From contig NC_042998.1 of NCBI RefSeq assembly GCF_006345805.1, positions 145,824,001 to 145,888,000 of the forward strand: a DNA stretch of 64,000 nt. Direction: 5' to 3'. Each line of letters starts with the position of its first letter. Position 1 is the stretch's first letter. The translations under genes and the position numbers were made by a program. Source of the stretch: Octopus sinensis. Its lineage: Eukaryota. Below are positions 1 through 64,000 of this stretch, one piece after another. The notes under the pieces were generated by a model. That model did no database searches. It saw only the letters and a program-made list of their open reading frames with translations, and was not told where the DNA came from.

Positions 1-369
1 AGTTTCTTTCACTGCTGATTACAATCACCGCAATTAATAACGACAAGCTAACTGCGATCAGAACATAAGATATCGTTCTCCAAAATTTAAGCGTGTGAGA
101 CAGGGCCATATCTTCTGTTCTCCAATTAAAGTCTGAAATTATAAATCAAGCACAGAACATGATTTCAATATTTTGTTACTGAATAAATTAAATCATTTTA
201 AATTTAGAACTGGAAGTTGGAAATTTCACTGATCTTTTAAATTATTTTTCTGCGGGCCTAGGACTCATGTGGCCGATTACTCGGTTTCTATGGCATATAA
301 GTGACTGAAATCACAATATTCACCCATATTCTCCGTTGCAACATATTCACCGTTGCAGAGTTCAATGTC

Positions 370-580
370 AGCAATTTTGAAAGGAAGGACAAATCGATTT
401 CGTCGACCCCAGTATTTAACTGGTACTTTATTTTATACTTTATTTTAACGGGTACTTTGTTTTATCATTCCCTAAGACAAAGAGAAGCTCAGCAGATTTT
501 GAACTCAGAATGTAAAGAGCCGGAAGAAATACCGCTTAGTATTTTGTTCAACGTTCCAATGATTCTGCCAGCTCACGGCT
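370..580 (-). mobile_element. tRNA-derived SINE, family A (degraded copy)
   Basis: Shares CGACCCCAGT..AACTGGTACTT..TTTGAACTCAGAA..GAAATACCGCT core with the copies at 5915-7165; B-box-like GAGTTCAAA on minus strand. Confidence 0.6.
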
Positions 581-829
581 TTGATCTTTTACATATCATA
601 TATCTAATAGCACATTTAGTTATTAATTCAGAAAGTATACACTTCCTATGGTAAACATATAACAATGAATAACTGACAATGATGAACTTTTGAATTGTCT
701 GTAGAGCTTTTCATATGGTGAAACCAAATTCCTTTTACTTACGTAGTTAAAGCCCTTTAAAATATGTATGACTATCACAGCTTTATACTTCATCGCTTAA
801 CAAATATATGATTGTACGTCATTAAAAGA

Positions 830-1925
830 AGTTAACATTTCGTTAATTTGTGTGAAGAACACCATACACGAGTTATAAAGATTCCAGCAGCCGTATCTAC
901 AAGGTCTCCAGTTTCGATTGAAATCATCCCATTAACGTCGCTAAGCCTTTTAAAAGGCTCGCAACCGAACCAACTAGCAAGATACCTAAGAGTAGACCAA
1001 GAACGAGGTGGTTGGATAATATCCATAGTCTCAGTTGGTTACTCTTGGGAATCCAACAAGAAAGTGTAATGACGGCTGCTTTTGATAGGACCCTATGGAA
1101 GAGATGACTGAGGACTTTACCCTCAAGACAGTCTCAGAAAGATTAGAAGATGAATGGAGAGGCAATATTGTTTATTGATATATGGTGAATAATTAAAATA
1201 TAGTGTTGAGTGTTATTTTCTTGGGATATGTAAAGTATGTGTGTGTTTACGGTGTTGTTTTGTGAAACCAGATTCGCAGTTAACCATTGACCATTGTATA
1301 GTGTTTGAAAGACCTCTGTATATTGAGGATTTGTTGATGTCAAGTTGAACTGCTCTGATTTCTCCGTTGCTTTTAGGAAAGCGTAAAAGATAAGATCTTT
1401 AAAGTCATATTGGAAGGCATTGAGGTGAAAAGATAAAAGAGATTCAGGATGATAAAAGGCATCATCATTTATCATCATTTTACATTGCCTTTGATTAGAT
1501 GATGCACTCGGCCCAAAATATCAAATGTCTCAGGTTTTTTATGCCAAAAGATAGCTTGGAGGAATTTTAAAATGTTAGAGGAAACGGATGCTTTCAGGAA
1601 GGAAACAGGTTGATGTGGATATCTTCATTGCAGCATCAGAAATATCAAAACAGCTAATTAATAGGAACTGGATGAGATATAAAATGAAAACACCCATCAA
1701 GAATATTTGGAAGGTTTTACTGATATCCTAATGATAGCTATGGGAATCGCTTCACAGAATCTAGAGTTTTATAACTAAGTGGCAGTAGAGGGTGTATATA
1801 CCATGCAATTTTGAAGGATGAGAGATTTATATCGTTAAAAAACCGTGCGTCTTAATAAAGGATAGTAAAGAGGATTGCAGTTTAGAGCGGAAGTAGAATA
1901 AATCGGGCAGTAGGTTGGTCTGTTT
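830..1925 (-). mobile_element. Degraded non-LTR retrotransposon ORF2 3' fragment (L1/Tx1-like, tentative)
   Basis: Non-microsatellite, codon-like sequence in broken minus-strand frames (LLPDLFYFRSKLQSSLL..., LYNGQWLTANL...); no diagnostic motif intact. Confidence 0.3.
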
Positions 1926-2019
1926 TAACGTATTATATCCATGTGATACAACATTGTACATGCATGTGTGTGTGTGATGCAAGTGCATTGTATGTACGTA
2001 TATATCTATATAGAGAGAG

Positions 2020-2242
2020 GGGGTGCGTTGTTCTTGAGCAAAGCACTTCATCTCACATTGTTTTGAGATCACTTCGACACCTGACGCTTGGTACACCATG
2101 CACCTGCTCAAACAACGTCGATTTGATGGGGAGAGTGAGATAATGTGTGGCACGAACATTTCATCACTATAAACAACTCATTTGTGCAGGTCGTTCGACT
2201 AAAGGTGAATGCGCATTCGTCGTTTCCGACGAGAGAGTCCAT
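2020..2242 (+). mobile_element. SINE family C
   Basis: GTTCTTGAGCAAAGCACTTCATCT...CGATTTGATGG..GAGTGAG body also at ~5160-5360 and 55075-55365; the 5' part recurs at 63285. Confidence 0.55.
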
Positions 2243-2269
2243 CATATATATATATATACACATACATAT

Positions 2270-2550
2270 AAGAGGGATGACCACTAAGTGGACATCCATT
2301 ATGCTAGAGTGGTCTGATCACTAAGAAAAGATTGTTCTCAAGAAAATTCAGCAAACGCCAGAACGTAAGCGAGCAAAACAAATGAAAAGATACAAAATAT
2401 AAAGACTAATCACAAACCCGATTTCATTGTTACCACTTACGTAAATGTCCGCAATTCATCAGTGTGGTCGTCATAGCAAAATATATTTGCAGAACTATAC
2501 ACGAGACGTCTCCATGAGATTGCTGAATTTTCTTGAGAACAATCTTTATT
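2270..2550 (-). mobile_element. (TA)n-embedded Penelope-like terminal fragment with 28-bp inverted repeat
   Basis: AAAGATTGTTCTCAAGAAAATTCAGCAA (2327-2354) is the exact reverse complement of 2520-2547; hammerhead motif lies between; TA-rich repeats on both sides. Confidence 0.5.
2404..2472 (-). ncRNA. Type I hammerhead ribozyme
   Basis: Minus strand: CACA-CTGATGA-ATTG..(22 nt)..CAAT-GAAA-TCGG-GTT-TGTG; stem I CACA/TGTG, stem II ATTG/CAAT, minimal stem III, GUU site. Confidence 0.7.
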
Positions 2551-2559
2551 ATTTAAATG

Positions 2560-2590
<31 letters not shown>

Positions 2591-2619
2591 ATATATATAT
2601 ATATATATATATTATAATA

Positions 2620-2704
<85 letters not shown>

Positions 2705-2879
2705 GTTTAAATATTTGTTGTACAAGATTTTTTATGGGAAGTCGTGTGCTGAAACAGATATTGTTATATTTCGGAATGGTCATTTTGCCAGTTTAGCCAA
2801 TAAAAACACACGCACTATATATTTGGTGTTATTTTGCTTCAGTGTTATTTATTTTTTACATTAATCTTAATCTTATTTC

Positions 2880-2924
2880 GGCCAGAGTTCTTTCGTCACA
2901 CTCCTGTGACCGCATCAGTGGTCC
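2880..2924 (-). ncRNA. Hammerhead ribozyme variant (CUGAUGC-G core)
   Basis: Minus: GGACCA-CTGATGCG-GTCAC-AGGAGT-GTGAC-GAAA-GAACTC-TGGCC; 5-bp stem II, stem I CCA/TGG, CUC site; A9 replaced. Confidence 0.55.
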
Positions 2925-2982
2925 TTTGTTTTCTTCTTTCTTATTTGTGTCTCTCCTTACTAACCGTCAGCCATTTTGTATT

Positions 2983-3017
<35 letters not shown>

Positions 3018-3297
3018 GGAAAAACAAGTCAAGGTAGAAAATGCTAAAATGATTTTATAAAAAACATTTCAGTATCGGTTTCAGTCATTGAAACTTTTTC
3101 AGCTATAAGTATGGAAAACAATTAAATTTTGGAAAAAAAGAAAAGAAAAAAATTTATTAAAAGGATATTTGCATAACATTCAAATACAAATGGCATTTTC
3201 CTTGTTTCTGCCTGTCTCTGTCTTTCTTGCTTACTCTTGTGGGTTCGAGGTCGTTGTGAATTCTTGGTAGGGAAGAAGAAGAAGAAGAAGAAGAATT

Positions 3298-3425
3298 TAT
3301 TTTATCGATCCCGAAAGGATGAAGGACAAAGTCGACCTCGGTGGAATTCGAACTCATAACGTAGCGACTTGCGAAATACCGCTAAGCATTACATCCACCA
3401 TGCTAAAGATTCTGCCAGTTCACAG
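3298..3425 (-). mobile_element. SINE family A fragment
   Basis: TCGATCCCGAAAGGATGAAGGACAAAGTCGACCTCGG..GAAATACCGCTAAGCATT. Confidence 0.7.
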
Positions 3426-3926
3426 TCAATAAAGAAAAAGAAGAAGAAGAAGAAGAAGAAGAAGAAGAGGATGAGGAGGGGGAGGGGAAGGAGTAGGAAG
3501 GGGAGGGGAAAGGAGGGGAGGGGGAGGGGAAGGAGGAGGAAGGGGAGGGGAAGAGGAGGAGGAGGAGGAGAAGAAGAAGAAGAAGAAGAACAAGAAGAAG
3601 AAGAAGAAGAAAAGAAGAAGAAGAAGAAGAAGAATATAGTGATTAGAAGCGAAATACTGCCATGTCTAGCAGACAAGATTTCCAGTACTGAAGAGACGCA
3701 GAAATAACTCGAACCCAGGCTGGTCTGCTGGTCCTGTCGCTAAAAAGTGGTAAGAGTTCGCTTCCCTGCTCGCAATATATCGGATGCTGCTGTACATCGC
3801 TGTAAAGTCCATTCGAATGGAACAACGAAGTTGAAGTGGCTATGAAGACTACTTGCTAGTACAACTACTGCGTTCATCTCCTAGAGAGATATTAGAACTA
3901 GCTATATGTACGTATATATATGTGCG

Positions 3927-4002
<76 letters not shown>

Positions 4003-4015
4003 CGTGTGTATGTAC

Positions 4016-4055
<40 letters not shown>

Positions 4056-4129
4056 GAAATTTACAAAAAGCAAAAGACGAAGACAAGTGTGTAAACAACA
4101 AACAGGTGTATAAGCTCGGGGAGGTGAGA

Positions 4130-4170
4130 AAGTCTTACATTTCGAGCCTACGCTCTTCAACAGAAGGAGA
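4130..4170 (-). ncRNA. Minimal hammerhead-like motif (CUGUUGA variant) in a TA-embedded repeat
   Basis: Minus: CTGTTGA-A-GAGC-GTAG-GCTC-GAAA-T-GTA; same family on plus strand at 60184-60220. Confidence 0.45.
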
Positions 4171-4278
4171 CACGAGAAAATAACGAGAGATAATAAAATC
4201 ATGGCGATAGCCGGACAGAGGTCGTCAGACAGGAGAGCTATATATATATCTATATCTGTGTGTGTGTGTGTGTGTGTG

Positions 4279-4373
<95 letters not shown>

Positions 4374-4564
4374 GTATGTATATATGTATATATATATATA
4401 TACACACACACACACATGTTATATATACTATATATATAAATATACACATATACAGGCATAAATAAGTGTATATATATAAGGATAAGATCGTTATTTAAAA
4501 TTCTGATCATATCAAGTGGCCAGCATGGGAATAAAAAACCTTATAGATATTAATTATTATTAAA

Positions 4565-4705
4565 ATTATAATTAAGGGAATCTAAGAGATACCACCATGC
4601 TAGAGATAGCAGTCAAAATTTGACGCCAAAACGACTTGTTTTAGAGTCAAGTTTTGACTTCTGTCTCTAGCATGGTGATATCTCTTAGATACCCTTAATT
4701 ATAAT
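4565..4705. repeat. 141-bp fold-back palindrome
   Basis: 70-bp arms 4565-4634 and 4636-4705 are reverse complements with 8 mismatches and a 1-nt spacer; (TA)n follows. Confidence 0.9.
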
Positions 4706-4709
4706 ATAT

Positions 4710-4764
<55 letters not shown>

Positions 4765-5036
4765 ATATATATATATATATATATTAATAAATAAAATAAA
4801 CATATGCATATATATAAACATATATGTACGTACCTACCTCTACATGTACATATACACGCATATATGAGTACAGGACACCAAAAAGACGTCGAACACAATG
4901 AGAAACGAAAACATAGACACATACCAAAGGAACTGGACATTTTTTTAAACAACAAAAAAATAGAGTACAGGACAATTAACACAAAGAAAAAAACCCTTCT
5001 TCAGTCGCTATGGTTTCATCTACTCTACGTTTCGAA

Positions 5037-5075
<39 letters not shown>

Positions 5076-5106
5076 CATACATACACATATATACACACAC
5101 ACACAC

Positions 5107-5144
<38 letters not shown>

Positions 5145-5413
5145 AAGTAGGCTGTCGAACGTGCATGGTCTTAAGGCTAGCTCCTTGCACTCATGCTCGC
5201 AATATTGTAGTTTTAATTCCTGAACTGAGTAGTGTGTTTTCATCTAAATCTACTCTATGATCACTTCGACATCTGACACGCTTCACCTGTTCAAGTAACG
5301 TAGATTTGGTGGAGAAAGTGAGTTAATGTATAGCACATACCTTTCATTATTATATACAAATCCCGGACTACGACAGATTACCATCTCAAACACAGAAGCA
5401 CACACACACACAC

Positions 5414-5414
<1 letters not shown>

Positions 5415-5502
<88 letters not shown>

Positions 5503-5503
5503 C

Positions 5504-5600
<97 letters not shown>
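5415..5600 (+). repeat. (GATA)n microsatellite (representative of dozens of TA, CA, GATA, TATG, TAA, GAT, GAA, TAG tracts)
   Basis: Direct reading. Confidence 0.98.
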
Positions 5601-5914
5601 TCACTAAATTGATAGATATCACTAAATTTACTGTAAGTGCTATTCAGTTATCTTATAATCATGAAGACAGAATTTTTTCTAAAGCTTAACCGAAAACCAG
5701 ACTCTTGTTGCAAGGCGACTTTTTGTTCTCCATGATGTAGGAATGGGACAAACTGAACAATTCCATTTACTTCCAATAATTTCCTTCGTGCACTTCAGAA
5801 TCTTGATACAATTGTTGAATATAATCGGTTTAATCCGTGCAATCTGCTTATAGAATTTTCTTTTTCCAGTAAAAAAAAATATTATTTGTTTCCGAAGGAA
5901 ATGGGGCAAAATGG

Positions 5915-7165
5915 CAGAAATATCGAAAATGTTGGTTTCAAATTTTGGAATAATGCCAGCAAGTTCGGGTGGAGGGGATAAATCGATTACATCGACCCCA
6001 GACTTCAACTGATACTTATTTTATCGTCCCTAAAAGGATGAAAGGTAAAATCGACCTCGGTAAGATTTGAACTCAGAACATAAAGACGGAAGAAATGCAG
6101 CTTAGCATTTTGACTAGTGAGCTAACGATTCTGCTATTTCGCCACCTTAAATATGGAAGAATATTCTTTTCTACTCTAGGAACAAGACCAAAAATTTTAG
6201 GGGAAGGGCCAGTCGATTAGATCGTAGACCCCAGTATGCAACTGGTACTTAATTTCTCGACCCCGAAAGGATGAAAGGCAAAGCCGACATCGGCGGTGCT
6301 CAAACTCAGAACGTAAAGACAGACGAAATACCTATTTCTTTACTACCTACAAGGGGCTATACACAGAGGGGACAAACAAGGGCGTACAAACGGATTAAGT
6401 CGATTACATCGACCCCAGTGTGTAACTGGTACTTAATTTATCGACCCCGAAAGGATGAAGGATAAAGTCGACCTCGGCGAAATTTGAACTCAGAACATAA
6501 CGGCAGAAGAAATACCGCTAAGCATTTCGCCCGGCGTGGTAACGTTTCTACCAGCTCGCCGCCTTAATACCGAAGAATATTCTTTTCTACTCTAGGCACA
6601 AAGCCAGAAATTTTGGGGGAAGCAGTCAGTCGAGTAGATCGACCTAGTATGCAACGGGTACTTAATTTATCAACCCCGAAAGGATGAAAGGCGAAGTAGA
6701 CCTCGGCGGAATTTGAACTCAGAAGGTAAAGACAGACGAAATGCCTATTTCTTTACTACCCACAAGGTGCTAAATACAGAGAGGACAAACAAGGACAGAC
6801 AAACGGATTAAGTCGATTATATCGACCCCAGTGCGTAACTGGTTCTTATTTAATCGACCCCGAAAGGATGAAAGGCAAAGTCGACCTCGGCGGAATTTGA
6901 ACTATGAACGTAGCGGCAGACGAAATACTTATTTCTTTACTACCCACAAGGGGCTAAACACAGATAGGACAAACAAGGACAGACAAACGGATTAAGTCGA
7001 TTATATCGACCCCAGTGCGTAACTGGTACTTAATTTATCGACCCCGAAAGGATGAAAGGCAAAGTCGACCTCGGCGGAATTTGAACTCAGAACGCAACGG
7101 CAGACGAAATACCGCTAAGCATTTCGCCCGACGTGCTAACATTTCTGCCAGATCACCGCCTTAAT
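5915..7165 (-). mobile_element. Head-to-tail array of six SINE family A units
   Basis: Six copies of GACCCCAG..TACTT..ATCGACCCCGAAAGGATGAAAGG..CGACCTCGGCGG..TTTGAACTCAGAAC; minus-strand A-box-like TGGCAGAAATG and B-box GTTCAAATTCC. Confidence 0.9.
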
Positions 7166-7287
7166 ATCGAAGAATATTGAACAAAAAATATCACGAGTAT
7201 TTGTTTTATTTAGGCTATAAAATGAGGGGAGATATGTAATTCATACGGAAAGACAAACCTTTCAATAAATAATGACATGTTAAGTTA

Positions 7288-7459
7288 GGCGTAGACGTAG
7301 GTATGTGGTTAAAAGTTTGGTTCCCAAGTACATAGTCTCGAATTCAGTGTCCCACTGCACCACATCGAATTGGGCAAATGTCTTCTACTATATCCCTGGG
7401 CCGACAAAAGCCCTGTGGGTAGATGTGGTAGACGAAAACTGAAAGACCCCTGTCGTATA

Positions 7460-7535
<76 letters not shown>

Positions 7536-7755
7536 TTTGAAGGGGAACAAGCACATTTGTATCTGTGTTTGTTCCCACTCTCCAATCACTTGACAACTGG
7601 TGTTGGTCTGTTTACGCGCCTGTAACTGTGCAGTAAAAGTGATCCGATAGAATAAGTACTAAAAAAATGAATACTGGGCTCGATTTGTTCGACTAAAACT
7701 CTTCAAGGCGGTACCCCAACAAGGCCGTAGTCCAATGACCGAAACAAGTAAAAAA
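7288..7755 (+). mobile_element. tRNA-derived SINE family B with internal (TG)n
   Basis: Head TGTGGTTAAAAG..TTCAGTGTCCCACTG, body TCTTCTACTATA..CCGACAAAAGCC, tail TTCGACTAAA..AAGGCGGTACCCCA..TGACCGAAACAAGTAAAA; matches 34500-34865. Confidence 0.8.
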
Positions 7756-7802
7756 AATGCTTTTTTAATAAATAAAAATAAATAAAAGAATCTACCACTC
7801 AC

Positions 7803-7839
7803 CTTGTACTACTTCACGATACGGCGAGCGATAAACCAT
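7803..7839 (-). CDS. Candidate first coding exon of an unidentified minus-strand gene (MVYRSPYREVVQ, phase 1)
   Basis: ATG at 7839 followed by 37 nt ending in a consensus donor CAAG|GTGAGT; unique CpG-containing sequence; peptide not recognised. Confidence 0.3.
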
Positions 7840-9125
7840 AAGTGGAGGTCAACCTTTACTTGTTTCGTCACTGGATGAAGATTTGGGTTGCTTTAATCTT
7901 CTAACTTTTCTTCCTTAATATCATTTCAATATCAACATTTGTGCGAGAATGGGTGAATCGTTTTATTCTCTCCTTCACTTCTTTCGTTCTTTTCTTCTTA
8001 ATTTCCTTCCACTTTCATTTCCTCTTTCTGTGGATGTGGAAGTGTTTTTGTGTTCTTACGTGTGTGTGTGTATGTGTGTGTGTGCGTGTGTACTTTCATA
8101 ACTACATCTCACCTCATCTATTTATTTATCAATTAAAAAAAATTTCTCGAAAGTTATTCTTCCATAACTTATTTCATAATGAAATACAATCCGAACTAAT
8201 ATTAAATAACTTTCAACATAAAATTTTCACTAAATATTTGCATTTACATTTTTATGTATTCCAAGTCATCTATGTAATTTTATTTCTAGCTGAAATCCAC
8301 TCAAAGTTTTTTTTCTTTTTTGCTTTTGTTTTCCTTTTCTGTATATATATCTTCGTTTTTTTTGCGGTGGTGGGTGTTTTTCGTTTTTGTTTTTGTTTTT
8401 TGTTTTTGTTTTTCTCGTCAATATTTAACAAATAGAGGGAGAATGGATTTATTTAATAGGAATTATTGAAATATTAAATCTTATTGCCTGAGGACTTCGG
8501 CTATTTTCATTGTTATTGTTGTTGTTACTACTACAACCGCCGTTATGCTTCATTCATCGCCAATAATAAGACAAACTCAGTGGAAAATTTAGATGTCATA
8601 ACGCTTGCATACACTTTTCGGGAGTATCTTCTACAACATCATGTTTTAGATGATGTAAGAGGTGACACAAAGCATTCTAGCGATTGTTTAAATGCAAACG
8701 ACATTGAATATATAACAGACGTCATAGTAATGTATGTACAGAAAAATATACATGTAAATCAAATGATATACATACACCAGAATCGCCAAGATAAGAGAGT
8801 GATTTGAATAACAGGGTTGGTGAATTTTAATTGAGAGCAGTCTCTCTGAGTTTTGATACTAATTCCGTGTTTAACTGACTGTGAATAACGGGACTTCATC
8901 AGAGGAGATTTCCAACTCTTGCAGACACCATAATGAATTAATATCTATAGGTTGTTCTGATCAAACAAATCTAGTAAATACCAGCTCCAAAATCTCTTAT
9001 GTATTCAATATAAATATATGCATCGTTTCCACCTGGTGGGTGGCAGCTTTAGTCCCAATTAAGCGAAAGCCACCAGTCAAAGAAAACCATGCTTATTTCT
9101 AAGGTTTTATATTGATAGAATTCAG

Positions 9126-9190
<65 letters not shown>

Positions 9191-9191
<1 letters not shown>

Positions 9192-11380
9192 TTTCAAAAA
9201 GGATGTAAACGTGGGTCCTATGGTTGTAAAGATCAGCTACTCGTCATTAAGATGATTTTGGAAGATTGTCACAAACAACACAAGAGCTTATCAATTGCCT
9301 GGATAGACTATAAAAAAGCTTTTATATAGCTGGATTTTAAAATGCTTAGCACCTACTCTGCGAAACTTATCTGTAAGTATGAGATCATGAAAAATAACAC
9401 TGACTTTGAATAGTGACAATGAAACTTTTAATGTTAGGAATGTAAGAATTTCATTTGGCATTTTCCAGGGTGACTCTCTATCACTACTCTTCTTTTGTCT
9501 AGCCTTAATACCTCTTTCGGAATTTCTTGATGATGTACAATATGGTTATAAAATTTTTGATAAAAATACAAATCATCCCTTTTACACACATGGTTTAAAG
9601 CTCTTTGCAAAAAATGACCAACAACTACACGGTTTACTGGCAATTGTAAAACAGTTCAGTGATGACAACAGGATGGGATTTGGCCTAGATAAATGTGGAA
9701 AAGCTACATTTATCAGAAGGAAAATGATAGAAACTTCCAACGTTAACCATGAACAACAGAATGCTATAAAGGAGTTAGAACCAGCGGAGAGCTACAAATA
9801 CCTAGGTGTATTTTAATAAGATGGAATCAAACGTTCAATGATGAGGAAAAAGATCAGAAAAGAATGTTATCGCAGGGTTAGGGCAATACTCAAGACAGAG
9901 CTGAACGCAGGAAACAGGATCGAAGTTGTCAATACTTTAGCCATAACTGTCGTATTATTAACTGGTCAATTATTGAGATCTCTAAGCTTGTCAGAAAAAT
10001 ACGAAAATTGTTGACAATGATTAGAATGCACCACCCGAAGGCAGATATTTAACGACTGTACCTGTCAAGAAAAGAGGCTGACCGTGGACTTCTGCAACTG
10101 GAATTGACAATGAAGATTGCCACAATTGGTCAAAACACTTACCTGAAAAACTCTGATGACTGAATGTTAAAACTTCTCTTGATGCATGAAAACAAGAAAA
10201 CGTCATACTCAGTAACAAAACAGGCAAAGAAATATCTAAGTGAATTCCAAATACAACAAATCCCAGAATTAGACGTACTGGAAACAAGCACAGAAAAACT
10301 AAAGGTATGAAAACCCTTGCTAAAACGGTTGCTTTAGATATTTTACTGATAAATGGCAGGTAAAATCTCTCAATGGCAAATATCCAAAGAGAGCTAATAA
10401 TGCTGATGTTAACAAAGCCCTTACCCATCAATGGTTAGTATCTTCTGGCTTAAAATCAGAGACTGATAGATTTATCATAGCAGCACAAGATCAATGCCTA
10501 CCTACAAGAAGCTACCAGGCCATCTTAAAGAACGGCAATAGCTCAATAAGTCAGGTGTGCAAAAAACAAAATGAAATCATCGAATATGTTGTCTCCGGAC
10601 GTAGTTTTCTTGTGCCTACAGAGTATCTGAACAGGCATGATAGAGCGGCAAAGTATATTCACTTGGTAATTTGCAAACACTTGGATCTGTCCCATGATAA
10701 AAACTGGTGGGAACACAAACCAACTCCAGTGCTTGAAAATGATCACACCTCACTCCTTTCCAACTCCACTGTTCAAACTAACAGAAAGATAGATGCAAAT
10801 AGGCCAGACATTATGTTGATGGATTGCAGGCAAAAACATGCCTACTCATCGATATGTCTGTCTCAATCGACATAAATGCATCTGTCAAGACCTACCAAAA
10901 ACTGAGCAAGTATAAAGATCTAGAAATAGAAATTGGCAAAATGTGGAACTTCCAGAATAAAACGATACCTGTTGTCATAAGAGCTCTAGGAATGATAGCA
11001 AAAAAGAAACCCAAATATGAAAGAAATTCAAAAAATAGTGCTCATAGGAACTGCTCATATCCTAAGAAAAATATTGTCTGTATAATCCCAAAAACATTTT
11101 AATCTGTAAACAGTGTCAAAACACTTTTAAATGTACGCTACAGCAAACACCTTTTACTGTCATCATATCGTCACACTATCATCTTACCATCAAGTTACTT
11201 TTAAAACAAACTTCTAATCTTCTGATGTTTTGACAGGCATTCTCTAGAACAATACTCTGTGCAAAACCAAAAGTATAGCATCCTAGTCATAACACCAAAT
11301 TGAACTTCTAGCTGCTGTCTCTCGAGGTATGTGGGTGTGACTTGCAGTCAACTTGTACAAATACAAAGCAAAAGCCAAAC

Positions 11381-11383
<3 letters not shown>
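9191..11383 (+). mobile_element. R4/Dong-like non-LTR retrotransposon (RT + restriction-like endonuclease), 5'-truncated, frameshifted
   Basis: QKGCKRGSYGCKDQLL, AWIDYKKAF, GIFQGDSLS, FGLDKC, YKYLG, RHDRAAKYIH, NRPDI, KLSKYKDL motifs; (TAA)n on both flanks. Confidence 0.92.
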
Positions 11384-11449
<66 letters not shown>

Positions 11450-11451
<2 letters not shown>

Positions 11452-11998
11452 GCCCTCATGCAGTACCAGGCAGTGGCTCTCATGGCTTCTGATCTTAACT
11501 GATTGGAAGTGTATCATGTACATTGTTTTGTCTTGGTATAAAAGATGGGCTACAGCAAATATTCTGCTCAATACCACAGATTTGCTTGTCAGTTGTTGAC
11601 CTTAACCAGTTGAGCATGTCCTTTAGTGGCTGACGATATGTGCATCTCTGATCACGAACAGAGTAGGGGGGAGCATCATAGCCATGTGTTGAGAGGGATT
11701 CTTTGGGGTTTCAATGATTCACCTCTGGAAACATGGGTGGTTCTTTCAACATCCTTAAACAACCCTATTCAGGGACCTTTTGAGCGGGATGGGTTACTCG
11801 ATCTGAAGAAAATTCTAACTGGGCCCCACCTGCAAGGTCATGTGCTGTTTATCTTGATATGAGATCACCATGTCGCGCACATATGGTTGTGATGCATGTG
11901 CCTGGTGTACCTTATCAGACGGGTAGTCATGATGGGTATACTGGGCTTCGTATATTTTACCCCAGTGTCACTTGATGGCATGCTCTGCTCGCTCACTC
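11450..11998 (+). mobile_element. ~550-bp non-coding element inserted in (TAA)n, copy 1
   Basis: Near-identical to 12293-12813 and 21724-22297 with the same two ends (ATGCCCT.ATGCAGTACC ... CTCACTC-(AAT)n); biological strand not established. Confidence 0.85.
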
Positions 11999-12051
11999 AA
12001 TAATAATAATATAATAATAATAATAATAATAATGATGATGATGATGATGAT

Positions 12052-12098
<47 letters not shown>

Positions 12099-12111
12099 AA
12101 TAATAATGATA

Positions 12112-12179
<68 letters not shown>

Positions 12180-12222
12180 GAAGATGATGATAATAATAAT
12201 AATGATAATGATAATAATAATA

Positions 12223-12292
<70 letters not shown>

Positions 12293-12293
<1 letters not shown>

Positions 12294-12813
12294 TGCCCTG
12301 ATGCAGTACCAGGCAGTGGCTCTCATGGCTTTTGATCTTAACTGATTGGAAGTGTTATCATGTACATTGTTTTGTCTTGGTATAAAAGATGGGCTACAGC
12401 AAATATTCTGCTCAATACCACAGATTTGCTTGAGCATGTCCCTTAGTGGCTGACGATATGTGGATCTCTGATCACGAGCAGAAGTAGTGGGGAGCATCAT
12501 AGCCATGTGTTGAGAGGGATTCTTTGGGGTTTGAATAATTCACCTCTGGAAACATGGGTGGTTCTTTCAACATCCTTAAACAACCCTTATTCAGGGACCT
12601 TTTGAGCGGGATGGGCTACTCAACCTGAAGAAAATCCCAACTGGGCCCCACCTGCAAGGTGATGCGCTGTTTATCTTGATATGAGATCACCATGTCGCGC
12701 ACATATGGTTGTGATGCATGTGCCAGGTGTACCCTTATCAGACGGGTAGTCAAGATGGGCTTCGTATATTTTACCCCAGTGTCACTTTGATGGCATGAAC
12801 TGCTCTCTCACTC
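12293..12813 (+). mobile_element. ~550-bp (TAA)n-inserted element, copy 2
   Basis: Same sequence and ends as copy 1, with small internal deletions. Confidence 0.85.
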
Positions 12814-13989
<1,176 letters not shown>

Positions 13990-14190
13990 TCTTCCTACTA
14001 AAGGCACAAAACTTGAAATTTGGGGGAAGGGGGTATGTCGATGACATCGACCCCAGTACTTAACTCGTACTTAATTTATCGACCCCGGAAGGATGAAAGG
14101 TAAGAAATTGAATTTAGAACGAGAGGACGGACAAAATTCCGCTAAGCATTTTGTCCGGCGTGTTAACGATTCTACCAGCTCGCCGCCTTA
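13990..14190 (-). mobile_element. SINE family A
   Basis: Core CGACCCCAGTACTTAACTCGTACTTAATTTATCGACCCC; head ends CCAGCTCGCCGCCTTA. Confidence 0.8.
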
Positions 14191-14676
14191 ACTAGCTCAA
14201 AAAATAATTTCTAAAATGCAAACGTTAAACGCATTCCGATGTTTGATCTTTTGGTGTAAACTATGAGTATAATAAATTCAACATAACTTTATATTAGAGA
14301 ATCATATATAATCTTTCAAGAGTGTCGATGAAATAAATAATATTAACCACCATGGTTTAAGAGATGAAACTTAACGATACCTAAAGCTATTTTCTTAATG
14401 ACTGGAATCACTTACAGTTAAAGGATGCCGCAACATAATTATATAATGACGATTTTACGCGCAAGTAAATAGATCTTTTCCATGTTGTTATATTCTTGAT
14501 GAGGACTCTTATTTACATCGGAGGAAGGTCACCGTGACACAGCAATAAATTTCCACCACCACCCGGATAGCAAATTGCTTCTTCTTTATGAAGTTGCATT
14601 ATAGACGACATCGCTTTACAATGGCGACTGTTTTCTTTACAAGTAAATACGTTTTATCAGGCAAAAATTCGAGGAG

Positions 14677-14763
<87 letters not shown>

Positions 14764-14821
14764 GTATGTATATATATTTATACATGTATATATGTATATA
14801 TATATACATACATACATATCT

Positions 14822-15105
14822 ATCTATATATATAAAACTGAGAATGTGTGTCTGTCTGTCTGCGTGAATCCCTAAAACTTGAGAACTACACAACCAATTT
14901 CATTCAAATTTTACACATGCCTTACTTAGGGTCCAAGGAGTGTCATGGGCAAAAAAACATTTTTAACTTATTGCCCAGGGCTAGCCCACAGCAATATCAT
15001 ATCTTCTCCACTATGAATCCCTAAAACTTGAGAACTACACAACCAATTTCATTGAAATTTTACACATGCCATACTTAAGGTCTATGCAGTGTCATGGGCA
15101 AAACA
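14822..15105 (+). mobile_element. Non-autonomous Helitron-like 5' portion with ~90-bp internal duplication
   Basis: Starts A|TCTATATATATAAAA then (GTCT)n; TGAATCCCTAAAACTTGAGAACTACACAACCAATTTCATT..GTGTCATGGGCAAAA occurs at ~14865 and ~15014. Confidence 0.5.
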
Positions 15106-15107
15106 AT

Positions 15108-15275
15108 TTCGCCCGTCGCTACGTTCTGAGTTCAAATTCCGCCTTGATCGACTTTGCCTTTCATCCTTTCGGGGTCGATAAAATAAGTACCAGTTGAACA
15201 CTGAGGTCGATGTAATCAACTCATCCCCCACTTCCCCCTTTAGCAGCCTAGTGGCAAAAATTTGAAGTAATTAGT
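15108..15275 (+). mobile_element. SINE family A (plus orientation)
   Basis: ACGTTCTGAGTTCAAATTCCGCC..GCCTTTCATCCTTTCGGGGTCGATAAAATAAGTACCAG. Confidence 0.8.
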
Positions 15276-15387
15276 GCTGTAAATGTTTTTTAGGATAATC
15301 ATGATGGTAATGGTGGAGGTGGTTTTCATCATGGTGGTCTTGGTGGTGGTGCTGGTGCTGGTGATGATAATGACGACGACGACGACG

Positions 15388-15419
<32 letters not shown>

Positions 15420-15536
15420 GATGTGATGGTTGTATTGGTGGTGGTGGTGGTGGTATTGATGATAATGATGATTGAGAGAGAGTACGTGACGGTGGAAGAG
15501 GGACTGTTACTTCTGTTATTCTCTACCCTTAGTGGG

Positions 15537-15595
<59 letters not shown>

Positions 15596-15968
15596 GTTAT
15601 CAAATCCCTCAATATTTTTTTCTAGAAACTGAATAATTTATATATTCAAAGTCAGATGCATGTATTTTTATCTATTTATTTATCTTATAACCTTTATTTA
15701 TCTATCTAACTTCTGCATGCGTATACACGCAAACATTCAGTCTATACATGCCTACACACACTGACACACACTAGCACACACGCATCGACACATACATACA
15801 TAGGTACACCCACTCATATTTACATATGCATGTGCTTACATATAGTTGTATATACGTACACACAAACTCACAAACACACACAGTCATATGCACACAAACA
15901 TGTATATACATGTATATGCATGTGTGTATATACCTATATATATATATTTATGTGTGTGTTTATAGTGT

Positions 15969-16006
<38 letters not shown>

Positions 16007-16151
16007 TGTTTACATATATATATATATATATATATGATTAAGGTAAGAGAGATGCATATAGACATACATGCATATATATATATGTATGTATGCATTTATA
16101 TGTATATATATATATATAATATATATATATATTAATATATATATATATAAT

Positions 16152-16251
<100 letters not shown>

Positions 16252-16259
16252 ATGGTATG

Positions 16260-16304
<45 letters not shown>

Positions 16305-16617
16305 AGTGAGAAAGAGAAAGAGATACATCTATGCATATACACACACTCGCGCAGATGTACAACTGTATCAAAGTACGTATATATATTGTGTATATGCGTG
16401 TGTGTGCGTCTGTGCTTGCCTCTATGTGTGTGTGTGTGTGTGGTGTGTGTGTGTGTGTGTAATGTTGCCTTACCACTATAAATTCATACCTAGCCATATA
16501 CCTACAATCTAATTATATACACTCACTGTTATTTACCGATGTTGTTCACTTACTATGATGGATGTATTTGTCCATTCCACACATCATTCACTCCAATGTA
16601 AGCATGGCGCCTCTTAC

Positions 16618-17176
16618 CTGTGCTGGAAGTCTGATTCAACCTCTCTGTGTTCGTCTATGTGTGTGAGTTTGTTTGTCTGTATATGCATATGCGTATTTGC
16701 CTGTGTTTGTCTGTATGTTTGCCTCTGTGTGTGTATATATGTGTGTATGTGTACGTGCGTGTGTGTCTGTGTCTGTGTCTGTGTACATCCGTGTGTGTGT
16801 GTGTGTGCATCTGTGTGTGCATCTGTGTGTTCATATGTGTGTGTGTGGATATGTGTTTGCCTATGCGTATCAGCATCTGTTTGCTTGTGTGGGGGGTATG
16901 TGCGTTTGCTTTTGTGCGTGTGTGCACTTGTATTTGCCTGAATGTGTGCATGTGTGTTTGCGTCTGTGTTGTGGAAGTGAATGTCTGTACGAATGTGTGT
17001 GCGTATGTGGGTGTGTGTGTGTGTGTGTGTGTTGTGTGTGTGTGCGTGTGTGTTTAAGAACTGCTTTTCCCCTCTACTGGCCAAGTGACATCCCAGTCTG
17101 ATCTCACTCTTTTCTCTCCTACTAATGTAACATCAATAAAGGTTGATTTTTAGCGTCTGTTTATTGTAAATAAGAT
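16618..17176 (-). other. Candidate non-coding (5'UTR/lncRNA) exon
   Basis: Acceptor-like CTTTATTTGTTTAG|AT at 17177 and donor CAG|GTAAG at 16617; all three frames after the acceptor stop quickly. Confidence 0.25.
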
Positions 17177-17547
17177 CTAAACAAATAAAGTAGGTATAAA
17201 AATAAAAGCAAGCAGCAGTGCAGTATTTTAAAAGCATGAAGCAGGAATTTAGAGATGTGCTCTTATCCCCTTGTCAAAAGAGAGGAGTCAGTCAGATCTG
17301 AAAAGAAACTTCCATCCATTACTTCAATAATTTATAAATTGAGACTTGGAAAAGAATATCACTTTAATCTAAAACCGATGTTTACACTGTGTATTATTCA
17401 GTAAGTGTTATTTCCGATTTGCTTCTATCTAGAAATCAAAGGAAGTGACTTTGCTTTTGTGACCTGGACATCAAAGCTTTGAAACTGACCTATTTTCCAT
17501 TACATTTCAGGCAGATTCAGTGCTGTGTTACTGAACCAGAAATATCG

Positions 17548-17715
17548 TTGTAGCAAATATTTTGCTCAATACCTCAGATTTGCTTGTCAATGCTCGACCT
17601 TAACCACTTGACCATGTTCCTTAGTGGTTGACAATATGTGCATCCCTAACGATGAGCAGCAGTATTGGGAGAGTATCATAGCCATGTGTTGAGAGAGATA
17701 CTTTGGGATTTCAAT
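17548..17715 (+). mobile_element. Internal fragment of the ~550-bp element
   Basis: AGCAAATATT..GCTCAATAC..CAGATTTGCTTGTCA..CATAGCCATGTGTTGAGAG aligns to ~11553-11710. Confidence 0.75.
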
Positions 17716-17866
17716 AAAGTTAACAAAATAAAGTTCGATGGAAATATTAGTAATTTTTCATACTTTCTAGGGGTAGGCAAATGGGAAATAGCAGTTACTA
17801 CCCAAGGACAAAAATCGTGTTATACATTGTCTAGCTTTATACTGCTTGGAGTTAGTTGATTTAAAG

Positions 17867-18177
17867 CAGTGGTTTTCAACCACTTTTGATTACTATTTTA
17901 TTCTGGTGCCGCCCCCCGCCCCCCATAGCCATTCGATATTTAAGAGCTGGTTTTATAGATACTTCTTTCAAGACTCCTATTTTGTTTTTCAAACATTCAC
18001 TTGCGTAGTTTGAACTATGTAAAATGTTACAGAAAGAAACTGGGCTGTTTCTTGCAATAAATATGTTTAAAGCAAATTTGTTTCATGGGCCCTCAAAATA
18101 TTACCTTTGATGTTCAGTTTATTATTTTGCTTAAATGAACCCTCAGTGGTCATATCGACCCCGGTTGAGAATCACTA
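17867..18177. mobile_element. hAT (Charlie/Buster-type) MITE
   Basis: TIRs CAGTGGTTTTCAACC / GGTTGAGAATCACTA; 8-bp TSD ATTTAAAG / ATTTAAAA (7 of 8). Confidence 0.8.
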
Positions 18178-18229
18178 ATTTAAAAAGTACTTGCAGAGAT
18201 ACCCGGTCTTGCTCGGGATTAAAATGGCA

Positions 18230-18515
18230 TAGATTTTTATTGCTTTACTTGTTTCAGACTGCTGGTTGTTCGAAGAAATCAACCACAGGATTTATTCTTT
18301 GTAAGCCTAGTACTCATTGTGTCAGTGTCTTTTACCAAACCGCTAAGTTACAGACATGTAAACACAACAACTTCAGTTGTCAAGCAATGGTGGGGGTACA
18401 AACACAAGACACAGGCGCACACATACACAAATATACACATATATACGACAGTCTTCTTTCAGTTTTCGAGTACGAAATCTATTCACAAGCTTTTGGTCGG
18501 CCTGAGGCTATAATA
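18230..18515 (-). mobile_element. SINE family B (5'-interrupted)
   Basis: Reverse complement of family B body and tail (TTTACTTGTTTCAG..., TTCACAAG..TTGGTCGGCCTGAGGCTATA). Confidence 0.75.
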
Positions 18516-18517
18516 AG

Positions 18518-18549
<32 letters not shown>

Positions 18550-19503
18550 TCTAAGTCCACAAAAAACTATATCTGGTTTGTTATACCTTTCGGAAAACAA
18601 ATCAAATCGAACCTTCCTTTACAGTTCCGTGAAGCAGTGGCTATGAACTTTCCCAGGAATTCTATGTATTATTCTATTATCAATTCACATAAGGTAAGAA
18701 TTGCATTCTCTAACACTAGAAATCTATCGCAAATTATTGCTTCCCATAATAACAAGCTGCTAAACAAAGATTCTTCACCCGGGAGTTCTAACACTATTCT
18801 TAACAATTCCAACCAAACATACAATAATAATAATAGAAATAATATTGATAGTACCAACATTCGTAGCAACATTAATGTTAGCAATGATAATATTAATAAT
18901 AGAATTAGTCGGGTTAATAACAGTGGTAGTATTGATGACAACAACAACAACAACATTTCTATTATCAGTGATAATGCCGGTTATAGTACAATTAATAATA
19001 ATAACAATAAAAGAAATAGTCTAGTAGTTAATGCTAGCAATAATATAAACAGTAATCATAACAATAAAAACTCCATCTTGATCTCGGAGGATAACCCTAA
19101 CAGATTAGACTTCTTGTCCAATAATTCCAAAATTAAAAATTCCATTTACCAGTATAAAATTTCTTACGGTACCGATGTCTTCTTTTATATTGGTGCGACA
19201 ACTTCTCCATTGTCCCAGAGAATTTCCAACCATTATTCAACTTTCCGAGATAAGAGAAAACAACATAGTACAGGACTAAGTAAATCAGTTTGGCGTCTTA
19301 AGGACAACAATATAACTTTCAAGCTGGATTGGTCCATATTATCTGTATCCTTTCCTTTTGATGAGGGCAGGAAATATTGTTGCATCTGTAATTCTGAACT
19401 CTTCTATATACTTTTCGCCAAATTCCCCTTGGTAAACACAATAATAGAAAAATCCTATAGATGTAAACATTGGCAAAAACATACCTTCCACTCATATAAA
19501 TAA
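18550..19503 (+). CDS. Penelope-like element ORF, C-terminal part: RT-linker + Asn-rich insert + GIY-YIG endonuclease (5'-truncated)
   Basis: Open frame from 18550: IWFVIPF..NFP..KVRIAFSNTRNLSQIIASHN; SIYQY...FYIGAT...QRISNHYSTF..STGLSKSVW..WSIL..CCICNSE..RCKH. Confidence 0.85.
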   Translation, partial: SKSTKNYIWFVIPFGKQIKSNLPLQFREAVAMNFPRNSMYYSIINSHKVRIAFSNTRNLSQIIASHNNKLLNKDSSPGSSNTILNNSNQTYNNNNRNNIDSTNIRSNINVSNDNINNRISRVNNSGSIDDNNNNNISIISDNAGYSTINNNNNKRNSLVVNASNNINSNHNNKNSILISEDNPNRLDFLSNNSKIKNSIYQYKISYGTDVFFYIGATTSPLSQRISNHYSTFRDKRKQHSTGLSKSVWRLKDNNITFKLDWSILSVSFPFDEGRKYCCICNSELFYILFAKFPLVNTIIEKSYRCKHWQKHTFHSYK

Positions 19504-19640
19504 TAAATAATATAGATAACCTCTTTGGTTTTAGTAATTACTTTCACGTCTACACCACTACCGTAGACAAATGCTTCCTCTCTATTCTGTTGCATCAAAC
19601 ATTAAATATAGTTGGCGTATGTTTATCTCTTTCTCTTTAC

Positions 19641-19684
<44 letters not shown>

Positions 19685-20024
19685 TGCGCACAATCAAACA
19701 CACAGACACAAATTTCTCACATTAATACTATATATATTTGACAATTGTCCCCCCCCCACATATACATTTGCAAACACACACACACACAGATGCAGTTATA
19801 TACACACACAAACACTCAAACTCATTAACAAAACATACACCCGTCAATCCCCATACATACAGCATACAAACTGTTCCCTTCCTATTTTTTTATAACTTCC
19901 TCCTTCCATCCAATTTTGAGGTCATTGCTTATAACGGATTATTTTAAATAAATACTCATTATCACTGTGGAAACCATGTAGGCAGACGGTAAGAAGCTTT
20001 TGTTCGTCTTGAGGCTGATAGAGG

Positions 20025-20123
20025 TTCCTTGTATTTCCTGATGAGAAGACGGCATAATGCAACCTTCATTCCTTCGGAATTAAGAATATGCAGTCTTCGA
20101 AACATATGTCGAAAGTAAAGGAA
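20025..20123 (+). ncRNA. Type I hammerhead ribozyme, intact core
   Basis: TTCCTTgtaTTTC-CTGATGA-GAAGAC..(42 nt)..GTCTTC-GAAA-CATAT-GTC-GAAAgtaAAGGAA; palindromic stem III ACATATGT; cleavage predicted after 20110. Confidence 0.9.
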
Positions 20124-20306
20124 TTTGGATAAAATCTTCGTTCGACTCCATTCTTTTCATTTATTCATATAAAAAAACACACAAATTTCCACACATGAAC
20201 ACGGGGTTCAGCCCTGGGCATGTAACTTCAACCGTGTTTTACTGAAGTGAATTTGCTACCCAGGTATCGATTAACAGAATTATCCATACTAGGATAATTC
20301 ATTCAT

Positions 20307-20340
<34 letters not shown>

Positions 20341-21527
20341 GTTTGGAGATGATGTACAGGTATTATATATTAGAAGAAATAAAGTACTCAGAAATCTTGA
20401 TGGTTTTATATTTACAGATTTTTATTAATATGTTACATGTTTTTTTTAAATCATATATTAGTGCTTGCATCCACTCTAGTGGATTCTTCAGATTGAATTT
20501 TTTGAGGAGATTCGTCTCTTTTTATAGTATCGAAATCAATTTATACTTAAAAATCTCCCCAGACACATAAGCAATGTGCGTGTGAAGTTTAAGAAAAATC
20601 GGTCGAGCCGTTTTGGCACAAAATGAGGTCATACCGACACACACACACACGCACACAGATGTTTTTAGTTTTAATATGTAAGATAAACTCTGTATAGATA
20701 CTTGCAGAAACTTGCTTGTACAAGTTTTGCCGATCGAAATCTCTGCATACCGGATGCCAGTTGATTTCAGGGGTTATCAGGAGAGAATGCGAACCTTTTG
20801 GAGCCTTTCACTCACTTCATCTAATTCAATATCTTCACTGACTTGGTCCTTTCTAGAACCGAAGGGTTTGTGATAGGTACATTGAATATTTGCATCTCTA
20901 TGATTCGAATAAATGGGTTAAGAAATATGTACAAGCATATCTCCAATGTCCAAAACAGTACTGACTAAAACTCATTAAAAAAGACAATAAATTAACCTCT
21001 ACATGGTTGATTTACCAGCTAAAAATACCAACAACATCCAGTGCCATCATCCCGTGATGTTTGTTCCGACTCACTACGCTCTGATTATGTGTCTATGTGT
21101 GTATATGTGCGTGTGTGCTGATGTATGTTTTCGCTTGTTTCTTTAAACCTAATTGCTCTAAAATATTGTATATGATTTACTCGAATCCTATGCAAAATGT
21201 CTGGTGCTTATCAAGAAACCAGAGAACAGAACTAAGTCGATGCCATCAGCCTGAGAACTTGACTGGTACTTTATTTCATTGACCCTGTAGGGATCAACGG
21301 CAAGGTCGATCTGAGTGTGATTTGAACTCAGGATGTACAACAATACTTAGCACTGTGACAGCTCGCAGCCTTAATAATTATAATTGTTTCTATTTTTTGT
21401 TCACAAGGCCAGCAATTTTGAGAAAAGTGGGCAAGTCGATTCCATCGACCCCACTACTTGGTTGGTGCATTATTCGCCGGAAGAAGGAAAGGAAAAGTCC
21501 ACTTCGGCGGGATCTGAGCTTGCTGCC

Positions 21528-21582
<55 letters not shown>

Positions 21583-21723
21583 GTAAAGTACTGTCTGAGG
21601 TCCGAGTTGTGACTTGACAAACAGTACAACATCCTGGTAGACACATTATCATCAATCAACAACCTCACGATATTGTATACTGTGCGACGTCTATAATGAT
21701 GATGATGATGATGATGATGATAC

Positions 21724-22297
21724 ACGCCCTGATGCAATACTAGTCACTGCCTCTTGTGGCTTCTGATCTTAATTGATTGAAAGTGTTATCATATACACGT
21801 TTTGTCTTGGTATAAAAGATGGGTTACATCGTATATTCTGCTAAATAGCACAGATTTGCTTATCAATCGCTTGATCTTAACCAGTTGAGCATATCCCTTA
21901 GTAGCTGACGATATGTGCATCTCTGATCACGAGCAGAAGTAGTGGGGGAGCATCATAGCCATGTGTTGAGAGGAATTCTTGGGGATTTGAATAATTCACC
22001 TTTGGAGACATGGGTGTTTCGTTTGACATCCTTAAACAACCCTTATTCAGGGACTTTTTGAGCGCGATGGGCTACTCAGCTTGAAGAAAATTCTAACAGC
22101 CCCCACCACCACCACCTCCGCCACCACTGGAAGGTCATGTGCTGTTTATCTTGATACGAATTCACCATGCCGCGCACATGCGGTTGTGATGCACGTGCCT
22201 GATGTACTCTTATCAGACGGGTAGTCATGATGGATGTATTGGGCTTCATATATTTGTACCCAGTGTCATTTTGATGGCATGCATTGCTCTCGCACTC
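21724..22297 (+). mobile_element. ~550-bp element, copy 3 (more diverged)
   Basis: Same ends as copies 1 and 2; preceded by (GAT)n, followed by (AAT)n. Confidence 0.85.
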
Positions 22298-22354
<57 letters not shown>

Positions 22355-23156
22355 TACAACAGCAACAACAATGATGATAATGACGACGGTGGTGGTGGTG
22401 GTGGTGGTGGTGGTGGTGATGGTGGTGGTGGTGGTGGTGGTGGTGGTGGTGGTGGTGGTGGCGATGATGATCATGATGATGACGACGACGACGACGACGA
22501 CGATGATGATGATTTCTCACAGATATAAATCACATGTACGCAGGCTTCAAAATATTCTGAATAGCTTTTCCCCATTTTCTGTAAATTTTAGTGTATTTAT
22601 GAAATTTTTAAGTTTATCTTCATGTCTTTTTTTTTTTTTTTTTCATTTATTTCACTTCATTTCTTTATTCATTATTTATTTGTTTTCCATGTCATCTCAA
22701 GCTCGCATTTCTTAACGGTGCCGCCATTTTAAAACATATTCGAAGGAATGAAGCCTTACTTGGAATTTAACAAATATTTAATAAACAACAATAGACATGA
22801 AATAAGTTGTAAAAGCATTTTATATTATCTCAACTGAAACCTTCTATGTGCTGCATCAAGTGACGTGAGATACACATATGTACATTAATACATATATATG
22901 TATTTTTGTGTGTAGGTGTATGCATGTATGCATGTATGTCTGTATTTATGAATGTATATATATACATAATATAAGTGTATGCATGTATTTATGTATATAT
23001 TTATGTATATAAGTGTATGTTTGTATATACATATATACATACATACATATACATGTAAATATATGCGTGTATGCATATATATAAAACCTGTCAATCTAAC
23101 TATTCTAATTGTTTACCTTTCTACCAAACTGTCTATCTATCTATCTATCTATCTAG

Positions 23157-23192
<36 letters not shown>

Positions 23193-23788
23193 ATATCTAT
23201 CTATCTATCTATCTGAAGGCAATGTCCCAGCATGGCCTCAGCCTCTGGCTGAAACCAATTAACCAATAAAACAATATCCATCTACCGCTATCCATCCATC
23301 CACCTACTTGTCCATCTGTCCATCTATCTATTTGCTTCTCATCTTTCTATGTACATATATCTATCTGCCTACTGATTCAGTTATAAATCTACATATCTCT
23401 GTGATATTGTCTTTCTATACGGTTAAATACTGAATCGAAAGATTGTGCGTCAATATTTTTATATTATTTTTAATATTATTTTTATAGTATTTTTAATATT
23501 TTAATATTTTTAACAATTCTCTCGTATTGCTGCAAACCATATATAAATGGAACAACTCTATATCTACAGTATCTATACATGTATGTATGTAAATATATAT
23601 ATGTATATGTGTGTGTATGTGTGTGTATATGTGTGTGTGCACATTTACATATACATATATACACGCACATACACATGTATGTATGTATTCGTGAATCAAA
23701 GATCAAGGAGGCCATATGTACAAATACACGCACTTACATACATACACACGAATGTATAGTCACATATATGTGCGAATACATATAGTTT

Positions 23789-23843
<55 letters not shown>

Positions 23844-23871
23844 TGTGTGTGTGTGTGTAAACATACACACA

Positions 23872-24752
23872 CAGGGTGCAGTGAATAAACTGCCGTCTAA
23901 ATTATGCAAAGATGAAAATAACACTGATATCTCATTTTAACAGATATATTTACCAAAATTACATAACAATATCTTGAAATACTAAAGAATAAATTTATTC
24001 AATAAAATCGCCATTGACTTCGACCACGGCCTCCAGAATCTCCTGCAACTCCTCTAGACTCTCTCCTTTTTTTAGTTGGTGAATGCTGCTTTAATCCTTG
24101 CCTTCAGTTCATCTTTGGTGTTACAAGGAGTTTTGTTGGTCTTCCCCTCATCTGCGTCCGACGCATAATAATCAAGGGGGTTGCTGTCTGGGGAATTAAG
24201 TGGCCAGATGTTAGAGATGATGCAGTCGCAGAAATTATCTGACAGCCATGACTGGGTTCTCCTGCTTGTATGGCATGGTGCAGAATCCTCTTGCCAGACA
24301 TAGAGTCTTCCAGTAGCCACCCTCTTAATCCAGGGCAGCCTCCTCCAGGCATTTGATGTAAGCCTCTGTGTTCAGTGTGAGGCCATGTGGGAAGATGAAT
24401 GTAGGCATAACGTCGCCATCACTAATGATCACTCCAAACACCATGATGTTGACTGGTTGTTTGATTTTTATTACCCTCGGTACATGTCCTCAGTTTGCAT
24501 AGTCCTCAGATTGACACCCTTACACTCTCAAACGTTCGTATTGGAGTTACCAGCGCGAATGTCAAGTAGTACAGCATGTCGTTTCCAAATTTCTGGCAGA
24601 GTGAATTGTGTCATGGTGCTGTTTTCCCACAGACGGTGCCCAACTGACCCTACTATACTATTATACAGTGTAGTCGACAAAGTCAGAAACAAAGAATGCG
24701 ATTGCGTGAAATCAAAAATATAAAATGGCGACAATTTATCCATCGCACGCTG
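23872..24752 (-). mobile_element. Tc1/mariner DD37D (maT-type) transposon, internally deleted
   Basis: WQEDSAPCHTS...WPLNSPDSNPLDY with 37 residues between the 2nd and 3rd Asp; imperfect TIRs CAGGGTGCAGTGAATAAACTGCCG / CAGCGTGCGATGGATAAATTGTCG. Confidence 0.88.
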
Positions 24753-25024
24753 TATATGTATATGTCTATATATATATATATACAAGATAAGAAAATGGAG
24801 AAATACATCCAAATCAAATATCAATTACCAGATAATACTCAATCACATACTTTATTAAACCACCACATAAGAGATTGTAGGGTTAAATATAAAAAGCAGA
24901 ACAAATCAGTGTACAAAAAGGAATGTACATAAAAAAGTGTACATAAAAGATTATGTTGTATAATAAGTAGAATATATATAAAAGAGAATATAAATACAAG
25001 TAAATATAAATATAAGTATAAATT

Positions 25025-25155
25025 AGATCTTACAGCTGTTTCGGCCATGTCGATAATTATGTCTCATTTTACCAATATTAGCCCCTTATGGTTGGTCAAT
25101 ATATAGATATAAATGAGACATTAACAAAAATATCACAAGGCCTCTTCGGAGATTA
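25025..25155 (-). ncRNA. Type I hammerhead with long stem II extension (CCGAAGA core variant)
   Basis: Minus: ATCT-CCGAAGA-GGCC..(~92 nt incl. ATGTCTCATTT/AAATGAGACAT helix)..GGCC-GAAA-CAGCT-GTA-AGAT; palindromic stem III ACAGCTGT. Confidence 0.75.
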
Positions 25156-25301
25156 TGTAATATAACTCAGTCTACATATATACCCACATGAGTTTCAGCA
25201 AAACAATTAAGATTCAAATGAATTCAAATGAATTCCAATGAATATGGTACTTAACTTAGATGCACCATAAAATTATTAACCATAAAATTATGTGGGGTGA
25301 T

Positions 25302-25664
25302 TATAACCAAGAAAAAAGTAACAAGAATGGATCAGTAGTTTAGTACAATTGTTTCATACTAAGAACATTTTATTTAAAGCTGCAAATATTACAGCAAATA
25401 TAATGTCAAGTATTCATCAACTAAATCACATATATGTTTTCCAAACATCCTAGAGAGTGTAAATATCCTTATGAAGTATTAGGAGTGAGTTCTATGAATT
25501 TGAAGTAAGATTGTAAGCAGACTTTATATGTTTTCCAACAATGCACAGTTTTTAAAAAAAAAATTTTTATGTTTGCTGTAATGTTTGCTTTAAATAAAAT
25601 GTTCTTAGTATGAAACAATTGTACTAAACTACTGATCCATTCTTGTTACTTTTTTCTTGGTTAT
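25302..25664. repeat. ~100-bp inverted duplication ending at (TA)n (Penelope-type inverted terminus)
   Basis: 25302-25403 is nearly the exact reverse complement of 25567-25664; the second arm carries only the 3' half of the hammerhead. Confidence 0.85.
25339..25425 (-). ncRNA. Type I hammerhead (UUGAUGA variant)
   Basis: Minus: TTTAG-TTGATGA-ATAC..GTAT-GAAA-CAATT-GTA-CTAAA; palindromic stem III ACAATTGT; same family as 58224-58313. Confidence 0.8.
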
Positions 25665-25675
25665 ATATATATATT

Positions 25676-25818
<143 letters not shown>

Positions 25819-27649
25819 ATATATATATTATTACTCGCATACATATGAGAGTGGATACGGCTAATGTTTCATCGTTTTATCAATTATCACCATGGTTCGC
25901 ATCAGTGGACAGCGAGTGTTAGCTATTGAAACATTTATCAAGAAATGGTAAAACTGGGTTTTTCTACTGCACCCTGTATTAATATTGTAGAGACCATGCT
26001 TTCGATAAAAATCTTATTGTGAGTTTGTGATTAGGAAGACGACCATAACAATTTAAAGTCTTCATTGACCTTCTTTCAGACTACTATATCTAACACAAGA
26101 TATGTAAATGAGATGCAGAGCCTTACAAATATTCTATAAAGTCAAAGGGGTTTTTCCTGTTTCTATTCCGGTCGTAATAGACAGAGCGAATACATCCTCA
26201 GTTTCTTATAATTGATCTCTTCAACGCCTCTTTTGAGAACGTTTGCTTCTTTTCTATAATTCAAAATCATGTGTGTGTGTACAAGTTAATGTGTGTGCGC
26301 GTCGTTGTATACGTGTGTTAGTTTGTGTACATATACGAGTGTTTTTGTATCTGTGTATGTGTGTGAGTTTGTGTATGTACATATATGACAATGCAAGGTT
26401 ATGTGTGTAAGCGTATGAGTCTATGCAGATATATGCACATTTGTGTGTATTAATCTATGCGTGTATATATCAGTGTGATTGTGATCCTCTATGTGTATGT
26501 GCGACCTTATGTATGTGTAATTGTGTAAATCTGTATGTTTCAGCGCATGTATAGGAGTCTGTTTATGTAAGTATGTGTGTAAATATGACTGTTGTTGTGT
26601 CTATTTCTGTACACGTATGTACCTGTATTTATGGAAGTATTTGCCAATGGGTGTAGAAGTCTGTATATGAATATCTGCATGTATGTGTCTGAGACGGTGG
26701 TATATGTGATGCACGTGTGTATGTATGTGTCTCTGTTGTGTTGTTTATGTAAAGAACTTTTAAGTTCTTCAAAAGACTATTGATAGGATTATTTCTGCGA
26801 GCTTAGATGAAACAAGTCTTCGGTATTTGGGACGGAAACCATGAATAATAATATGAAGCTACCCTGAGATAAAAAGACCACATCTCTCTGATTCGTTTAT
26901 AAATGGACTGGTTCAATCTCAAATCCACAGTTATATAATTCTCTCATTTTTTTTTTTTTTTTGCAATAGTTTCTTCAAATAACATTTGAAAGTTTCGCCT
27001 TTTTCTATATAATATTGCCTGGAAGATATTGTGATGATCGTACTTTTTAAAGTCTGTTCGAGGTTTTAAAGCACAGTTTATGCAGCTAGATTTTTCATCA
27101 GCTTTTATATAGATACAGTCAACTCTATCTTTAAAAGCACACGTTTAATTTCTTTCTAAATAATAACAATTATAAGTTGTATTATTTAAGCTTGAGCGTC
27201 TGACTAGATTTTTGTACTTGATATTCAAACTCCTAGAAATATTTAGTGGGCAGATACAGATATCTTATATGTCATTTCTATTACACAACCAGTGGCAATT
27301 ACATTTCAGAACTGTTCATCTCTTTGAAGGAAGTAGCCTCCTATAACATTTGTTTTACAATGATATAAAATTAAGAGATCTAATGTGATGTTTTTGTTTG
27401 TTTTTTTTTTAATCTCATTGGTTATTAGTTGTGCTATATGAGTACTACAATTTTTCACTGTAACGATAATCTGGTGTGTGTGTTTTGCGTATGTGTGCGC
27501 GCATGTGTACATGAGAGTGTGTGTGTGTGTGTGTGTGTGTAGAAGAAGTAGAACAACAACAACAGCAGCAGCAAAACAACAACAACAACAGCAGCAGCAG
27601 CAGCAACAACAACAACAACAGTTTCCATATATATATATATATATATATA

Positions 27650-27885
27650 TATTTCTTTATTACCCCGAGGGGGCTAAACATAGAGAGAACAAACAAGGAC
27701 AGACAAAGGGATTAAGTCGATTACATCGACCCCAGTGCATAACTGGTACTTATTTAATCGACCTATGAAAGGATGAAAGGCAATGTCGAACTCGGAGGAA
27801 TTTGAACTCAGAACGTAACGACAGACGAAATACTGCTGAGCATTTCGTTCAGCTCGCTAACAATTCTGCCAGTACGCCGCCTTTA
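27650..27885 (-). mobile_element. SINE family A, full length
   Basis: Matches unit 6930-7165 end to end. Confidence 0.85.
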
Positions 27886-28261
27886 TATCTATATCTATTT
27901 ATTTATACACACACACACACCACACATACATACATACATATATATATATATATAATATATATATATATATAATATTATATATAGATATATATATATATAT
28001 ATATATAATATATATATAACAATTAAGGATAACTTCTTAATAAGGAATCTTAACAAGAAATTATCAGGTAGATAGCGTGAAAAACCTCATAAGAGAAAAA
28101 TTTCGAAAATAATTCTTTCTTATTGAACATATTAATTTATATATAGAGGGCATTATTACACATACATGCCACACGCTAAGAGGGACATTAGTCATTTCTA
28201 CCAAAAAATTTTACTAATCATACCCAATGCAATTTTTCAAAGCAAGACATTTAAAAAATGA

Positions 28262-28331
28262 ATTTAGTCTTGTATCACCTGTGATTTCGTACTTACCGCA
28301 GTTGCGACCGTACTCATCAGCAAGACTGATT
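28262..28331 (-). ncRNA. Type I hammerhead ribozyme, fully canonical
   Basis: Minus: AGTCTTG-CTGATGA-GTAC-(17 nt)-GTAC-GAAA-TCACAGGTG-ATA-CAAGACT; 7-bp stem I, 4-bp stem II, 5-bp stem III, AUA site (cut after 28273). Confidence 0.93.
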
Positions 28332-29109
28332 CTGAACATATCATAAATAAACGACCTCGCACGGTGGCCCGTTGTGTTTTTGAGCTAAAACACTTCATTT
28401 CATGTTGCTTTGCAAATGAAAGAGTGACAGAGACGTTGGCATGTCGGTAAAAATACTTTACGATATATTTTCCGGCTCTCAGCATTCCGAGTTCAAATTC
28501 CACCTGCTTAAAGAAGGCAACTGGAAACCACACTAGTATTCATCCGAAGTCTAGTCAAAGTAGTCGAAGTTCCAGTCACCTACTTAACGGCGGCGGGGAA
28601 GGATGCAGATCCCCCCAGGTTGTATAGAGAGTGCTAGAGAAGGCTCACGTGCAGGATCTGCTCAAGAGCAGACCACCACTAGACAAGAGTCCGAGATACT
28701 CAGATCAAGAAGGAAAAACAAGATCGTCGTAGCTTAGACTCGGATCTGGTTTATGGGCTAATAATGAATACAGCACGCTTTGATTTGTGTACCTGAGTAC
28801 TGAAACAATGTGTGACTATACATTCATTTATGTAATATATTCTATTATTCATGAATATGTATAAAGTATATAAATATATAGATAACATACATAATATATG
28901 CATGTATGGCGATATAATATATGTAGATAACATATAATATATGTTTGTACTGACGCAGTGTATCCGGAACTAATTTATTCAATGTGCGACCCCATACAAT
29001 TTTTTCAAAATCATAAGGTATGATTTGAGAGAATTTTGTCTAATATTTCAAGTGGGTGTGTTTATCATGTAGAGAATCGAGCTTGCGTTGCCACATGTCT
29101 GTGTATGTA

Positions 29110-29168
<59 letters not shown>

Positions 29169-29416
29169 GTGTGTGTGTCGCTAGATGCATCAGTGCGTAA
29201 ATTTATGAATTTTGATTTTTAAAAATACTATGCAAGCAATGTTTTATTCTATAAAATACATAGTTAAAAAGAAGTTATTAATCGGCATCCTTATTACATT
29301 CTAAAAAACCAATACTCTATATCTATTATATTACACATGTATATTTGAAATATATTCATACTTGGAGGTGATATGTTCGACTAAGCCCTTAAAGGCGGTG
29401 CCCCAGCATGGCCGCA

Positions 29417-29452
<36 letters not shown>

Positions 29453-29599
29453 CAAGCTGATAGGAGAAACTTGAAGTTCCTGTTAACTTGTTCTTGGCAA
29501 TACATATCATTAATGAAGGATTAAGATTTGCCATATTTCTGAAATTGTATGTAAAGAGAAAATCTGCTGCTCTCCGCCATATAACTTCTTTTATTTTTT

Positions 29600-30871
29600 T
29601 TTTATAGAGATGTTTCTTTATTGCCACACAGGGCTGCACACAGATAGAACAAATTACAAGGTAGAGCTTTTCTTTTGAAGGTTTAAAAAAAAATTAAAAA
29701 AAAAAAAAAAAAAAAGGAAGGGGGAGTTTCGATCAAAAGGATCGTAAAAGGAGAGAAAGAGGCACAAAAAAGGGGGGGTTAAAAAAAAAAAAAAAAGGGG
29801 AGAGGAAAAAAAAATTGATCAATAGGATCGTTATCACAGAAATGTCAATATGAAGTGTAAAGGGGAGGACAGGTGAGGTTTACCCGTGGAAAGAAAAGCC
29901 TACGGAAAAGACCACGGTAACCTCGGTCAATGAAGTCACATTATATTTCTTTTTTTTTTTTTTTTTTTTTTTTTTGCAAATAAGCAACTCTCTGTTTTCG
30001 ATTTCTGGGTTCATTAGGACTATGCGCAAGGTGGCTTCGTCATTCATACGTGCCATTCTTGCTACATTCACCCATCTTTTTTTAAAAAACATTCGCTAGA
30101 CAAAACTTGCCTCTCTACTCTCACTTTCCTTTTCAAGTGGTACTTGAAGAAGTTGATGAGATTGACCAGAGAGGAAAGTGTTTGTCTCCAATCCTTTCAG
30201 ACGCTCACCAGATACATTCTTTCGCCATAGCCACAAGGATGATGAAAATAGCTCTTCCTTCCCGTTTGAAGGAAGGAGGCGTGACAATATTGACGATAGA
30301 CTCAGCTGATAAACCGACTCGTCCCACGTGACAGCAGTTGTTCGACATAAGCCCACAGGTCGGAAATTGTTGGACCACTGACGAGTGCGTGCAGAACGGT
30401 TTCGTCGCTCTGACCGCATCTCGGGCAGGTCGGCCCCGTGTTTCTCGAGCCGTGTCTGTAGAGCTTATCCCGAACGGGTAGCGCTTCTCGGTAGCACTGC
30501 CAGGCCAGGGATCTCTCGAAGTTGGTCCATGGGCCCTGGCCCGAAAGTCGTCCCGAACAGGCGGTCAGGTACTCCTCGTCGACGTCCAGTTTCGCCCCAA
30601 GCTCGTCGTCGTACCTCCCCTCCACTAAACCCCTATAGAATGCTTTGGGTGTGTTGAAGTCACTTAAGGTCGACCCAGGACGGCAGAGTTGCTTGAGAGC
30701 AACGCGACACTCGTGGTGCCATTCGCCTTCCTCGGCCTCTTTTTGATCCACGACTGCAGTTCGGTCATGGAGACGAGCTGGCGGAAAGCGTGCCTCACAA
30801 ACGGCGACCACACCTGTTCACCGTCGTCTACATAGAGCCAGAGATGTCGCAGTCTCAGCGCGTGTCTGCGC

Positions 30872-30872
<1 letters not shown>
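29600..30872 (-). mobile_element. Tx1-like LINE 3' fragment
   Basis: RSLAWQCYREALPVRDKL..CPRCGQSDETVLHAL (C-terminal zinc knuckle); homologous to 52180-52880; AATAAA near 29615. Confidence 0.85.
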
Positions 30873-30967
<95 letters not shown>

Positions 30968-31447
30968 TTACACACACACGCACACACACATATTTATATA
31001 ATGTGATAATGTGTGTATGTGCTTATACACATATGTGAATGTATGTATGTACGCATGTTTTTTTATCATATGCTTTTAATTTTTCACCAACAGAGTAGAT
31101 TTCTAGCCTAAAAAGACTAAAATTTAGACATTTCTATGCATGTATACATGAATACAAAAACTGTGTGCTCACAAATATGCATGTACATATATTCATATGC
31201 ATATTTATATGCACATTTGGCGCATGAGGTTTAATTAATATTGTATGTACGGATATCATTATGTGCTAAACTTTAAAAATATTTTTAATATTTTGTTAAT
31301 ACCTTTGAGAAGTTGTAGCTGTAGTTTTCTGATTGGGTATGATCTTTCTGATTTTGTTAATTCTGGTTTCTCAAGATTGGTATTGAGGCAGTTTGTCATG
31401 CAGCCAAATGCTCCAATATTTATGAGTAAAAATCTAAAGTTATATTA

Positions 31448-32283
31448 TTAAGGTTATTTCTACAGATATTCTATAGAAATTGTAACCAACACTCATTTTT
31501 GCTACAGCGTTTCGTATACGAGATGTCAGACGTAAACAAACAATGATATCGAAGATGAAAATGAGTAATGGGCGTGCATGCCATATATTCGGGAGGGGGG
31601 TCCCCTCATCAGTACCCATCTAACCTATAAACCATCCTCAAACCCATTGCTTAAATAGCCATCACACATAGCGGTGCAAAGTTATTGGATATACCAATTT
31701 ACATATTAAACGCATTCCTGGAATCTGGTATGTAAATACTAATGATTTGTAGGTACGTGGTATTTCCTTGTACAACCATAATATACTATAAAGTATATTA
31801 AATGTTTTTATAAGTAAATACCATGTTCTACCGCGTTACCAGTGCGCTTTACATTATTTTGTTAAGGCTATTTCTGCAAATAGTCGTATCAGCTTCCAGG
31901 AATTCCTTTAATATATAAATTGGCATACCCAATAGTTTTACAGCGCTACGTGTGGTTGCTATTTAAGCAATGTATTCGAAGATGATTTATGGGTTAAGTA
32001 GGTGCTGATGAAGGTGCTAAATCCCCGAAATATGGTATATACGCATATTACCCATTTTTCATCTTCGATATCATTCTTTGTTTACAACTGACGTCTCGTA
32101 TACGAAATGCTATAGCAAAAATCAATAGAATATCTGTAGAAATAACCTTAACAAAATAATGTAAAGTGCACTGCTAATGCAGTAGAACATGTCATTTACT
32201 TATAAACGCATTTAATATGCTTTATATATTATGGTTGCATACCTAAATGCCGCGCTTCTATAAATCATTAGTTTCTAAAACCA
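31448..32283. mobile_element. Inverted pair of circularly permuted ~400-bp hammerhead-bearing monomers (retrozyme-like)
   Basis: Copy 1 (31448-31882) order A-B-C-A; copy 2 (31885-32283) is the reverse complement of C-A-B; CTGATGA..GAA motifs at 31612-31587 (-) and 32005-32030 (+). Confidence 0.7.
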
Positions 32284-32339
32284 TTGTTCAAATTAAGTAA
32301 TTGTAAATTTCTCATTATTTCGATGTATATATGTATGTC

Positions 32340-32640
32340 AGATTATCTTTAGTGCTGCTGATAACATGCAACCTAGTACAAGCCATTCCTGGTCAGCCCG
32401 TTGATGACTAAACAGGCAACCCTACCAAGCTTGCTTGTTAAGGAGAGTGGTTTTCGTTGGACACCCAGTAAGATGAAAATAAAAATCTAACAAAGGACAG
32501 ACGAACTCAGCAGAGGCAACGACCATTCAACAGCTGGGTGTAGGAGACCACTTGTCTTTGTTTAGTTGTTTATCTAGGAGCGATAAATTCTGAAGTAGCA
32601 TTCACCTCATTGCATAGCCAGAGATCTTGCTCTTGCATGT
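32340..32640 (+). mobile_element. Degraded RTE-like 5'UTR fragment (tentative)
   Basis: CAACGACCATTCAA and TCTAGGAG..AATTCTGAA resemble 56866-57020. Confidence 0.3.
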
Positions 32641-34009
32641 TTTTGCTTAGCTTTGTAGGTTAGAATCTTAACAGTGTTGTGCAAGTTGTTATTGATTTTA
32701 AATTTCTGCACGGATATTACTGACAGCCATTGTCTTGAAGATCTACGATAAGATAATGTTCAGTGATGGTCATACTCATCTACGACTTAACAGCCTCCAT
32801 GTATACATGTATATATGTATGCATGTATGTATGTATGCCTGTATGTATTTATGTATGTATGTAAGTATGCCTGTATGTATGTATGTATGTATGTATGTAT
32901 GTATGTATGTATGTATGTATGTATGTATTATGTATGCATGCATGTATGTATGTATGCCTGTATGTATGCATGTATATATGTATGTATGCATGTATGTATG
33001 CATGTATGTATGCATGTATGTATGTATGTATGTATGTATGTATGTAGCCTTTACTTTTTTTCAATTTTTTGTGTTCTGATAAAAAGTTGATTTCTATAAG
33101 AGAATCAATGTTCTTCATCAGAATTTTTGAAAGCCACTGTAAAGAATTCTCCGTTAGAATTTAGAAAATCTCTTGTATTTTCTCTGTTCCGCTTAAAAAA
33201 TGAATTTATGAAGTCCTGTTTAGCTGGTTGCTTTATTTACCTGAAAACCCCCATTTAGTAACTGAAGCAAATATATTTATGATTATAGCTACAAATATAA
33301 ATTTATATTCTAAGAAGGGAAGTAGGTTTCAAAACCATTATCCATAAATAAACTCTTCCACACTGATTTTGAACTAAACGCTTCACACTCACAAGGCAAT
33401 AGATATATTTTCTTTTGTGTTGCAAACAACTGAATCAAAACTGTAATGCTTGCATTTGATGGAGATCTTGCTAGAATCTTCAACCAATGTTATTTTTTTA
33501 TGATGATTCCCATGAATGCACTCACCATCACAAATACTGTCAATAGTTTTCCTGTGAAGGTCTTTCCTACAGATGGCGTTGCATATAGCTTTATCAGTAA
33601 CTTCACACCATACCGGAAGATGTGAAATTAATGATGTTTCGAGGCACCGGCAGAACACGTATATTAATGTAGCTTCTGAACACGTGTGTCATAACGTTCA
33701 TGAATATATTTTCGATATTTTTTTATGCATTTTGAATGTTTAAGCAATTCTTTGTCTCTTTTGTTCAACCTTATTTTGTAGCTATCTTCCTTTTGATTAC
33801 AAATGCATAACCTTCAAAATGTTGTGATGTAATGATCACGAGGCCAAAGAGGTTACACTTCCTGTCAATATTAGCACAGACTTCAAGTATACTAAAAACA
33901 TATTTAAGCATTACTTTTTGTTAAAAAGCAGAATGTTTTTGACTAGGTCTTCGCTGAAGCACGATGGTTCAGCATTTCTGGGGTCGCCTATAACATCTAT
34001 ACATCCATT

Positions 34010-34225
34010 TTTCTCCGTCCATTATTCCAAGGGGTCATTGGAGTAGAGTCCTCAGGCACCTCTTCCATAAGGTTCTGTCAGAAGCAGACATTATTACTAC
34101 ACTTTCTAGCTGGATTCCCAAGCATGACCAACTGAGACTACGGATAATATCCAACCATATCGTTCTTGGTCCACTTCCAGATCTCTGCTGGTGGGCTCTG
34201 CTTGAAGAATCCATCTTGCGATTCT
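34010..34225 (-). mobile_element. RTE-clade LINE 3' end
   Basis: GPRTIWLDIIRSLSWSCLGI...DRTLWKRCLR resembles the RTE C-terminus (GRPR.RW.D ... DR..W). Confidence 0.65.
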
Positions 34226-34458
34226 TTCCAGCAACCTTATTGTTAGATGTCCATAGTACTGAAGTTGTGACTTCTTCAGGTAGAAAAATAGCAGCTCGAT
34301 CTGGAGAGGTTCCCCTGACCTCCAAGCTACGCACCCTCACAAGTAACGTAACTTTGGAGATCAAGGACGCTGAAATAAGAGTAATAATAAATCTGAAATG
34401 AAGCCGAAGCATATAGTGCGAGTAGTTAATTGGTAAAAATATGACCATCCACAAGTAT

Positions 34459-34499
<41 letters not shown>

Positions 34500-34502
<3 letters not shown>

Positions 34503-34865
34503 GCTGTGTGGTAAGGAACTTACCGGGTTCAGTTCTACTGCGTGGCTCCTTCGGCAAGTGTCTTCTACTATAGCCTCAGGCCGACCAAAGCCTTGTGAGT
34601 GGATTTGTTAGATGGAAATTGAAAGAAGCTCGTCGTATATTTATATATATATGTATGTATTTGTGTGTCTTGTGTTTATCCCCCACCCCAACCTCGCTTG
34701 ACAACCGATGTTGGTGCTAACGTCCCTGTAACTTAGCGGTTCGGCAAAAGAACCGATAGAATAAGTTCTAGGCTTACAAAGGATAATTAATGGAGTCGAT
34801 TTGGTCGACTAAAGGTGGTGCCCCAGCATGGCTACAGTCAAATGACTGAAACGAGTAAAAAAAGA
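34500..34865 (+). mobile_element. SINE family B
   Basis: GCTGTGTGGTAAG head, GGGTTCAGTT B-box-like, same body and tail as 7288-7755. Confidence 0.8.
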
Positions 34866-35116
34866 GAAAATGAATATACATCCACGCACACATATTTACA
34901 TACAACATATATACATACATACATACATTTGTATGTATGTATGTATGTATGTATGTATGTATGTATGTATGTATGTATGTATATGTAATTATAATTTAGA
35001 ACGAACAGTAAAAGGTTGTAATTATAGAACTCGGAGTTTCAAATGGAGCGAAGAGCTACAGTACATCTTCGTCCTCTAATATCGAGGTCTCACTCTTTAG
35101 TTGCTACATTGTATTA

Positions 35117-35205
<89 letters not shown>

Positions 35206-35233
35206 TACATATATAAATTTGTATATATATATA

Positions 35234-35264
<31 letters not shown>

Positions 35265-35355
35265 ATGTATACCTGTTTGTAGAATATTCTTGCAATATTT
35301 TCTACGATGTCTATTTCTGTCTCTTTCTCTTTCTTAACCTCCGTTTTACCCTCCC

Positions 35356-35386
<31 letters not shown>

Positions 35387-35883
35387 TCTCCCTCCCTAAT
35401 GCTCGCCTCTGTTGCTTTCGTCCCTCTGCCCTCAACGACTCTTTCTCTCCCCTCCCACTACCACATGGCCCGTGACCATCTAAACCTCTTTCATCCTTTA
35501 TTCGCTTTCCGTTGACCAGGTCGGTCACGTTTCTTTGCGCCCTACACCTTTTTCTTATACAGTTCGTCTACTTCTTCGTTCTGACTTTCTATGTGCCCTT
35601 CTCTCGTCTCTAGTCCTATAGGACATTTTCATTTTTCATTTCATTTTTCATATGCATTTCATTGCATATCCGTTTGCCTAGCAGTCGCACGGCTTTTGCT
35701 GTTTTATTTGTATAACCATTATGATTATTTTGCCGTGTTTATTTTCATTGTCATGTACTATCATTAGCTATTTCCAGTGGCTTTTTGCTACTGCCGCTAC
35801 CAAAAGTGAGCAATCTCAACGATAAAGGGCGCGAAATTGTAAGGATCTTTTGGATATTGATTGATGAGGAATTAGCTACTAAT

Positions 35884-35937
<54 letters not shown>

Positions 35938-36014
35938 TGTGTGTGTGTGGTGTGTGTGTGTGTGTGTGTGTAGAATTATCCTTAAATAAAGATTATAACA
36001 TATTAGATATTACA

Positions 36015-36230
36015 GTAGTGGCCTTATAACATAAAGAATCCATTTTGCGATTCTTTCATTCGACATTCTCATCCCATTTGCATAGTACTGGAGCTGTGGC
36101 TTCTCAGTATGGAAAAGTAGCCTCTTGACCTGGGGAGATTCCTTGATCTCTGAGCTATGCACCCTGTCAAGCAACATTACTCCAGAGATCTTTCGGAGGA
36201 ATGTCAGGATCTTTCGGGTTTTAATACCAT
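36015..36230 (-). mobile_element. RTE-clade LINE fragment
   Basis: FLRKISGVMLLDRVHSSEI...QLQYYANGMRMSNERIAKWIL resembles the RTE post-RT region. Confidence 0.65.
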
Positions 36231-36289
36231 TTATGTAGGTTTCCTCTACAAACCAATCAACTATTCCAAGTGATGGTACCACTATCGAT

Positions 36290-38170
36290 ACAACAAATGT
36301 ATGTATTGTGGGTTATTGTCTGGTAATAAAAGAAAATCTCTAACTACCATATGCTTGTAAGCTTCTTCAACAGTATTTGATCTCTCTATCTTTATCCTCA
36401 CGACTTACACACAAATACATTTTATTAACTCTTCATTGTGTGGGATAGATAAGATAGAGACCCTAGATGTGAAGGTTTGTGGTCTGTGGTTCAGTTTTCC
36501 TGCTTTGAACAACCATGTATGTATGAACATTTCATTTGACTAAATTCTATCTCTGAAAATATTAAATCCAGCTACTTCTCGGGAACATAAATAATTCTAG
36601 TGCAGAAGCTTGGAATGTCAACTAAGAAACTATGGATTACATTAATGTCTCTTGCTCTTTCATATAAACACATTGTTTGCAAAGGAACTGCAATGGATTT
36701 TAACGCCCTAATAAACAGAAGCACAGACAGATTGTCTCCTTGGAAGATTCTTTTTCAGAGATTTATACCACAGCAGACAATCGTGTTTTCAGTTACACGA
36801 GTAAGAATTATCGACCAGAATTTTTTGAGCTTTTCTGCTGCAGCAACTAAAGCAGCAGATGCTTTTACTAAATGCAGGAATTCCAACAACCATGAGTGGG
36901 GAATAGAGTTATACGCCTTTTAGTAATCAAGTCACGCAGTCGTAAATTTTATGTGTTGGTTTTCGCTTCTTCTTTCACACAAATAGCCAAGCTTTATAAA
37001 TTCAGAGAGTGGAGAGTTGCCGAAATCGTTAGAGTGTCAGGGAAAATGCCTTGCTTTATATTTTTTTTCAAACACTGCTTTATTTCTGTTTAATTTTTTT
37101 TTCAAACACTGCTTTACAATTCATGTTTCTGTAATTCATGTTTCATGTACTATAACTGATGTCATCATATAACCTTTTTCCACAAATTTCAGACCTTCTG
37201 CCTATAGTAGAAATAATCTTTTATTTAACAGTCGCTTCGAACATTCCAAAGCTTTTATACTTTTCATTTACGATTCCTCTGTCTTCTTCACTGGTCTTGC
37301 AGAAACTGATTCTGCCAACACGTCCAAAGATTTCTGTACTAAACTTATCAAACCAATGTGGCACATCAATGTGGCCTTCCATAATTCTTCCTAAGATGTA
37401 GAATCTCAACATCATGTATTAGTACCCAAACTATTAACTCTCTTATTGGTGCCTTCCCACAATGCATTTCTACATAATTTTCAGAGTTTATACAGTAAAT
37501 ATTCATTACTGGCTGTATCCTGCAATGGTGTATTGTAGCTGAAATCCCTTTTGTCATTTCTTATCTTAGACAAAAGCATATGTAGGTAGCTTGTATGAAG
37601 GGATGGATTGATGGATGGATGGATGGATGGATGGATGGATGGATGGATGGATGGATGTCATCCATAAAAGATCGCATAATCGGGAGCCCGATACAGGATA
37701 CTTATATACATTGAGCACCAACATCACCACTGAAGCAGCACTGTTATCTTTTATGCCCAAGGGTTCATTCATCCACTCTTCTGATCTGAAAATATATTTT
37801 GGACGAATAAACAAGGGTATAACTGTTGTTTCCTCCCCACCATGAGCCTCAGTGTTTATATTCATGTTAGGAACTTTATACACATCTACGTGATTTGGAA
37901 TTGATTGTCTTCGAGATGCAATTAAATTCAGCCTCATAGAAGACAATATAACCTCAACCCGCCTTCTCACGTCTACCAACCTTTTAGTACCATCCCTCAC
38001 ATCTCTTCTTTGCGATAGAATTATCTGATACATTTATAACAAAAGGTTTATAATCAAATCAGGGCCTGGTAGACATCTGAGAGCACTTAGTAGAAAATCT
38101 ATCGAACTTGTTACAGATTTGTTAGCAATGAGAAAGTGACTATGCTTGAAACCGGGTTGAAGACTACCAT
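36290..38170 (-). mobile_element. Old CR1/L2/Jockey-like LINE RT region, heavily degraded and interrupted
   Basis: PGPD motif near 38070 followed by broken RT-like frames (PLGI) on the minus strand. Confidence 0.45.
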
Positions 38171-39374
38171 GTATGAATATGGATGAATTTATATATGTAT
38201 GCATGTATGTATGTATGTATGTATGTATGTATGTATGTATGTATGTATGTATGTATGTATAAATAATAGAAACATGCAAAACTTACTCCAAAGGCAGCAA
38301 AGGGCGCAGATTGTGTGGAGCGGAGTATTGTATAAATATTAATATAGTCACTCTATTAACAAATATACGAATGCCTGTTTTTTCAAACTTATGGATTCTT
38401 AGGCAAATATATATATGGAGAAGGTATGGTATTACATGTCCAACAGCCGTTACTGGGGTCTTTGGATTACGTAATAATGTTGACTGGTGGAGTTCTCAAA
38501 AAGTCAAGAATATGCAACGAGTAGTGGCTGTATATAAACAATACGATAAATCCGGCAATATCTGCAACAGGATATGAGGTCTAGCGTTGTCCTGAAGGAA
38601 GACGGCAGCCTTCTGGTTGACCAATTCAGGAGGTTTTCCATTGATTAATTCCTTTAATCGGTCTAATTATTGGCAATTTTTGTCTGAATTCATAATTTGA
38701 TTTTACTGCAGGAGCTCGTAATATACAATGTTCTTCCACTCCCACCAGATACAAAGCATCACCTTCAGATACTGACTTATTTTTGGAGTGATTTAAAGGT
38801 GGTTCATTTCGTTTTCTCCAGGGCTTTTTTCACTTCACATTGTTGTAAATAATAAATTTTTTATCACCTGAAGTCGTTGTTTTGAAAATGGGTCGCTTTT
38901 GTTGCGTTTGAGCAGAGAATCTCAGATGCCAGTGTGGTCAATTAAATCTTTTATCGTTAAATTATGAGGCATTTAAACTTTATAGTTATTCATGAATCCA
39001 AGTGTTATTAAATACCTTATAATACTAATATGAAATATGTGGAGCATCTCTGCGATGTCTTGTGTCGTGTGACCTGGATTATTTTGGGTTAGAATTTCGA
39101 TTTGGTCATCATCAGCGACTGTAGACCTCCGGATTGCTCATGGTCTTCTAGATCAAAATTTTCACTCTTAAACCTAATGACTCTCTTACAAACAGTCCTC
39201 CCTACTATAGTACCATCTTCATAAAATGTATATATCATGTTAGCTGCTGGTACGACGAATTTTTTTCTTACCAGAAAAAAAGGGTATCAACGAAAATGTA
39301 TCTCGTTTTCCTCCTTTTTCACTGTTATCTTAAACACAGTAGACATAAACTACCCATACAGTAATCATGTAGAA

Positions 39375-41694
39375 CAGTGATTCTCAACTTTTTCCTGGCC
39401 ATCGCCCCCCTAAAAGCTATTTTGACATAAGCTAATTGATAATCGCCCACCAAAGAATGATAACAAATATTAAATGTAATGTAATTACGACTAATCATGA
39501 CTAAAAAATTTTGTCCATGTAAATGCAAAAGAAAAACGAATTAAAATAAAACTTTAGTCTAAAATTAAATGTAGAAAATGACTAATTAGTGTGAGCCCTG
39601 AGATTGGTGATGTTCCGCTAAAAATTCAATGTCAGGCTTAACGCTACTCAAACAGATACGAATGTCTCCACGTGAAATATTGTCAAATCTGTTTCTTTCC
39701 TTCCGAAAAATGTGATTGACAGTACTAAATCCAGTTTCGACAAGATATGATGTCGGAAAACACAAAAGGATTTTCGACATTCGTGACCACAAAATTGGAT
39801 ATAGGGATTTTACAACACTTGATTGCCAACATTCAGACAATCTTTCTTTTTTTTTTAATTTAATTTGAAATTCATCATTACATTTCATCTCGATGACTTC
39901 CTCCAGGATATTTTCGTGCGCACTGTGAGGATCACAATCGAATGGGTCAACCATCCATGGCTGATTATTGAAGTTAAATAAATCGGCAAATCTGGTTTCC
40001 AAATCATTTTTCAAGGCAGACAGATGGTCACAATAAATATTAATGTCATTTTCACATAAGTCGATTTCCGCTAGTTCGGGCATATCATGAAACTGTCTTA
40101 ATCTTAAATTAACCCGTTTGCAGTCTATCAGCGTTATCATTTTTCCTTGCAGCAGAAGAGAGACCTCATTCAGCTTACAGAAAACCCAACTAAGATAGTG
40201 TATGTGCTTTTGAGCTTGAATTTCGGCGGCTAAGTTTGAGTGTCCTTCTGTTCGTAAAAAATACAACTATTGTATTAAATAAGTTTACAAATCTTTCCAA
40301 GCAGTTGCCTTTGGATAGCCAACGGACATCGGTATGCAAAAAAAAGTCTTATACATTGTTCGTCAGCATCGACACAAAATTTTCGAATGTTAGATTTCAT
40401 TTTGTTTATTGTTTTTATAAGTGTTCAATAACTGGTTTAGAATGGGGCTTATATTTTTGGCCAAGAGGTTATGTCTGTATAGTACACAGTGTATAACTAG
40501 AATTTGGGGGCACAACTTTTTTAAATGAGAGATAAGTCCTTTGTGTCTCCCAACCATAAACATTGCACCATCAGTAGCACATGAAACTAAATTTTCACAT
40601 GGAATTTCTTCTTCTTCAAAAAACGTTTTCGATGCAGAAAATATAGAAGCACCCATTGTGTCAGTCTCCAACAGTTTTACAAATAACAAATCTTCTTGTA
40701 ATGCACAGTTTCTATCAAAGATATCGTACATATTCCATTAAAAGGGCCTTATTGACAACAACTGTGCTTTCGTCAATTTGAATAGAGAAATTCGTTGTTT
40801 TCAATCTTTGAATTCGTACGTCTTCGATATGACTTGACATTTCATCAATTCTCCCACGGATAGAATCATTACTCAAAGGTAGAGTTTTAATGATAGATGA
40901 AGGATCTTGATTCATAACTTCTGATATTACTGCTTCTACTGTAGGTATAATAATATTTTCAGCCACTGTATGTGCACTACCTGTTTTTGCAATAATTTCT
41001 GCAATTGTGTAGGGAGCAATCAGTCCACTGTCAATAATTTTTGTCTGTTTCTTGAATAATGATTTAACAGTACTTCGATTTTCAAAATCAGTTTTCAAGC
41101 CCTCAAAATATTTGATAGGCTTACCGACTTTTTCGGATGTTTTCTTCTCATGTGGTCAGAGAGCCGAGAGGGTTTCATGGCTTCATTGGACAAAGATTAA
41201 TGACACATGATACAAAAGGGCTACTTTGGGTCCGTAGAGTTCTTGATAAAACTATATTATAAGTACTCATCGATATACTGTCGACACTTCTTTTTCGCCG
41301 AGCCTGCCATAAAAAAAGTGGGTGAGAACGAATGCAAATTAGTAAACTGCGTCCGACGGTTAAGAGAGAGAACGTCAAATTCAATCAAGTTGCCGTGTAT
41401 TCAATGAATTACGCAGCCCGGCGGCCAGTGTCATAGTAACAAGGGTAAGAAATTTAGTGATGAATGAGTCATTATAAATCGATGAACTAAATCTTGGAAG
41501 ATAACGCACATATTGAGGCGCATAGTTACTGTATTTGATTTTGGAAAAAGAGCTGGTTTTACAGATTGACTGCAGTTATTGAGAAGAGCCCTTGTCATGA
41601 TGCACTGACTGGGTACGTGATTGCTTGTTGTGAGTACAGTCACCGATCGAAGACTGAATTCATCGCCACCCAAAATTTGATTTGAGAACCATTG
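39375..41694 (-). mobile_element. Full-length hAT transposon, Buster/Charlie group
   Basis: TIRs CAGTGATTCTCAA / CAATGGTTCTCAA; perfect 8-bp TSD ATGTAGAA at 39367-39374 and 41695-41702 with the nnnTAnnn Buster pattern. Confidence 0.95.
39586..41310 (-). pseudogene. hAT-Buster transposase pseudogene (ZBED5/SCAND3/FAM200-like family)
   Basis: MAGSAKKKCRQY..BED-like CIMC..SNEAMKPSRL; LSNDSI..RI, FSIQIDEST, CATDGA, IHCVLYRHNL, FPTSYLVETGFS, QSQGSH end; several stops and frameshifts. Confidence 0.92.
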
Positions 41695-41994
41695 ATGTAG
41701 AAACACATGTTGAAATGTCACATTTTTGAAAATATATGTCATATGTTTCTATCATCGTGAAAAACGAAATGGTACAAACTTTTGTTCCAACCCAACATTT
41801 CTTATTTTCATTAGGGATTCTGCTATAACATGCTTGAAAGCATCTGTTCAAAGTTTCCCTCACGTGGCTAAATTCAATTACATCTCGAAGACACTCAATG
41901 ACAAATCACGTAGATGTGTACACAATTCCTAACGGGTATATAAACAGTGGGACCCATGGAGGGAATATTTATACATGTATGTATACATGTATAT

Positions 41995-42053
<59 letters not shown>

Positions 42054-42230
42054 GAGTGTATTTTTACCTTGTTAACAATTAACATGGAAAAATTTAAAAA
42101 TAGTTACCAGGGCAGCAAAAATCTCACAAGTAAAGGTGTTGTAACTCCTTGTTTATAAAGGTAGAAACTTCGTGTTTACGTTGAATAATATGAATAAAAA
42201 ATGGAGTTAACGCAGATGTAAACAAGTATT

Positions 42231-42322
42231 TTTACTTTCGGCACATGTTTCGAAAATTCCACTGATACTATTCAAAAGAATAAATAGTATAAACAATGCA
42301 ACCTTCTCTTAGGGAAAGTGAA
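42231..42322 (-). ncRNA. Degenerate hammerhead, same family as 20025-20123
   Basis: Minus: ACTTTC-CCTAAGA-GAAG..TTTC-GAAA-CATGT-GCC-GAAAGT; core and cleavage triplet mutated; lies in a (TA)n-flanked element ~42047-42640. Confidence 0.55.
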
Positions 42323-42659
42323 AAAAACGAAACTCGTCAATACGACATTTTAGCAAAAAATGATGGATTTGTATAGCGATAAACAGGATGCTATTAATAT
42401 TGTTTAAAAAAACGTTATATGATATAACGTCATAAGTAGCTAACAGAAAGAGTAGGGATATTAATAGTGAATGTTAAATATAAAGGAAATTAAAGTTTAA
42501 ATTATATATAATGATAGAGACTACTTATATGCACTAAATGTATGTTTTTGCCAATGCTTACATTTTTGCCCTATGAGGTTTTTCACGCTAACTACTTGAT
42601 AAATTCTTATAAAGATTTTATCTTATTTTTAAATTGTAATATATGTATATGTGTGTATG

Positions 42660-42730
<71 letters not shown>

Positions 42731-42733
<3 letters not shown>

Positions 42734-43186
42734 TGGGGAAAAATAAATATTCGTAAACGTCAAAATTCTTTATTTATTTAATTTTTAATGAACATATATG
42801 GGATATACCAATACTATATATGCATACACATGCATAAACTAGAATATGCAAAAGAAACTAATAAATTATAGTAACTAAGGAATTTATATTCAATTATAAA
42901 TATTTAGGGCTGAGAAAGTATTCGTACAGAATAAATTTATGATTTTCTATGACACAAAATAGTGTTAAATTAATTTTTTTTACTAGAACTTTTTCGTTTG
43001 TTCCAATAATCTCAACAGTTGTCATTTTTAAGTGTCAAAACACTAGCTTCTTCATTCAGCATTGAGACAACATAAAGTAGTATCGTAATAATGGCGAAAA
43101 GTAATGTGGTATACCCCATTTATGTTCATTAGAAATTAAATAAATAAAGAATTTTGACGTGTACGAATATTTATTTCCTCTCACTG
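42731..43186. mobile_element. Tc1-like MITE
   Basis: ~80-bp TIRs starting CAGTG(G/A)G.AAATAAATATTCGTA; TA on both sides. Confidence 0.88.
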
Positions 43187-43597
43187 TATATATATATATA
43201 TATATGCATGTATATGTATGTATGTATGTATGTATGCATGCATGTATGTATGCATGCATGTATGTATGTATGCATGTATGTATGTATGTATGTATGTATG
43301 TATGTATGTATGTATATAAGAAGGAAAATGCACACAATTTACACAGTTTTAACATATTTTTCAATATATGCTATTGTGTTTGTTGACTGGTTTCGCTTTC
43401 ACTAATCATGACATTGAAATTATTGTAACTTCGCATTTTCTTAAGAAGATTTTGATCCATATTCTTGAATGGGAGTTTGTGAATTCACAAACTTCCTCCG
43501 GAACAGACTGCTCAGTTCGTTTTCGTCGATGCATAGAAACTCCCCGAGAATGTCGTTACACTTTCCCGCCACTAATCCTCTATAGATTTCTAAAGAG

Positions 43598-43666
<69 letters not shown>

Positions 43667-43667
43667 T

Positions 43668-43865
43668 CTCTCTACCACGGACACAATTTTGCGGTAGGGA
43701 GCTGGTTGATTACATTGATCCCAAGGATCAACTGGTACTTATTTTATCGACCTCCGAAAGGTTGAAAAGTAAATTCGGCCTCGGCGATAGCTGAACTCAG
43801 AACGTAAATCGACGGAAAAATACCACAAGGCATTTTGTCCGACACTCTAAAGATTCTACCAGCCG
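43668..43865 (-). mobile_element. SINE family A (diverged)
   Basis: CAACTGGTACTTATTTTATCGACCTCCGAAAGG..TGAACTCAGAACGTAA. Confidence 0.7.
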
Positions 43866-44849
43866 ACAGCTAAGTGGTTTGAGGAAATTACAAATATCCG
43901 GCTGGAAATTAGAAAGAAAAGAACTGTAGGAAATTAAAATGCAATACCATCTCATCACCGCCTCCAACAAATGCACTACAATTCGTTGTCTATTTTTCTT
44001 ATTTCACCTCTCCACTATGCATGAGCAAGGATATTTATATACTTTTACTTACAATTACTTTTTTTTCGCTTTTATTTATACACATTGCGTTTTTTTCTGA
44101 AATTTAATTGAAAAACACTAATATATTAACAGTTTTAATTTTTTTTTTAAGTGACATAAATATACATAGCTATTTTTGAGACGATGAATAATTAAGCAAC
44201 TTGGGATGGAAATATAATATTGATTTCTTATTTGTGTTTCTCATATTGATTTTTTCTTGTATAAGGGGAAAATAGACTACATATTTATAGTGGAGGAGAA
44301 ATGTGACTGTGTGATGTTCATGATATTCTCAGGAACATCATACAATTTTATGACTCAAGAACAATAGCGGCGTAAAGGGGATAATTTGGAATTGGCATTC
44401 GAGGAAACTTTTTATATGCCAGCATGAACAACGGACGTTAAATGATGATGATGATGATGGTGGTGGTGTTGGTGGTGACGGACGATGATCATGATATAAT
44501 GGGCAAAATCTTCAACATTTTATTCTTTATTACATTATTATTATTATTATCATTATTATTATTATTATTATTATTATTTATTTATTTTATTCGTTATGTA
44601 CAAGTATGTGTGTACTCATTTTATTTCGTTTTTTCAATTCAATAAAAAATAATCATTGCATATTTTTGACAATTTCGGAGCGCACTGAACTTATTTTGTG
44701 CGCGACTTTTGGCCCACCCTCTGTGGGGAGGGGGGGACATTGCTTTCAATCCTAAACTGAGACTAATTCACTGAATCATTTATTTGTCTGAAATCAGTCT
44801 CCTTTAAAATTGATTTATCATGGAAATGCAGTCATGAGCTTGGCGAAAT

Positions 44850-45270
44850 GTTTCAAATTTTGGCATAAGGCCAGAAATTTTAGAAGAAAGGGGTTAGTCG
44901 ACCCCAATACTAAACTGATACTTTATTTCATTGACCCTGAAATTATGGTAAGCAAAGTCAACCTTGGCGCTAATTGAACTCCGACAGTAAAGAGCCGGAA
45001 GAAATACCTTTTAGCATTTGGTCCGCTACTCTAACGATTCTGCCACCTCGCTTTTTCTGACAGTTGAAAAAATATGCAATCCTAATAAAGGCTTATATCA
45101 AGAGAAGTAGATTGGTGGAATCGTTAGAACAGTATTTAATTACAGTGCTTGATGTTCTGAGTTCAAATCTACTAAGTGGAATTTGTCTTTCTTGATTTCT
45201 CTGGTGAGGTAGATAAAATAAAGTACTGGGGATCGACAGTGTTGATTAACTCTCCCCTCTCTCGCCAGAA
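44850..45270. mobile_element. Two diverged SINE family A copies, head to head
   Basis: Minus copy ~44850-45055 and plus copy ~45110-45270 (GTTCTGAGTTCAAATC). Confidence 0.55.
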
Positions 45271-45447
45271 CCTGTAATAGTTATTTTTGTAGAAGTTTAT
45301 CTGACGTTGTTGTGATTCCTTGTCAAAATTCAAGGCCAGTGCAACATTTTGGCTCGCCAGAGAAATCGTTAGAAATGAACTGAAATCAGCTCGAAAATAT
45401 GAAATGCTAAACGATGGGGCGGGATGACTAAAGAGAAAAGTCTAAAC

Positions 45448-45614
45448 CGGTGTTCCGCAAATGGTGTGCCATGAGACGATGCTAGGTGAACCGCAGTGTA
45501 ACCTGAACATACTTTTTTTCCTGTAATTTTAGTTATACTTTTAGTTCAGATGCACCGCCGAATTTTGAAAAGAATATAAGTGTGCCGCTAGTGGAGAAAG
45601 GTTGCAGAGCACTA
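45448..45614. mobile_element. 167-bp hAT (Charlie-type) MITE
   Basis: Perfect 8-bp TSD GTCTAAAC at 45440-45447 and 45615-45622; imperfect TIRs CGGTGTTCCGCAA / TTGCAGAGCACTA. Confidence 0.85.
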
Positions 45615-45691
45615 GTCTAAACTATATAATTATTTTACTAAGTATAATGCTAAAAATATGGCTGTACGTCTGTGTGTGTGTGTGTATGTGT

Positions 45692-45738
<47 letters not shown>

Positions 45739-46122
45739 ATTTTACATACTGAGTTGACCATTCTGTTTTCAAAAAACAGAGACAGGATATATCTAAATAA
45801 CAATTTACTAATTAGGTATTTATTCATACAAACATGTATATAAATAGAGAGAGAGAGAAAGAGAAAGAGATAGAAACAGAGACAGAGACAGAGACAGAAG
45901 GAGAAGGTGAGAGAGAGAGATACAAGTATATCAAATACCATATAACATAAATTCGTTATATATGAAAATTACTTTTGCCTCTAGAAGATGTGTCAGAATT
46001 AAGAAATTGCAATTGAGACCATTTACAATATGAGAAGGCTTACCAGCAGTCAACAGACTGGTATATATAATACAAGCATATATAAATATAAACACGTGTG
46101 TATGTGTAGGCGCGTATGTATG

Positions 46123-46153
<31 letters not shown>

Positions 46154-46361
46154 GTGTGTGTATGTATGTATGTATGTATGTATGTATGTATGTATGTATG
46201 TATGTATGTATGTATGTATGTATGTATGTATGTGTGTGTGTTGTATGTATGTATGTATGTATGTATGTATGTATGTATGTATGTATTTTATGCATGTATG
46301 TATGTATGTATGTTATGTATGTGTGTGGATGTATGTATGTATGTTGTATGTAGTATGTATG

Positions 46362-46393
<32 letters not shown>

Positions 46394-46574
46394 TATGTAT
46401 GTATGTCTGTATGTATGTATGTGTGTGTGTATGTATGTATGTATGTCTGTATGTATGTATGTATGAGTACAGTATGTATGTATGTATGTATGTTGTGTGT
46501 ATGTATTGTGTATGTATGTATGTTGTATGTATGTAGGTATGTATGTATTATGTATTTATGCATGTATGTATGGG

Positions 46575-46781
46575 CGGAGGTAGTGCTGAAAAAGTTACTA
46601 GCTTTGGGTAAAACAAAATACAGGAGGATCAGTTGATTATTATTTTATTCAACGTATTCCCCTCTCAGATTCACGCAATTATTGCTGCGGTCTTTCAGCT
46701 TTTCTAAACCCTGTAAAATAACTGGGAAGGTTGGGCCTTTCGCAATACCCTTAAAACAAGGTACTTTTCAGCACCCATCGT
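46575..46781. mobile_element. mariner-derived MITE
   Basis: GTGCTGAAAAGT / ACTTTTCAGCAC inverted ends; internal TTATTCAACGTATTCCCCTC encodes a mariner-like C-terminus (GEYVE*) on the minus strand. Confidence 0.65.
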
Positions 46782-46824
46782 ATATATGTATGTATGAATG
46801 GATGGATGGATGGATGGATGGATG

Positions 46825-46923
<99 letters not shown>

Positions 46924-46953
46924 GTGTTGTTAATAACAAAATTATTCGAATAT

Positions 46954-47053
46954 NNNNNNNNNNNNNNNNNNNNNNNNNNNNNNNNNNNNNNNNNNNNNNN
47001 NNNNNNNNNNNNNNNNNNNNNNNNNNNNNNNNNNNNNNNNNNNNNNNNNNNNN
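46954..47053. other. Assembly gap (100 N)
   Basis: Direct reading. Confidence 1.
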
Positions 47054-47400
47054 GACACTTACGACTTTACTAATTTGCCGTGTATTATTGTTATTTCTAT
47101 TGATAACAAAATAGAAGAAACTGTCACAATAAGAGAGTTTTAATGTAAAATAAAGATTATGCTGGCTGCTACGTAAAGATCAGCTTCGAACGCCCGATTT
47201 TGAACCATTTTGAATAATTAAGAAGCTTGCTTTGCAGTCACGTGGTTTCGGTTTCAACCCCAATGTGCTACACTTGGGGCAAGTGTTTACCAACCAATGC
47301 CTTATGAGTGATTTTGGTACACCTGTCATGTGTGACCGCGTGTGTACCGTTGGCGATTTTTTTCCTCCGTCTTCCCTTCTCTGGATCTTTCCTTTTCCTA

Positions 47401-47436
47401 TGTTTCTGACGAAGAGCTCCGCTCAAAACGTAAAAC
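47401..47436 (+). ncRNA. Minimal hammerhead, G12A-mutated
   Basis: GTTT-CTGACGA-A-GAGC-TCC-GCTC-AAAA-C-GTA-AAAC; all stems intact, GAAA changed to AAAA. Confidence 0.65.
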
Positions 47437-47556
47437 CCTCTTTCTTCCCTTCCTTACTGAGCGTCCAATAATACTATATTTTGTTCCAAGTCATCGCGTT
47501 GTTGTGTTTTCTCTTTGGGTTTTCATGTTTGAATTAACTATATATATATACCTATA

Positions 47557-47587
<31 letters not shown>

Positions 47588-47629
47588 GATTATATATATA
47601 ATATATATATATATATATTATTATATATA

Positions 47630-47890
47630 TTTCTTTACTACCCACCAAGAGGCTAAACACAGAGGGGATAAACAAGGACAGACAACGGATTAAGTCGATT
47701 ACATCGACCCCAGCGCGTACTTGTACTTAATTTATCGACACCGAAAGGATTGAAAGCAAAGTCGACCTCGGCGGAATTTGAACTCACAACGTAACGACAG
47801 ACGAAATACGGCTACGCATTTCGCCCGGCGTGCTAACGTTTCTGCCAGCTCGCCTTATATATATATATATATGCCAGCTTGCCGCCTTAT
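47630..47890 (-). mobile_element. SINE family A, full length
   Basis: Matches unit 6930-7165. Confidence 0.85.
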
Positions 47891-47934
47891 ATATATATAT
47901 ATATATAATTTAGGACACACAGTAAGTTGTCATT

Positions 47935-47994
47935 GTAGTACTCGGAGTTTCGAATGTCGGAGCGAAGAGCTACAATGCATTCTCGTTGGCTATT
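47935..47994 (-). ncRNA. Degenerate hammerhead (second family member at 35020-35080)
   Basis: Minus: TAG-CCAACGA-GAATG..CATTC-GAAA-CTCCGA-GTA-CTA; both copies lie a short distance beyond a microsatellite. Confidence 0.5.
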
Positions 47995-48256
47995 AATGGC
48001 AATAGACAGTATGAAAAACCATTGAATAAATGAGATGTTACTCTAATAGGTAGAAAGAAAAAAAAAGATAAAAGATAAAAAATACACGCAACTATATTCT
48101 CACAATACATAGACCTAAAACTTTCTGCGTTCATAACGTCTACATACGTACACGCTTACACAAACATATGTATGTACATGTACATACACAGACAAACATA
48201 TATGTGCATGTACGTTCTCATACACACACACATATGCACACACACACGCACACATG

Positions 48257-48319
<63 letters not shown>

Positions 48320-48469
48320 ATATGTATATGTGCACGCAACTTCATCCTCATATACACATAGGTGTCTTCATGCATACGTATATACTTAGACATTTATACA
48401 ACAATATACGTATATATATCAGGCATACATTCACACTCCCTCATATACATATTACATATATACATATAT

Positions 48470-48500
<31 letters not shown>

Positions 48501-48789
48501 TATATATATAATAACTACACTCACACACCTACACACCACACACATATACGAACATATGCATATCCGTATAAATGAAGAGGACGTGTGCATGAAAGTCGTA
48601 CTTATGCACCAGACACAGTCTTACACTTATATAAATACATATACGCATACACATATATACACACGCACACACATATACATATAAAATATATACATACATA
48701 TACATATAGTAACACACACATTCACACAATTATAAAGGGGAAAAAAGGAAAAATATATATACAAAAGATAAAAAATATTAAGACATATG

Positions 48790-49400
48790 GGAAGCTTGTG
48801 CAGGAACATGGCAAAAATGCAGATTCTATCCGTGATCTTGAGGGGCTCGAAACCGTAACAGGTTCTTTGTCACATATGAACATGATCGAAAAAGTTCAGT
48901 TCTTCGATTTAGATGTGTAGCGGGGTCTAAGGAACTTTTCCAGATGAGCCATCTTTCCAATTTACAAAGACCACACTTGCCACTACCGTTGCCAAAGATT
49001 TACACTTGGCCAAGATCTTCCAGTAAATCCCATATATAACTGGATAATTTGGCAGTTTTTCGATTATCCCAGTGTCTGAAGCTTTAGGTGTGATTGTTGA
49101 ACCTTGCTTTGAAATTTCCCTCCGTGAGACCCATATATCTCTTTGACGAAACTGTGTTACTAGCGTTCGTAGAATTTACGGTGGCTTCATAAATAAGCGG
49201 GCACAAGTCTTTATCCCTGCAGGAACAGCCGGCTTTTGTTGTTGTTTTGCATTGTGTGTAATTATGTTTTTAAAATTTGGGGTTGAACTAAAATTAATTT
49301 TTAGGTTATGCCTAAATAGTTTCCTATATTTATGATGTATTGGAAAATGTCTATCTATAGATATGTCTGAACATTTTTTTAATTTTTTATATATATTTTT
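48790..49400 (-). pseudogene. Penelope-like GIY-YIG endonuclease remnant
   Basis: HFPIHHKYRKLF..NFKNIITHN then YMGLTEGNFKARFNNHT*SFRH..AKLSSYIWDL; same motif order as 18550-19503. Confidence 0.75.
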
Positions 49401-50427
49401 CATTTTTTTCTTCTTTTACTTTTTAATTGTGTGAATGTGAAAGTATGTGAATATATATATATATGCATGTATACATTTTGTATGTATATGTGTGTGCGTG
49501 TGTATATATGTATATGCGTATATGTATGTAAGTACTGGATTCACTTTGTTTGACTAAATCCTTCAAGGCAGTGCCCCAGCTTGACCGCAGTCCAATGACA
49601 GGTAAAAGATCAAAAAAACACATGGAAAGAATAAAGAATAATTACAGAAAAGACAGGGCCATTTTAATGGTGAAATGTGAGAATGAGAATTATACAATAG
49701 AAAATGGTGGCATTAGTTTAAAGGAACATTACATAGACACTTTGATCTGTGCAAGACTGAAGCAAGTATTTCAAGCTGATTTACGTCATGTTCCACGGAG
49801 ACAAAGCAACCGAGATGCTAATATTCTGGTTAGAGGATAGAAGAAAGAAGAGAGCATATTCTTACATGCTGACTGTAAGAATCCAGCCCAAAGAAATGGC
49901 AACGTTGCTAAAATTGTTGACTGAGAAAATTGTTGGCTGCCCACCAGTCGAAGAGAGAGACAGGTGAGAGGAGAAAGAGAGACAGGAGAGGAGAGTGATG
50001 GGAGAGAGTGTGAGAGAGTGAGAGAAAAAGTGAAACAGAGACAGAAAAAGAAAGTGAGACAGAGAGTGTATCTGTGAGAGAGAAAGGAAACAGAGAGTGT
50101 GTATATGTGTGTGTGAAAGAGACACAGAAAATGTGAGACAGTGAGTGTGTATGAGAGAAAGAGTAAGTAAAACAGATAATGAGACAGAGTCTGCGTGAGA
50201 GAATGAGAGAGAGTGAGAGCGAGAGGGAGTGAATAAGAATAAGAGAAAAAAGTGTGTGTGTGTGTGTGAGAGAGAGAGGGAGGGAGAGAGATTGAGATGG
50301 AGACAGACGGAGAGAGCGAGGTATGAATTGTGCAGGAAAAGCGTTATTAAGAAAGAGAATAGTGAGATCTTGTGGGATTTTAGCTTTTCAGTTTGATCAT
50401 ATACAACACAGACGTATCGATTTTGCA

Positions 50428-50478
<51 letters not shown>

Positions 50479-51204
50479 GTGGTGATGATGGTGATGATGA
50501 TGATGAGGATGATGATGAAGAGGAGGGGTGGGGTGGCGGAGGGGGAGGGGGAGGAGGGGAGGGGAGGAGGGGAGGAGGGGGAGGAGGAGGAGGAGGAGGA
50601 TATCATAACGAGGAGAAAGAAGAAATAAAAGAAGGAAGGAGAAGGAATGTAGGCTTGTAGACATGTGAAACCAAATACAAGACAAAAGATTTATGAAATA
50701 AATTCAAAAACTAAAATTGAATAAATTGAAAAAAATAGATATGAATTCAAAATAGAAATTTTTAGAGAGAAAAATAACTTGAAACAATTTCACTTAGAAG
50801 GAAAGGTTAGCAAAAATCTTTATGAATTTAGTAACGACAAAAAAAAACTAAAATATCATACACATTTAGAAAACATTCAAAACTAAATATATTGATTCAA
50901 ACAGTGGAGAGTTTGGAGACGTTGCTTACTAGGTTATGGCAGACAAGGATGGCAAGAAAGTAAAACTTCAAACTAAACAAAAAAATTGCAGCAAAGCTGC
51001 ATGTTAGTGGTATCAGACGTGGCATGCAGACCATCATATAACTTGTTCTATTCTTCTCTTCCGTTTTATTTTGACATGCGCATTACGTTTTATTATTCTC
51101 TTCCGTTTTATGAATTCAGTGTGCACATGTGCATTGTGTGTTCATATTTCTCTTTCCGGTCCTACTCAAAACTGTTTACAGATCACAACAATCTCACGAA
51201 CTTA

Positions 51205-53045
51205 ACGAAGAGTTGAAAATTTTGGCCAAGGTACTAGCAAAAAGGTTGGCGCGTGTCGCGGGTGGTCTCATCGGGGAGGCGCAAACTTGCACCATTCCCG
51301 GCAGGACTATCCAGGACAATCTCCACTTTTTACGCTATGCCTTAGCGAGGGTAAATAGGCTTCCTGGCAAGGGTGGAGCTTTGATCCATTTTGACCAATC
51401 TAAAGCCTTTGACAGGGTTGACCATAGGTACCTGGTGCCAGTCCTCGTAGCGGTCGGATTTGGATCATTGATTTATACAGCAACATCGATCGATCGTTCG
51501 GGTGAACTGTTTCTTCTCGAAGCTGTTCTGCATCAAGCGTTGGATGCGTCAAGGATGTCCACTATCCTCACTTCTGTATATGTTGGCTCTGGAGCCTTTA
51601 CTGCGGAAGTTGGAGGATATGAGGGACGTCCCGCATGATCTCGATTGCGGTAAGATCGGTTACGGCGTATGCGGATGACATCACCATCATCATGTCCGAG
51701 GTGGACAACCTACAGAGGATAGGTGAGGTCATCAAGGAGTACGTGGCTGTGGCAGGGGCAAAATTTAACCAGGATAAATCAGTCGGCTTGCAACGCGGTA
51801 CCTGGAGTGGCAAATCGATACCTCCTAACAATATCGTCGGGCGTTGGACGGAGGGGCCAGTTAAATTTCTTGGAGTTTGGTTAGGTCCGGATCTCTGGAT
51901 AGAGAAGAATTAAAGCGAGGTGGTGAGCAGGGTGACCAACTTAACTCAGACCTGATCTGAGCGGTTGCAATCCCTGAAAGGGAAGGCGGAGATCGCAAAT
52001 GTGTTTATCGCACCTGTGATTACCTACCGCCTGACCGTCCTGTCTTGTCCCGATTCGTGGCTAAGCAAGGCGGAACGATTGCTCTTCCGCTTTTTGTGAA
52101 GGGGCAGGAGTCCACTTGTAAGGCGCTCTATCTGCTGCCAACAGCTGCTAAAGGGTGGGTTAGGGATGCCGTGGCTAATGATGCGCAGGCATGCACTGAG
52201 GCATCTCTGGCTCTACCTGGATGGTGAACGGATGTGGTCTCCGTTCTTCAAACTGATCCTTCCTAGGTTCGTTAGTTTCGATGAATTGGAACCGAGGATT
52301 AAGCATAGACCAAAGTTGGGCGCGTGGCAAGCCGAATGTCGGCAGGCACTCGCACTTCTCTGCCGGATGGGTAATGCCGGTGGCGAGGGTTCCACCTCAT
52401 CATTCTATAGAGGGCTGGTAGAGGCAAAGTGTGACGATGATCTGGGGGAAGCCTTGGGCTTCGACGAAGGTCAGCTTGTTGGTTTGTTCTGAAGGACATT
52501 TGGGCCGGAGACTTTGGACAACTTCCAAAGGTCTCTGGCTTGGCAATGTGAGCGAGGAGTCTTACCAGTTCGAGATAAACTCGCTAGGCACGGCTATTCA
52601 TGCCAGCCCACTTTCTCAAGATATGAGTAGAGCAGTGAAACTGTTCTGTACCCTATTGTACAGTGTCCAAAAATTACGGAACTGTGGGTACTCGTCGAAC
52701 GACTGCTGTCACGTCTGGGAAGAGTACGGCTCTCTTCCGAGTCGATTATTAAGATTGTTTCCCTCATCCTCCTTCAATAAGGAAGGCAAGGTGTGTTTTT
52801 TCGCTCTGGTAGCATTGGCGAAAGAGGTTGTATGGCGGACGAGAATGAGAGGAGTGGCGACGGGTGCCTTCATCTCCGGCCCTCCGTTGTAAAACAAAGG
52901 AAACAGAAAGGTTCAGTGGTGGATCTGGGTTTGTGGGGTCGAATCCGTCCCCCACTCCGTTGTGACGTGTTTTGTATTGTATTGTATTTCATTCGATTAT
53001 ATAATAAGTCAAATTTTTAAATTCGATTTTAATGTCTGATCATTC
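51205..53045 (+). mobile_element. Tx1-like LINE, 5'-truncated ORF2 pseudogene with 3'UTR
   Basis: KILAKVLAKRL, IPGRTIQDN, DQSKAFDRVDH, AYADD, KFLGVW, C-terminal region homologous to 29600-30872; AATAAA at ~53068. Confidence 0.92.
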
Positions 53046-53399
53046 TATGTTTGGCCCTTGTGGCTGAAATAAAATCAATTCATTCTCCTCACTTTCGTGA
53101 AAGAACAATCGTTGAGTGGATTATTTGTTGAAGGCTTCTGGCCAGGTACATCGAACTACTAAAATTGTTACTATTAATGTTAATTTGTTGCGTTTTTTCA
53201 AAAGCACACAGCTTGTTCAGCAGGCATGTGTTTTTTATTGTATTTTTTCCCGTTCTGGATGAACAGTAGGATGCCGGAAATGGACGACGAGAAGGAATGA
53301 GCAGGAGGCTACGCGTCGGTGGCTGGTAAACAGAACAAGACAGTACCAAGTTAAACATGAGTGAAATTAAGATCCTCAATATTAATGCAAGTGAATGTT

Positions 53400-54212
53400 T
53401 CCATTATACAGAAAGGTAGGGGTCGAAAGTGAAGTTAACTCCCCCGAAGAAATTTAAAAACGTGAGAAGAAAAACAGTAACGTTTACTCCGAAAGAAGAA
53501 TGAAGTGGCTCCGGAGGAGGTCATTGAAAAATGTCTCGAACCAATGAAAGAAGTCATCTCCTGCTACATCCGTGGTAAGAAGTACGGTATAGTGGAGGTA
53601 AGATTTGCCACTGTAGAGGTGTATTGTCCGAGAATATCGGAACTGTGGGTTTACATCGAACAGCTGCTGTCATCTCTAGGAGGAGTACAATTGTCCTCCG
53701 AGTCAATCATTAAGATTGTTCCACCTTCTTCATTTAATCGAGAAGTATAGGTTTGTTTTCTCGCTGTGGTTGCTATAGCAAAAGAAGTGGGTTGGAAGAC
53801 AAGAATGAAAGGAGTAGCGACAGGCACCTTAATCTCTGCTCTCGCTCTAGTGAGTTTTGTTTTTTTTATTTTCCATCTTAAAAGGAAAATAAGATTGGAG
53901 AAGAGGTGTCTATCGCGTGATATATATAGAAAAAGATGGAAGGATGTGGCGCGAGAGTTAAAAATAAGTGACTCCTCTTGAGTGTAAGCCATAGAAGTAA
54001 GGTAAGGCTTCAGTAGCGGACCGAGGTTTATGGGGTCGAAACTGTACCCGGCACCCACTCCGTTGTATTGTCCCATTGTTTTGTGTTTTCATCCGTTTTA
54101 TGTAATAATTTTTATAATATCATTTTAATGTAATAATCATTCGCGACACCACTGTGTATTTGTATTATCCCCCTCTATGTTTGGTCTCCTATGAGCAATA
54201 GAGAAATCATTC
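53400..54212 (+). mobile_element. Tx1-like deletion derivative (ORF1-like start joined to ORF2 end and 3'UTR)
   Basis: APEEVIEKCLEPM..GIVEVRFAT runs in frame into CPRISELWVYIEQLLS..IIKIVPPSSFNRE, homologous to 52665-52880. Confidence 0.65.
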
Positions 54213-54568
54213 GTTTCCCGAATGTAGCAAGCATGCCAAGACTGAGACGAAATCAGAGGGAGTAAGGCATTGGATGTCTCCATGCTGGTCAGCGTACATG
54301 AGTCATTGCTAATGAGTTGAACTGCAATTGAACAGCTGGGGGAATAATACAATGCTACAAACGGCACGAATGATCGACCACGCAGTGGCCGACGAGGGTT
54401 ACAACAGCACGTCAAGATCGCCACTTGCACCGACAGCAATTGCAGGACCGATTTTTAAATAGCACTCTTCAATCAATGCTATGGTTAGTCTGTTGATTTA
54501 GTAGTTGTTTTTTATTTAGTATGTGTGCGACGTTTCTTTTGTGATTCAGTTTATATATATATATATAT

Positions 54569-54634
<66 letters not shown>

Positions 54635-54961
54635 TTTCGTTAGCGATGAATCGTTTTCATTCAATAGATTCCTGATATTTTAAAAGGTAATAACACCTTG
54701 TCCAATTAACGTTAAATGTTTATATGATGAGTTACCAATCAATTATCACGGCACAACTTATAAACATTTACAGGTTAGCAAATTGTCTAAAATACTCGCG
54801 CAGTTTAATGATCACGTACGCGTAATTCTGAGTATCAATTTTCCATTTTTTCTTTCTTTTTTTTTCTTCGGCTTCGCTAAAATGCAATTTAATTCTATCT
54901 TTGGTATTCGAGTTCTATTTTCACCGCCTTTTTCTTGAACACCTATGCTCTCGCACATATA

Positions 54962-55055
<94 letters not shown>

Positions 55056-55074
55056 CAATAGGCCATGTATATAA

Positions 55075-55365
55075 ACTTGGCCTAGTGATTAGTGTGTTGC
55101 ACTCACGATTGCGAGATCGTGGTTTCAATTCCTAAACCGAGTGTTACGTTGTGTTCTTGAGCAAAACACTTCATCTTACGTTGCTCTGCGATCACTTCAA
55201 CATTTGACGTGTGGTAAACTCTGCGCCTGTTCAGGTAACATCGATTTGATGGAGGGAGTAAGATTATGTACATTACATACATTTGATCACTATAAAAACA
55301 AATCATTTGCGCAGGTCGTTCGATAAAATCTGAACACTCATACGTCGTCTTCGACGGCAGTGTCT
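55075..55365 (+). mobile_element. SINE family C, full length
   Basis: A-box TGGCCTAGTGATTAG, B-box-like GGTTTCAATTCC, then GTGTTCTTGAGCAAAACACTTCATCT. Confidence 0.8.
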
Positions 55366-55621
55366 ATTATATGTGTGTATGTGTGTGTGTGTGTGTGTAT
55401 TTACTTTTGATCAACTGAAATTCGAATGAAGCCAACTACTTCACGTCATTCGAATCTGCCAATAATATAAAAGGTTCAGATTCATGCCTTCCTCAATTAG
55501 AAAACTTAACTGCCTCATTACTTAATAGTAATGATCTGAAGAATCATGCACTAATTTTTAAGGTTCAAGGTCAATCTGTTAATGATATATATATATGTGT
55601 GTGTATATGGATATATATATG

Positions 55622-55658
<37 letters not shown>

Positions 55659-55662
55659 ATAT

Positions 55663-55708
<46 letters not shown>

Positions 55709-55932
55709 TATATATATATATAAAGACAGAGAGGGGCGGGACAGAGAAAGGGTGGGACAGAGAGAGGTAAGAAAGAAAGATGTATATATGTATTATGTAT
55801 TTCTATGTAGGTGCGCGTTTAGAGTTAGAATGAAAGATGATTTTATATATATGTATATATATATAATATATGTATATATACATATATATGTATGTATGTT
55901 TGTATGTATGTATGTGTGTATATGTATATATA

Positions 55933-56034
<102 letters not shown>

Positions 56035-56759
56035 ACGAAAGAAGGTTTGAAAATGCAATTTTAAAAGATGTTTATTTACCGGTTTCACTCTTTGGAAAAA
56101 GATTGTCAAAAGTAACATGTAAAAGTTTGGTTGTGTTAATTATTGGTTGTTACAAAATGCTACATTGCATATATACGGTCTTTGGTAACAAGAACATGTT
56201 AAAGACATAAGAAAGTTTAACAAGTTCCTTAAAATATTGGGCATAAAAGATTACAACATAAATATACATTCTCAAGAAAATGTTAAAGATAGTTTCCAGA
56301 AGGAATTGTTAAAAAGTTCAGTGGGATATTGGTATTGTATCTGTATATTCAAACACGCACAGAATATTGGTTGTCACAGAGTACTACAATACATATATAT
56401 ACATTCTTTGGTGACAAGAGCATGTTAAGAACATAAAAAAGTTTAACAAGTCCATTGAAATATTGGGCACAAAAGATTACAACTAATATATACATTCTCA
56501 AGAAAATATAAAAGATAGTTTCCAGAAGAAATTATTAAAAATTCAGTGGGACATTATAATAGTAGGGAAGCTCAAATTGACCTGTCCACCATGTTAATGC
56601 AAAATACTATTATCTATTTCAAGGGACACTCTAGGTGTGTTTGGGTGGGGGGAAGGAAGAGTAATGTGGAACTGAAAAGAATTTCTCCTTTTTGTCTCTC
56701 CTTCACGCCGGTAAAGTAAATAAACATCTTTTAAAATTGCATTTTCAACCTTCTTTCGT
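56035..56759. mobile_element. (TA)n-embedded element with ~45-bp inverted ends and ~190-bp internal duplication
   Basis: 56035-56079 is the reverse complement of 56716-56759; 56140-56330 repeats at 56365-56555; degenerate hammerhead (GAAACCGGTA) on minus strand at ~56073-56115. Confidence 0.7.
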
Positions 56760-56818
56760 TTATAATTCCACACGTGCGATACCCTACAACTCCACTTTGT
56801 TTTATATATATATATAAT

Positions 56819-56865
<47 letters not shown>

Positions 56866-56868
<3 letters not shown>

Positions 56869-57240
56869 ACGGCCATCCAATAAATGTCTTAAGGCTGTAT
56901 CATGCGTGGGGACATAGAAATAATCGGACTGAATACCCGATCGCGCGGTTAAACCATTGGGAGCGAAGGACTCCTAGCCTTTGTTAGGGCATCCTTCTAG
57001 GAGAAGGTAACTCAGGTAACTTGGATAACTCCGACATAAGACCTGCGGCTCAGTGGTTACCGATGGTGTTGACTTGTTCTTCTTTTCGGATTATGGCTGC
57101 TGTTGCTTAGTGAGTGGGATTGACTCAGTGCAAAGCCTTTCCTCACTTTAAAAAAAATCTTCTTGCACAGGCATTGCACGATAACAACTTTGATTAAGCT
57201 TCGTGCAATGGCCATACTCGATAACGAGGGGGTAGCCACC
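56866..57240 (+). mobile_element. GC-richer structured fragment resembling an RTE-type 5'UTR
   Basis: CTCCTAGCC..GGCATCCTTCTAGGAGAAGGTAACTC motif recalled from RTE 5' regions; TA-rich flanks. Confidence 0.4.
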
Positions 57241-57346
57241 ATATATACATATATACGTATATAGATAGATAGATTTATAGATAGATATACACATGTACAT
57301 GAGTATGCATGTTTCTATTTGTGTGTGTGTTTAAAGATAGAATATG

Positions 57347-57393
<47 letters not shown>

Positions 57394-57487
57394 TAAATGT
57401 GTTGCCACATACATATGTAATATATATACATATGAATATATTATACATATATATGTATGTTATATGTATGTATATGTTTATATGTTT

Positions 57488-57564
<77 letters not shown>

Positions 57565-57867
57565 GTTTTTCTTGTAGTGTACGTCACTATGATTTTACTC
57601 TATGATTCTATTGCTATCTTTCAGAAGAAAAAGACATAGAAATTCTGTTTAAATATTTTTATTGTTTTTGTACCTCTTGACGTTTCGATGTGTGTTTTTG
57701 TTTGTTTACATGACATTTCATTTCAACGAAGGCTACATATTATAATACTGGTTGTTTGCTTGGCTGTCCCCTCTGTCTTATCAAATTATATATAGATAGA
57801 TACATGTGTGGGGGTTGTATACACATATATATACATATATATACATATATACATATATACATATATA

Positions 57868-57913
<46 letters not shown>

Positions 57914-57917
57914 TATG

Positions 57918-57948
<31 letters not shown>

Positions 57949-58223
57949 GTGTATACACACACACATATATATATACATATATATGTATATATGTATATGT
58001 GTGCATACATATATATACATATAGATATATATATATATGTATATATACATATAATATATAGGTCACCTTCTCTGTGATGCTATCAAAACTTTTTTAAAAT
58101 TCTGTGATAAGACTATACATCATCTTTAAGGAACTTTAATGAACTTTAGAAATCTGTTTAATTATCTACATTACTTCATGAGTATAGCCTCAAACACTAG
58201 GATGTCTAGAGAACTTACATGTA

Positions 58224-58313
58224 TTTTAGCTGATGAGTACGGGACTCGTTTATATGCTGTAATCTTTGCAACTTTAATAAAACCTGTCCTTGTATGAAAC
58301 GATCGTACTAAAA
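58224..58313 (+). ncRNA. Type I hammerhead ribozyme, intact core
   Basis: TTTTAG-CTGATGA-GTAC-GGGAC..GTCCT-T-GTAT-GAAA-CGATC-GTA-CTAAAA; 6-bp stem I, palindromic stem III ACGATCGT; cut predicted after 58307. Confidence 0.9.
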
Positions 58314-59077
58314 CCTATCCATTCTTGTTGCTTCTTTCTCGCTTATAATCACCCCACATTACTGTATTGTTAATCAGTATAGTTTTTTTTGGTGCATCTA
58401 AGTTAGGTACCATATTCAAGTAAATTTTTTAATTAACTTGAATCTTTATTGCTCTTTGTACATATATATATATATATATAATATTCGCACAGACACACAC
58501 GCATACCATACACATACACATACCTATATATATATGTGTGTGTGTGTGTTTGTGTGCATGCATGCATACATACATACATACATACATACATACATACATA
58601 CATACATACATACATACATACATACATACATACATACATACATACATACATACTACATACATATATATATTACTAGTCTTTTCCACATTCAAAAATAACA
58701 ATATTATTTCTCCTCGTTCGTTCTCCTTCGTAACTCTTCTGCTTATACAAGATGACTTCTTTCGATACCCTTTTTTTTCTATCTACTCCGGATATGAAAA
58801 CCGGTTTATTAACCAGTCAATATAAAAATATTGCCAACTGATGCAAAAGGGCTTTGATTCAGAGCGGAAACATCGTGTTTCATGTTCTGATAGGCAATTA
58901 CATACTTACAAATATAATAAGTGATGTCTGATAACAATAGCTGCAAGAAATACATGATGGGAAAAAATTCTGGCTTGTCTCGGAGATATTTCATTTCCCC
59001 AAATAGAACCACGATGAATTAAAGCTTCCAATATTAAAGAGGTATGTCTGTTTAAGAGAAAATATGTGTGCATCTGC

Positions 59078-59112
<35 letters not shown>

Positions 59113-59189
59113 GTGTGTGTGTGTTTGTTTGTATGTAAGGTATATACACATATGCGTGTATATATGTATGTATGCATGTATGTATGTAT

Positions 59190-59516
59190 ATATTTGTTAA
59201 TACATTCACAGTATAGGTAAAGAGATTCTCTTTCATTAAAAGTTATTAATTATGTAAAGTCGTTTTAAAAAAACAGATTAACAGAGACCTGATTGAAGAA
59301 AGTTTTTGTGAACGTATTTCCCTATTTTCAGCTTTTTAAACACATCCGTTATGAAGTAAACTGGATATTAATAGTAACCGTTCGCTGAAAAATGCGAAAG
59401 ACGCTTATATAAAAACTTGTATTCATTTGCTTTTTAAAAGATTTACCTCATATATTTAATCATTTTTAATTCAAGTCACTTCTTTCAGGTATGTGTGTAT
59501 GTGTGTGTGAATGTGT

Positions 59517-59613
<97 letters not shown>

Positions 59614-59951
59614 CATGTTATTTGAATCTTAATGGTTGCCGGATTGTGTAAGTGCGCTATGTGACTCTTTCCGATTTCTGCACCATCCGAGCATGAAACT
59701 TGCAGTAGATAATTTATAACTCCTGAAGTCATTAAACTATATTTCTCTCTTATTGTTAGATGGAGTACTTTTTGGCAGATCCAATAACGCTGAAATATAT
59801 CAGTAGCTGACATTACTGAAATATTTCTGTGTTTTTTCTTTTCTCTTTTTTTTTAAGATTGCACGTCTATAATAGATATTATCTCAGGATAGACATTGGT
59901 GTGTTTGCTTAATAGTGATGCACAAATACTCTTTCTGTCGCACAAAACGAA

Positions 59952-59987
<36 letters not shown>

Positions 59988-60408
59988 TGTATGTATGCAT
60001 GCATGTATATGTATATGTGTGTGTATGGGGGGGTCACCATCACCATCATGTGGGATCCCTATCACTTTATTATTTCCCTTTCTTCCAACCTCTTCTTTCA
60101 AACTTTTTTCTAATCAGTAGCCATGCTTGACCGCTAAATCTAAAGGTTATTTTCATTTTCTCTCTGTTTAGTTTCTCTCATTCCTTTGTGTTGAAGAGCG
60201 TAGGCTCGAAACGTAAAAAAAACTTTTTCATTTCCCAAGCGTCCATCTAATATACTTATTTGTTGTTCATACACCTGTCTTCGTCTTTTGTTTCTCTATA
60301 AATTTCAACTCTCTCTATTATGTGTGTGTGTTTTTATGTAAGAAATATACACATATGGATGTATATATGTATATATGTATATATGCATATGAATATATCT
60401 GTATGTGA

Positions 60409-60443
<35 letters not shown>

Positions 60444-60457
60444 TATATATAAATATA

Positions 60458-60509
<52 letters not shown>

Positions 60510-60516
60510 ATATATA

Positions 60517-60552
<36 letters not shown>

Positions 60553-60724
60553 TGTATGTATATATGTGTATATATATTTGTTAATATTCACAGTAAAGGA
60601 AAAGAGATTCTTTTTCATTAAAAGTTATTAATTATGTAGTCGTTTTAAAAAATCAGATTAACAGAGACCTGATGGAAGGAAGTTTTTGTGAATGTATTTC
60701 CCTATTTTCAGCTTTTTAAACACA
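59190..60724 (+). repeat. ~150-bp direct duplication (59190-59344 and 60576-60724)
   Basis: ATTTGTTAATA..TTCACAGTA..CAGATTAACAGAGACCTGAT..CAGCTTTTTAAACACA occurs twice, each after a TA/TATG tract. Confidence 0.85.
60184..60220 (+). ncRNA. Minimal hammerhead-like motif (degenerate, family of 4130-4170)
   Basis: TTT-GTGTTGA-A-GAGC-GTAG-GCTC-GAAA-C-GTA-AAA. Confidence 0.4.
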
Positions 60725-63284
60725 CCCTGATAATTAATTTTTACTTTTGCATTTGCTAGGCTACAGTGTCTTATTGTAGTAGTTTATAAATCAGTTAAAG
60801 ATGTATTCATTCGATGATTAAAATTCCTAACTTCTCATTGATCCCTTTAGCTTCTTGATGAAGTCGAGTGAATATTTCGGTTTTTTGTACACGTACAGTG
60901 ATTTCGAGTTTAAATTTCATATATCTGCGAATGACTATTAATTTAGCCCACGACCATGTGCGATTAATAAAATCCATTATTACCTTATCAGCATTATGAT
61001 GTTCAGTAAGTTAAGGGGTTTAAGCTTCGTGATTTATGGGAGATTTTGGGTATAAGAGAAATTAAATTAGATACCATCGGAAATCAAATACAGTTTGTTG
61101 AGTTGTCTCCCAGTAAATAAATCTCTTTGCAGTAATCAAACACATACTCTTTCATTGACATATTGTAAATTCACACCAATGGGATCAGAGCCAACGCAGC
61201 TATAACCTATACATAGTCATATACCTTAATAAAAATAGCAACCAAATTCTCCTCAATATCATACCCTGCCATTTTATAAGGGTGAGAAACTTTAGATAAT
61301 GTTATTTTAGATATAACGATGACTTACGTATTTATTCTGAATACGTTCCGTCAGATTCGAACGTAAATATGCTAATCGCTGTTGTGTTATTCACAGGAGA
61401 ACAGTTTCTCTTTTACGAGGAATGTGTGTTCGTAAAACATTTGATTCATTAGTTCAAGGGATTCTAGATATACTTAGTATGAAAAAGAAACCTAAATGAT
61501 AGCAGTTAGAACGTCTTTGACCAAATGTTGGCTCCAACAGGCACCTTTAGCCATAGACTTGACCTTGGGCTAAATAGCGTCCACATCGAAAATCTTAACT
61601 CTAATTATTATTGGTGAGGCGAAATGGGGAGAACAATGACAAAATTAATGTCTTCCTTAAGAACTCTGAGAACGTAAGTGAACTGAAAATTTTTAGTGTT
61701 AACGAAACAGTACCGCAAACAAAATTCTTGAAAAAGAAAGTACCACCACACCCCGGCTCAAGTCATTATTAAGCGAAGAAAAAAGGCGTGTTATTTTTTT
61801 TTTCCGAGATGGGGGTCTGATAGTGCCAATTCTAACAATTATGGAAATGATCCTGATAAAAAGGGAAATCCGTCAATTTGATCCTTAATAGCCCATTCAT
61901 GAATATTTCATGAAATTCAAATCAAATTTATTCTTTTGAAAAAAATTACTTTAAGACCAAGCTAAAAATGAAAATTACGTTATAAATTTATTATTCCTAC
62001 CACCATCATTATCATTACCATCGTCGTCGTCGTTGTCGTCGTATGGTCGTCGTTGTCATCATCGTCGTCAACGTCGTCATCATCATCATCATCATCAGTA
62101 TATTATTAGTTTTTCTAGTTCTTGTTATCTCTGTATAATAATAACCAATATAAATGTTGGTTGATTGGTTGGTTGGTTGGTTGGTTGGTTGGTTGGTTGG
62201 TTTCTCCAGTAACGCTCTACATCATATAGAGGGAGGGAAGTGAAAGAGTAAAGAGAGATACAAAGAAAGTTTACGGGTGAGTGCTTTATGGCAGGCAATG
62301 AGTTAAAATGCAAGAGAAGGAAGCAGGACGTGTCTTCTGTGGGGATCGACCAAGATCCTCAATGAAAATACATCAGATCTGTTGATTGGATAACGGGTAG
62401 GTCTTCGCTGAGAAGCGCTCAACCAGCCGTGAGATGGTCTGTCATGAGACTTCCCCTCTTTACTAAAATATAGACAGAATGTGATTACATTCCAATTTCA
62501 TCTATAATTAAGATTTACAATATTTAAATTTGTCAATTCTTCTGATTCCCGCTGTTGTGCATAGAATATATATTAGAGGGATTAACCCTAATTCATACAT
62601 CTGATTGTCCCTATTTCCAGATCTTTATATCTAAATAATTTCGTCATTTTTTAACAGATACTTTAAACTTCGTTAGGTAGAATACACATAAAAAAATATG
62701 TTGTTTCTTAGTAGGAAAACCTCGGTATTATGCAGCAATCAAAAATCTTTCTCTTTCAGCTTTCATTCCTGTACTTTTCAACCAAAGCTATATTTTTTTT
62801 TTTTGCCTTTATCCAATTTTTCTTTATTTGGTCTTGTCATATGTTTGGCAATGTTAAGGTTTTTCATGCTATCATCTTCACATGACATTTTACCATTTTC
62901 AGTTTCGTTTCTTATATATATATATTTGTTTTTGTTTCTCCTTCCTCCTCGTAGCAGTTTGTTATCCTAAACCATGTTTTCTGTTTTTGTATATAATTGT
63001 TTTCTCTTGAACACGGAAACAGTTTGTTTTGCTTATATTTTATAGTTACTTGTATTAGTTTACCTTTATTTATTTTTTCACTTTGTATTTAATAATAGTT
63101 TCTAGTTACAGAAGATCCCTAAGGTTTAATGTTCGTGATAAATATAGTCCTTCTGCATCGACTTTCGGGTACTATATTCTAAATGCCATCATCACTTCTC
63201 CTTATTTCTATCTTCCACTTCAGAATATTGTAGCTATAAGCTTCCCCCACCCCACCCATTAGTTATATCTATGTGAAGTCTCAT

Positions 63285-63545
63285 GACCTAGTGGTTAGAG
63301 TATTGCACTCATGATCGTATAATCATGGTTTCGATTCCCTGATCAGATATTGCTTTGTGTTCTTGAGCAAAACACTTCATTTTACATTGTTCCAGTCCAC
63401 TTAGCTGTAAATGATTTCCAGCAATAGCTGGGAAGTCAGCCCTGCAACGGATCGGCGTCCCGATCATTGAGGCAGGGACTATTATGATCTCAGTCACTTA
63501 CATGCCATGGAAACTGGGATAAGCTTCGACTTTATGGCTCCTATG
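63285..63545 (+). mobile_element. SINE with family C head and a different body
   Basis: TGACCTAGTGGTTAG A-box, GGTTTCGATTCC B-box, GTGTTCTTGAGCAAAACACTTCATTT. Confidence 0.75.
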
Positions 63546-63589
63546 GATCACAAAAGACATAAGTCCTAAGTTTAAATAAGTTATGTCAA

Positions 63590-63869
63590 GATGAAAGAAC
63601 TGTATATATGGCCGTCAAAGACTCTCCCAGAACAGTGAGACTAGGGTGGTTAACGTTGTATTTAAAAAGTTGCGGATCGACGACTGCTCGAAAGATATGT
63701 ACAGGGAGGGAGTTCCAGAACGGTGACGTTTTGGGGAAGATAAACTGGGTATAGTGGTTAGAGCTGTCTGTAAAGGGAGCATTATGTGGGGAGAGAAGAG
63801 ACGAGTGACTCGGGAGTGACAAACTCGAAATGACATTAAACCAGCCAACTCTGAACAGAGGCCATTATA

Positions 63870-63870
<1 letters not shown>
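63590..63870 (-). mobile_element. CR1/L2/Jockey-like LINE 3' end
   Basis: FIFPKTSPFWNSLP..FKYNVN resembles the SFFPRT..WNSLP terminal motif. Confidence 0.65.
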
Positions 63871-63926
<56 letters not shown>

Positions 63927-64000
63927 AAAAGATAGACAAGATAGCACTATGTAGGCCAGAGAGTGATCTGAGACATTTATGTGTGTGCAAGCAGCAGCAC

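Follow-up and report, generated by a model that had tools for sequence, protein, structure and literature searches.

Two copies of a hammerhead-like motif, A and B, lie 32.8 kb apart on opposite strands (A minus, B plus) of the 64,000-nucleotide stretch of Octopus sinensis DNA analysed here, hereafter the window. An earlier note on this DNA had pointed to their stem III sequences, which differ by a double change that keeps the palindrome, and had proposed selection on dimer-dependent cleavage. The question raised by this locus is whether the swap was selected or arose by neutral decay, and with which partner the palindrome could pair. On balance, we favour the reading that A and B are type I hammerheads in a shared dispersed repeat, likely the pLTRs of Penelope-like elements (PLEs). 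According to the modelled structures, the palindrome would pair two copies for self-cleavage, and the swap would have been selected.

Hammerhead motifs A and B

Copy A is composed of a stem I TTTAG/CTAAA (25425-25421/25343-25339), the 5' core TTGATGA at 25420-25414, a stem II hairpin of 58 nt (25413-25356; -14.8 kcal/mol, z -4.0) and a 3' part in which GAA is followed by ACAATTGT and an A at 25344, after which cleavage is predicted. In copy B, stem I is TTTTAG/CTAAAA and stem II comprises 59 nt (58237-58295), while GAA is followed by the palindromic stem III ACGATCGT (58299-58306) and an A at 58307, again with predicted cleavage after this A. Both stem III strings read as the earlier note had quoted them, and the first pair of stem II is A-U in A and G-U in B, as described there. 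Two points are absent from that note, namely ACAATTGT in a further partial copy, A2, and a core change in copy A. The latter, C3U, turns the C3-G8 pair into U-G, and copy A is probably impaired because of it. Core mutants were rejected in PMC3088659, where U3-A8 is described as a compensated form, and Fig. S3 of PMC4209133 contains one PLE representative with U3 opposite G8. Judged by their sequences, copy B and motif C, a member of another family, are predicted to be better activity candidates than A, and A and motif D would at best be impaired members of the type I hammerheads. The coordinates of all features are given in Table 1.

The 5' strand of stem I (25421-25425 on the minus strand, 58224-58229 on the plus strand) ends with TTTAG right before the core and resembles a 3' splice site. 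In Penelope of D. virilis, the intron end maps to helix I (PMC4209133).

Table 1. Coordinates of hammerhead motifs and associated features in the window
Feature	Positions	Strand	Description
Motif F, hammerhead-like	2411..2466	-	intact CTGATGA core; stem III ATCGGGT, near-palindromic
Open frame, PLE endonuclease-like	18517..19503	+	C-terminal 137 aa resemble the PLE C-terminal GIY-YIG endonuclease
Hammerhead C, other family	20034..20114	+	intact core, G10.1-C11.1, stem III ACATATGT
Hammerhead D, other family	25027..25153	-	core CCGAAGA (U4C), stem III ACAGCTGT
Repeat A	25204..25478	-	span homologous to repeat B
Copy A, type I hammerhead motif	25339..25425	-	descriptor scan and folding
Palindromic stem III of copy A	25345..25352	-	ACAATTGT
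A2, partial copy of A, inverted	25567..25665	+	79-nt perfect inverted arms
(TA)n microsatellite adjoining A2	25662..25828	.	
Hammerhead E	28266..28327	-	intact core; stem I of 7 bp and stem II of 25 nt
Repeat B, solo copy	58172..58451	+	
Copy B, type I hammerhead motif	58224..58313	+	intact CTGATGA core
Degenerate minimal hammerhead	60185..60218	+	stem II GAGC/GCTC, stem III ACGT, two core mismatches

Descriptor scans and other motifs in the window

The strict descriptor comprised the hammerhead core with at most one mismatch in CUGANGA and AC...GU in stem III; a palindrome was not required. Four matches from three families (A, B, C and D) were obtained in the window, and the loops of all four are palindromic (ATAT in C, AGCT in D, AATT in A and GATC in B). 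No match was found in any of 40 block-wise dinucleotide shuffles, a control that is somewhat generous because the descriptor was written after the copies had been seen. With a looser descriptor, in which only A15.1-U16.1 is fixed in stem III, E and F were added, giving six real matches with four perfect palindromes; 15 shuffles yielded five matches and no palindrome. The core (C3 U4 G5 A6 N7 G8 A9...G12 A13 A14 A15.1...U16.1 H17) is complete in B, C and E. The extra nucleotide after A9 is missing from A to D, and positions 10.1-11.1 are occupied by A-U in A, G-U in B and G-C in C and D. The helices (stem I being the open one) comprise 5-6 bp in stem I, at least 4 bp in stem II and, in stem III, 2 bp in the monomer and 8 bp in the dimer.

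Stem II forms a hairpin of 54-100 nt in all four strict matches, which belong to three unrelated families, with z values of -2.2 to -4.4 that are inflated somewhat because the hairpin ends were chosen for pairing. RNAalifold placed just three consensus pairs on the stem II regions of A and B, since the middle registers of the two stems differ. When the whole window was searched with Rfam, no matches were obtained at gathering score, and at E ≤ 1 only microsatellite-driven miRNA and snoRNA were among the matches listed (150 of 213). Even at E ≤ 10, no hammerhead was reported when the A/D and B regions were scanned locally with Rfam, and hammerhead E reached 17.4 bits (E 0.11) with Hammerhead_1, the gathering score of which is 34. 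The long stem II probably costs Rfam score because the Hammerhead_1 model has 45 positions.

Two of the other families named in the earlier note, ACATATGT and ACAGCTGT, proved to belong to complete hammerhead motifs, C and D. Stem II measures 54 nt in C (20045-20098) and 100 nt in D (25043-25142; -30.9 kcal/mol, z -4.4). D shares the strand of A and follows it 185 nt downstream, and no homology of D to A or B was detected with blastn. Hammerhead E contains a 12-nt near-palindromic stem III, ATCACAGGTGAT, which alternatively closes as a 4-bp monomer stem; E is the window's best candidate for monomer activity. Motif F resembles E in its architecture and folds at shuffle level (z -0.07). The remaining two families fared less well. 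For the ACCGGT site at 56086 (-), none of the scans detected a 5' core with which it could pair. ACGT has a single match, on the plus strand (the degenerate motif in Table 1), but it carries two core mismatches and was obtained only with a descriptor for which shuffles give 0-6 matches; its stem III has no variable loop.

An insertion with inverted ends (56040-56079/56716-56866), an internal partial tandem (56141-56330/56365-56555) and (TA)n on both sides has a PLE-like layout. It contains the ACCGGT site, without a hammerhead core.

Extent and setting of the A/B repeat

The window is AT-rich (28-45% GC per 2 kb) and dense in microsatellites and broken transposon frames, and it looks like animal non-coding DNA. 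A and B share a repeat of ~280 bp (blastn 76.6% over 286 columns, E 4e-52), with identical bases in 219 of the 269 ungapped columns. While the homology reported earlier was confirmed and includes the ribozyme, the "several hundred bp of flank" was an overstatement: outside the motif it covers ~190 columns, about 50 upstream and 140 downstream, and in the 5' flank A and B differ at 15 of 52 columns. TA-rich microsatellites lie on both sides of repeat B, on the upstream side at 57825-58060 and on the downstream side from about 58460. Repeat A is likely the 5'-truncated pLTR, or 3' end, of a PLE. Its inverted partial copy A2 is identical to A at 97 of 99 aligned bases, plus one 3-nt gap; it holds the ribozyme 3' half including ACAATTGT (25615-25622), lacks the 5' core and terminates at (TA)n. 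Beyond A, A2 and B, no copies of the family were found in the window with nhmmer.

Several other repeats are present in the window. A long imperfect inverted repeat extends over 31440-32272 (about 780 columns, 70% identity), and fragments of a hAT-type transposase and of non-LTR reverse-transcriptase elements are located at 39586-41155 (-), 9391-10875 (+), 51114-52892 (+) and 30217-30817 (-). An abundant, partly tandem short interspersed repeat is found at 5979-7178, with copies near 14030, 15110, 27650, 43700 and 47630; it presumably resembles one in octopus genomes.

Selection or CpG decay in stem III

The columns of stem I, GAAAC and GTH adjoining the core are unchanged between A and B. The palindrome-keeping double change claimed earlier is present, but it amounts to one covarying pair out of four, the other three stem III pairs being invariant. 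In the named structure, 41 of 42 cells are paired and both-sided changes number two (n=2), and the covariation was reached in 120 of 500 shuffles of a pair-shuffle control. With substitution rates derived from the remainder of the alignment, a loop that changes neutrally would remain palindromic in 5.4% of cases from B to A and in 2.7% from A to B; with a CpG loss probability of 0.5-0.95, 13-62% of changed loops stay palindromic. For three independent family palindromes, the chance is about 4e-4 from composition and about 1e-3 from the background, in which 20 of 187 AC-N4-GT sites are palindromic. Selection for a palindromic stem III, as the earlier note proposed, is consequently backed across families (3/3 strict), whereas the A/B pair alone was chosen post hoc. 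By its sequences the pair, which represents one compensatory event in two full copies in the window, is suggestive at the 0.03-0.3 level, because an ancestor with A-like stem II and B-like stem III needs the stem III event alone.

The main alternative is neutral and starts from the two CpGs in ACGATCGT. A GATC ancestor would have lost both by deamination or AT-biased decay, the hammerheads still being of the dimer type. The changes CG to CA and CG to TG yield exactly ACAATTGT, the sole double-decay product that retains C15.2 and G16.2, so that the palindrome would survive by mutational symmetry. Further signs of decay are found around stem III: the aligned region contains five CpGs in B and none in A, four of the five reading TG/CA in A (one of them gap-placement-dependent; chance 0.018), and changes from G/C in B to A/T in A number 27, against 11 in the reverse direction (p 0.014). 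The CpG observed/expected ratio is 0.18 at 24800-25660, and the C3U change of copy A can be counted in the same direction. In 16 other repeat pairs, however, transitions are no more frequent at CpG bases (69/496) than at other G/C (283/2246; p 0.42), and outside stem III only two of three CpGs read TG/CA (p 0.17). Low methylation has been reported for octopus repeats, most of which are unmethylated (PMC9476566), and this likewise speaks against the neutral route. Contrary to decay, stem II of A folds better than that of B: when neutral descent from B was simulated 2000 times, 98.6% of the products had a less stable stem II, and A is therefore not simply a decayed B. In the reverse simulation, starting from A, 11.75% of the products equalled stem II of B. 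Moreover, A2 carries AATT like A. If both were inserted together, AATT predates the insertion and was already present in the source element, an argument that would fail if A2 came from later duplication or conversion. We regard neutral loss of both CpGs as possible but unlikely. For the A/B double change, the sequences favour selection over neutrality, short of demonstration, because an excess of changes at CpGs is missing from the 16 other repeat pairs. The case also carries a warning, as a palindrome-keeping double change at two CpGs can come from strand-symmetric mutation.

A selected path between GATC and AATT without a fitness valley exists, since the GAUU intermediate still self-pairs (loop self-pairing energies: GAUU -5.8, AAUU -6.4 and AAUC, unpaired, +0.3 kcal/mol). 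Most likely, two source subfamilies came to differ in this way and selection for self-pairing would have kept the palindrome, the probable path leading via GATT, in which G-U wobbles would maintain pairing. The present copies are solo insertions, likely without a cis partner, and if there was selection, its target was most likely the source elements and not these copies. We infer transcription, cleavage, use of the dimer, selection on the A/B pair and the order of changes.

Predicted dimer cleavage and possible partners

In the proposed mechanism, stem III of the monomer would consist of 2 bp closing a 4-nt loop. In the dimer, 8 bp would form between the GAAAC half of one copy and the GUH half of its partner, and stem I would form across copies. 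Longer or partial-tandem precursors would then be cleaved after GUA to yield element RNA of unit length. This role is taken from the literature, and by analogy such precursor processing is the most likely one; PMC4209133 proposes such RNA processing and reports low activity in vitro. The palindrome also allows pairing of two separate RNAs. In the models, the double hammerhead is favoured over two monomer-active folds by 9.6 kcal/mol for A, 13.2 for B, 10.2 for C and 14.5 for D. The active form is nevertheless not the minimum when the RNA folds freely: for A and B it lies 5.7-6.6 kcal/mol above the ensemble as a monomer and 2.5-6.5 kcal/mol as a dimer, and 2.3-6.5 kcal/mol over all modelled dimers. 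Stem III self-pairs range from -6.4 to -11.1 kcal/mol, while cross-pairs among A to D are at -2.2 kcal/mol or weaker.

The "tandem or multimeric transcripts" deduced in the earlier note do not follow at these loci, as there is no second copy of the family on the same strand in the window; they would apply at most to source elements outside it. Three pairings were considered and rejected. Lying on opposite strands, A and B share no sense transcript, and their stem III heteroduplex has -1.9 kcal/mol, compared to -6.4 and -10.0 kcal/mol for the self-pairs. A and D, 185 nt apart on the same strand, would form a cis heterodimer with 0 bp in stem I across the families and -2.2 kcal/mol in stem III. 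A2 is inverted relative to A and has no 5' core; a read-through RNA over A2 would bury the 3' half of A in a hairpin of ~95 bp.

Cleavage might instead proceed in the monomer, with the long stem II helping a 2-bp stem III and tetraloop, the palindrome being optional or rate-modulating. The axolotl hammerhead HHR_Amex2, which has 2 bp and a tetraloop in helix III, reached 22% cleavage within 1 h when tested as a monomer (PMC7229834), hammerhead E can form a 4-bp monomer stem III, and all copies in the window are solo. On the other hand, monomer cleavage leaves the palindromes in 3/3 strict-hit families unexplained. Dimers cleave much more efficiently than monomers according to PMC7229834, and the modelled dimers gain 9.6-14.5 kcal/mol. 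We consider this alternative very unlikely and retain dimer cleavage as the preferred reading.

Penelope-like context

Hammerhead C is located 530 nt downstream of the stop of the endonuclease-like open frame, on the same strand. For the last 137 aa of this frame, 2302 relatives were found at E ≤ 0.001, and among the 150 listed at least three have a length of 658-720 aa, align through their C-terminal end and contain a YRDD motif upstream of the aligned part. This layout appears, from the sequences, to be that of a PLE with C-terminal endonuclease. In the Atlas, 11% of one cluster provided a GIY-YIG lead for the frame. With Pfam, the frame did not match GIY-YIG, and the six relatives scanned out of the 150 listed matched neither a reverse transcriptase nor an endonuclease, and nothing was found in a word-index protein search of the ORF 18562-19500 against longer proteins. 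The frame is 5'-truncated and its reverse transcriptase part was not seen. When the 150 relatives were searched against the window with tblastn, meaningful E values were obtained only at 18500-19500 and 48850-49360. No PLE coding remnant was detected near A, B or D in this search, and a reverse transcriptase remnant of the kind of C-terminal-endonuclease PLEs was not found in the window.

The region around 48850 contains a second broken PLE-type endonuclease remnant (48853-49358, minus strand; tblastn E 1e-22). Descriptor scans detected no hammerhead downstream of it.

PLE insertions are known for an adjoining inverted 5'-truncated copy, (TA)n targets and a hammerhead in the pLTR (PMC8557442). 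A is adjoined by the inverted A2, which ends in (TA)n, and B sits between TA-rich microsatellites; by analogy, the inverted truncated copy and the (TA)n neighbours point indirectly to a likely PLE origin of the A/B family. A and B could also be solo monomers of a non-autonomous retrozyme-type repeat that spreads as short tandem units via circular RNA. No coding remnant lies beside either copy, the shared unit of ~280 bp falls within the size range of retrozymes (PMC7229834), and solo retrozyme monomers are common (bioRxiv 10.64898/2026.07.22.740005). However, a tandem array is missing at both loci, and a truncated copy in inverted orientation next to the element is characteristic of PLEs (PMC8557442). 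Head-to-tail units (at least two, each with a hammerhead) were found at none of A, B, C and E. A retrozyme origin is thus rated as highly improbable, even if both readings overlap, because bioRxiv 10.64898/2026.07.22.740005 derives retrozymes from PLE pLTRs.

The lacking Rfam matches of A, B and D and the core mismatches in A and D could be quoted in favour of a chance resemblance to ribozymes within AT-rich repeats. This notion is practically dismissed by four real matches against none in 40 shuffles, by stem II z values of -2.2 to -4.4 and by the location of hammerhead C where PLE hammerheads are expected.

Significance

The palindrome, dimer cleavage and the PLE link have already been published, so that the present finding adds examples and not a principle. 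Within 64 kb, six or seven motifs resemble hammerheads and none reaches the Rfam threshold, which suggests that many more with long stem II hairpins have gone uncounted in this genome. In the A/B pair, a natural experiment is available on whether the stem III sequence sets partner choice, and it bears on the role of PLE hammerheads in vivo. A far-reaching extension, which we hold to be doubtful, is that the genome hosts a widespread long-stem-II hammerhead variant missed by standard models, with the palindrome acting as a partner code that admits a motif's own kind only. If this were true, a swap from GATC to AATT would sever a retroelement subfamily from cleaving its relatives and from being cleaved by them.

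Comparison with published systems

Dimer-cleaving small hammerheads from Penelope-like retrotransposons were reportedly described by Lunse, Weinberg and Breaker (RNA Biol 14:1499), whose set could already include the present motifs. With a diminished palindromic stem III, a PLE link and dimer cleavage, these variants are said to match what the earlier note had deduced.

The hammerheads of Cervera and de la Pena 2014 (PMC4209133) resemble those of the window in being of type I, with a helix I of 4-6 bp, a palindrome, mostly solo truncated copies and high variability. Palindromic 15.2-16.2 together with loop 3 is listed there as a consistent feature of PLE hammerheads. A palindromic stem III that allows dimer cleavage, with swaps between families, as set out in the earlier note, is thus already in print (PMC4209133): Fig. 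S3 contains palindrome swaps in related families (CGCG and GGCC loops in Aedes). The consensus of that study has an extra nucleotide after A9 and G10.1-C11.1, unlike A to D, which have no extra nucleotide. In the same Fig. S3, A-U and G-U occur at 10.1-11.1 and some representatives are without the extra nucleotide; A to D depart from the consensus and not from the published range, because each exception is found in that figure. Full PLE linkage is a further difference, as none was found for A/B in the window, unlike the elements of PMC4209133.

A model of dimers and tandems is stated for PLE hammerheads in a review (PMC6765202). The legend of Fig. S8 in PMC3088659 (Perreault et al. 2011) likewise mentions palindromic stem III/loop III variants that allow dimeric pairing (Aedes and other repeat-type), although the filter of that study would reject A and D for their core mutations. 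The hammerheads of newt and axolotl satellites and of animal non-LTR retrozymes (PMC7229834; bioRxiv 10.64898/2026.07.22.740005) share a weak helix III and a palindromic tetraloop with those described here. In contrast to the solo motifs with long stem II in the window, they are arranged in head-to-tail arrays and have a short canonical helix II with a loop 1-loop 2 contact. This contact of fast hammerheads is reported to be absent from PLE minimal variants (PMC7761336). PLEs with a C-terminal endonuclease (Penelope/Poseidon, Neptune, Nematis and Hydra; PMC8557442) have inverted truncated copies and a microsatellite bias as observed here; the four stem III strings are absent from the supplement of that paper. 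A narrow literature search returned no relevant report of an octopus hammerhead ribozyme or an extended stem II.

Stem II comprises 54-100 nt in the four strict matches and up to about 23 nt in the 56 rows of Fig. S3 of PMC4209133, which were obtained with a size-limiting descriptor. Judged by sequence, A to D appear to be examples of an already described hammerhead design, apart from the long stem II of 54-100 nt, which seems to be the one unusual trait of these motifs.

Follow-up and report, generated by a model that had tools for sequence, protein, structure and literature searches.

Non-LTR retrozymes of Metazoa were described in 2020 (Cervera & de la Pena, PMC7229834), with units of 350-390 bp in mussel, 220-245 bp in coral and 330/350 bp in axolotl, and a recent preprint has tied retrozymes to Penelope-like elements (Li, Clavereau & Pollet 2026, 10.64898/2026.07.22.740005). 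Canonical metazoan hammerhead motifs have a stem III of 1-2 bp according to PMC4209133. The octopus repeat family reported here agrees with the known class of metazoan non-LTR retrozymes in the features that could be tested: a short non-coding tandem unit that has a GC content below 50% and a single canonical type I hammerhead, a copy number in the thousands with solo to multimer forms, and a predicted circle that is strongly self-paired. It differs from the described retrozymes in its longer unit (449-487 nt), in a stem III of 4-5 bp per side around a centre of 0-2 nt, and in a loop 2 that carries an inserted hairpin in several subfamilies; it is known here from DNA alone, in contrast to the circRNA of retrozymes. 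The consulted sections of PMC7229834 contain no description of the (TA)n targeting, the inversions or the two fixed 3' ends found in octopus.

The octopus family also resembles the retrozymes of Li, Clavereau and Pollet, in that Neptune-type elements co-occur with it and solo 'monomer' copies appear as the offspring of tandem masters. Their link was based on co-occurrence and pseudo-LTR (pLTR) homology, chiefly in vertebrates; the groups named in the consulted part of the preprint include no mollusc. Ours is based on insertion anatomy, no homologous pLTR having been found in the two families compared. With the pLTRs of Penelope-like elements, as presented in the consulted parts of PMC4209133 and PMC8557442, the unit shares type I topology, a palindromic helix III, partial tandems and an inverted 5'-truncated arm, and with the elements themselves an extra tail at one end and a preference for (TA)n like that of Neptune, Naiad and Hydra (PMC8557442). 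Unlike these pLTRs, the octopus unit lacks an ORF and carries a ribozyme that goes beyond the minimal form, with a C3-G8 core, a helix I of 6 bp and nucleotides for the loop-loop contact; its one-sided extension is ~120 nt, compared with 30-40 in Penelope-like elements. Finally, as in amphibian satellite-2 and the axolotl double hammerhead (PMC7229834), the unit is a tandem repeat in which helix III may form between neighbours. Helix III is 1-2 bp in those repeats, whereas a 4-bp monomer hairpin is possible in the octopus unit, and the dimer dependence of the latter may therefore be weaker.

The locus studied lies in a 64-kb stretch of Octopus sinensis DNA (the window), in which the motif at 28260..28332 on the minus strand is a true type I hammerhead with every core residue present. 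Read directly, the minus strand gives AGUCUUG CUGAUGA GUAC-(17 nt)-GUAC GAA AUCAC-AG-GUGAU A / CAAGACU, where the slash marks the predicted cut. The features of the locus are as follows.

28012..28362, minus strand: 5'-truncated solo copy of a ~479-bp non-coding tandem unit (unit positions ~396-479 followed by 1-267), from identity to other copies
27926..28018, no strand assigned: (TA)n microsatellite at the element 3' end, the likely insertion target, from repeat composition
28260..28332, minus strand: type I hammerhead including loop 1 and distal stem I (GAAU 28332-28329 / AUUC 28263-28260), from sequence, pattern search, folding and Rfam alignment
28326-28321, minus strand: stem I 5' strand GUCUUG, with A at 28327
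28314..28320, minus strand: core CUGAUGA (C3-A9), from sequence
28313-28310 / 28292-28289, minus strand: stem II GUAC/GUAC, 4 bp, with G10.1-C11.1, from sequence and folding
inside 28289..28313, minus strand: loop 2, 17 nt with an inner hairpin, last base A (28293), from sequence and folding
28288-28286, minus strand: GAA, from sequence
28285-28274, minus strand: near-palindromic stem III AUCAC-AG-GUGAU, from sequence and folding
28273, minus strand: A17, with predicted cleavage between 28273 and 28272
28272-28267, minus strand: stem I 3' strand CAAGAC, from sequence
28266, minus strand: U1.7, predicted partner of the last loop-2 A (A with U1.7 in 79 of 91 distinct hammerhead sequences)
28243..28248, minus strand: second GUCUUG downstream of the cut, predicted from folding to compete for the stem I 3' strand

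The initial annotation had reported every core nucleotide, and this was confirmed both by the minus-strand reading and by a pattern search, in which the motif was the sole strict match in the 64-kb window, with no strict match in 40 block-shuffled windows. The core CUGANGA / GAAA / UH, helices I-III and an open helix I are all those of type I. Its further description as 'fully canonical' holds for the core and fails against the Rfam model: RF00163 (Hammerhead_1) aligned over the full length with 17.4 bits, below the gathering score of 34, and a scan of the whole window at the gathering threshold returned no matches. A short GUAA-loop form exists within the window copy's own subfamily (locus L080), and this sister copy scored 18.6 bits against the same model. 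The 'minimal forms elsewhere' to which the motif had been contrasted are not found nearby, since the pattern search gave no other convincing hammerhead, minimal or not, within the window; shorter forms do occur in sister subfamilies elsewhere in the genome. A second candidate at window position 2462 was weak, with a 4-bp stem I and a stem III that was impossible or short, and was rejected.

Several details of the secondary structure could be refined. The 4-bp stem II, the AUA triplet with its cut at 28273/28272 and the donor-like CG/GUAAGU (GT at 28296-28295) all lie where they had been placed, and a compensated stem II variant, GCAU/GUGC, was present in seven of the matches listed. The proposed 5-bp stem III with an AG loop does not stand: an intramolecular hairpin loop requires at least 3 nt, so a 2-nt loop cannot close, and within one molecule stem III consists of 4 bp around CAGG. 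Six of the seven base pairs assigned to stem I belong to the canonical helix I, while the seventh A-U position more probably belongs to loop 1 and supplies the tertiary-contact U1.7. In known hammerheads, as covered in PMC2632901, U1.7 pairs with the last A of loop 2, and both the loop-1 5' U and the loop-2 3' A for this tertiary pair are present in the window copy.

The TA-anchored element that had been placed around the motif was likewise recovered, as a copy spanning ~28012-28362 whose 5' junction falls at 28356-28365 and which runs into the TA repeat at its 3' end. For bases 28020-28365, many loci show 94-99% identity, and many copies 98-99%. The copy comprises ~350 bp of the unit, with ~84-93 nt upstream and ~260 nt downstream of the cut. 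With only one hammerhead it cannot release a unit-length RNA or a circle, and the insertion is most likely inert, able at best to nick slowly a minus-strand RNA that passes through it. By the criterion of the preprint, in the part consulted, a single-hammerhead copy is an inactive monomer derivative (10.64898/2026.07.22.740005).

Assembled contigs from four runs, which we guess to be RNA, match parts of the element, and the flank at 28424-28797 is represented in one run; among the contig pieces listed, none joins the element to its flank and none has a joint at the donor-like site. The predicted cut is crossed by one contig, and four contigs from two studies end 3-4 nt short of it, at 28268-28269. 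Because 28268/28269 is also the point of divergence from a sister subfamily, an assembly branch explains these ends equally well, and as contigs cannot show ends or strand, we discounted them as a sign of cleavage.

Other mobile-element sequences surround the copy. Just outside its 5' junction, at 28371-28406, is a short piece of another abundant repeat with high contig depth and loose ends on both sides. A 5'-truncated Penelope-type fragment at 18517-19503 (plus strand) starts in a TA run and has at least 150 relatives in the genome; it carries a GIY-YIG-like domain and, by eye, a C-terminal CxxC...C-H motif, and gave no Pfam match. Broken LINE-type RT pieces, a zf-RVT piece and hAT-transposase-like frames were seen at 51114-51910 (plus), 30305-30817 (minus) and 39589-41155 (minus). 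Tandem and dispersed copies of a ~184-bp SINE-like repeat, which we take to be a common octopus SINE, lie at 5979-7113 and 27710-27880.

In the 2.72 Gb of genome searched for copies, exact hammerhead patterns returned 2,571 and 3,373 matches, as against 0 and 4 for the reversed controls. The window copy's subfamily, searched with a 3' half pattern, gave 114 matches, and an older subfamily 250 (control, 6). The unit is 479 bp in neighbouring copies, and 33 distinct natural monomers, each delimited by two cut sites, were 449-487 nt long with 32-34% GC. The family has one type I hammerhead per short tandem unit, the window copy being a truncated solo, and arrays reach 12 hammerheads in 6.8 kb (locus L118). 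The unit is non-coding, its longest stop-free stretch being 54 aa; no tRNA gene or tRNA-derived head was found in four loci, and no ORF with RT and GIY-YIG lay between repeats in the loci whose frames were listed. As circles, six of six monomers were predicted to fold far better than shuffled sequences (z -4.4 to -8.1).

Conservation was assessed in 91 distinct hammerhead sequences parsed from sampled loci; because copies are related, the counts do not represent independent events. In stem I, pairs 1-5 are maintained in 88, 85, 84, 90 and 77 of the 91, each with several pair types (among pairs 1-4, G-C/A-U and U-A/C-G swaps), whereas pair 6 (2.6-1.6) holds in only 56 and is C-C in the older subfamily. 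Similarly, stem II pairs 2-4 hold in 89, 90 and 88 sequences, and pair 10.1-11.1 in only 51, being often U-U, a mismatch at stem II pair 1 that was also seen in one axolotl motif (PMC7229834). All four bases occur at N7 across the family. N17 is A, C or U and never G, including in 34 rows from a search with N17 free; most pattern searches fixed it at A. Judged from these substitutions, the ribozyme is under selection at the family level, its helices covarying across subfamilies.

The last loop-2 base is A together with U1.7 in 79 of the 91 sequences. In a subfamily with loop 2 AGAG instead of GUAA (L073-L078, L109-L117, L119-L120), position 1.7 is C in 68 and U in 32 of 100 matches listed (hand count), and a GUAA-type loop with C1.7 occurs once in the genome. 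Loop-2 G with C1.7 is a suggestive candidate for natural covariation of the loop-loop pair, representing a single evolutionary event. An older, more decayed sister subfamily (L181-L210, L151-L180) has a long hairpin inserted in loop 2 and C, A, G or U at N7. A different short hammerhead-bearing repeat, with stem III AUCA-AU-UGAU, was noticed at L211:~3994-4110 and L212:~3952-4068 (both minus strand); it had no BLAST match to the 479-bp unit.

The analysis directly established the motif and its copy number, the existence of tandem and inverted arrays, 3' ends that are fixed and sit on (TA)n, covariation of the helices and the absence of an ORF. We consider it probable that the hammerhead in the window, an intact one of type I, sits in a 5'-truncated solo copy of a non-LTR retrozyme with units of 450-490 bp, a non-autonomous Penelope-like element; the ribozyme of this family is predicted to process tandem transcripts into units, probably best as a two-copy fold. 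The main competing explanation accepts the same element and holds that the ribozyme is efficient as a monomer, the solo copy cutting read-through minus-strand RNA co-transcriptionally by means of its 4-bp stem III and the contact between U1.7 and the loop-2 A. We regard this as a real but minority possibility. In its favour, G10.1-C11.1, a 6-bp helix I, the loop-1 U, the penultimate pyrimidine and the loop-2 terminal A are all present (compare PMC2632901, as consulted), the 4-bp stem III is longer than that of canonical metazoan motifs (1-2 bp, PMC4209133), and in vitro cleavage has been reported for the retrozyme monomers of coral and mussel (PMC7229834; review PMC7761336), at ~0.8 and ~0.1 per min, respectively (PMC7229834). 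Against it, the AUA triplet gave slower cleavage than the three others compared in the ELVd hammerhead (PMC1636495, in the part consulted), and the hairpin inserted in loop 2 might hinder docking.

Predicted folding energies also bear on the two explanations. The stem III hairpin alone has +0.4 kcal/mol, whereas the same 12 nt reach -11.2 kcal/mol as a two-copy symmetric duplex, and for the ten commonest stem III forms the duplex lies at -7 to -16 and the hairpin at +0.4 to +4.8 kcal/mol; any short-looped hairpin can dimerise. In the predicted minimum fold, the core UGAU pairs with the AUCA of stem III, 2.1-2.7 kcal/mol below the active fold, and the predicted probability of the active fold is at most ~0.01. 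The gap is ~2.2 kcal/mol until ~26 nt past the cut, a difference that tertiary contacts could close, and widens to 5.5 kcal/mol when the RNA reaches 30 nt past the cut, owing to the second GUCUUG 25-30 nt downstream; nearest-neighbour energies leave out the tertiary contact and Mg2+. For a natural tandem pair, in which one hammerhead has a stem I mutation, the double-hammerhead fold is 7.7 kcal/mol better than two monomers (-156.0 versus -148.3), and the unconstrained fold, at -160.8, is better than both.

The variation of stem III points in the same direction as the duplex energies. Between AUCA and UGAU the centre is UA, AU, nothing, CAUG, CUAG, UG, C-x-G or CAGG across subfamilies, such that the duplex is nearly always kept, with at most a 1-2-nt central mismatch; self-complementarity of the centre is retained also in sister subfamilies whose monomer stem would be limited to 2-3 bp. 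In the older subfamily, stem III is a perfect palindrome in 59 of 100 matches listed (hand count), the patterns having fixed the outer 4 bp of stem III, so that self-complementarity was tested for the centre only. In our estimate, a dimer would probably be clearly faster than a monomer, and the chance that the solo window motif cleaves detectably is slightly better than even. Monomer activity, as had been proposed at the outset, is plausible to that degree, whereas the argument from a stable stem III to a monomer is not supported, given the +0.4 kcal/mol of the hairpin. In Xenopus, one of nine dimer retrozymes cleaved in vitro (10.64898/2026.07.22.740005).

The retrozyme interpretation was further examined through insertion anatomy, for which the first 30 subfamily matches in genome order were taken, leaving 25 distinct insertions after the removal of five duplicates. 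In all 25 the 3' end falls at unit position 136-152 or 258-268, while the 5' ends vary, and 14 of them contain an inverted arm. Nine of these 14 pair one short with one long 3' end (hand count); none has two ends of one class, and the other five have one irregular or gapped end. A (TA)4 stretch stands beside 34 of 39 outer 3' ends, compared with 6% of window tiles. At short ends, part of this count comes from the TATATATA that the unit itself carries near position 135, which probably serves as microhomology. All the marks of Penelope-type insertion are therefore present, namely partial tandems, 5' truncation, an inverted arm, a one-sided tail and a microsatellite target, and the same marks, together with a (TA)n preference, are described for Penelope-like elements in PMC8557442, whose supplement includes Naiad and Hydra families of Octopus that target (TA)n. 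At L003:964-1366, the inversion junction lies exactly inside the stem III palindrome, which suggests fold-back template switching at that palindrome.

A young, abundant Neptune-like Penelope element was found in the same genome, with a 784-aa open frame encoding RT, a CxxxxCxxC linker and GIY-YIG (L138:496-2847; also L140 and L143). Its terminal repeat contains a minimal hammerhead with a U3-A8 core swap (L138 ~3535-3580), directly preceded by a pyrimidine-rich tract ending in CAG; a similar intron end has been reported next to the Penelope hammerhead of Drosophila virilis (PMC4209133). This family could supply the enzymes for the unit. No sequence was shared between the unit and either the Neptune-like family or the older family of the GIY-YIG fragment in the window (29 and 30 loci), the single match in the comparison being a separate nearby unit copy; since neither of the two Penelope-type families tested shares sequence with the unit, no specific autonomous partner was assigned. 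A lead from loose-end contigs to an autonomous partner gave only the older sister subfamily.

The same anatomy would be expected if the unit were a detached pseudo-LTR of an unsampled autonomous Penelope-like element, its tandems and inversions arising from truncated insertions of that element and no free circular RNA being made. The insertions do have the form of Penelope-like elements (PMC8557442), 24 of 57 Xenopus retrozyme families matched known transposons, with 21 of 22 matches to Penelope-like elements (10.64898/2026.07.22.740005, in the part consulted), and the comparison above covered only two of several Penelope-type families, Hydra and Naiad lying outside it. This origin is nevertheless improbable, as in the loci with listed frames neither an RT nor an endonuclease frame runs unbroken into the unit, the only RT lying next to it (L016/L031) is part of an unrelated family that has a hammerhead itself, and the unit forms pure arrays of up to 12 hammerheads whose monomers are predicted to fold as compact circles. 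Co-option of the window copy to regulate a host gene, by cutting pre-mRNA or supplying a splice donor, is highly improbable despite the intact core and the perfect GUAAGU hexamer, because no host-gene Pfam match was found among 143 window ORF stretches (137 of at least 62 aa and six others; short exons would escape), their matches being to mobile elements or weak low-complexity only, because the hexamer consists of the loop 2 end plus stem II and is missing in several subfamilies, and because the near-identity of the copy to many others means that its intactness reflects youth.

For the retrozyme that we favour, all steps from read-through transcription to insertion are modelled on the known class. 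A tandem array would be transcribed by read-through, and every hammerhead in the RNA would cut co-transcriptionally, a single helix being formed by the stem III palindromes of two neighbours. A host ligase would then join each unit into a ~480-nt circle, and reverse transcription over more than one unit length, followed by insertion into (TA)n, would be carried out by a Penelope-type RT and GIY-YIG endonuclease acting in trans. No paper describing this family was found in the literature searched; Repbase, Dfam and the supplement of PMC7229834, which lay outside the search, may catalogue it.

The locus is thus likely a new example of a retrozyme family and not a gene switch, and by itself it matters little, being one of thousands of insertions. 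A bolder reading, which we offer tentatively, is that these repeats form one cephalopod retrozyme superfamily that records its own mechanism. Every inverted insertion would then consist of one short and one long fixed 3' end ~120 nt apart, the footprint of Penelope-type RT start and resolution on a circular template; the hammerhead would act as a counting switch, locked in solo copies and circles by pairing between core and stem III and unlocked only by a neighbour's palindromic helix; and one subfamily would have swapped the conserved A-U loop-loop pair for G-C. How animal retrozymes move is currently argued from co-occurrence and pLTR similarity. A young family with clear Penelope-type footprints and two fixed 3' ends offers testable contrasts for the origin of the one-sided 'tail', and its natural variants (loop-2 insertions, 0-2-nt stem III centres and the A-U to G-C tertiary change) offer contrasts between monomer and dimer cleavage. 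The paired fixed ends, the dimer-preserving stem III centres and the possible tertiary-pair swap are therefore worth following.

Follow-up and report, generated by a model that had tools for sequence, protein, structure and literature searches.

A head-to-head insertion of an old 413-nt hammerhead repeat in Octopus sinensis, likely copied by a Penelope-like enzyme

Animal non-LTR retrozymes are short, non-coding elements of low GC content, organized as head-to-tail units with one type I hammerhead ribozyme each. Circular RNAs of such elements have been shown for coral, mussel and axolotl, with Penelope-like elements (PLEs) proposed as their movers (Cervera & de la Pena 2020, PMC7229834), and the copying of circles by PLEs has been put forward (PMC7229834, PMC4209133). 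According to a recent preprint, animal retrozymes are non-autonomous PLE derivatives (Li et al. 2026, 10.64898/2026.07.22.740005). The case for their movement by PLEs has so far relied on co-occurrence and on similarity to pLTRs. On the PLE side, Craig et al. (10.1101/2021.04.23.441226) describe partial tandems together with an inverted copy that is truncated at its 5' end and a tail of 30-40 bp on one side, and the Pen2a element of Adineta displays inverted pLTRs, target-site duplications (TSDs) of 8-10 bp and a tail on one pLTR (PMC3846280). With the anole element Poseidon PAc, the purified PLE enzyme was reported to cut and extend both strands in vitro; two internal initiation sites bound the tail, a dimer was predicted, and hammerhead cleavage was unnecessary (PMC11167929). 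PLE hammerheads are characterized by an extra base after A9, a G10.1-C11.1 pair and a palindromic helix III (PMC4209133). Literature searches, with repeat libraries and supplements outside their scope, found no paper on such a family of hammerhead elements in octopus or other cephalopods, and the text of PMC13282606, as far as it was accessible, makes no mention of ribozymes. The family described here may already be catalogued in a repeat library without the present interpretation.

The locus under study lies at 31440-32277 of a 64,000-nt stretch of the Octopus sinensis genome (hereafter the window; contig NC_042998.1, positions 145,824,001 to 145,888,000), which contains this single locus of the family. 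BLAST of the two halves and a repeat search resolved it into head-to-head arms of one 413-nt unit, each opened elsewhere on the unit. A preliminary description had recognized two inverted, circularly permuted monomers of about 400 nt, which two inverted BLAST blocks bear out, one with 77% identity across 292 columns (E 9e-61) and the other with 81% across 157 (E 3e-36); it had identified the locus correctly, but its limits (31448-32283) are shifted by the alignment to those given above. The arms are about 82% (81.5%) identical overall, and this divergence of ~18% accords with copies first described as visibly diverged. In the numbering used here, the unit starts at the hammerhead cleavage site, and two fixed 3' ends, designated E1 and E2, lie ~130 and ~252 nt past it. 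Arm 1 (31440..31885, minus strand) is 445 nt or 1.08 units long, belongs to subfamily A and is 88% identical to the column-majority unit; it runs from a 5' truncation at unit position 103 to a 3' end at E1 (unit position 134, window position 31440). Its terminal redundancy, previously read as a 414-bp period, amounts to ~29-32 nt repeated at offset 414 (31440-31468 versus 31854-31882). The outer end of arm 1, segment A (31440..31468, minus strand), is an AC-rich E1 zone that recurs at 31854-31882 and, in arm 2, at 32128-32159. Arm 2 (31885..32277, plus strand), also of subfamily A and 81% identical to the column-majority unit, covers one unit length, from position 256 to ~251-255, with its 3' end at E2 (~32273-32277, plus strand); the alignment agrees with the earlier reading of this copy as the reverse complement of segments C-A-B. 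An 18-nt deletion occurs near 32120 in arm 2 (plus strand), and the 18-20 nt between segments A and B (31475-31494) are part of the unit, deleted in arm 2. This deletion adjoins a short hairpin (unit positions ~93-117) in which many copies of the family have small deletions, between two near-identical 8-nt words. In arm 1 the short hairpin (31456..31480/31481, minus strand; 20/25 complementary by self-alignment) ends ~15 nt before E1, and a long hairpin in segment C (31755..31826, minus strand; 58/74 complementary by self-alignment) ends ~20 nt before E2. The long hairpin and segment A form a ~120-nt 'tail' between E1 and E2, and both hairpins may have a role in priming.

The two 5'-truncated arms meet at the inversion junction (31880..31890), where they overlap by 1 nt at 31885. 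An independent DNA run yielded a contig that reads across this junction (31786-32151) with 0 mismatches; together with the divergence of the arms, this indicates that the locus is not an assembly palindrome or artefact. A possible 6-nt TSD (31433..31438 and 32274-32279, plus strand), read from the sequence, is within the chance range here, the mean of the cross-locus null being 6.4 nt. To the left, a LINE fragment (30305-30817, minus strand; zf-RVT match, E 9e-7) is bounded by a (GATA)n microsatellite; to the right, 32372-32473 is a fragment of a far commoner repeat, with a depth of 8,000-16,000 in DNA runs and of 190-2,400 in runs guessed to be RNA. As anticipated in the preliminary description, the inverted pair has the capacity to form long dsRNA: its predicted folding reaches an MFE of -365 kcal/mol (z -24 against 20 shuffles), and a read-through transcript of the locus would, if transcribed, form a long hairpin. 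Contigs matching the locus in two runs guessed to be RNA (61 and 65) are mostly <90% identical to it, these representing other family members; they carry no information on starts, ends or circles and were counted neither for nor against expression. The single locus is a decayed copy, to which no function is assigned.

Taken over 49 copies, the column majority yields a type I hammerhead that is complete in all core bases and three helices, in line with the hammerhead-like core first noticed in the locus. Helix I comprises 8 + 7 pairs with a 2-nt bulge, and the core consists of CUGAUGA followed by an additional A, a helix II of 4 bp that is closed by G10.1-C11.1 and bears a loop 2, GAAA, and a 4-bp palindromic helix III, with predicted cleavage after AUA. 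The extra base after A9 and the palindromic helix III are shared with endonuclease-containing PLEs, whereas the long bulged helix I and the 4-bp helix II resemble those of a canonical type I ribozyme, unlike the minimal PLE hammerhead. Across 44 of the 49 copies, 84.7% of cells pair, a level that only 1 shuffle in 500 attained, and two-sided change is found in 13 of the 23 hammerhead pairs, although such figures are inflated by the kinship of the copies and the structure was drawn from the majority sequence. By a strict pattern, the core is intact in only 16 of the 49 copies. A hammerhead-like core had been claimed for each arm of the locus, which holds for the core of arm 2 but not for that of arm 1. 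The arm 2 hammerhead (type I, 31988..32056, plus strand) comprises helix I (31988-32004/32042-32056), CUGAUGA (32005-32011), the extra A (32012), helix II (32013-32016/32023-32026), GAAA (32027-32030) and helix III (to 32040). It keeps its catalytic core, and cleavage is predicted after A32041; the core had first been read as ending in a GTA at 32035-32037, and the cleavage triplet is corrected here to AUA at 32039-32041, after the 4-bp helix III. Its score of 94.9 bits comes from a model built from copies of the same family and is thus not independent. The arm 1 hammerhead (31560..31629, minus strand; CUGAUGA at 31612-31606) is decayed, with a base inserted in GAAA and U16.1 changed to C, and is predicted to be inactive. 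Rfam, searched over 31400-32320, detected no hammerhead at E<=10, and all matches from the Rfam scans were to miRNAs and driven by repeats. When whole monomers were folded with RNAalifold, helix I was the sole helix to appear.

Defined from 22 near-full copies, the unit is 413 nt long with 35% GC, and its column majority has no stop-free frame over 60 codons, in agreement with the earlier statement that the locus holds no ORF. An exact 16-nt hammerhead word occurs at 133 sites of the 2.72-Gb genome (control 0) and in 7 of 44 aligned copies, from which roughly 800 hammerhead-bearing copies can be estimated as a lower bound. These copies, non-coding and running head-to-tail through the unit, substantiate the multicopy, retrozyme-like family suspected at the outset. 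DNA searches returned 1,596 and 2,263 candidates, 40 of each being scored. Individual segments match the column majority at 77-89% identity, with a mean of 84%, and the family looks old, dispersed and now inactive. Linked variants split it into two subfamilies (58 and 65 typed segments). Twelve duplicate loci, 2 more, 10 further duplicates, 2 word sites without a family match and locus L189 were removed before the counts given below, from which clusters <150 nt were also excluded. In one locus (L165, G000:C1:117472903-117475918), a ~190-nt sub-fragment that contains the hammerhead (unit 302 to 78) stands three times in local tandem within a single insertion, possibly the start of a satellite.

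As a short, non-coding, low-GC, head-to-tail unit with one type I hammerhead, the repeat resembles animal non-LTR retrozymes; its size is close to that of mussel retrozymes (350-390 nt) and slightly above the 170-400 nt quoted for invertebrates. Like retrozymes, it coexists with PLEs and is proposed to be a non-autonomous PLE derivative. In contrast to them, the family shows no dimer-to-multimer arrays in 130 loci (maximum 1.7 units), its copies are dispersed, old and often head-to-head, and no homologous pLTR was found in 80 of many thousand Penelope-like loci.

The ends of the copies provide a first indication of how the family was inserted. Among 81 segments of at least 120 nt from 59 BLAST-selected loci, 30 have their 3' end at positions 101-140 (E1) and 29 at 241-280 (E2), while the 5' ends fill 20 of 21 bins. 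Since BLAST selection could bias the ends, 73 loci were drawn by hammerhead words alone; the E1 and E2 peaks appeared again, and the 5' ends spread smoothly. Clusters of 5' ends at unit positions ~103 and ~256, seen in the BLAST-selected loci, were gone in the hammerhead-selected set and reflect query bias, and most copies with a candidate third 3' end at ~105 turn out to extend to ~135 beyond a small deletion. Loose ends with heterogeneous flanks pile up in two other DNA runs at the corresponding window positions, 31448 (66 and 57 contigs) and 31740 (57 and 35). Both E1 and E2 are situated 15-20 nt after a hairpin, within AC-rich sequence. Fixed 3' ends combined with ragged 5' ends suggest that reverse transcription used the hammerhead strand as its template. 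A circular RNA had been expected to leave scattered starts and tandem arrays: the 5' ends do scatter, but the 3' ends are fixed at two sites and arrays are absent from the 130 loci.

These 130 loci comprise 132 clusters, of which 63 are head-to-head, 68 have a single orientation and 1 has another mixed layout. Single-orientation clusters end at E1 (28), at E2 (28) or elsewhere (12). Where both ends of a head-to-head cluster could be classed, E1 is paired with E2 in 30 of 32 cases (17/19 in the hammerhead-ascertained set), the exceptions being L173 (E2+E2) and L197 (E1+E1). At least one end falls outside both position ranges in 31 of the 63 head-to-head clusters, in many cases apparently due to later insertions or small deletions, as judged from those inspected. 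Of 26 pairs bounded by hand, 12 are flanked by TSDs of at least 9 nt, compared with 6% in pairings across loci, and the arms overlap by 1-4 nt at the inner junction in 15 of 27. The two arms belong to one subfamily in all 22 loci where both strands could be typed, and they have rare variants in common about four times as often within loci (5.0/kb) as between them (1.2/kb). The window locus is an ordinary example of the family: an E1 arm and an E2 arm, both of subfamily A, with 3 rare variants in common. The inverted pair could also be explained by two independent insertions, or a local DNA rearrangement, occurring by chance. Arms that are just 81.5% identical and a TSD that is weak at the window locus would suit this origin, yet the layout recurs in 63 clusters with the E1+E2 pairing described above, the two arms belong to the same subfamily and share 3 rare variants, and a mean arm identity of 83% within loci versus 78% between loci fits decay after a single old event. 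A chance origin is thus largely refuted, and we consider it highly improbable.

At 18550-20312 (plus strand), the window harbours a 5'-truncated, ORF-bearing element. It carries an asparagine-rich insert as well as a separate hammerhead, the core of which starts at ~20039 and the cut of which falls at ~20110. We take this element to be Penelope-like from its GIY-YIG-like C-terminal motifs, for which Pfam gave no supporting match. Its family counts 17,035 candidate relatives and has no detectable sequence in common with the 413-nt unit. In 30 loci of this family, the 3' ends lie mostly at +46..86 or ~+198 from the cleavage site, giving two ends ~140 nt apart that terminate in (TA)n, and the short end pairs with the long end in 6/6 clear head-to-head loci, with two ambiguous loci omitted (L221, cut by the locus edge, and L236, with a different subfamily and 900 nt between arms). 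Since this ORF-bearing Penelope-like family shows the same one-of-each pairing, in this genome the layout is a trait of Penelope-like elements, and no circle is needed to account for it. The permutation of the arms, initially taken for the footprint of a circle, is therefore better described as the Penelope pattern of pLTR and tail.

Other Penelope-like families of the genome have intact RT + GIY-YIG ORFs of 775-883 aa. One young family (L106, L102 and L103; G000:C1:207473000-207482000 and others) has an intact RT+GIY-YIG ORF of ~781 aa, which in L106 is preceded by a 479-aa ORF without Pfam match and flanked by 1.15-kb direct repeats, 99% identical, with a hammerhead-like motif. In the search for an autonomous partner, nhmmer (E<=1) gave 0 matches to the unit across the 379 kb of 80 Penelope-like loci, a small share of the 5,029 and 17,035 candidates; BLAST, a covariance model and nhmmer, run on sets of 50, 47 and 30 Penelope-like loci and then on all 80, revealed nothing. 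Weak matches in L115-L117 proved to be AT-rich microsatellite. In L188 and L189, pairs of words on the same strand, separated by 6 kb and 2 kb, stem from local duplication and do not represent pLTR-ORF-pLTR units. No RT or GIY-YIG ORF lies inside the unit or leads into it.

The copies might alternatively be solo or truncated pLTR 3' ends of a longer autonomous Penelope-like element, the ORF-bearing copies of which are unsampled or decayed. The hammerhead, the two 3' ends, the tail and the inversions are all pLTR features, and in L189 (G000:C10:45941500-45948500) a decayed copy has its E2 end next to a Penelope-like RT fragment that is open over 415 codons. However, the arms pass every unit position back into the unit and never into a common ORF, and tblastn of PLE proteins against the family loci found no ORF running into the unit. 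As for L189, the RT starts mid-ORF, is still open beside a decayed copy (84%) and sits within a 915-nt, 99.7% local duplication, so that it looks like a later insertion, possibly of a PLE that duplicated neighbouring DNA. We regard a pLTR origin of the copies as improbable.

Our preferred reading is that the locus represents one insertion of an old, protein-free 413-nt hammerhead repeat, likely copied by a Penelope-like RT/GIY-YIG endonuclease. Judged by its copies, the family appears to work like a non-autonomous PLE while resembling a retrozyme, and is best read as a non-autonomous, retrozyme-type PLE inserted in one two-strand priming event. Under this scheme, a PLE enzyme, probably a dimer, would bind the RNA at the two hairpins and cut both strands of an AT-rich target with a stagger of ~7-14 nt; one target strand would prime reverse transcription at E1 and the opposite strand at E2, after which microhomology would join the truncated cDNAs at their far ends. 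The end positions, the pairing, the TSDs and the agreement of subfamily between arms are observed; the identity of the enzyme and the order of these steps are what we infer. The family shares with endonuclease-containing PLEs the 5' truncation, the partial tandems, the inverted 5'-truncated copy, the tail at one end only, TSDs of similar length and two AC-rich 3' ends downstream of the hammerhead. It differs from them in a unit without RT or GIY-YIG ORF and in a tail of ~120 nt, compared with 30-40 nt in published PLEs and ~140 nt in the ORF-bearing family of the same genome. A further parallel is offered by the non-autonomous Chlamys elements (MRC1; Craig et al. 2021), which are described as ORF-less PLE passengers forming pLTRs and head-to-tail insertions; these elements are algal and share 3' sequence with an autonomous family, for which no counterpart was found among 80 Penelope-like loci of the octopus, and for the related Naiad elements the same source reports no hammerhead. 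The Penelope reading is weakened by the lack of an autonomous partner in the 80 loci searched, the ~120-nt tail, the two pairing exceptions, the 31 head-to-head clusters with an end outside both ranges, the chance-level TSD at the window locus, the lack of an Rfam hammerhead and the small number of copies (16 of 49) with an intact core.

The copies also inform on the template. The cleavage site is crossed by 152 arms, only 5 beginning or stopping there, and single alignments extend over two cleavage sites in L053 (690 nt), L039 (590), L036 (541) and L206 (533), which excludes a cleaved linear monomer as template. The DNA alone fits both an uncleaved tandem RNA and a ligated circle. We lean towards an uncleaved transcript of a partial tandem; the partial tandems of the family reach 690 nt, some spanning two hammerheads (L053, L039). 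A re-ligated circle is possible but seems less likely. It would involve the same Penelope machinery, reading up to ~1.7 turns of a covalently closed 413-nt circle that would arise when hammerheads cut the RNA twice and the ends are ligated. This amounts to the retrozyme life cycle, in essence the idea of the preliminary description, and departs from the preferred reading at the template step only. The arms that cross one or two cleavage sites are compatible with such a circle, as are the published retrozyme circles and the proposal that PLEs copy them (see above). The complete, well-paired consensus hammerhead and the missing source array also lean towards it: no array of at least two full units was found in 130 of the roughly 800+ loci, where the longest single alignment is 690 nt (1.7 units), nor any tandem array among the first 100 of the 133 exact-word sites. 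The lack of arms of two units leans slightly against a circle. If the stopping rate were constant, 1.2 such arms would be expected in the unbiased set, where none was observed; over all loci there was 1 doubtful merge versus 4.0 expected, chaining across gaps being able to merge separate insertions. The stopping rate climbs with arm length, and the test as a whole is weak and underpowered. Moreover, when folded as circles, the present-day monomers do no better than shuffles (arm 2, z -0.9) or modestly better (arm 1, z -2.3), uncleaved RNA was reported as the main substrate of the anole PLE (PMC11167929), and the two-armed layout is equally found in the ORF-bearing family. Slightly less probable is the fuller proposition of a fossil SINE-like retrozyme family, dispersed in the form of a 413-nt ribozyme circle on which a dimeric Penelope enzyme had two fixed start sites, one for each target strand.

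What these data add to the case for retrozyme movement by PLEs is a signature at the level of the insertion, consisting of two fixed priming sites, one-of-each pairing in inverted insertions and TSDs, which has its counterpart in an ORF-bearing family of this genome. The known remark that PLE copies have a tail at one end only now has counts. The unit represents a small natural substrate for testing two-strand priming by PLEs from different RNA sites, as well as their use of circles. If the family did spread as a circle, its copies would constitute genome-scale evidence that Penelope enzymes copy circular RNAs, each insertion using each initiation site exactly once.
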